The position numbers were made by a program, and so were the translations under genes. From positions 1 to 32,000 of the forward strand of contig JAWCFL010000013.1 of NCBI GenBank assembly GCA_038858525.1: 32,000 nucleotides of DNA, written 5' to 3'. The notes below the pieces were generated by a model that saw nothing but the letters and a program-made list of their open reading frames with translations, was not told the origin of the DNA and did not search any database. Source of the DNA: Candidatus Jordarchaeales archaeon (lineage in GTDB: Archaea; Asgardarchaeota; Jordiarchaeia; Jordiarchaeales; Freyrarchaeaceae). Shown piece by piece: positions 1 to 32,000 of the stretch. How positions within the stretch are numbered: the stretch's first letter is position 1; each line of letters begins with the position of its first letter.

Positions 1-676
1 CTAAGCTTCAACGACGCAACAACTTTAGCATTAAACATGCTTACTTTGTGAAGGACTCTTCCTGTTTACTCTGGCGATTCAGCGGTTAAATCTAAGCTGT
101 CGACTTTTGGTTTTAACGCTTCGCCCATTTTCCCCACACCACTATTCTCGCCACACTGGAAGGCTACGGCCCCTAGCACCCATATGGCTTAAAATACGCT
201 TAAGCTCCGCATTGTTAAGCACTTTGCCAGGCGCTAAGACCCTTGAACCTTACGCCTTACCTTTGAGCCTAACACCAAAACAAGGCTGGAAACTCAACGC
301 CATGTTCCTAAGGAACATCTTTGATGGCGGTTAACATGTTGAGGCTTTTAGGAAGCTCACTCTCTTAAGACTCATGAAAAACAAGGTTTTCAAATATTTC
401 TCGTAAATCCCGATTACTTAAATAAGCCCTTTAGTAGTTCCTAGCGTCCTCCTCTAAGCCCACTCAAAGCCTAAAGCCTTAAGAAGTGGCCTACATTCCT
501 GTAAGCCCTACCGTGCTTTGGCTAGAATACTCAAACCAACTTTAAGCTCAAACGAGACACAATTGCCATTCTCCCCATCTGAAATTTACTTTTAGTGTTT
601 TCGACTTTTCTGATGATGGGAGGCTGAATTGTTCGGGAGCCTGTCGCTCGCCGACACACAGCATAAAAAGGAAAGG

Positions 677-2350
677 TTATAGGAGGTACCCTGCACCTTC
701 TGATGTTGGCTTGACTATTTTTGAGTACATGTTTAGAACTCCCTTCTTAACTTTTGGTTCAGGCGGCTTCCACCTTTTCAGCCTGCCTTCAAGCTCTTCT
801 TTTTGGATCTTTATGTTTAGTCTGCGTTCAGGTATGTCTATCGATATTATGTCTCCGTCCCTAACAACTGCTATTGGGCCGCCGCTCATGGCTTCAGGGT
901 CCACGTGCCCTATGCATGGGCCTCTTGTGGCTCCCGAGAATCTTCCGTCTGTAACGAGGGCTACTTTGTCTCCGAGCCCTGCGCCTATTAGGGCTGCTGT
1001 CGGCTTGAGCATCTCGCGCATTCCAGGGCCGCCGCGTGGCCCCTCATACCTTATGACCACTACTTCTCCCGGATTGATCTCGCGTCCAGTGATAGCCTTG
1101 AGGGCGGCTTCCTCGGAGTCGAACACCCTGGCTTCGCCCTCAAACTTCAACATTTTCGGGTCAACCGCCGCTTGCTTCACCACCGCACCGTTTGGAGCCA
1201 AGTTACCTTTGAGTATGGCTATTCCTCCTTCCTTGTGGACTGGGTTGTCCCTTGGCCTAATGACGTTCCTGTCAAGCACCACTGCGTCTTTAATGTTCTC
1301 CTTGAGTGTTTTTCCCGTAACTGTTAGCACGTCTGTATGTATGAGTTCTCCGAGCTCCTTTAGGACTGCCGGTATGCCCCCGGCGTCATCCAGCTCCTGA
1401 ACGGTGTATGGGCCACTGGGATCCATGTCGCATAAGTGGGGTGTTTCCCTGCTGAGGGCGTCGAAGAGGTCGAGCGTGAGCTTGATGCCTAGTTGCGACG
1501 CTATGGCGGGGAGGTGGAGGACTGTGTTTGTTGAGCCGCCGAGAGCCATGTCAACTCTGATAGCGTTCTCAATGGACTCGTAGGTCATTATGTCGCTCGG
1601 CTTGATTCCCTCCTCTATTAGTTTTACTATTTGCATTCCGGACTGCTTGGCGACTCTGAAGCGCCTGGCGTCGACGGCTGGTATGGTCGCCGACCCGGGA
1701 AGGGACATGCCGAGCGCCTCAGCGAGGCAACACATAGTGTTAGCAGTGTACATGCCTTGGCATGAGCCGCACCCTGGGAGGACGCGCTCGGACAGGGCTC
1801 GAGCCCCCCTCTCAAGGTCCTCTGAGGGGAAGATCATGCGGAGGAACTGCATTTCTAGAGCCCTTCTCCCCGTCACCTTCTCCCCCATGAAGCGCCCGGG
1901 CAGCATGGGGCCACCGTTCACGAAGATTGCCGGAATGTCTAGGAGGGCTGCAGCCATTAGCATTCCCGGAACTATCTTGTCGCAGGAGCCTATCAGGACC
2001 ATGCCGTCAAGCTGGTGGGCGTTAACCATCATCTCCACTGATGCAGCTATCAGATCCCTGCTTGGGAGGGGGTAGCGCATACCCTCATGCCCCATGGCTA
2101 TGCCGTCGCATATAGCTATAGTGTGGAACTGGAGGGGGGTGCCTCCCGCCATTCTGACCCCGGCCTCCACCGCTTCGGCTACAAGGTTAAGGTGGGCGTG
2201 TCCGGGCACGAGGTTCGTCCAGCTATTAACCACGGCTACCAGTGGCCTGTCTAGCTCTTCATCAGTGAAGCCGCATGCTTTAAGCAGTGTCCTCCCCATG
2301 TATCCCTCAACAGACCCGTAAACCTTCCTGCTTCTCAATTCAGCAGGCAT
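677..2350 (-). CDS. ilvD: Dihydroxy-acid dehydratase (IlvD/Edd family, Fe-S)
   Basis: 557 aa. Family motifs NSWTNLVPGHAHL, CDGIAMGHEGMRY, GSCDKIVPG, GSCQGMYTANTM, GGSTNTVLHL, YEGPRGGPGMREM, TDGRFSGATRG. SD-like GGAGGTG just upstream of the ATG. Confidence 0.9.
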   Translation of the reverse strand: MPAELRSRKVYGSVEGYMGRTLLKACGFTDEELDRPLVAVVNSWTNLVPGHAHLNLVAEAVEAGVRMAGGTPLQFHTIAICDGIAMGHEGMRYPLPSRDLIAASVEMMVNAHQLDGMVLIGSCDKIVPGMLMAAALLDIPAIFVNGGPMLPGRFMGEKVTGRRALEMQFLRMIFPSEDLERGARALSERVLPGCGSCQGMYTANTMCCLAEALGMSLPGSATIPAVDARRFRVAKQSGMQIVKLIEEGIKPSDIMTYESIENAIRVDMALGGSTNTVLHLPAIASQLGIKLTLDLFDALSRETPHLCDMDPSGPYTVQELDDAGGIPAVLKELGELIHTDVLTVTGKTLKENIKDAVVLDRNVIRPRDNPVHKEGGIAILKGNLAPNGAVVKQAAVDPKMLKFEGEARVFDSEEAALKAITGREINPGEVVVIRYEGPRGGPGMREMLKPTAALIGAGLGDKVALVTDGRFSGATRGPCIGHVDPEAMSGGPIAVVRDGDIISIDIPERRLNIKIQKEELEGRLKRWKPPEPKVKKGVLNMYSKIVKPTSEGAGYLL

Positions 2351-2531
2351 TTAATCACCTCCAGACAACGCACAGTTAATCCTAATAAAGGAAGGTTAAG
2401 TTTAACAAGAAGATTTCGGTGGTGGCTGAGAAGGAGGGTAAAATGTGCTTTTCTGGGGGTTGACGTGAAACCTTGTTACGCTAGATTAATTTGGTGGTCG
2501 GCGGGTATTTAATGGTGCTGAAGTAAAAGAA

Positions 2532-3503
2532 GTGTTTCGGGTGGTTGCCTTGAGGCACTTGGAGCTTTTGGAAGGTGCTGTATCTGCGTGCAGGCAGAAC
2601 CTTGCGGTTAAAGAGGGTGAGAATGTCGTCGTTGTTGTCGACCCTGAAATGGTTGTTTATGGCGAAGCGTTTGCCTATGCCGCTGAGATGATGGGTGCGG
2701 ATGTGACGCTGGCTTTGATGAAGGATAGGGGTAGGCATGGGGCTGAGCCCCCTAGGCCTGTTGCCGCCGCCATGGAGGCGGCTGACGTCTTCATTCTAAC
2801 CACCACGCATTCTTTGAGTCACACTGAGGCTAGGAGGAGGGCTACCGAGAGGGGTGGTAGGGGTGCCAGCCTCCCGGGGGTTACGAAGCAGATGTTCTTG
2901 GAGCCTATGATGGCTGATTACGGATATGTTAAGCGTGTCACGGAGGCTGTGGCTTCCCTGCTGGATAGGGGGGAGAAGGTTAGGTTGACGTCGCCGTCCG
3001 GAACAGATTTGACGCTCAGCTTGGAGGGTAGAGTTGCCATGAGGGATGATGGGGATTATACTCGCCCGGGGCTCTGGGGGAACCTTCCGGCTGGTGAGGC
3101 ATGTATAGCGCCAGTAGAGTCGGAGGGGGAGGGAGTTCTAGTAATGGAGCCTGTTGGGGGAGGAGGTGGCTCTTCGAGAATTACTATTAAGGACGGTAGG
3201 GCTGTTGGTTTTAAGGGGGAGGAGGCTAGGCGCTTAGAGGGCAAGCTGAGAGAGGTGGGGGGTTGCGCTTTTCAGGTTGCCGAGTTGGGCGTGGGAACGA
3301 ACCCTAAGGCTAGGCTTGTCGGGAACGTGCTAGAGGACGAGAAGGTTATGGGTACGGTTCACGTGGCCTTTGGGGATAACGTAAGCTTTCCGGGAGGGGA
3401 GAACAAGTGTGGGGTTCACGTGGACCTAATAGTTCTCAAGCCGACCTTGGTTATTGATGGGGTAGCGGTGATGAAGGAAGGAGTCATCTTGGTCGATTTG
3501 TAG
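2532..3503 (+). CDS. Thermophilic metalloprotease / aminopeptidase (M29, aminopeptidase T-like)
   Basis: 323 aa. Motifs GNLPAGE, ELGVGTNP, EDEKVMGTVHVAFG, HVDL. The GTG start is uncertain. Confidence 0.8.
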   Translation: MFRVVALRHLELLEGAVSACRQNLAVKEGENVVVVVDPEMVVYGEAFAYAAEMMGADVTLALMKDRGRHGAEPPRPVAAAMEAADVFILTTTHSLSHTEARRRATERGGRGASLPGVTKQMFLEPMMADYGYVKRVTEAVASLLDRGEKVRLTSPSGTDLTLSLEGRVAMRDDGDYTRPGLWGNLPAGEACIAPVESEGEGVLVMEPVGGGGGSSRITIKDGRAVGFKGEEARRLEGKLREVGGCAFQVAELGVGTNPKARLVGNVLEDEKVMGTVHVAFGDNVSFPGGENKCGVHVDLIVLKPTLVIDGVAVMKEGVILVDL

Positions 3504-3513
3504 CATTGCTTAT

Positions 3514-4563
3514 ATGTTGCGTGATTTAGAAATTAAACTAGGGGGTGTCTGGTTGAAAGATAAACCCATGGTGGAGTTGCTGGAGGAACTTAAGGAGGGT
3601 GACCCGGCCAAGATTCCATCCACGCTCAGCGACCTTTGCTCCTACGCTGAGCAGGGAGTCTATGACCCTGACGTGCCCTTATGGCTGGTCAAGCTGATCG
3701 ACCCCCACCAGGACAGTAAGGTTTTAGTTTACGCTCTGCGGCTTGCAACCCTTTACTGTTCAGAGGGGCTCGTCTACCCAGGTATAATAGATGCGGCGCA
3801 GTCCCTCATAGATCATGGGGACGATGAGGTTAAGGCGCACGTGATCTACTTTCTTGCTGTGTGCGCCCGGATGGGTAGGGTTAGTGGTAGCGTTCTCGAA
3901 AAACTGGTAAGCCTAATGGAGACGGGACCCGTGGAGGTTGCACTAATGGCTGTCGAGACCATTATAGCTTATGCCGAGGAGGGGTTAATGCTTCCAAGCG
4001 TTCCCAGCATCGCCGTCAAGGTTCTGGAGCGCAACAATGGTAATCTTCGGGCGTCAGCGTTGAGGCTGCTGAGCACTTACGCCGAGAGGAACCTTCTAGC
4101 TGAGATGTTTTTAGAGGTCGCCCCATCATTTCTCGATTCGGATGATGAAGCTGTACGCTTAGAGGCGTTGGCATGCCTCTGGAGGTACGCGGTTAGGGGT
4201 GTGACGTCCACCGAAACGTTGAGGTTGTTGCTCAAAACGTTGAGGGACGAGTCTTTCAATGTTCAAGTAGCCGCGGCGCGCGCAATTTGGAGGTATGCTG
4301 AATTAGGCGTTGGAGGACGCTGGGTAGTAGATGAGTTGGCTCAGCTTCTCAAATGTGAAAATCCGTTCATGAGGGGAGTTGCGGTCTATGCTTTGCTTAT
4401 TTATGCTCGAAAGGGGCTCTTTTCGCCTCTCGCGGCGAAGTTTCTTCCAGCCCTTCTAGAGGATGAGGAGGAGAACGTTAGAAGCGTAGCGCTTCAAGTA
4501 ATAGAGGAGTACGAGAGAGCGGAGGGGGCTCTTGGGAATTTCAATGAGCCTACTTCGCCTTGA
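3514..4563 (+). CDS. HEAT/ARM-like repeat protein
   Basis: 349 aa, all-helical, with recurring ~38-aa units such as LIDHGDDEVKAHVIYFL, FLDSDDEAVRLEALACL, TLRDESFNVQVAAARAI, LLEDEEENVRSVALQVI. Starts 10 nt after the aminopeptidase; 3' end overlaps the convergent ileS by 14 nt. Confidence 0.75.
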   Translation: MLRDLEIKLGGVWLKDKPMVELLEELKEGDPAKIPSTLSDLCSYAEQGVYDPDVPLWLVKLIDPHQDSKVLVYALRLATLYCSEGLVYPGIIDAAQSLIDHGDDEVKAHVIYFLAVCARMGRVSGSVLEKLVSLMETGPVEVALMAVETIIAYAEEGLMLPSVPSIAVKVLERNNGNLRASALRLLSTYAERNLLAEMFLEVAPSFLDSDDEAVRLEALACLWRYAVRGVTSTETLRLLLKTLRDESFNVQVAAARAIWRYAELGVGGRWVVDELAQLLKCENPFMRGVAVYALLIYARKGLFSPLAAKFLPALLEDEEENVRSVALQVIEEYERAEGALGNFNEPTSP

Positions 4564-7500
4564 TTGTTATGGTTATTTTCTCGTCGTCTATCACCCACTC
4601 CTTGCGGTATCCTTCTCCTTCGCCGTGCGTTATGGTTTCAGCCAGCGTCTCGCCTTTAATGTACTCCATGTTTTCCTCAAGATCTCTGAAGACTGCAGGG
4701 TCACACTCCACCGCCACTTCTATTTTCTGCATGAAGTCAAGGTTCATGTCTTTCCTCATCGCCTGTATTCTCCTAACAACTTCTCTCGCGAGAGCCTCTC
4801 TTCTCAGCTCCTCGGTGACCTCGGTGTTGACGAGCAGGTAAACCGTTGTCTTCTTTCCATCCTTGACGTAAGTCACCGGGTCGCCCACCGCGTATCCTTC
4901 CTTCGCCTTCACATCCACCTCGACGTCCTCTCTAGTAATAGTGAAAGTCTCGCCATCAACGCGTAAGGAGTACTCTCCCCGCTCCTCAAGGCTGACCGCC
5001 ACGTCGTCTGGTTTTTCCTTTGAGAGCTGCTCGACGACCTTCTTCGCTTTGCCCTTAAACTTTGGACCAAGCGACTTGAAGTTCGGCTTAACGGAGTATG
5101 TAAGGTATTCTCTTGGGTTCGTGGAGTAATTGACCTCTTTAACGTTAAGCTCGTCTCTAAGGTACTCCTCCAGCGGAGCTATGTTTCTCAGCGTTTCTTC
5201 CTGGGCGACCACTACAGCTTCTCTCAACGGATGCCTGAGCTTTATCCCCCTACTGGCCCTAGCCGACCTACCGGAAGCAGCGAGCCTTATCACCAGCTCC
5301 ATGTTTCTCTCAAGGTCCAAGTCTATTTCTTCCTTAACCGGTTCGGGAAAGTCTGTTAGGTGGACGCTTTCAGCAGCCCTCTCGTCTCCCCTCGAGAGGT
5401 TTTTGTATATGGCTTCTGTGGTGAAGGGTATGAAGGGAGCTAGGAGACGTGTGACAGTTTCCAGCGCTCTGTAGAGGGTGTAGTAGGCGCTTCTCTTATC
5501 CTCGTCCATCTCGTTTCTCCAGAAGCGCCTGCGGGAGCGCCGCAGGTACCAGTTGCTGAGCTCGTCCACGACGAATTCGTCGAGCGCCCTAGCAGCCCTA
5601 TGTATCATGTAGCTCTCCATTTCTCTCCTAACGGTCACTATGAGCGTTGAGAGCCTGCTGAGAAGCCACCTGTCAAGCTCACTTGTCACCTTCGGCCTCT
5701 CGCCGACGTGAGGGTTGAACTCGTCTATGTTGGCGTTTGCAACATAGAAGAAGTAGACGTTCCAGAGAGTGTTGAGGAAGTGGTTTCTCGTCTCGACAAC
5801 CATTCTCTCGCTGAACCGCTTCGGTATCCATGGAGGACTTGATACGAAGAAATACCACCTCATGGCGTCGGCGCCCACGTTCCTGAATATCACGTTTGGG
5901 TCAACCACGTTCCCACGGGACTTGCTCATCTTCCTGCCCTGCTCATCTAACACGTGTCCCAGGGAGAGAACGTTCTCGTAAGCGTGGCTCCCAAAAACAG
6001 CCGTTGCGACGGCGTGTAGCGTGTAGAACCACCCTCTGCACTGATCTACCGCCTCTGTTATGAAAGTTACAGGGAAGGTTTCCTTGAATAGTTCAACGTT
6101 CTCGAAAGGATAATGGTACTGGGCGAAGGGAGCCGCGCCGGAGTCGTACCAGCAGTCTATGACGTACGGCTCCCTTTTCATCATATTCCCGCACTCGGGG
6201 CACGGGAAGCTTATCGCGTCGACCATTGGTTTATGTGGGTCGAATCCCTCTGGAAGCTTGCCCGCGTATCTTTCAAGCTCCTCGTAGCTTCCAACGCATA
6301 CGTGGTGTCCCTTGGGGCAAGTCCACACGGGAAGAGGAGTCCCCCAGAACCTGTTTCTGCTGAGAGCCCAGTCCTTGGCCTCCTCTATGAATTTTCCGAA
6401 TCTCCCCTTCTTGAAGTATGATGGATACCAGTTTATCTTCTCGTTATTCTCTAGTAGCTTATCTCTTATGGCGCTCATTTTAATGTACCACGTCTCTATG
6501 GCGTAGTACAGGAGGGGGGTGTCGCACCGCCAGCAGTGAGGGTACGGGTGGACTATGGTTCCAGCCTTGTATAGGAGACCCCTGCTTCGAAGGTCATCTA
6601 TTATTTTTCCGTCGGCATCCTTCATATAGAGTCCCTTGAATGGTTCCGCTTCATCCTTCACGCGGCCAGACTCGTCGACTAGCTGGATCACCGGGAGCTT
6701 GTACTTCTTCGCCACCTCAAAGTCCTCAGGGCCGAAGGCTGGAGCGATGTGAACTACTCCTGTCCCTTCCGTCTCCGTCACGAAGTCTCCGAGCACAACG
6801 TACCACGCCTTCCTGTCAGGCTTAACGAAGGAGTAAAGCGGTTCATACTCCTTTCCTTCAAGCTCCCTTCCCTTAAACGTCTTCAAAACCGTGTATTTTC
6901 CTTCAAGAAGCATTTGGAGAGGCTTCGCCAGTATGTACCTTTCACCTTTCTGCTCCACGAGTATGTATTCTAAATCTGGATGTACTGCGAGCGCCACGTT
7001 GGACAGCAGTGTCCAGGGCGTGGTTGTCCAGACAAGGAAGTAAGTGTTCTCTTCACCCTTAACCTTAAACTTGACATGGATAGATGGGTCAGCTGTGTCC
7101 TTGTATCCGCCCAGGGCAACTTCATGGGAGCTGAGAGGGGTCCCACACCTCGGGCAGTAGAGGACAACGTAATAGTCCTTGTAGAGCATTCTGCCCTTCT
7201 CGCCGTCCTTCTCCCACGTCTTCTCCCAGAGTTGTTTGAGGGACCACCACACGGACTCGATGTACTCCTTGCTCAGCGTCACGTATGGGTGTTCCATGTC
7301 AAGCCACGTGCCAGTGCGCTCAGTCATCTTCACCCACTCGCGCTCATACTTGAAGACGCTCATCCTGCACATTTCGTTAAAGCGCTCAACGCCGAAAACC
7401 TCAATGTCCCTCTTACTGTTAAGTCTAAGCTCCTTCTCCACCTCTATCTCCACGGGAAGCCCGTGACAGTCCCACCCAGCAATCCGGGGAACCACGTCAT

Positions 7501-7735
7501 CACCTATCATGGTTCTAAACCTAAGGACGACGTCCTTAACACACCTCGTCAACACATGGCCCACGTGAGGCAAGCCATTAGCTGTCGGCGGCCCCTCGAG
7601 AAAGACAAACCTGCGTCCACCCTTCCTGAGGCTTCTGACCTTACTGAAAATTTTGTGCTCCTTCCAGAACCTGAGGATCTCCTCCTCTAACTTAGGGAAG
7701 TCAACTGATGTCTCAACGTTATCGTATATCCCCAA
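4550..7735 (-). CDS. ileS: Isoleucyl-tRNA synthetase (archaeal/eukaryotic type)
   Basis: 1061 aa. EGPPTANGLPHVGH (HIGH motif), GWDCHGLPVE, WTTTPWTL, GTGVVHIAPAFG, DWALSRNRFWGTP, KMSKSRGN, LSNWYLRRSRRRFW. TTG start preceded by GGGTGG. Confidence 0.97.
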   Translation of the reverse strand: MGIYDNVETSVDFPKLEEEILRFWKEHKIFSKVRSLRKGGRRFVFLEGPPTANGLPHVGHVLTRCVKDVVLRFRTMIGDDVVPRIAGWDCHGLPVEIEVEKELRLNSKRDIEVFGVERFNEMCRMSVFKYEREWVKMTERTGTWLDMEHPYVTLSKEYIESVWWSLKQLWEKTWEKDGEKGRMLYKDYYVVLYCPRCGTPLSSHEVALGGYKDTADPSIHVKFKVKGEENTYFLVWTTTPWTLLSNVALAVHPDLEYILVEQKGERYILAKPLQMLLEGKYTVLKTFKGRELEGKEYEPLYSFVKPDRKAWYVVLGDFVTETEGTGVVHIAPAFGPEDFEVAKKYKLPVIQLVDESGRVKDEAEPFKGLYMKDADGKIIDDLRSRGLLYKAGTIVHPYPHCWRCDTPLLYYAIETWYIKMSAIRDKLLENNEKINWYPSYFKKGRFGKFIEEAKDWALSRNRFWGTPLPVWTCPKGHHVCVGSYEELERYAGKLPEGFDPHKPMVDAISFPCPECGNMMKREPYVIDCWYDSGAAPFAQYHYPFENVELFKETFPVTFITEAVDQCRGWFYTLHAVATAVFGSHAYENVLSLGHVLDEQGRKMSKSRGNVVDPNVIFRNVGADAMRWYFFVSSPPWIPKRFSERMVVETRNHFLNTLWNVYFFYVANANIDEFNPHVGERPKVTSELDRWLLSRLSTLIVTVRREMESYMIHRAARALDEFVVDELSNWYLRRSRRRFWRNEMDEDKRSAYYTLYRALETVTRLLAPFIPFTTEAIYKNLSRGDERAAESVHLTDFPEPVKEEIDLDLERNMELVIRLAASGRSARASRGIKLRHPLREAVVVAQEETLRNIAPLEEYLRDELNVKEVNYSTNPREYLTYSVKPNFKSLGPKFKGKAKKVVEQLSKEKPDDVAVSLEERGEYSLRVDGETFTITREDVEVDVKAKEGYAVGDPVTYVKDGKKTTVYLLVNTEVTEELRREALAREVVRRIQAMRKDMNLDFMQKIEVAVECDPAVFRDLEENMEYIKGETLAETITHGEGEGYRKEWVIDDEKITITIKAK

Positions 7736-7747
7736 AGCGCACCACCC

Positions 7748-7831
7748 TTAAACATTATCAAGTCTGAAAAAAGATTTGAAGCCAGCCGTCAAAGTGAACT
7801 CAGCGAAGCACTCTGACGCTGGTTCAACCAT
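7748..7831 (-). CDS. Candidate upstream ORF in the ileS leader (27 aa, MVEPASECFAEFTLTAGFKSFFRLDNV)
   Basis: GGAGGT-TTC-ATG at 7840-7829; in-frame TAA at 7750-7748, 12 nt before the ileS start. Below the size cutoff of the ORF track; translation is unproven. Confidence 0.35.
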   Translation of the reverse strand: MVEPASECFAEFTLTAGFKSFFRLDNV

Positions 7832-7870
7832 GAAACCTCCATCAATAAAAACGGCAAAGAAAAGACAAGT

Positions 7871-7885
7871 ATTTTAAATTTTCCC
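7871..7885 (-). promoter_or_regulatory. BRE + TATA box, putative ileS promoter
   Basis: The minus strand reads GGGAAAA-TTTAAAAT, an archaeal BRE/TATA arrangement. It implies a start near 7847 and a ~110-nt leader. Confidence 0.5.
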
Positions 7886-8198
7886 ACCAAAAACGCCACC
7901 AAAACCCGTGAAACACAAACATTGAGTATTCCACGAAACTTAGAATTTAGGTTCCCAGAGGCTGCCTAAAAGACCATAACGTGTAAATTGCGTTTCGTAG
8001 TCTCTAAGGTGTCAATGCCGAGCTGGAAGCCTATACCAGCCATGTTAGTAGCCGGATGAATGCAAGATTAAGGTGAAGTTGCAAGAAGCCGCCTCATCCG
8101 AAAACCCACGAGAGGGTAGCAAGGGAGAGAGGCGATAGGAAATCAAAACATGGAAGTTTAATGTTTCAGTTAGCTTGGTGAGTCGGTAGCGCTGAACG

Positions 8199-9074
8199 CT
8201 AAATCTTTTTCAAGGTTTGTTGGGATTCGATCGTATGATCCTCTGTGACCTTTATGAATCCTGTGTTCTTCAGTGTGCGGTAGTGCCTGGCGATGAGGGC
8301 TACCTGTAGAGGATCAGCTGAGAGTATGGCTTCCCTGAGAGAAGCGTAGCTACCAATGTTCTCTAGGAATTTTACGAGCTCCGGTTCGAATCCACGCTCC
8401 ATGAAGGGAAGGTTTTTCGCAGCTCTTGTCGTGATGACTTTTTTATCTAGGTCCATGAAAAGCGTTGAGGCGCTCGGAGTGCAGGCGGCGGGATTTGACG
8501 CCACAGATACAAGTATGGCTTGAACTGTAGGGCTTCGAACAATCTTTGGCTCAACCCGTGCGGCCTGCGACAGCAACTCCTGGAGAACTTGGAAGAAGCC
8601 TCTATTCCAGCCAATCTCCCTAGCGACCACCATCCTGTTACTCTGCGACGCGAGCACCCACAACTCTCTCCCCGCTAAGGTGATGAATCTTGATGATTCC
8701 GCAAGGGGAAGAACTTCTTCCGGCGGTATCTCACCCCGCCAGTAAGCGGAACAGTAAACTTTTTCGTCCCAGTCGGCGAAAAGCATGTTGACATGGGAGT
8801 CGAGAAAAGCGATCCCACCAATGTCAGTCCAACCCCTGACTCCGACACCACCCTTCACTACGGGGTAAACATAACTGGACATGACGTGACCGTCACAGTC
8901 AAAATACACTATAAGAACATGGTCACCATGGTCAAAGCTTAAAGGGGCAAAGCCAACCGCTTTAAGCTGCTCAATAAACCACCTGAAGGAGTCCCCCTCA
9001 GCTGTAACGTCAAACTCGAAGAAGCTACCACACAAAACACACTCGACAATCCCCCTAAACCTCAAAGCACTCAC
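8199..9074 (-). CDS. Hypothetical protein with an N-terminal CxxC (zinc-ribbon-like) segment
   Basis: The ORF track calls 8199-9209, but its first 45 codons lie in AT-rich promoter-like DNA. GTG at 9074 after GGTGGGGGT gives MSALRFRGIVECVLCGSFFEFDV... (291 aa). Further metal-ligand candidates in YFDCDGH. Confidence 0.65.
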   Translation of the reverse strand: MSALRFRGIVECVLCGSFFEFDVTAEGDSFRWFIEQLKAVGFAPLSFDHGDHVLIVYFDCDGHVMSSYVYPVVKGGVGVRGWTDIGGIAFLDSHVNMLFADWDEKVYCSAYWRGEIPPEEVLPLAESSRFITLAGRELWVLASQSNRMVVAREIGWNRGFFQVLQELLSQAARVEPKIVRSPTVQAILVSVASNPAACTPSASTLFMDLDKKVITTRAAKNLPFMERGFEPELVKFLENIGSYASLREAILSADPLQVALIARHYRTLKNTGFIKVTEDHTIESQQTLKKI

Positions 9075-9283
9075 ACCCCCACCAAAGAAAACTATAATCT
9101 TACATAATTTTCCTCGTTCATATTTTTTTATATTTCGTTTATTTACACCACTATTTTTGTGGAAAAATATCGAGGTAGCTATGGAAAAATTCCCGAACAA
9201 AAACACCATTCATACTCATAACGACAAAAAACCAACGCGCCGAAAACAAAAAATGGAAAGTGAAATGGGAATGAAGCACAGTG

Positions 9284-12200
9284 CTAGTTTTGTTCTCCTC
9301 CAGTACTCTCTCCGCTCTTCCCTTCTACCTCACCCTCTCCACCGCCTTCCTCAGGTTTCCCAGCTTGCTCTTCTTCCTTCGGCTCCTCCTCCGCTACTTC
9401 CCTAGTTTTTCTCCTCTTCCTCGTCCTTTTTTCTGGTTGTTTTTGTTCTTCTTCTTTTTCTAGTTCTTGGAGTATTGCCGCTGATATGTCTGGTGGAACC
9501 CCTAGGGTTTCGAGGAGTTTTTCTCTTTCGGCAGGAGAGGTTGCTCTCAGCTCGGCCAGTATCACCTGAGCCTCGCTCTCGCTCTTGCCTATCTCGACCA
9601 GCAACGGGACAAGCTTGTCCGCCACCTCTGGCGGCACATAAACAGCTGGCCTAGGCTCAACACCTATAAGCGACAACTCCGCTCCAAGTACGGCTGTCAT
9701 GACGCTTTCCCTCGACGTTGGCTTGCCAACCTCGACTGGCAACCCCTTGCTTATCCTGTCGATCAAGTAGTCTATCCTTCTAATTATTGGAGGTATTCTA
9801 GCCCTCTGCAGGTAAACGTAGGAGGCGAATGCTGAGGATGGCACAAGCACGCTTGCAAGCAACGCCAAGAAGACCCGGTACGGCAGGTTCACTAGTGGTA
9901 TGGTCCACTCCTTCACGTTAAGCAGAACAACCGTCGACGTGGACTGGTAGTATGCTTTCTCGGCTTTGACTGATACTGGCAGCGCGACGTCGGAAAGCCC
10001 TGAAACAGGGACTAGTGTGAAGTAGACGCCAGGAGAAACCTCCCATACTGGTAAGCCGAGGATCGTAACGTTTGCCCCCGTCACCGGCCTCCCAGAGTCG
10101 TCCTTAAGCATGAAAACTAAAGGCACGAAGGGAACGTTGCTCTCAACCATGACGTATGGCCCAATAATGAACTTACTTGACAGAGGCAGCATAACCGGCG
10201 TAAGAGTGACAGGGATCTCTGAGATGGAGAGAGGCAGCATGATCCTCTGTTCTTGGTAGTTCTGCTTAAAGGCGGTTACAGTAAAGACATAGGATCCGGG
10301 CTCTATGGGCCCTAAAGGTAGCTCGCTGAGGTTTAGAGTGGCCACGTAAACCCCTCCGCCTTCCTCAATCATCGCTCCCGAGTACTCTGTTCCGATGATG
10401 GACCAAGTGACTATAGCGTCAGTGATGGGGTTGCCATTTGCATCCTTTAGCTCAACGGAGAAAGTTAAAGTTCTGTTGTAGATCACCGATAACCGTCCGT
10501 CCTGGAGGAACTCGGAGGAAAAATTGGCAACCGTCGGGATGGGGTTTATCACTAGCGTAATCTTAACCGAGGTAATAGAGTAGTTCTGTGCTGTAGGAGT
10601 AACCTCGATAGTATAAACTCCACTACTTAAGTTGCCTATTACATTGGCTGGAATCATGTAGTATCCATTCCCGGCATAGTCCATGGTTCCACTATAGGAC
10701 GTGCCTAGGATCGAGTAACTCGCAACGGCGTTCGCAACAGGCATGTTGCGCCTTGTGTCATTCAAGTACACGCTAACGTTGAATGAGGGGGGAGAGCTCC
10801 AAGTGACGTTTATGAAGGGCTGGTACTCTACGGTCACCGGCAACTCATTCACCTGCAAGTATACTGTTATCGGCACAGGGTAGGAGTAGATATCAGTGTC
10901 CAGTGGCTTCCCATAAAATCTCACGATGTATGTGTGTCCTCCAATAAGTATCGTAGTGTTTAGCGTAACGTACCATTGCCCAATGACAGAAGTATTTTCG
11001 GTCATTGTGGTTTGCGGCACAACCAATGTACCATTAGGGTATAATATCGTGTAGTTGATCCATGAGGCATTTATGCCTATGTTTGGTCCAACCCACTCCA
11101 TCCACACAGAGAAGTTTACCTCGTCACTCCAGTATACGGTGAAGAAGCTGCCGCCCTCGCACCTAAGTTGAGTTTGCCTCACGAATATCGAGCGGTCAAG
11201 CTCTACGCGTATGTCCGCCGGCCCATTTAGAGCGAGAGGCTGGCTGAGCACGCTACCATCACTCATATTGTAGAGTATAATTTGCTCGTTCGGGTAAGCT
11301 TGCGTTGAAACGTTCACATAGAAGCTCGCGCCAGCCTTAACGTAAAGGCAAATATTAGCATAGTACAGGTCAACCGACTGGTTAACGATGTTCTGTGGGG
11401 AACCAGACGTGTAGTTTATCGTCACGTTGGCATTCTGGACGCGGCTACCCAGCTTATCGTAAACTTCAATGTAAAGCCTCGTAGCGTTAAGCACTATAGT
11501 CACCGACGACGAGTTCACCCCCGGCGTCCACTTTCCCGTCTGATTTACGTACTGGTCTCCGGGTGGAAGGTATGGTAAGGATAGGTTAGCTTGCAGGTAG
11601 TAGCCTCCTCCACTGTAGTAGAGGTGGAATGTGCACTTTCCATTCTCGTCTGTCAACTTGGACACATTAAGTTGAGTGTAGTCTCCATCGTTGAATACGC
11701 TGACGTTAGCGTTTGGTATTGGGGCTCCTGACGGGTCTGTCACTGTTACTTCCAGCTTGTAGAAGACGTCTTCAGGTGTCCCCGCGCTCACCGTGAGGTT
11801 TGCCTTCATGCCCTCAGCGAACGCCTGGAAAGGAGCATACCCTTGGGATCCGTTCCAAATGTATACTGCAAACTTCTCGTAGATCCACCCGCCAGCACTA
11901 AAGTCAACCACACCCCAGTATCTATCCCAGAACTCGTAGTAAGAGGTTACCCGCCAGAACACGCGGTAGTACCAGTATCCCTGCCTAACATTAGCACCGC
12001 TCACCTGTGGGGAGACAAGGTCGAATGTGCCAGCTGCCTCACGGTCACTCTGGTCCCACAGGCAGAACCACAGAATATTACTGTACAAGTTTACCTGCTG
12101 ATTGCTACTGCCGAAAGTAATGGTGGTTGGTGTTCCGTACTGGTACTTGTACGTTAGGTTTGGCATTATCCCGGGGTTGAAGACCCACTCGTTGTTTCTG

Positions 12201-13078
12201 TAATCTCTCCCGCTTGCTGGGCTGTTGAACGTGGAGTTTGTTTCGCATATCCATCCCCACTTGAAGAATCTATAGGTGATGTTGCAGTAAGCGTCATAGT
12301 CTCCGAGCTTGGCTCGCGTGGTGTAAGTTATGAATAGCGGCCCTGACTCGACAACTTGATGAGCCAAGGGAGCATATCTAGACGTGGTTCCGGTGCTGTA
12401 GTCGTAGTCTGGGTTCCAGTGGAAGCCCCAGTTCCCCAGGGGGTCGTTTATTGTTCTGCTCGTCCAGTATGTTCCGGATATCTTGTTGTAGCAGGCCTCT
12501 ATTTTGCCGCCTCTTGCCGTGGTTGAGCAGTTGGCCCTGTAAATGCTGCTCTCGAAAGTGTAGTGTGTCCCGTTGAAGCTCCACCACACCTCGTTCGTGT
12601 ATGTTTCGACTCCACTATCCGTGTCGTTGTAGTAGACGTAGTAGGTTTTCGTGGAACTAGCGGTGAGGTTGATGTAGAAGGTTAGGGTGAGAGACTTGTA
12701 GTAGCTTGTCCCATCCCAATACGTCTCATTCCATACTTGGCATGGCACTGTCAGCCAGTCGCTTCCGTCGTAGTACCGCACTCTTATGCTGTTGTTGTAG
12801 CATGTTCCGCTGCTAAAGGTGAGGTAGACGTCTACGGGCTGATCTACGTGGTCTACGTTTGACGTGTCTGTGAAGTTGACTTGGAGCCTATACCTGAAGG
12901 AGTGATTCCACCATGGCGGGTAGAACTGCTTAGGGTCAGCAGGTTGCTCGCCGCTGTTCATTGGAGGGGGGAGAGGAATTGTCGGCTGAGGGAGCGCGGG
13001 CGCTACTGCTAGTATTAACGGTAGTATTATTGCCGCCGCTAGCAGGGCGCTTAAAAGCCGCTTAGAACGAACAGGCAT
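9284..13078 (-). CDS. Large cell-surface glycoprotein: signal peptide, DUF2341-like N-domain, Ig-like beta-sandwich repeats, C-terminal TM helix, cytoplasmic tail
   Basis: 1264 aa. Hydrophobic signal LLSALLAAAIILPLILAVAPA; WWNHSFRYRLQVNF...VDVYLTF resembles a DUF2341 start; repeated (V/L)xDxxGxP(I/V)xxAxV strands; 39 N-x-S/T sequons counted by eye, all N-terminal to the TM segment VFLALLASVLVPSSAFASYVYL; E/K-rich tail. Confidence 0.8.
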   Translation of the reverse strand: MPVRSKRLLSALLAAAIILPLILAVAPALPQPTIPLPPPMNSGEQPADPKQFYPPWWNHSFRYRLQVNFTDTSNVDHVDQPVDVYLTFSSGTCYNNSIRVRYYDGSDWLTVPCQVWNETYWDGTSYYKSLTLTFYINLTASSTKTYYVYYNDTDSGVETYTNEVWWSFNGTHYTFESSIYRANCSTTARGGKIEACYNKISGTYWTSRTINDPLGNWGFHWNPDYDYSTGTTSRYAPLAHQVVESGPLFITYTTRAKLGDYDAYCNITYRFFKWGWICETNSTFNSPASGRDYRNNEWVFNPGIMPNLTYKYQYGTPTTITFGSSNQQVNLYSNILWFCLWDQSDREAAGTFDLVSPQVSGANVRQGYWYYRVFWRVTSYYEFWDRYWGVVDFSAGGWIYEKFAVYIWNGSQGYAPFQAFAEGMKANLTVSAGTPEDVFYKLEVTVTDPSGAPIPNANVSVFNDGDYTQLNVSKLTDENGKCTFHLYYSGGGYYLQANLSLPYLPPGDQYVNQTGKWTPGVNSSSVTIVLNATRLYIEVYDKLGSRVQNANVTINYTSGSPQNIVNQSVDLYYANICLYVKAGASFYVNVSTQAYPNEQIILYNMSDGSVLSQPLALNGPADIRVELDRSIFVRQTQLRCEGGSFFTVYWSDEVNFSVWMEWVGPNIGINASWINYTILYPNGTLVVPQTTMTENTSVIGQWYVTLNTTILIGGHTYIVRFYGKPLDTDIYSYPVPITVYLQVNELPVTVEYQPFINVTWSSPPSFNVSVYLNDTRRNMPVANAVASYSILGTSYSGTMDYAGNGYYMIPANVIGNLSSGVYTIEVTPTAQNYSITSVKITLVINPIPTVANFSSEFLQDGRLSVIYNRTLTFSVELKDANGNPITDAIVTWSIIGTEYSGAMIEEGGGVYVATLNLSELPLGPIEPGSYVFTVTAFKQNYQEQRIMLPLSISEIPVTLTPVMLPLSSKFIIGPYVMVESNVPFVPLVFMLKDDSGRPVTGANVTILGLPVWEVSPGVYFTLVPVSGLSDVALPVSVKAEKAYYQSTSTVVLLNVKEWTIPLVNLPYRVFLALLASVLVPSSAFASYVYLQRARIPPIIRRIDYLIDRISKGLPVEVGKPTSRESVMTAVLGAELSLIGVEPRPAVYVPPEVADKLVPLLVEIGKSESEAQVILAELRATSPAEREKLLETLGVPPDISAAILQELEKEEEQKQPEKRTRKRRKTREVAEEEPKEEEQAGKPEEGGGEGEVEGKSGESTGGEQN

Positions 13079-13136
13079 TCACTCACAACTCCCTTAAATT
13101 TCCAGATTCTTTAAAAAAAATTGGAGAAAGTACCTG

Positions 13137-13152
13137 TTTATTAATTTTTTCG
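13137..13152 (-). promoter_or_regulatory. BRE + TATA box, putative promoter of the surface protein gene
   Basis: The minus strand reads CGAAAAAA-TTAATAAA about 60 nt upstream of the ATG at 13078. Confidence 0.4.
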
Positions 13153-13336
13153 CAAAAAGGTAACTAAAAAAAGTATTTTTTTATATTTTTAGTTAAATTA
13201 TAATCATTGTTAAAGTTAACTTTTTGGATGGGGGAACAAATGGTTTTGTACTGCTTCGTAAATTTTTCACGTAGTTGAAAAAAGAGCGTGTTTCGCTACC
13301 TTTTTACTTAGGAATTTTCGATAAGTAGTGTTCTCA

Positions 13337-13500
13337 TCATTCCCCCGGGTTTAGCGCGTGGATCTTGAAAACGTCTCCTATCCTTCTTTCGACTCCAACC
13401 TTGAATCCTTAGCTTTCCTCTCTTTGAGGCTTCCAGTTGCAATTATGATGCCTAAGTCTAAGCGGTTGAGTGATGTTCCTTCTAACTGCCGAAACTACAT
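13337..13500 (-). pseudogene. Possible decayed minimal nucleotidyltransferase (MNT) gene
   Basis: Joined across frameshifts and stops: FGS (13493-13485), then ...DLGIII (compare FGSxxRG...SDxDhhh), then GDVFKIHALNPGE* (compare FEIHLxTPEE). No intact ORF. Confidence 0.3.
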
Positions 13501-13727
13501 GCTACTGCTCAACTAAAGTGTTTCATGGGAAATTTTTCTACTTTTCGTACTTCAAGCAGTTTTTGAAGCATCTTCGAGGTGATTCATGACGTCAATTGCT
13601 TAAATTTCTCCTTAAACTTTTTCAATGTGGTGGGCTTTTTTCTAGTTTCCTTTAAGTTTCTCGTAAGGCGTCTCGCGAGGATGTAGGATGTATGCGTCCT
13701 CTAGTTTTCATGGGAGGGAAGGTCTCA

Positions 13728-13935
13728 GTGTTCCTGAATAGGTTTGAAAGAGATGCGTGAGCTCTTCGACAGGGGGGATGATTTATCCACCTTTTTCATG
13801 TTGAACAATATTTGATTTTTACTTGAAGTGTGTTTTAGCAAAGAAGCATGGATCACAGGGAACATGCAAGATTTCCATGTTATTCTTGGAGCATGCACAA
13901 GGTGATGCTTTCCAAGCGTTCTTTAACGACAACTA
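13728..13935 (+). pseudogene. Possible decayed HEPN-domain gene
   Basis: Fragments in shifting frames: VFLNRFERDA / RELFDRGDDLSTFFM / YLKCVLAKKHG. They loosely resemble the archaeal HEPN pattern FLxxAxxLxxxGxYxxAxF...YLKAxL. Weak similarity, judged by eye. Confidence 0.2.
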
Positions 13936-14179
13936 AATAATACTTTTCTCTTTAATGCGAGGAACACCAAGACACCTTCATGGAAGCAGTTACTCTTTAC
14001 TGAGTATTTTCAGCGCAAAGCTACTTAGAGGGGGAGGTGGCGGACGGATTGCAACGCGAGGCCACTCATCTATCTGTAGTTTTTCGCTACGATTAATGAA
14101 TGTTCCTCAATTTAGAATGATAAGAAGGTGGTGGGGAGAGGTGGTGAGTGTTCGGCGTGGGTGATGGGTGAGGTGGAGG

Positions 14180-15019
14180 TTAGCGGTATCTGAAGTTGCT
14201 TCTTAATGGTGATTCATGTCGTCTTCCTTTTTCGGGTTGTCCTCGGAATATTATTATGTCACTGATTGCTGGGAGTTTTCTGGCTATGAGGTCTAGTGTG
14301 TTGAGCATGATGTATGACATTCTTTTTGGAAGCTTGTCGAGTAGCTTCCCCCAGTGTGGAAGGCTCCAGAAGAGTGATAAGCCCTCTATGTGGTTGGCTC
14401 TTAGTGCGCCTTGCGTGTATGCTTTAAGGGTTTTGTAGTCGACTCTTAAAGTGTGGTCTTCAGGCATGTCCCAGGGTCTTCTTTCCCCTTTCCTTAGTCC
14501 TGAAAGGCCGGCTGCGTCTATTAGTCTTGCGAGCTTGAAGCCTAGACTTTCCATGTTTGCGACGGATATGACTGCTTTCCCGTTTGGTTTGAGGACGCGG
14601 GCGAACTCGAGTATTGAGCGACGTGGATAGTGGAAGTGGTCTAGGGCGCCCTTGCATATGAGGGCGTCGAGGGCGTTATCTCTGAATGGCAGGCACTCGC
14701 TGGCTCCCTGAACTATGTCTGCTTCAACGCCGCAGCCCGCCACGTAGCGCTTAGCCTTCCTCACCATTATTTTTGAGACGTCTACTCCAACCACTCTGAC
14801 GCCTTGCTTCGCCATAGAGACTACTTCTATGCCTAGCCCGCATGCAACGTCAAGCGCCACATCTCTGGGCGAGGGAGAGAGAGCCCTTATGGTTCTAGGT
14901 CCCATCATTCTGAATACGAAGTCCGAGTCAGCATTGTACTCCGGGGGGATCGCTCCCTCGTCACACCACTCGACAACCTGCTTCCTCTCGAACGTGCTCT
15001 TCAACGTGAACCCGCCCAA
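14180..15019 (-). CDS. Class I SAM-dependent methyltransferase (UbiE/Methyltransf_11-like)
   Basis: 279 aa. Motif I ALDVACGLG, post-I GVDVS, QGASECLPFRDNALD, LKPNG. TTG start uncertain. Confidence 0.85.
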   Translation of the reverse strand: MGGFTLKSTFERKQVVEWCDEGAIPPEYNADSDFVFRMMGPRTIRALSPSPRDVALDVACGLGIEVVSMAKQGVRVVGVDVSKIMVRKAKRYVAGCGVEADIVQGASECLPFRDNALDALICKGALDHFHYPRRSILEFARVLKPNGKAVISVANMESLGFKLARLIDAAGLSGLRKGERRPWDMPEDHTLRVDYKTLKAYTQGALRANHIEGLSLFWSLPHWGKLLDKLPKRMSYIMLNTLDLIARKLPAISDIIIFRGQPEKGRRHESPLRSNFRYR

Positions 15020-15080
15020 ATGATGCTACGGAGCGATAAGGGAAAACTGGCATATACTTTTTTCCGTGGCCGACGTCTGG

Positions 15081-15674
15081 TTAAGGCTTCCTGAATACTG
15101 CGGTTACGTTCATTCCCAGGTATGATGAGAGGGGGGACTCTTCTATTTTGGCCCAGTTCCTCTCGGACAGCTTCAGTAGTCCTTTAGGTATGGGGAGCCA
15201 GCTGTGGAGTTCTCGAAGGCGGGTTGCCGAGATAGGCCACGAACCCCACCCGGTTATTTTTACAAGTTTCAGGTTGTAACGTTTAGTTATCATTTTCATG
15301 TCGAAGGGGCTGTAGCTTCGCTCCCACCCCATGGGCCAGCAACCTATGGCGACTAGGAAGGACTTGTAGATATGGTATAGAGAGTATTTTTGAGGGGCGT
15401 CGAGTATTATGAATCCTCCACGCTTAGTGACGCGGATCTTTTCGCGTATCAGCCTGTCTGGGTTCTTGAAGTGCTCTATTAGTCCCTGAGAGAATACCAG
15501 GTCAAAGGACTCGTCCCTGAATGGAAGCGTTTCCCCGTCCGCCTGCTGAACGTTCACCGTGCTCCACTTGGACACTATGATGCTGGAGGTTGCATAATCC
15601 ACGGCGCACACGTGAGCGCCAAGCTTTGCGAGGAATCCGCTGTCAACCCCGCTTCCTGCTCCAACCTCCAGCAC
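15081..15674 (-). CDS. Class I SAM-dependent methyltransferase; true N-terminus probably lies upstream of the called start
   Basis: Motif I VLEVGAGSG sits at the very start of the called ORF; ADGETLPFRDESFDLVFSQGLIEHF follows. The frame stays open upstream to about 15990 with no ATG/GTG/TTG. Confidence 0.8.
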   Translation of the reverse strand: MLEVGAGSGVDSGFLAKLGAHVCAVDYATSSIIVSKWSTVNVQQADGETLPFRDESFDLVFSQGLIEHFKNPDRLIREKIRVTKRGGFIILDAPQKYSLYHIYKSFLVAIGCWPMGWERSYSPFDMKMITKRYNLKLVKITGWGSWPISATRLRELHSWLPIPKGLLKLSERNWAKIEESPLSSYLGMNVTAVFRKP

Positions 15675-15802
15675 CCGTACCCCCTTCAGGTTGCGGTTGA
15701 AGAGGGAGACTATCTGTCTCAGAATGTGGGTGTGTGGCTTATCATTTGGCTTGGCTAGTAGAAAGAAGAAGGCCCAATAGTCCTTGAGGCGACGCCTGTA
15801 GC

Positions 15803-17422
15803 TTAGCTGCGCTGGCTCTTCTGCGCCTTGACTTGTGGAGCGTATTTTTTCCTTAGCTCCTCGTTGGTCGTCCAGCTCCAGACTGCCACCCCATCCTCCA
15901 CTCTGTAGCCTAGCAGTCCCCTCTCCATGTAGTACTTTATGAATGATTGTACGAGTTCTGGCGGGAACTTTCCTTCTAGCCGGGCGACCTCAAAGAGCCT
16001 TTCGGTCAACCGGAGGACTGGATCGGCTCCGTCGTATGGCACTCTGCCGTGCTGCTCTATTACGTCCCATTTAAGTAGGTGCCATGCGAGTCTCTGCCTG
16101 CGCCTGACGTTAAGCGACTCCACTTCCTCTGGTGGTAGGAGTCCTTGGTCTGCCATCTTGAACTTTCTCCCCAACTCCCGCATTATCGCCCTGTTGAAGT
16201 CTCCAACCACCCTGTTCAGGTATTCCGCGCTCACGGCGTGCGTGTGCGCAACAGCCCTGTTAGCGTCATACTTAGACCAGTCGTCCGTCAGTATGACTAT
16301 TCCGAGCTCGTTGGCTCTCTCCCTTACTTCTGACCCGGGGAATGGTGCTAGAATGTGGAAGCCGTAGAACGGGCCTAGCTCCTCCGCGAACTTCATCGTT
16401 TGCTGTATGGTCTCCTTGGTCTCACCTGGCAATCCCAGTATGAATGAGGAGAGGACTCCTATGCCGAGCTCCTTCGTCATTTTAACCGCTTCCCTGATCT
16501 CCTCCAAGGTTATCCTCTTCTTGCACGTGTCAAGAATCTCCTGGTTTCCGCTTTCCGTGCCGAACATTATAAAGTGGCATCCCGCCTCCTTCATCTTCTC
16601 TAGAAGTTCCCTAGTCACCGTGTCAACCCTAGCATTGGCGCACCACTTGAACTTGAGCCCCCTGCTGATTATCTCGTCACATATAGCGAAGGCATGTTTG
16701 TGGTTTAGTGTGAACGTGTCGTCTTCAAATATCACCTCGTCAAACCCGTATCCCAGGACTTCCTCGACTTCGTCCACGACGAGCTTCGGGTTCCTTAGCC
16801 TAACCCTCCTCCCCATCATCTTTGAGCCAACACAAAATATGCACCTGTGAGGGCAACCCCTCCCCGTTATGAGGCTACACCCTGAGTGATAAGCCATGTA
16901 CTTTGAGAGGGGGAGGAGGTGGCGTGCTGGGAAGGGGAGCTCGTCGAGGTTCTCTATGAGTTTCCTGTCTCTGTTCCGGACTATCTCGCCGTCCTCCCTG
17001 TAGGTTATCCCATCAATGTCCTTGAAATCTTTCCCCTTAACTATGTCCAAGGTGGTGTATTCGCCTTCCCCCCTAACCACCACGTCTATCCACGGAGCCT
17101 CCTCGAGCGTCCGGACGTCGCTGAAAGTTACGTGAGGACCTCCGGCTACCGTTAAAATGTCCTCGTCCACCTTCTTCACGAGCCGGAGTATCTTTGACGC
17201 GGCAGGAAAGCTCATGGTAACAGAGTTGGCACCAACGACGTCCGGCTTGTAATCCTCAACCTTCCTGATGACCTTCTCGTCCGAGTACTTTGAAACAAGG
17301 AGGTCGAGCACCTCAACTTCGAAACCGTTTTTCTCCAAGACAGCTGCAATATAAGTTAAACCTAGAGGAATCGTGGGGCACTCAGAAAACATGTAAGGCG
17401 TGTTTATCAGAAGAGTTCTCAT
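15803..17422 (-). CDS. B12-binding-domain radical SAM protein (class B methylase-like)
   Basis: N-terminal cobalamin-binding domain (IPLGLTYIAAVL, VAGGPHVTF, VVRGEGE); TGRGCPHRCIFC (CxxxCxxC); FEDDTFT; FGTESGNQEIL; FILGLPGET. ATG at 17422 preceded by GGGTGAGG is preferred over the track start at 17470. Confidence 0.9.
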   Translation of the reverse strand: MRTLLINTPYMFSECPTIPLGLTYIAAVLEKNGFEVEVLDLLVSKYSDEKVIRKVEDYKPDVVGANSVTMSFPAASKILRLVKKVDEDILTVAGGPHVTFSDVRTLEEAPWIDVVVRGEGEYTTLDIVKGKDFKDIDGITYREDGEIVRNRDRKLIENLDELPFPARHLLPLSKYMAYHSGCSLITGRGCPHRCIFCVGSKMMGRRVRLRNPKLVVDEVEEVLGYGFDEVIFEDDTFTLNHKHAFAICDEIISRGLKFKWCANARVDTVTRELLEKMKEAGCHFIMFGTESGNQEILDTCKKRITLEEIREAVKMTKELGIGVLSSFILGLPGETKETIQQTMKFAEELGPFYGFHILAPFPGSEVRERANELGIVILTDDWSKYDANRAVAHTHAVSAEYLNRVVGDFNRAIMRELGRKFKMADQGLLPPEEVESLNVRRRQRLAWHLLKWDVIEQHGRVPYDGADPVLRLTERLFEVARLEGKFPPELVQSFIKYYMERGLLGYRVEDGVAVWSWTTNEELRKKYAPQVKAQKSQRS

Positions 17423-17444
17423 GTCCTCACCCTCTTCTAGGGGG

Positions 17445-18188
17445 TTAGACACTTCTATGATTGCATTCATTTAAAACGTTTGCCGTCGACTTCTCTCTTT
17501 TGAGGTAGAATACCACGCTCTTCGGAAAGACGTAATTAAAAAACTTCTCTATTATCCTTATGAGTTTAACTCTTGGGGAGTATATTAGGAGAAGCCTCCA
17601 TAGGGCAGGTATGATTGCTTTGTCGTTGTCGAGCCCCGCTAGGCACTTGAGAAGCCAGTATACCGTGTGGAGGGCGTGCTCGTAGCATATTCTCACCGGG
17701 CGTAACCCTCCTTCCCTGAGCTTATCCAGCAACCTATCCTCCTTGTAGATTTTTATGTGTCCTCCGGGACTTCTAAAGTACTTGGCTGAGAGTCTGCCGT
17801 ATAGCCTCTCAGACGCCCTCGTAGGGACGCTTACGGCGACACACCCCTTGCCGTCTATGACGCGCGCCAGTTCACCTATGGCTTCCCTGTCCTCCTTTAT
17901 GTGCTCCAGTACCTCTGTGCATATGACCTTGGTGAATGAGTTCTCCTTGAATGGCAACCTGCGCACGTCCCCTCGCACGACCTCAGCGTACGCCTTCAAC
18001 TCGCCCTTATGGTTCATCAGCCTTACGACGAAGAGAACCTTTAGAAGGTCGATCAACGAGGTGTCTAAAGCCACCAAGCGGCACGGCATTTTAGCTATTG
18101 TTAGGGCGTGCCTTCCGTCGCCGCATCCCGCGTCAAGTATCACGTCTTTTTCTCTTACCCTGAAAATGTCAAGGTTTATGGTTAGCAT
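17445..18188 (-). CDS. Class I SAM-dependent methyltransferase
   Basis: ILDAGCGDGRH, GDVRRLPFKENSF, CTEVLEHI, VAVSVP, PGGHIKIY. ATG at 18188 follows GGAGGT and overlaps the 3' end of the upstream GT4 gene. Confidence 0.88.
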   Translation of the reverse strand: MLTINLDIFRVREKDVILDAGCGDGRHALTIAKMPCRLVALDTSLIDLLKVLFVVRLMNHKGELKAYAEVVRGDVRRLPFKENSFTKVICTEVLEHIKEDREAIGELARVIDGKGCVAVSVPTRASERLYGRLSAKYFRSPGGHIKIYKEDRLLDKLREGGLRPVRICYEHALHTVYWLLKCLAGLDNDKAIIPALWRLLLIYSPRVKLIRIIEKFFNYVFPKSVVFYLKREKSTANVLNECNHRSV

Positions 18189-19413
18189 CCGCAACCTCCA
18201 TGTAGACTTTCTCCAGCTCTCTGGCTACTTTCTCCCAGGTGAAGAGGCTTTCAACTCTCTTTCTTCCGTTCATGCCCATCTGCCTCCTCAACTCCTTGTC
18301 CTCTAGGAGCCTTGCCGCGGCGTGGGCTAGCTCCTTCCAGTTGCCGGGCTCTACGAGTATCCCTGTGACGCCGTTCTCAACAACCTCTGGGAGCGCACCA
18401 ACTCTAAATCCTACGAGCGGCTTCCCGCAGGCCATCGCTTCAGCCGCCACGAAGCAGAAACCCTCGAACATCGATGAAAGCATGACTAGGTCCGCGCTAG
18501 CATACTGCCGGGCAAGCTCCTCTATCGTGAGGAAGCCCGTAAAGGAGACGTCATCCTGCAAACAATACTCTTTTATGAATGGCTGGGCAATTCCTTCCTC
18601 CTTCCACCTGTCAACTATGGTGAGTTTCACGTTGAGGCCCAACTCCTCTTTCATGTACTTAACTGCTCTAAGTAGGAGCCCTATGCCCTTAACCCTGTTG
18701 TCCGTGTTCCCCACGAAGAGGAGCCGGTAGTAGTCCCCATCAATGCTACCTTCATCCATCGGCCTGAAAACGTCCACGTCCACGCCGTTATGTATCACAC
18801 TTATTTTCTCCCTTGGAACCTTGAAGTGCTTCGTGATGCTTCTGGCTGAAGTTTGTGAGACGGTTACCACTCTGTCCATGAAGTTGGCGACGATCTTTTG
18901 CATGAACATGGGGTAGAATATGATCTGCTTGAACCGCTCCTTAGTTGTCCTCGCAAGCCTCATCGCCATTATCCTGTCTATGGGTAGAGGATGATGAATC
19001 GTTGCCACGACAGGGACACCTAAAGCCTTCATGAGTAGTAAGCCGTATCCTAAGCACTGGTTGTCGTGGATCACGTCGAACCTTTCCTTCTTCATGAGCT
19101 CCTTAACCTTGAAGAAGGCCCTTATGCTGAAGCTGAACATCTCGGGAAAGACGCCTATGTTTGCCAGCGTATACTCGTATGCTGAGAGGAGCGATAGGTT
19201 CTCGGCGGTCAGCCGCTCGCCCGTGAACTCGCTAAACTGGGGAGTTTTAATTTTGTGTATGGTTGCCCACTCCATCTCGAATGGGTAGGGTGGACCAACG
19301 ATCACGTGGACGTCGTGCCCAAGCTTTGCCAGCTCACGGGAAACATAGTAGATGTATACTCCCTGCCCGCCACAACACATGTTGCCTCTATAGCTGAGAA
19401 GGCAGATCTTCAT
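18169..19413 (-). CDS. Glycosyltransferase family 4 (GT-B fold)
   Basis: 414 aa. N-terminal LLSYRGNMCCGGQGVY; HNGVD; EGFCFVAAEAMACGKP (Ex7E); GALPEVV. ATGA start/stop overlap with the upstream gene at 19410-19413. Confidence 0.9.
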   Translation of the reverse strand: MKICLLSYRGNMCCGGQGVYIYYVSRELAKLGHDVHVIVGPPYPFEMEWATIHKIKTPQFSEFTGERLTAENLSLLSAYEYTLANIGVFPEMFSFSIRAFFKVKELMKKERFDVIHDNQCLGYGLLLMKALGVPVVATIHHPLPIDRIMAMRLARTTKERFKQIIFYPMFMQKIVANFMDRVVTVSQTSARSITKHFKVPREKISVIHNGVDVDVFRPMDEGSIDGDYYRLLFVGNTDNRVKGIGLLLRAVKYMKEELGLNVKLTIVDRWKEEGIAQPFIKEYCLQDDVSFTGFLTIEELARQYASADLVMLSSMFEGFCFVAAEAMACGKPLVGFRVGALPEVVENGVTGILVEPGNWKELAHAAARLLEDKELRRQMGMNGRKRVESLFTWEKVARELEKVYMEVADANHKP

Positions 19414-20678
19414 CCTCGTCTCTCCATAACTTCTTTGAAAATGTTAAGATACTTTTTCACGGCTTTTTTAGCGTTAAACTTCTCCTCGGCGGTTCTCCTA
19501 GCGGCGAGCCCCATGCGCTTCCTCAACGTCTTGTTTGAGAGGAGCCGTATCACCCTGTCAGCGAACGCCTCGATGTCTCCGGGGGGGACGAGGAAGCCGT
19601 TGATTCCATCCTCTATTTGGACGCTGACTCCTCCCACATTGTAGGCTACGACGGGTTTGCCTGACGCCATCGCCTCAGTTATGGCTAAGCCGAAACCCTC
19701 CATTTTCGATGGGAGAACCACCACGTCAGCCATCTTATAAGCTTTAGGCAAGAATTCGGGGGACAGGTAACCCGTGAATATTACGTCTTCCCTCAAGCCT
19801 AGCTCGTCAACCAAGTTGAACAGTTTCTCCTTTCTCTCATCTCTGATACCCAGAACGTTCTCGCTCAGGGAGCCGTTCCCGACGCACACCAAGCTAGCCC
19901 ACCTTCGCGCCTCCTTAATTATAGAAAAGGCCCTTAAAAGGTCGTCGTGGCTTTTAACAGGGTCTATGCGGGCGACGCAAAGGACCACTTCGCTGTCAGC
20001 CGGTATCCCCAGCTCCTCCTTAAACCGCTCTCCCTCAGAGCTGGGAATGTTGAAGCGGTCAACATCGACAAACGGATGCACGCACCTAATTTTCCGCCTT
20101 GGAACACCGAGGCGTTCAGCGTGCCTAGCATACATCTGCGTTGAGAAAATCACGGTGTCGCACTTGTTCAGGCGCTTAGCCACCATTCCTCCCAGCCTTT
20201 CGCCCATTTTCTCAGTGAATGGCACATGCCACGTGTAAACTAGAGGGGCAGATGCCCGCAGGAAGTCTGGCACAAAGAAGACCTGCCAGTCATGAATATT
20301 AACGACGTCGAAGGGGTCTGACTCGTGGAGCTCGTCGATCTTCGAGGCGACAAGCTTGGAAAAACACTGGAAGGTGTCATATCCCTCCCATCCCCACTCC
20401 CCCTCAGCCTTCAAGCCGTGAATCTGCTCGTAAAGGTTCTCCTTGAAGAAGGCGTATCTCCCCCACTCAGTAGTGCTGTTAAAACCCACCCTGTGAACCT
20501 TAACGCCCTCAATAACATCGAAACTTGGAATCGGTGGCTTCCCCAAGTGCACCGCAGTCACGTCGACGCCACACCCGATGAGCTCTTGGGTAAGGTAGTA
20601 GAGGTAGTAGGAAACACCGCCCGCAAACGGGTAAAACGATTGACTTCCAATGCAAACCCTAAACGTTCCGTCCAGCAT
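19410..20678 (-). CDS. Glycosyltransferase family 4 (GT-B fold), with trehalose-pathway-like motifs
   Basis: 422 aa. GGVSYY, IHDWQ, TWHVPF, VARIDPVKS, EGFGLAITEAMASGKPVV, QIEDGINGFL. Confidence 0.88.
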   Translation of the reverse strand: MLDGTFRVCIGSQSFYPFAGGVSYYLYYLTQELIGCGVDVTAVHLGKPPIPSFDVIEGVKVHRVGFNSTTEWGRYAFFKENLYEQIHGLKAEGEWGWEGYDTFQCFSKLVASKIDELHESDPFDVVNIHDWQVFFVPDFLRASAPLVYTWHVPFTEKMGERLGGMVAKRLNKCDTVIFSTQMYARHAERLGVPRRKIRCVHPFVDVDRFNIPSSEGERFKEELGIPADSEVVLCVARIDPVKSHDDLLRAFSIIKEARRWASLVCVGNGSLSENVLGIRDERKEKLFNLVDELGLREDVIFTGYLSPEFLPKAYKMADVVVLPSKMEGFGLAITEAMASGKPVVAYNVGGVSVQIEDGINGFLVPPGDIEAFADRVIRLLSNKTLRKRMGLAARRTAEEKFNAKKAVKKYLNIFKEVMERRG

Positions 20679-21011
20679 AAGGCTCCATCCTCAAAGTGGA
20701 AAACACAAATACGAAACACAGACTAGAATTTAAGAATTACCGTTTTCCCGTCATCAAACCAACGCAAGGCAAAGGAAAAAGGCAGGTAACAGGTAGCACT
20801 AAGAAGGACGAGTTAAGCAATTGTTGAACCCCAACTAACTTCGTGAAGAAAGCAGATTATAGATGAACAATACAACTCAACATCCATGAGAAGCGAAGAT
20901 AACAGAGAAAAAAGGAATAAACCGAGGAATGAGAAAAGTAGCATCATGTATGATTCCTGAAAGAAGAGGTTTCGCCGTGATAAGCCACTTAGTTTTGAAG
21001 CAGGTGGTGAA

Positions 21012-21689
21012 ATGGATCTGGACGAGGCTAAATGGGCTCTAAGAGTTCTTGAGAGAATCTACGGTGGCTTCGAAGAGTGGTGGAAGGGGCTTTCAGCCTT
21101 TGAAATACTAGTTGCGACGATCATATCGCAGAACACTAATAGCAAGAACACGAGTGCCGCCTTTAGAAAGCTGAGAGAGCGCTTCAGCTTAAGGCCGGAG
21201 GTGCTGGCTGGCGCCCCGCTCAAGGAGCTCGAGGAGTGCCTTAGACCCGCAGGGCTTTACAGGATGAAGGCAAAAAGGATCAAGGAGATATCAGCAATAC
21301 TCCTAGGCAGAGAGGGCGGGCTGGAAGCTATTTTAAAGAAGCCATTAGACGAGGCTCGAAGCGAGCTCGTGAGCCTTCCGGGGGTCGGGTGGAAGACTGC
21401 GGACGTGGTGCTGAGCTTCGCTGCAGGCAAGGCGACTTTCCCCGTGGACACGCATATAGCGAGGATAGCGAAAAGATGGGGCATAGTCGACGGGAAAGCA
21501 GGATACGAAGAGGTGAGCACCGCCTTCAAAAAAGTCGTGGACGAAAAGGAAAGGAGAAGGGTCCACCTTATGCTGATAAGGTTCGGAAGAGAGTACTGCG
21601 TTGCCAGGGCTCCAAGGTGCGATCAGTGTCCTATCAAGCCGCCGTGCAGAGGAGTGCCACTGGGGCGGAGGACTGCGAGGAAAGTATAG
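21012..21689 (+). CDS. nth: Endonuclease III family HhH-GPD DNA glycosylase with a 4Fe-4S cluster
   Basis: LVATIISQNT, HhH LPGVGWKTADVVL, FPVDTHIARI, C-terminal CVARAPRCDQCPIKPPC (Cx6Cx2Cx5C). Confidence 0.85.
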   Translation: MDLDEAKWALRVLERIYGGFEEWWKGLSAFEILVATIISQNTNSKNTSAAFRKLRERFSLRPEVLAGAPLKELEECLRPAGLYRMKAKRIKEISAILLGREGGLEAILKKPLDEARSELVSLPGVGWKTADVVLSFAAGKATFPVDTHIARIAKRWGIVDGKAGYEEVSTAFKKVVDEKERRRVHLMLIRFGREYCVARAPRCDQCPIKPPCRGVPLGRRTARKV

Positions 21690-21869
21690 GTGTTAAATTA
21701 TCATGAATGGATTTTTTAAAGGACAATGTAAGGTGTTTTTCTAATGTATGATTTTCAGTTTTTATTAAGAAAATCGCAATTAATTATTTATTTTATCGTA
21801 TTTTTTCCAAAAAATATAAAAGCCATAAGCGACAAATATGAAACATAGAAGTTTTTAGAGGTATAGTTA

Positions 21870-22337
21870 ATGCCTCAGATAAACCCACTTTATAATGCAA
21901 TATGTTTTGGAACGATTCTAAGCGCCCTAGACAGAATAGGAGTTTCTCTACCAATAGTGGCGAGGCAAACATCGGAGCTGCTAACCCCAATACTCAGAGA
22001 CCTCACGAAAATTTTTTTGGGAGACAAAAAAGTCCCAGAAAGTTTAAACGAAGTTAAAGTTCTTGCCAAAGAAGTTCTGGAGCGTGACAAAGTAGCAGAG
22101 AAAGTAGAATTGGACGTTTCGAAGAACCCAATTGAAATGAAGATTGACGGTTGCATGTATCTCGACATTGCTAATTTCAGCAAGTCTCTGGGTTACAGTG
22201 CATGCCCCACATGCCTTTTCGCGTTAATGACGACCTCATTTATTAGTGCATTGAAGCTAGGTAGAGTGTCTGAAGCAACATTCAAAAACAATGGCAGCGA
22301 GTGCCACGTCAGTTTATTTCTGTTGGACAGCGATTAG
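21870..22337 (+). CDS. Hypothetical protein, V4R/H-NOX-like small-ligand-binding fold
   Basis: 155 aa. Helical N-half followed by IEMKIDGCMY...ACPTC...SECHVSL, a Cys spacing reminiscent of V4R domains. Visibly more AT-rich than flanking genes. Confidence 0.45.
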   Translation: MPQINPLYNAICFGTILSALDRIGVSLPIVARQTSELLTPILRDLTKIFLGDKKVPESLNEVKVLAKEVLERDKVAEKVELDVSKNPIEMKIDGCMYLDIANFSKSLGYSACPTCLFALMTTSFISALKLGRVSEATFKNNGSECHVSLFLLDSD

Positions 22338-22361
22338 CTTGATGAAATGGAGGTGGTTTAG

Positions 22362-22742
22362 TTGTCTAAGAAGTGGCGTGATGAATTGGAGAAAGTTCTT
22401 AAAGATATGGAGTTAGGTGACCCGGATATAGAGTCGTCGGCGATTGTTAGGACCGACGGGCTCGTTATGGCTTCCGCTCTCCCTAAGGGTGCTGATGAGG
22501 GTTTGATTGCTGCTATGAGTGCTGCCATACTCAACATTGGTTCTAGGGCTCTGAGTGAGCTCGCGAAGGGTGAGCTCGAAAAAATAATAGTAAGCGGAGA
22601 CAAGGGAGACATAACCATTATGGGAGTAGGGAAAGAAGCTGTCCTCTCAGCCATAACGAAGCCGGGAGCGAACATAGGGCTGTTACTAGTGGAGATGGGA
22701 AGGGCAAGGGAAAGAGTGCAATCGTTGTTGAAGGCAATGTAA
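22362..22742 (+). CDS. Roadblock/LC7 domain protein (MglB-like)
   Basis: 126 aa. IESSAIVRTDGLVMASAL, IAAMSAAILNIGSRALSEL, GELEKIIVSGDKG, NIGLLLVEM. TTG start after GGAGGTGG. Confidence 0.9.
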   Translation: MSKKWRDELEKVLKDMELGDPDIESSAIVRTDGLVMASALPKGADEGLIAAMSAAILNIGSRALSELAKGELEKIIVSGDKGDITIMGVGKEAVLSAITKPGANIGLLLVEMGRARERVQSLLKAM

Positions 22743-22925
22743 GTAAGCTACTATTATTTTTTCTAGTTCTATAGTTGAAAGAGTCTTTCTCGGCGGGTAA
22801 GGTCTCTGAACGCGTTCTTTTAGCGATTCATTTCTCTATGGATGAGTTGACGCTTTTCGGGCCCTTCCTTCCTCAACTTTTTTATTTTTATCTTGTCATA
22901 AATTACTTGTAATGTTGGGAGGTGC

Positions 22926-23576
22926 GTGTTCTTGGTTAGGGTGAGATGGTGGGGTCACTCGTGTTTCGAGATCAGGGGGAGTAGCGTTACAGTTATCACT
23001 GATCCTCATGGTGGCACTGTTGGTCTGCCGGAGCCCAGCGTTAAAGGCGACTTGGTTTTGTCTTCTCACGACCACTTTGACCATGCTACCGGAATAGAGA
23101 ATGTAAAGGCTCGTGGCGGCGAGGCGCTTGTCGGGTTCACAGGGGAGAGGACTGTTAAGGGCGTCCCTGTTAAGGGGATAGCTTCATACCACGACCCTAA
23201 GAGGGGTTCTCTTAGGGGGAAGAACAGTATATACGTGTTTAGTGTTGATGGTGTACGGTTCTGCCACCTGGGAGACCTGGGGCAGGTACCAAGTGATGAG
23301 CAGGTAAGGGAGATAGGCGATGTGGATGTCCTCTTCATCCCAGTCGGCGGCGTCTACACCATAGATGCTAAAGAAGCTACTGAGACCATTAAAAAGGTGA
23401 AGGCGAAGGTGGTTGTCCCAATGCACTACAAAGTGCCGAAGCTCAACCTCAACATAGGTGGAGTTGAGGAATTCGTTAAGGGTAAGGAGAACGTAAAGAG
23501 GATAGGTGGGCCTGAGTTCGATGTTGAAGCGGGGAAGCTGCCCGGGAAAACGGAAATATGGGTCTTAAGCCTCTAA
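22926..23576 (+). CDS. Metallo-beta-lactamase-fold Zn-dependent hydrolase
   Basis: WWGHSCF, ITDP, SHDHFDH, HLGDLG, IPVGG, VPMHY. Confidence 0.88.
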   Translation: MFLVRVRWWGHSCFEIRGSSVTVITDPHGGTVGLPEPSVKGDLVLSSHDHFDHATGIENVKARGGEALVGFTGERTVKGVPVKGIASYHDPKRGSLRGKNSIYVFSVDGVRFCHLGDLGQVPSDEQVREIGDVDVLFIPVGGVYTIDAKEATETIKKVKAKVVVPMHYKVPKLNLNIGGVEEFVKGKENVKRIGGPEFDVEAGKLPGKTEIWVLSL

Positions 23577-23597
23577 ATGCCCTTTTATTTTTCCTCT

Positions 23598-23867
23598 TTA
23601 AGTTCTGAGGCATTCGAGTATTACTTCTTCCAGTATTGTTTTGCCTTTGCTTGACAGGGTTATTCTTCCTTCTTTTTCCTTGACAAGCCCCAGCTCTTGC
23701 AGAGTGTTGAACTTGGCTCTTGCTACGCGTTCGTTGAGCCCTGAGAGCCTTGCTACTTCTTCTATTGTCGTGGCTCCCATGCGTAGGGCTATTAGTAGCT
23801 TGACACCTCCTTCCCCTATGAGGACGCTTGCGTCAACGCTGAAGGATGGCTCGCTCATCGGCACCAC
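23598..23867 (-). CDS. Small winged-helix DNA-binding protein
   Basis: 89 aa. LLIALRMGATTIEEVARLSGL...FNTLQELGLVKEKEGRITLSSKG is a typical wHTH pattern. Confidence 0.7.
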   Translation of the reverse strand: MVPMSEPSFSVDASVLIGEGGVKLLIALRMGATTIEEVARLSGLNERVARAKFNTLQELGLVKEKEGRITLSSKGKTILEEVILECLRT

Positions 23868-23869
23868 TT

Positions 23870-24544
23870 CTATATGCGGAACTTTGATAGGTCTATTGTG
23901 AATGTCCTTTCATCCTCGTATGGCCCGACTGGTTTAAGTTTTATTACGAGAGTGCTTCCCTCAAGGGACTTTAGTTCGGGCCTCAGCCTTTCGCCGTGAA
24001 GCCGGTCTAGGAGAAACTCGACGAAGCTGGGCGATATCTTTCTTGCCTCACCACTAATTATTGCCTCTCCAGACTCGCCCACGTAGTACTTTCTGCTCCG
24101 CCCCTCCCTTTTCGCCCGAATCAACCCCGCCTTCACCATTCTCTTAATGTGCCATCTGACCGTGTCGTGGTGGAGGCCGAAGCGCTCTACGATTTCTGAT
24201 TGGTTTACGCCGGGGTTCGCCACTACTATGTCGAATATTTTCCGTGCGTTCTTATTTCTCAGGAGAAGGAGAGCTTTCTCCAGCTTTGCGTCCCTTAAGT
24301 GTCTGGGATAGAAGACAACTCTCCCCCCGAACTTTATCTTTTCGAGGAGCCCTTCAGCCTCGAGCACTCTTAGGTGCCAAGCTAGGGTTCCAGTCGGTAT
24401 TGATAACTCGTTGGCAATCTCGAAGAAGTAGGCTCCGGGGTTCTCGCAAACCCAGCGGTAAACCTCCTGCCGGACGGGGTGCTCTAAGCACCCCAATCTT
24501 CTACTCAGCAAGCGGGAATCCTCCTGAGATGGTATGTGCTTCAT
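23870..24544 (-). CDS. Tandem winged-helix transcriptional regulator (two ArsR-like HTH domains)
   Basis: 224 aa with two HTH units: PGAYFFEIANEL...LAWHLRVLEAEGL and PGVNQSEIVERF...VRWHIKRMVKAGL. Ends 2 nt before the next wHTH gene. Confidence 0.8.
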   Translation of the reverse strand: MKHIPSQEDSRLLSRRLGCLEHPVRQEVYRWVCENPGAYFFEIANELSIPTGTLAWHLRVLEAEGLLEKIKFGGRVVFYPRHLRDAKLEKALLLLRNKNARKIFDIVVANPGVNQSEIVERFGLHHDTVRWHIKRMVKAGLIRAKREGRSRKYYVGESGEAIISGEARKISPSFVEFLLDRLHGERLRPELKSLEGSTLVIKLKPVGPYEDERTFTIDLSKFRI

Positions 24545-24762
24545 ATTGTATTTGTGAAATTCGAAATTAAAAGGTTTGTGTTTTAAAAGAAGCTCAATGG
24601 TGAAGTGATCTTCAGCAAGCTACATATACTCCTCAAAGGCAAACGATACAGAGAAAGAGTGGAGTAGCTGGAGCTTAGTAGGTTGTTTGCCGAGAGGGGG
24701 ATAATTTTTATAGTTGTGGCTGTTTTAAGGGTTTTTGGCTTCTCTCCGGAAGGGTGTGCGGG

Positions 24763-25683
24763 ATGCGGTCGGTTTCGGTTGTTGTCTGCACTTTCAATCG
24801 TAAGGACGACGCCATCAAGTGTTTGGAGAGCGTTCTGGCACAGGACTATTCTGATTTCGACGTGTGGGTGATTGACGACGCCTCAACCGATGGAACGTTT
24901 GAAGCCATAAGGGACCACTTTGGAAGAGAGGGAAGACTTCACATTCTGAGGAACGATGTCGAACTGGGGAACACCATGTCCAGGAACATTGCTATGAGAA
25001 TGTCTAAGGGGGAGATAATAGCGTCGACGGACGATGACTGCGTTGTTGCTGAGAACTGGCTTTCAAATCTTGTGAGAGTTTTCGATGAAGGCGACGACGT
25101 GGGGCTAGTGTCGGGTAGAGTTCTGCCGATATTCTACACGCCGATGCCAAAGTGGCTTAAGCCCCCAATATACCCGATACTCGCGATCAGGACGGAGAAG
25201 GGGAGAGCAGAGCATCTTCCTCCCTACGGCTGCAACATGGCGGTAAGGAGGGATGTCATGGAGAAGGTGAACTACCTCAACGAGAACATAACAAGGAAGT
25301 ATGGCTCTCTATACTCAGGTGAGGACACGGACCTTGGGAGGCGAATTAGGGCGGCGGGCTACAGGGTTGTATACACTCCCGACGCCGTCGTCTGGCACAG
25401 GATGTACCCTCATAGGCTTACGAGGAAGCACTTCATAAGGAGAGCTCTGTACTTCGGAATGTCCGAAGTGATCTTCTCCGGAAAAAGCACTTGGGGGATC
25501 CTTGATGCGTCAGCCAACATAGCGGCTTACTTTATAAGGTACATGGTCAGGCCTAGATTTTACAACCTGACGTTGATAGCGTACAAGTTCGGCTGGCTGA
25601 TCAAGGCGTTGGGGAGAGGAGAGGAGGAAGCCGCAAAAGCTGAGGAGTGGTTTATGAGGTTCGCCCAGAAGGCGAAAGAGTAG
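24763..25683 (+). CDS. Glycosyltransferase family 2
   Basis: SVVVCTFNR, VIDDASTDGT, STDDDC (DxD), GCNMAVRR, GEDTDL; hydrophobic C-terminus. ATG at 24763 after GGGTG is preferred over GTG at 24754. Confidence 0.9.
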   Translation: MRSVSVVVCTFNRKDDAIKCLESVLAQDYSDFDVWVIDDASTDGTFEAIRDHFGREGRLHILRNDVELGNTMSRNIAMRMSKGEIIASTDDDCVVAENWLSNLVRVFDEGDDVGLVSGRVLPIFYTPMPKWLKPPIYPILAIRTEKGRAEHLPPYGCNMAVRRDVMEKVNYLNENITRKYGSLYSGEDTDLGRRIRAAGYRVVYTPDAVVWHRMYPHRLTRKHFIRRALYFGMSEVIFSGKSTWGILDASANIAAYFIRYMVRPRFYNLTLIAYKFGWLIKALGRGEEEAAKAEEWFMRFAQKAKE

Positions 25684-25817
25684 GAGGAAGACCGGGTTTG
25701 ATGAGGGATGTGGATAAGTATTGTGCATCTGAAAGAATGAAGACGCTGCTCATACTTTCGTCATCAATAATATTGTGGTATGATTCTTTTTTGAAGGGGG
25801 GCAGGGAGCCCGGAGGA

Positions 25818-26051
25818 ATGGATGTCCTCCTTTGGCTACTAGACTACATAGGAAATGAGGCTTCTCTTATCTCAGCTACCACTAGCTCAACGATACTGAG
25901 GCATGCAACGTCAATTTTCAGGGAGGCTGAGGAGAAAGTCGCCACGGGAGACCTAGAAAACGCGGTTAGAAAGATCTCTGAAGCGCTAAGCAGAGTAACT
26001 ACTCAGGCGGATTACTCTTTAAGGAAACTCGAAAAAAAGAGTGAGGATTAG
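25818..26051 (+). CDS. Small helical hypothetical protein (77 aa)
   Basis: GGAGG immediately before the ATG at 25818 (the track start at 25647 overlaps the GT2 gene). Amphipathic helices such as IFREAEEKVATGDLENAVRKISEAL. Confidence 0.5.
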   Translation: MDVLLWLLDYIGNEASLISATTSSTILRHATSIFREAEEKVATGDLENAVRKISEALSRVTTQADYSLRKLEKKSED

Positions 26052-26569
26052 GTGCTGGCATTTGCGTTAACGCTGTAAATCAGGATCATGCGGAAGTCCT
26101 GGTTGAACGTCACAGCGTACGGCATAGACGTCCTGCTGTCAAACTTTGGAACCATGCCGAAGCACTGGTCGACAATTCTCCACCCGCTCGGCCAAACGTT
26201 CTTCATGAGCAAAGCGGCCACGATGAGGTATCCTTCGCCTTCAGCATTTATGCTCGCCTTTGGGTCAAAGTAGTCTTGAGTTAATGCCGCGGAGCCAGCG
26301 AAGTGCCAGCCAGTTGTGCCATTACCGAGGGCTGCCGCCACCTTAGTCCCGGCTGAGTCGACCGCTACGAATAAGAATAGAATTACGTCTCCGCTCTCCT
26401 GAACGTAGTAAGCCGGAACCGACAGACACAATTGATAGCTTGAATCCTGCTTAGCGCTGATGCTCCCGGTTTCTGAGAGCAGTAACGGTGACGCTAAAGT
26501 CATAACGGATGACGCAGAAGCCAGCAGAATAACCGAGAGAAACGCCACAGCGAGAAATGCTTTCTTCAA
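26048..26569 (-). CDS. Secreted or membrane-anchored hypothetical protein
   Basis: 173 aa. Signal-like N-terminus MKKAFLAVAFLSVILLASASS followed by a beta-rich body; no family recognised. Confidence 0.6.
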   Translation of the reverse strand: MKKAFLAVAFLSVILLASASSVMTLASPLLLSETGSISAKQDSSYQLCLSVPAYYVQESGDVILFLFVAVDSAGTKVAAALGNGTTGWHFAGSAALTQDYFDPKASINAEGEGYLIVAALLMKNVWPSGWRIVDQCFGMVPKFDSRTSMPYAVTFNQDFRMILIYSVNANAST

Positions 26570-26664
26570 AGATTAGCCCTCCACTCTATCCTGTTTAAGA
26601 ATAGGAAAACAGAGACGCAATATAAACTTTAACGTGGAGCTCGACTTGGAGCTCGGGCGTATGG

Positions 26665-27237
26665 TTAAACTTGAGACTGCACTCGGTTACCTTTGGCGGC
26701 TTTCATGAAGCGTTTTTTAATCCAGTACGGCGAGAGGGGTATTATCGGCACGTCGGCGTTTCCTTTCTCCACTTTCGCAATTATAACCGAGGTTTTACCT
26801 TTCGACTCATTAAACGCGCTCTTCAATTCCTCAGGGCTTTTCACTTCGAGGACGTTATCTATTCCTGCCGCCCTAGCCATCTTCGCTAAGCTGGTTTTTC
26901 CAGCAGTGTAGCTTGGCTGGCCACCTGTGGTTGAGTAGGACTCGTTGTCCAGCACTATGAGGGTCAGGTTTGGAGGGGACTGGTTGGCTATTGTAACCAG
27001 AGAGCCGAGGTTCATGAGGAGCGAGCCGTCGCCGTCAAAGACCACTACTCTTTTCTTCGTTGAAAGCGCCAATCCTAGCCCAATTGATGACGCCAGACCC
27101 ATTGACCCCAGCATGTAGAAGTTCTCATCTCTGTCCCTCACACTGTAAAGCTCACGGGAAGGATAACCTATATTGCATACAACCAGTTCACCGTCAAGCT
27201 CCTCCATAACACACCTAATCGCTTCTATCCTCTTCAC
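26665..27237 (-). CDS. comE: Sulfopyruvate decarboxylase beta subunit-like (TPP-binding)
   Basis: 190 aa. VCNIGYPSRELY, NFYMLGSMGLASSIGLGLAL, TPP motif DGDGSLLMNLGSL...DNESY. Phosphonopyruvate decarboxylase is the close alternative. Confidence 0.8.
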   Translation of the reverse strand: MKRIEAIRCVMEELDGELVVCNIGYPSRELYSVRDRDENFYMLGSMGLASSIGLGLALSTKKRVVVFDGDGSLLMNLGSLVTIANQSPPNLTLIVLDNESYSTTGGQPSYTAGKTSLAKMARAAGIDNVLEVKSPEELKSAFNESKGKTSVIIAKVEKGNADVPIIPLSPYWIKKRFMKAAKGNRVQSQV

Positions 27238-27727
27238 CCAGCTCCCTCCTCACGATGACTGCGACAGGGATTTCCTCTCTCCAAGCACGCTTAGCCGCAC
27301 CAACCACGTGCTCCTCCAGCTGTCGAAGGGACTCAGGAACGTAGAAGGGTATGCAGGCGGCTTTAAGTAGGGGAATAGTCGCCTCGCCCATAGGGATCTG
27401 AGCAACTATTTTCTCTCCTCTCCCACCCCTTTGGGATATGAGCATCAGTAAGGGGATGCCGAAGGTCTTATTAAGGGAGAGAAGGGCGTTCATGCAGTTT
27501 CCGAGACCACTGTTCTGCATTAGGATGACGGGGCGCTTCCCGCCGAGGTAGGCTCCGGCCGCAACTCCAACACCCTCCTCCTCTCGCGTGACCGGGACAT
27601 GCATTATGCCGACGCTTTCCAGCTTCTCAAGCACCTCGGCGAACAACGTGTCCGGAACAGAGACGGCGAAGTCCACTCCGGCCTCCACTAAGGAGGACAA
27701 CAAGACACGAGCAAGGGAGGACGGCAT
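27215..27727 (-). CDS. comD: Sulfopyruvate decarboxylase alpha subunit-like
   Basis: 170 aa. VSVPD, TREEEGVGVAAGAYLGG, LMQNSGLGN, LISQRG, AQIPMG. Overlaps comE by 23 nt. Confidence 0.8.
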   Translation of the reverse strand: MPSSLARVLLSSLVEAGVDFAVSVPDTLFAEVLEKLESVGIMHVPVTREEEGVGVAAGAYLGGKRPVILMQNSGLGNCMNALLSLNKTFGIPLLMLISQRGGRGEKIVAQIPMGEATIPLLKAACIPFYVPESLRQLEEHVVGAAKRAWREEIPVAVIVRRELGEEDRSD

Positions 27728-27740
27728 CTCAAACCCTCCA

Positions 27741-28358
27741 TCACTTTGAGGGAGGTTTGCTTTTTAACTTGACGGAGCCCACTACAAACCGGTATGCTGC
27801 TGTAAGATGCGAGGCAACACAACAGAAAACTAAGCCTAACAAGGGGGCCTGCCAGAAAAAAGGATAGATGAGCGAGGAAGCTGAAAGTATAAGGAGCCTT
27901 TCTGACCTGGCTGCGAACCCCACATCCAGCGGCACGCCCACCGCCTCCCCTCTAGCTCTAACATAGCTCACCATGATGAAGCCCGCCACCGCCAGTGCCA
28001 CCCAAACACTGACGGGAAAAACGAGGCTGAAGCTCTCAGCCTCTTTCCAGAATGCGAAGCCTAGGAGAACGGCGACGTCCGAGTACCTGTCACTCATCGA
28101 GTCGAGCAATCCTCCCCGAAGCGTTACCCTGCCAGTCAGCCGGGCGAGGGCGCCATCAACACCATCAAGGAAGCCTGAAGTGAAAACGAGTAAGCCGTAA
28201 AGGACAGGTAAGCCCAGCGCTAGGAGGAGCGAGGCTATTATGGACACAGCTAGGGATGCGAGCGTTATGTGGTTTGGGCTTAAACCAGCCTTAGCGCAAA
28301 TGGAAGCCACCCGGTAGACAGCTGGGCGGAAAAACCGCCTAACTCTATATTTGCTCAA
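27741..28358 (-). CDS. CDP-alcohol phosphatidyltransferase (archaetidylinositol-phosphate-synthase-like)
   Basis: 205 aa, multi-TM. SPNHIT, signature DGVDGALAR-x7-G-x3-D-x3-D (RGGLLDSMSDRYSD), SYVRARGE, GFAARSERL. Confidence 0.85.
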   Translation of the reverse strand: MSKYRVRRFFRPAVYRVASICAKAGLSPNHITLASLAVSIIASLLLALGLPVLYGLLVFTSGFLDGVDGALARLTGRVTLRGGLLDSMSDRYSDVAVLLGFAFWKEAESFSLVFPVSVWVALAVAGFIMVSYVRARGEAVGVPLDVGFAARSERLLILSASSLIYPFFWQAPLLGLVFCCVASHLTAAYRFVVGSVKLKSKPPSK

Positions 28359-29334
28359 CTCCCTCGTCCCTCACAGGAAATGCTACGCCGCCAAAGAACA
28401 CCGCCCGCTTCACAACACCAGTAATATTCCCGCCGCCGAACGCCACGACATCCGACGCAATAGCCCCTTTGCATGAGACGCAACCGGAAAGCGAAACGTT
28501 CGGCCCTAGGACTGAACGCTCGATGCGGCCATCCAACAACAAGACGGGACCTACCAATGTTGACTTGTAGTCAGCGGTGCCCATACCGCTCCTAACTTCT
28601 CCTGGAGGCACATATAATCCCTCCTCAGGCGTTAAGCCAGCTTTAAGAGCATGCCTGTTCGCGTCAAGGACGTCTGAAAGCGTGTCAACGTCAAACCACA
28701 CTCTTCCATGGAAGTCGACGAAGCCCAGCTTACCCCCCTCGTCAACGTATAGTTTAAGGGCTGAGACTACGCTTCCCTCTCCTCTCATCAACGACCTTCT
28801 AAGGTGAGTGAAGAATGAGGAGTCCAGGGCTACAAGCCCAACGCACACTCTTCTATTTTCGTCTCCTTCACCTATCCTGAGAACCTCCCCGCACTTACCT
28901 CCACTAGTGGATATAGCTGTCCCCCTTCCCTCAGACCTCCCTGCTGCGATAAGCGGAACCCCGAGCTTCTTCACAGCTTTAATAAGTCCCGAGGATATTT
29001 CGTGGTCGAAGACTATGTCGGCAGGGCACAGTAAGAACTCGCCTGACACGTATTCTTCGGCCGCGAGGAGGGAGTAGCCTGCACCCTTCAAGTAATCCCT
29101 TGCCTGGATGCATTCAACACTCAAGCCTCGCCACTTCTCCTTGATGTGGCGAGCGACAAGTCCACCCATGTGACCGACGACGACCACGAATCGCTCCACA
29201 CGGGATTTCAGAAGGGAGCAGATCACCCAGTCGATGAGGGGTCTGCCAGCCACAGGAATGAGGGGCTTGGGGCATAGGCGTGAGAGCGCGCCCATGCGAG
29301 CTCCTACACCTGCAGCCAAAATCACAGCGTCCAT
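28345..29334 (-). CDS. Sugar/polyol-phosphate nucleotidyltransferase, IPCT-like, with a short C-terminal beta-helix-like extension
   Basis: AVILAAGVGARMG, PKPL, KGAGYSLLAA, WFDVDTLSDVLDANR, which recall inositol-1-phosphate cytidylyltransferase motifs (KGNGYSLL, WxDVDT). ATG at 29334 after GGTG; the track start is 29343. Confidence 0.75.
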   Translation of the reverse strand: MDAVILAAGVGARMGALSRLCPKPLIPVAGRPLIDWVICSLLKSRVERFVVVVGHMGGLVARHIKEKWRGLSVECIQARDYLKGAGYSLLAAEEYVSGEFLLCPADIVFDHEISSGLIKAVKKLGVPLIAAGRSEGRGTAISTSGGKCGEVLRIGEGDENRRVCVGLVALDSSFFTHLRRSLMRGEGSVVSALKLYVDEGGKLGFVDFHGRVWFDVDTLSDVLDANRHALKAGLTPEEGLYVPPGEVRSGMGTADYKSTLVGPVLLLDGRIERSVLGPNVSLSGCVSCKGAIASDVVAFGGGNITGVVKRAVFFGGVAFPVRDEGVEQI

Positions 29335-29448
29335 CAAGTACACCAGAAACCTATCGAGGATGCTAAACTTAAAAGGTTAACCAAAAAACCGATGAGGAGC
29401 CGGAAATTTTTAGAAGAAACGTTCATCATCCAGTTCTAATCGGAGAGG

Positions 29449-30096
29449 ATGCTTGTGGGAGCCAGGATCATTAAGGTTACGACGGAAAACATAGCGGAGG
29501 CTGCTAGGGCGGCGGCAGAAGTTATACTTGAGGGGGGAGTGGTCGCCTACCCCACGGACACACTTTACGGTCTCGGCGTAAACCCCTTCGTAAGGGAGCA
29601 TGTTGAAAGGCTCCTCCAAGCGAAGAGAAGACCTGTGGAGAAGGGGATCCCGCTCCTGGTGGGAAGCATAAGTGACGCTGAAAGGCTTGCTCATTTCACT
29701 CATGAAGCACGACTACTAGCGAAGGCATTTTGGCCCGGCCCATTAACCATAGTGCTCGTTCAGCGTGAGCCCCTTCCGGACGAGGTTTCAGGCGGTAAAG
29801 GTAGTATAGGTGTAAGATTACCAGACCATCCTCTCCCTCAGCATATTGCTAGGATAATTGGTGGAGCGGTGACTGGGACTAGTGCAAACATCTCTGGGCA
29901 CGAGCCCGCCAGAACTGCAAGGGAAGTTATTGAGCAGCTTGGAGACAGCGTAGACCTAATTCTTGACGGAGGCAAAACAAGGGGGACGCCGTCAACGGTC
30001 ATCGATATGACTCAAAGCCCGCCGACGATAATTAGAGAAGGAATGATCCCAAAAGAAAAAATATTTAGGTTGCTGGAGGCAATGGAAGAAAAATAG
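29449..30096 (+). CDS. tsaC: Threonylcarbamoyl-AMP synthase (TsaC/YrdC, single domain)
   Basis: 215 aa. VAYPTDTLYGLG, KRRP, FWPGPLTIVL, GVRLP, TSANISG, PSTVID. Lacks the Sua5 C-terminal domain. Confidence 0.92.
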   Translation: MLVGARIIKVTTENIAEAARAAAEVILEGGVVAYPTDTLYGLGVNPFVREHVERLLQAKRRPVEKGIPLLVGSISDAERLAHFTHEARLLAKAFWPGPLTIVLVQREPLPDEVSGGKGSIGVRLPDHPLPQHIARIIGGAVTGTSANISGHEPARTAREVIEQLGDSVDLILDGGKTRGTPSTVIDMTQSPPTIIREGMIPKEKIFRLLEAMEEK

Positions 30097-30115
30097 TAGG
30101 CGACCACTATTGACG

Positions 30116-30703
30116 TTACGATTCCAACATTAGAAGGGCGCCACGCTCTATGCAGCACTTGGCCAGTGCTTCAAATTCCCCTCCGGCTTGAGTGGCACTT
30201 AGCTCTTTGTCAATTATATTGAAGGCTTTTTTTATCAGTTCGGCTTTCTCGCGGTTTAAGCTGAAAACCGTGTCGTCTTCTTCTAAGCCGAGCTTTTCGG
30301 CTAAGAAGCGGGCCACCCCTCTAACCTCGCTTTCCTCCTTCCCTACGACTACAAGCCCAAACATTCTGCATCCACTTTTTAGTCCGAACATTTCCAGCGC
30401 CACACTTACCTGCCTCTGCCCTGAGAGCCTAACTAGAACCTCCATTCCCAAGCTTCTCGCTATGCTTTTTCCAGCCTTAGTAGCCTTAACTGCGTTCAGA
30501 ACGCTGAAGTAAACATGCTCCCAGGTTGCCACGAGCAGGGCGTCAAAAAGCTGAACGGTTACCCCGAAGTTTAACTCTGCTTCTCTGGCGAGCTTAAGAG
30601 CGGCATTAACGTCAGCAACTCCCCTTAGCCCACATACTCCAACAATCAGTCCACCTGCCAGTTCTGCAATTCTCACCGTGAGCCCCCCCAGACCTTCCTC
30701 CAC
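30116..30703 (-). CDS. cgi121: KEOPS complex subunit Cgi121
   Basis: 195 aa. VQLFDALLVATWEHVYFSVLNA, ARSLGMEVLVRLSGQRQVSVALEMFG match the Cgi121 pattern. Confidence 0.85.
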   Translation of the reverse strand: MEEGLGGLTVRIAELAGGLIVGVCGLRGVADVNAALKLAREAELNFGVTVQLFDALLVATWEHVYFSVLNAVKATKAGKSIARSLGMEVLVRLSGQRQVSVALEMFGLKSGCRMFGLVVVGKEESEVRGVARFLAEKLGLEEDDTVFSLNREKAELIKKAFNIIDKELSATQAGGEFEALAKCCIERGALLMLES

Positions 30704-31278
30704 TTTAGGAGGGGGTCTAGGTACTTGAGTGGAATCGGTATGTTGGCGAGAAACTGGCTTATCTCATGCTCCTCTTTGCCCTCCTCCTTAAGCCTCCTGT
30801 AAACGCTATCGACGCTCTCAAAAAGCTCCCAAGGATAGATGACCCACGCGTCAGTAATCTCACCATAGTAGTCAGGGGTGACAACGCTGAAGGGTTTAAG
30901 ATGAAGGGTTGCAACCTTGAGGAGCCCTACGCCTCTCTCCTTAAGGTGCCTCATGACCACACGCAGAGTGTGCCCGCTGTCAGCAACATCATCACATAGG
31001 AGCACGTTCTTTCCGGCAACGTCGACAGAGACAGGCTGAGTGACCACTGGCTCCTCCATTCGCTCACCCACATCAGAGTAAAACTCCACAACCACAGAAG
31101 CAACTCGCCTAATTGAGAGGAAGTCGGACATCATGCGTGCAACAACCCATCCACCACGCGCGATGCCGACAATCAAGTCGAACGACAGGCCACTAAGCAG
31201 AATCATCTCAGCCACTTTCATTGCCAGAAAGTAAACCTCATCCCAGGTCGGAGCTATGAACTTCAATGAAGAAGACAC
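30673..31278 (-). CDS. Type I phosphoribosyltransferase (purine PRTase-like)
   Basis: IVGIARGG, PRPP-binding LLCDDVADSGHTL, ATLHLKP, WVIYPWE. Confidence 0.88.
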   Translation of the reverse strand: MSSSLKFIAPTWDEVYFLAMKVAEMILLSGLSFDLIVGIARGGWVVARMMSDFLSIRRVASVVVEFYSDVGERMEEPVVTQPVSVDVAGKNVLLCDDVADSGHTLRVVMRHLKERGVGLLKVATLHLKPFSVVTPDYYGEITDAWVIYPWELFESVDSVYRRLKEEGKEEHEISQFLANIPIPLKYLDPLLKWRKVWGGSR

Positions 31279-31351
31279 AGCTCAACCCTCCACTGAAAAA
31301 ACGCTCCCCGACGATATAAAAACGTTCACCTTAAAAAACGCGAAAATTAAA

Positions 31352-31509
31352 TGGTGGGCGGGCCAGGATTCACACGCGCATGCCAAACGCATGTGCGACT
31401 TGAACCCGGGGCCTCCGGCTCCCGAAGCCGGTCATATGCAGTGAAACATCCAGTTTCACCGAGTCATACCATGTTCCCCGCCTCATATGAAGCTCTAGAC
31501 TACCCGCCC
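31352..31509 (-). tRNA. tRNA-Pro (anticodon CGG) with three introns and encoded CCA
   Basis: Acceptor stem GGGCGGG/CCCGCCC-A-CCA; anticodon arm CCGGC-TT-CGG-GA-GCCGG (anticodon 31424-31422); T arm CCGGG-TTCAAG|T-CCTGG; D arm GTCT...TGAC. Removing 31369-31398 (30 nt), 31433-31462 (30 nt) and ~31474-31494 (21-23 nt) gives a 75-77 nt cloverleaf. Confidence 0.9.
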
Positions 31510-31542
31510 TTTCTCCTAAGAGGATAAGCGACCAGAAACACC

Positions 31543-31557
31543 TAATTAAATTTTCTC
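31543..31557 (-). promoter_or_regulatory. BRE + TATA box, putative tRNA-Pro promoter
   Basis: The minus strand reads GAGAAAA-TTTAATTA, 34-41 nt upstream of tRNA position 1. Confidence 0.55.
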
Positions 31558-31631
31558 CTTTAATCTGGCATCAAACCTAGTTACTCGGGCCTCCTGCTTC
31601 CAGTAGCGCTTTGCTCTTAACGTTTTATCCT

Positions 31632-32000
31632 TTACCTGACGAAAATTTCCTTCGTCTTTTTCTCCATGTCCTTTAGAACTCCTTTGTCAAGGTTTTTGGG
31701 GTTGTAGTACTTGGCTCTTGAGCAGTCAGGAAGCCAGTTGTCTGGCACCTTGAAGGTTTTGCCTCCAGCCGGTTGAGCTTGAACAGGGACCGACTGGGGA
31801 GGCGTGTACTCTTCAGTGTGAGTTGCAGTGTAGCTTCTCGCTGTTGCTGGCGGCATCGTTACAGGGGATCGGACCGGGGAATGTGCTGGAGGTGATCTTC
31901 CCTCCCTCATGCTTTCCAGCACACTTGAAATTTGAAGGCGTAAGTTAGCCTGCGGCGCTGTGTCAAGGGCTGATTGAGGCATTGATGCTTCAAGCTCGCT
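31632..32000 (-). CDS. C-terminal part of a hypothetical protein extending beyond the window
   Basis: The frame is open from the window edge (SELEAS before the called Met). Pro/Ser/Thr/Ala-rich linker followed by KTFKVPDNWLPDCSRAKYYNP. Confidence 0.6.
   Translation of the reverse strand, partial: SELEASMPQSALDTAPQANLRLQISSVLESMREGRSPPAHSPVRSPVTMPPATARSYTATHTEEYTPPQSVPVQAQPAGGKTFKVPDNWLPDCSRAKYYNPKNLDKGVLKDMEKKTKEIFVR

What the first reader, a model, noticed from the sequence alone, without database searches (positions are those of the whole stretch)
31352..31509. tRNA-Pro(CGG) interrupted by three non-canonical introns and none at 37/38
Seen: the 25/26 intron (31462-31433) forms a textbook bulge-helix-bulge (BHB), with central helix TATG/CATA, bulges AC|T and TG|A, and a 9-bp inner stem. 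The 59/60 intron (31398-31369) has the same geometry with a relaxed central helix TTCA/TGTG and bulges AG|T and AA|T. A D-loop intron near 15/16 (~31494-31474) has a GCTTC/GAGGC stem and only a weak BHB. About half of the 158-nt gene is intron. Known: triple-intron tRNAs are described mainly from Thermoproteales and need a broad-specificity splicing endonuclease. Inference: if the host is Asgard, this implies a permissive EndA and possibly ordered splicing; standard tRNA scanners may miss or misannotate the gene.
Basis: partly seen in the sequence, partly recalled or inferred. Interest (0 to 1): 0.75.

Follow-up and report, generated by a model that had tools for sequence, protein, structure and literature searches.

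The report
Triple-intron proline tRNA gene, Asgard
This is a real proline tRNA gene of a hot-spring Asgard archaeon (Jordarchaeia) that is broken by three small introns, but such heavily interrupted tRNA genes have already been described for this lineage, so it is an ordinary member of a known oddity.

Summary
Observation confirmed. ARAGORN accepts the spliced form. ARAGORN and Rfam both miss the gene as it stands.

Four related genomes carry the same gene with the same three inserts. Exons are nearly invariant (6 of 77 columns vary) and inserts vary freely (51 of 84), with compensatory changes in the hairpins. The 25/26 motif is a strict bulge-helix-bulge; the other two are relaxed.

No other CGG tRNA was found in the 92.7%-complete assembly. 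The genome encodes a two-subunit, Crenarchaeota-like EndA with the broad-specificity loop, plus RtcB ligase.

The host is Asgard (Cand. Jordarchaeia). Novelty is low. Valentin-Alvarado et al. 2024 list tRNAs with up to four introns in the sister family. A 2026 preprint reports about two inserts per tRNA gene in Jordiarchaeaceae, up to five per gene, hidden D-arm inserts, and (alpha-beta)2 EndA. This scan has also noted BHB introns on other pieces of this genome.

Splicing itself is not shown at the RNA level.

The parts
31543..31550 (-). TATA-like box TTTAATTA, preceded by a purine-rich GAGAAAA (BRE-like). It lies 34-41 nt upstream of mature position 1, which implies a short 5' leader for RNase P to remove.
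   Evidence: Read from the sequence. The element (A)AAATTTAATTA / AAAAATTAATTA is kept at the same distance in all five orthologous loci. Its promoter role is inferred.
31495..31509 (-). Exon 1: tRNA positions 1-15 (acceptor 5' strand GGGCGGG, U8 A9, D-stem 5' strand GTCT, A14 G15).
   Evidence: Invariant in five genomes.
31474..31494 (-). Intron 1 (15/16, D loop), 21 nt. Hairpin GCTTC-ATAT-GAGGC followed by GGGG, which pairs with T13-C12-T11. Bulges AG|A and AA|C. Relaxed BHB without an outer helix.
   Evidence: The hairpin covaries (2 pairs change on both sides). The GGR register is kept in 11 of 11 Pro genes of the order, whereas RNAalifold's alternative register is broken in 3.
31463..31473 (-). 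Exon 2: positions 16-25 (CATGG TA of the D loop and the D-stem 3' strand TGAC).
   Evidence: The spliced D arm GTCT-AGCATGGTA-TGAC matches uninterrupted D arms in tRNA-Val genes of the same genome and in metagenomic tRNA-Pro(CGG) genes L053 and L071.
31433..31462 (-). Intron 2 (25/26), 30 nt. Strict hBHBh': central helix TATG/CATA, bulges AC|T and TG|A, 9-bp inner stem, 3-bp outer helix. TATGAC is repeated at both borders, so the mature sequence does not depend on the exact cut within it.
   Evidence: 4 inner-stem pairs change on both sides; the minimum-energy fold shows the motif; 0 of 20000 shuffles.
31399..31432 (-). Exon 3: positions 26-59 (A26, anticodon arm CCGGC-TTCGGGA-GCCGG with anticodon CGG and G37, variable AGGCC, T-stem 5' strand CCGGG, T loop TTCAAG).
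   Evidence: the only CGG anticodon arm in a tRNA context in the assembly.
31369..31398 (-). Intron 3 (59/60, T loop), 30 nt. The T stem serves as the outer helix. Central helix TTCA/TGTG (3 of 4 pairs), bulges AG|T and AA|T, and a 9-bp inner stem with one A-C mismatch.
   Evidence: The G004 ortholog has 4 of 4 pairs (TTCG/CGAG) in this register.
31352..31368 (-). Exon 4: positions 60-76 (T60, T-stem 3' strand CCTGG, acceptor 3' strand CCCGCCC, discriminator A73, encoded CCA).
   Evidence: CCA is encoded in all five orthologs.
31333..31351 (-). T-rich tract (TTTAATTTTCGCGTTTTTT) directly after CCA. Likely an archaeal oligo-T terminator.
   Evidence: Sequence only. Inferred.

Best explanation
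This is the functional, single-copy tRNA-Pro(CGG) gene of a Jordarchaeia (Asgard) archaeon.

Transcription probably starts from a TATA-like box about 38 nt upstream. It yields a pre-tRNA in which three short hairpin introns sit at 15/16, 25/26 and 59/60.

In the precursor each intron pairs four of its last six bases with the exon bases just upstream of its own 5' cut. This gives two 3-nt bulges on opposite strands, 4 bp apart. In doing so, the two D-arm introns hold both D-stem strands in these helices.

A two-subunit (alpha-beta)2 splicing endonuclease of the Crenarchaeota type cuts in the bulges, and RtcB joins the exons. RNase P trims the leader.

Shown here: gene anatomy, conservation and covariation, and the presence of the enzymes. 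Inferred: that cleavage and ligation take place, and the exact cut at 15/16.
For: In-silico splicing gives a 77-nt cloverleaf that ARAGORN accepts, with G15-C48, G18G19, U33, G37, A73 and CCA. The same holds for four orthologs and for the Pro(TGG) paralogue. A blind anchor-plus-BHB search recovers the same introns.

Orthologs in G001-G004 have all three inserts at identical sites. Exon columns vary in 6 of 77 positions and intron columns in 51 of 84 (Fisher p = 5e-13). Within the genus the figures are 1 of 77 and 35 of 84.

In the named precursor structure 95% of cells are paired, against 34-53% when partners are slid. Eight pairs change on both sides, and 0 of 500 shuffles reach the observed values. 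The single-sequence fold has z = -4.4.

The D-loop register is kept in 11 of 11 Pro genes of the order. Six differences listed for a related strain's DNA contig (run X15) inside the gene all fall in introns (4 further differences in the laid stretch were not shown).

No second CGG tRNA was found in the assembly.

EndA alpha (G000:C3, 191 aa) best matches the A. pernix alpha subunit 3P1Z_B (E 1.6e-48). It has the Y-H-K triad, and its loop IRKPKT aligns to VEKPRG (K44/R46). The second paralogue (C43, 198 aa) has Ala in place of the catalytic His. RtcB is present.

Published censuses describe the same phenomenon in this class.
Against: There is no RNA evidence of the spliced form, and no joint was seen in the one RNA run that holds part of the locus.

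The 15/16 and 59/60 motifs are relaxed (3 of 4 central pairs; no outer helix at 15/16). Relaxed motifs arise often by chance (the preprint's section 2.4).

RNAalifold prefers a register shifted by one for both relaxed central helices.

Only five orthologs are available, four of them from one genus, so covariation counts are small and the sequences are not independent. The assembly is 92.7% complete, so an intact copy on missing DNA cannot be fully excluded.
Confidence: 0.85

Rival explanations
1. Only the 25/26 and 59/60 inserts are true introns. The 21-nt D-loop hairpin is either not removed by EndA (leaving a mature tRNA with an enlarged D loop) or is cut at other bases than AG|A and AA|C.
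For: The D-loop motif has no outer helix, and only 3 of 4 central pairs form, two of them G-U. An alternative cut shifted by one base on each side also passes my cloverleaf filter. RNAalifold picks another register. The 2026 preprint notes that tRNAscan-SE leaves such D-arm inserts inside the 'mature' tRNA.
Against: A D loop of about 30 nt would be without precedent in a working tRNA (my knowledge, not tested here). The cut AG|A...AA|C restores GTCT-AGCATGGTA-TGAC, which is what uninterrupted D arms look like in tRNA-Val genes of this genome and in L053/L071. It also restores G15 opposite C48. The GGR-AA register after the hairpin is invariant in 11 of 11 genes, while the alternative is broken in 3. 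The hairpin covaries. A. pernix EndA with the same loop cuts D-loop and bulge-helix-loop introns (PMC3241643).
Confidence: 0.08
2. The locus is a decaying tRNA pseudogene, and its inserts are junk rather than spliced introns.
For: Standard tRNA finders do not recognise it. No spliced RNA was observed.
Against: Exons are nearly invariant across two genera while the inserts diverge with compensatory changes. The promoter-like box and the encoded CCA are conserved. It is the only CGG tRNA found. The whole tRNA set of this genome is equally invisible to standard tools: only 5 Rfam hits above cut-off in 2.09 Mb.
Confidence: 0.03
3. The inserts are recently mobile elements (intron transposition between tRNA genes, as proposed for Thermoproteales) rather than old, vertically inherited introns.
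For: The three Pro isoacceptor genes share insert positions: 15/16 in CGG, TGG and GGG, and 25/26 and 59/60 in CGG and TGG of this family. A TATGAC direct repeat flanks the 25/26 intron.
Against: None of the three intron sequences has another copy in the genome. The CGG and TGG introns at the same site are not alike in sequence. The 15/16 insert is shared across both families of the order, while 25/26 and 59/60 of Pro(CGG) are limited to this family, which fits vertical descent after old gains. The preprint found no general route by copying (its abstract).
Confidence: 0.04

Closest known systems
Multi-intron tRNA genes of Asgard Freyarchaeia/Atabeyarchaeia (Valentin-Alvarado et al. 2024, PMC11291895) and of Jordiarchaeaceae/Freyrarchaeaceae (Goswami et al. 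2026, bioRxiv 10.64898/2026.10.13.758758)
   Same: Same class of organisms. Introns are short (about 20-30 nt), non-canonical, and concentrated in the D arm and T arm. Genes carry 2-5 inserts, D-arm inserts escape standard annotation, and two EndA paralogues are present. The published Freyarchaeia tRNA-Pro(CGG) has the same 15/16 D-loop insert.
   Different: In Freyarchaeia, Pro(CGG) carries only the D-loop insert. The 25/26 and 59/60 introns occur only in the Jordarchaeum-side family (genera g1 and g2). This particular gene is not discussed in the text of either paper; I could not check their per-gene tables for this genome.
Multiple-intron tRNAs of Thermoproteales (Sugahara et al. 2008, cited in PMC11291895; reviews PMC4090602 and PMC4033280)
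   Same: Up to three BHB or relaxed-BHB introns per gene at positions such as the D loop, 25/26 and 59/60, removed by an (alpha-beta)2 EndA with the Crenarchaea-specific loop.
   Different: A different phylum. The intron load per gene is higher in the Asgard lineages: about 2.0-2.4 against 1.54 in Pyrobaculum calidifontis, according to the preprint.
Aeropyrum pernix EndA (alpha-beta)2, PDB 3P1Z/3AJV (Hirata et al. 2011, PMC3241643)
   Same: The alpha subunit here aligns over its full length without a gap in the specific loop. It keeps the Y-H-K triad and the K44/R46 equivalents. A second paralogue lacks the catalytic His.
   Different: The second subunit here is closer to the M. jannaschii homotetramer subunit (1A79, E 3e-31) than to crenarchaeal beta subunits. 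Assembly and substrate range are untested.

Membership tests
Archaeal tRNA gene with BHB-type introns (multi-intron tRNA) | Removing the inserts yields a canonical cloverleaf with conserved tertiary nucleotides | tested here: met
   ARAGORN calls the 77-nt product tRNA-Pro(cgg). The same holds for four orthologs.
Archaeal tRNA gene with BHB-type introns (multi-intron tRNA) | Each exon-intron boundary lies in a 3-nt bulge of a bulge-helix-bulge, or a relaxed HBh'/BHL motif | tested here: met
   25/26 is strict (4 central pairs plus both flanking helices). 59/60 and 15/16 are relaxed (3 of 4 central pairs; 15/16 has no outer helix).
Archaeal tRNA gene with BHB-type introns (multi-intron tRNA) | Intron structure maintained by selection (covariation), with exons more constrained than introns | tested here: met
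   Eight pairs have changes on both sides and 95% of cells are paired. Exon columns vary in 6 of 77 positions, intron columns in 51 of 84.
Archaeal tRNA gene with BHB-type introns (multi-intron tRNA) | Spliced RNA, excised or circular introns observed | tested here: inconclusive
   One RNA run holds the upstream part of the locus with intron 1 unspliced. No joint was seen and there is no cover downstream of 31463.
tRNA-Pro | Anticodon NGG with G37, plus the A73 discriminator and G1-C72 typical of archaeal tRNA-Pro | tested here: met
   Loop TTCGGGA, A73 and G1-C72 are read from the sequence. That these features serve as ProRS identity elements is from my knowledge, not tested here.
(alpha-beta)2 splicing endonuclease with Crenarchaea-specific loop | Two distinct full-length EndA paralogues, one with the catalytic Tyr-His-Lys and one without | tested here: met
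   G000:C3 (191 aa) has Y, H and K. G000:C43 (198 aa) has Ala at the His position.
(alpha-beta)2 splicing endonuclease with Crenarchaea-specific loop | Specific loop with the conserved Lys (K44 of A. pernix) in the catalytic subunit | tested here: met
   YGQPLGIRKPKTPQF aligns without gaps to YGQPLDVEKPRGADF, so K44 aligns to K and R46 to K.
(alpha-beta)2 splicing endonuclease with Crenarchaea-specific loop | Heterotetramer assembly and cleavage of non-canonical introns | not tested
   Needs biochemistry. I ran no further search on a textbook pair.
Split or circularly permuted tRNA gene | Exons on separate loci or in permuted order | tested here: not met
   All four exons are collinear and contiguous within 158 nt.

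The most novel reading that the evidence does not exclude
The weak D-loop motif is not a substrate of EndA, and the 21-nt hairpin stays in the working tRNA-Pro (and, by extension, in many Jordarchaeia tRNAs). These archaea would then translate with tRNAs that carry an extra helix in the D loop. A milder variant is obligate ordered splicing, in which the strict 25/26 site is cut first and the relaxed sites only afterwards.
Probability: 0.06. Interest if true: 0.7.

Novelty: new member of a known kind. Interest (0 to 1): 0.25.

Why it matters
The gene is a clean, well-conserved example of the extreme tRNA fragmentation of Jordarchaeia and Freyarchaeia. It shows in practice that ARAGORN and the Rfam tRNA model leave such genomes almost without tRNA calls, with 5 Rfam hits in 2.09 Mb.

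It is also a convenient substrate for the experiment that is still missing for Asgard archaea. One 158-nt transcript carries one strict and two relaxed motifs. It could be used to measure the substrate range and cutting order of an Asgard (alpha-beta)2 EndA.

It does not change what is already published about the phenomenon.

Tried and rejected
ARAGORN, plain on the window and in intron mode on the whole genome, and Rfam at gathering and at E<=10: none calls a tRNA at the locus.

ARAGORN's other 'tRNA-Pro(cgg)' on C21 is a mis-read class II tRNA with introns. Its 'tRNA-Pro(ggg)' on C27 looks spurious.

Only L028, L053 and L071 were useful, so I could not enlarge the ortholog set.

My genome-wide census (T-arm and acceptor anchors, BHB removal, cloverleaf filter) recovered only Pro(CGG), Pro(TGG), a Met(CAT) and a few doubtful loci. 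The anchors are too strict for this genome, so I give no census of my own and rely on the published ones.

BLAST of the three introns against the genome found no second copy.

RNA evidence: run X14, a metatranscriptome from one study, has a contig that covers 31463-31800. That stretch is the upstream gene, leader, exon 1, unspliced intron 1 and exon 2. The contig stops at 31463, the last base before the 25/26 intron, with no loose end. A second X14 contig covers 31100-31236, and nothing covers 31237-31462. No joint across any intron was reported. A stop at a splice site could reflect cleavage or a branch in the assembly graph. With a single study and contigs only, it is not counted as evidence either way.

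RNAalifold's alternative registers for the two relaxed central helices were considered and rejected. For 59/60, the corresponding perfect TTCA/TGAA candidate, cut by the bulge rule, does not give a standard T arm, and G004 breaks a pair of RNAalifold's register. For 15/16, three genes break it.

Full report
**What is there.** On the minus strand, window 31509-31352 reads as a 158-nt unit that starts GGGCGGGTAGTCTAG and ends CCTGGCCCGCCCACCA. ARAGORN finds no tRNA in the whole window. Rfam finds nothing at gathering thresholds, and even at E<=10 it gives no tRNA match on the locus.

The product has:
- a 7-bp acceptor stem
- D arm GTCT-AGCATGGTA-TGAC
- anticodon arm CCGGC-TTCGGGA-GCCGG
- variable region AGGCC
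- T arm CCGGG-TTCAAGT-CCTGG
- discriminator A73 and an encoded CCA

Introns make up 81 of 158 nt, and the anticodon loop is intact.

**Is it more than chance?** The motif alone is not enough. Inside this one gene, 80 boundary pairs pass a relaxed BHB rule of at least 3 central pairs and at least 3 inner pairs. The 2026 preprint makes the same point about relaxed motifs. At the actual boundaries, shuffled introns reach the observed score as follows:

| Intron | Shuffles reaching the observed score |
|---|---|
| 25/26 | 0 of 20000 |
| 15/16 | 31 of 20000 |
| 59/60 | 267 of 20000 |

A blind search also recovered these same three introns for this locus. It used only a T-arm and acceptor anchor, BHB candidates and a cloverleaf filter. 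It gave one alternative for the D-loop cut, shifted by one base on each side.

**Comparative evidence.** A DNA search of the 11 genomes of the order found the gene in all three other genomes of the genus (G001-G003) and in a second genus of the family (G004). It also found a paralogue, tRNA-Pro(TGG), in G000, G001 and G002. All have inserts at the same three sites, and all splice in silico to tRNAs that ARAGORN accepts.
- Across the five CGG orthologs, 6 of 77 exon columns vary against 51 of 84 intron columns. Within the genus the figures are 1 of 77 and 35 of 84.
- On the precursor structure I named (acceptor, three central helices, three intron hairpins, T stem), 95% of cells pair, against 34-53% with slid partners. 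Eight pairs change on both sides, and no shuffle of 500 reaches the observed values. The sample is five sequences, four from one genus, so these counts are modest.
- The single sequence folds with z = -4.4, and the minimum-energy structure shows the 25/26 bulge-helix-bulge and the other two hairpins.
- A related strain's DNA contig (run X15) differs from the window at six listed places inside the gene, all in introns (four further differences in the laid stretch were not shown).

**The three motifs.**
- *25/26* is a strict hBHBh' motif: TATG/CATA, bulges AC|T and TG|A, a 9-bp inner stem and a 3-bp outer helix. TATGAC is repeated at both borders, so the product is the same wherever the cut falls within the repeat.
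- *59/60* uses the T stem as outer helix. TTCA/TGTG gives 3 of 4 pairs in the genus, but G004 has a perfect TTCG/CGAG in the same register. RNAalifold prefers TCA/TGA, shifted by one. The corresponding perfect TTCA/TGAA candidate, cut by the bulge rule, does not give a standard T arm.
- *15/16* is the weakest motif: a 3-5-bp hairpin, then GGR pairing with T13-C12-T11, a G10-purine mismatch, bulges AG|A and AA|N, and no outer helix.

For 15/16, the register holds in 11 of 11 Pro genes of the order, including the Freyarchaeia CGG and TGG genes and a metagenomic gene. RNAalifold's alternative is broken in three of them. The predicted junction restores a D arm identical in form to the uninterrupted D arms of three tRNA-Val genes of this genome (GTCT-AGC(T)GGTYA-TGAC). 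It is identical in sequence through the D loop to two metagenomic tRNA-Pro(CGG) genes, L053 and L071. I therefore accept 15/16, with a residual uncertainty of one base.

**Host and machinery.** The adjacent phosphoribosyltransferase finds 'Candidatus Jordarchaeia archaeon isolate QC4' at 76% identity, with the same tRNA upstream. That MAG is the same-genus genome G001: loci L001 and L012 carry identical sequence. The one-contig genome G005 of the same order is the published complete Freyarchaeia genome, because the coordinates of its Pro(CGG) and Pro(GGG) genes in Supplementary Data 4 of PMC11291895 match.

The assembly (2.09 Mb, 63 contigs, 92.7% complete) has two EndA genes.
- The C3 protein (191 aa) matches the A. 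pernix catalytic subunit 3P1Z_B at E 1.6e-48. It keeps Tyr, His and Lys, and its IRKPKT aligns without gaps to VEKPRG, the Crenarchaea-specific loop. The K44 of that loop is required for cutting D-loop and bulge-helix-loop introns (PMC3241643).
- The C43 protein (198 aa) has Ala in place of the catalytic His.
- RtcB is present.

This is the (alpha-beta)2 pattern. Assembly and specificity are inferred.

**Single copy.** BLAST of the spliced sequence and a scan for CGG anticodon arms find no other tRNA-Pro(CGG). Two ARAGORN calls elsewhere are artefacts. The whole genome gives only 5 Rfam tRNA hits above cut-off, so the invisibility of this gene is the rule here, not a sign of decay.

**History.** The 15/16 insert is shared by the CGG, TGG and GGG genes across both families of the order. 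Freyarchaeia Pro(CGG) has only that insert. The 25/26 and 59/60 introns of Pro(CGG) are thus confined to the Jordarchaeum-side family. The three introns have no other copy in the genome, so nothing points to recent transposition.

**RNA.** One metatranscriptome (X14) holds part of the locus. One contig covers 31463-31800 with intron 1 unspliced and stops at the last base before intron 2. No contig joins across an intron. With one study and contigs only, I do not count this. It is listed under Tried and rejected and as a lead for read-level mapping.

**What is known.** Valentin-Alvarado et al. 2024 (PMC11291895) reported that 92-95% of tRNA genes in Atabeyarchaeia and Freyarchaeia have introns, often non-canonical. 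More than half have several, and their table lists genes with three and four.

Goswami et al. 2026 (bioRxiv 10.64898/2026.10.13.758758) extended this to 90 Asgard genomes, including Jordiarchaeaceae. They report:
- 2.0-2.4 inserts per gene, with up to five in one gene
- 30% of inserts missed by tRNAscan-SE, mostly in the D arm
- two EndA paralogues in most genomes
- no RNA data

The present gene is therefore one more member of a described kind. Other follow-ups of this scan have also reported BHB introns in tRNA and protein genes on other pieces of this same genome. I did not test those claims.

**Verdict.** This is a real, functional-looking, conserved triple-intron tRNA-Pro(CGG).

Noticed in passing
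L014:1398-1548 (-), = G005:C1 about 1501690-1501840: In the published complete Freyarchaeia genome this locus splices to a 77-nt tRNA-Pro(TGG) that ARAGORN accepts. The inserts are at 15/16, in the variable region (gene positions 70-93) and at 59/60. No Pro(TGG) is listed for that genome in Supplementary Data 4 of PMC11291895, so the gene seems to have been missed there.
   Followed up: partly
L028:622-804 (+), metagenome contig Ga0116200_10026611: A tRNA-Pro(TGG) with five BHB-like inserts, at gene positions 16-31, 43-64, 74-88 (inside the anticodon, 34/35), 100-127 and 141-168. Intron makes up 109 of 183 nt. ARAGORN accepts the spliced product. This matches the 'up to five in a single gene' of the 2026 preprint.
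   Followed up: partly
G000:C1:76213-76357 (+), locus L016:1502-1648: The tRNA-Pro(TGG) paralogue of this genome has three inserts at the same sites (18, 21 and 31 nt) but with unrelated intron sequences. Its 3' end reads ATTA instead of ACCA, so CCA is not encoded there, unlike in G001 and G002.
   Followed up: partly
G000:C21:30825-30950 (-): ARAGORN's 'tRNA-Pro(cgg) with a 36-nt intron' is in fact a class II tRNA (long variable arm) with several inserts. It shows how intron-mode scanners mis-assign anticodons in this genome.
   Followed up: no
window 31632-31982 (-): A 116-aa ORF with no Pfam match lies directly upstream of the tRNA on the same strand. One RNA-library contig (X14) runs from beyond it through the tRNA leader into exon 2. 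Read-through or co-transcription is possible, but a contig does not show a single transcript.
   Followed up: no
window 31510-31570 (-) and the orthologous loci L010, L012: The roughly 35 nt between the TATA-like box and tRNA position 1 (GGTGTTTCTGGTCGCTTATCCTCTTAGGAGAAA) is almost unchanged in G000, G001 and G002, although neighbouring intergenic DNA diverges. This conserved leader has no explanation so far.
   Followed up: no
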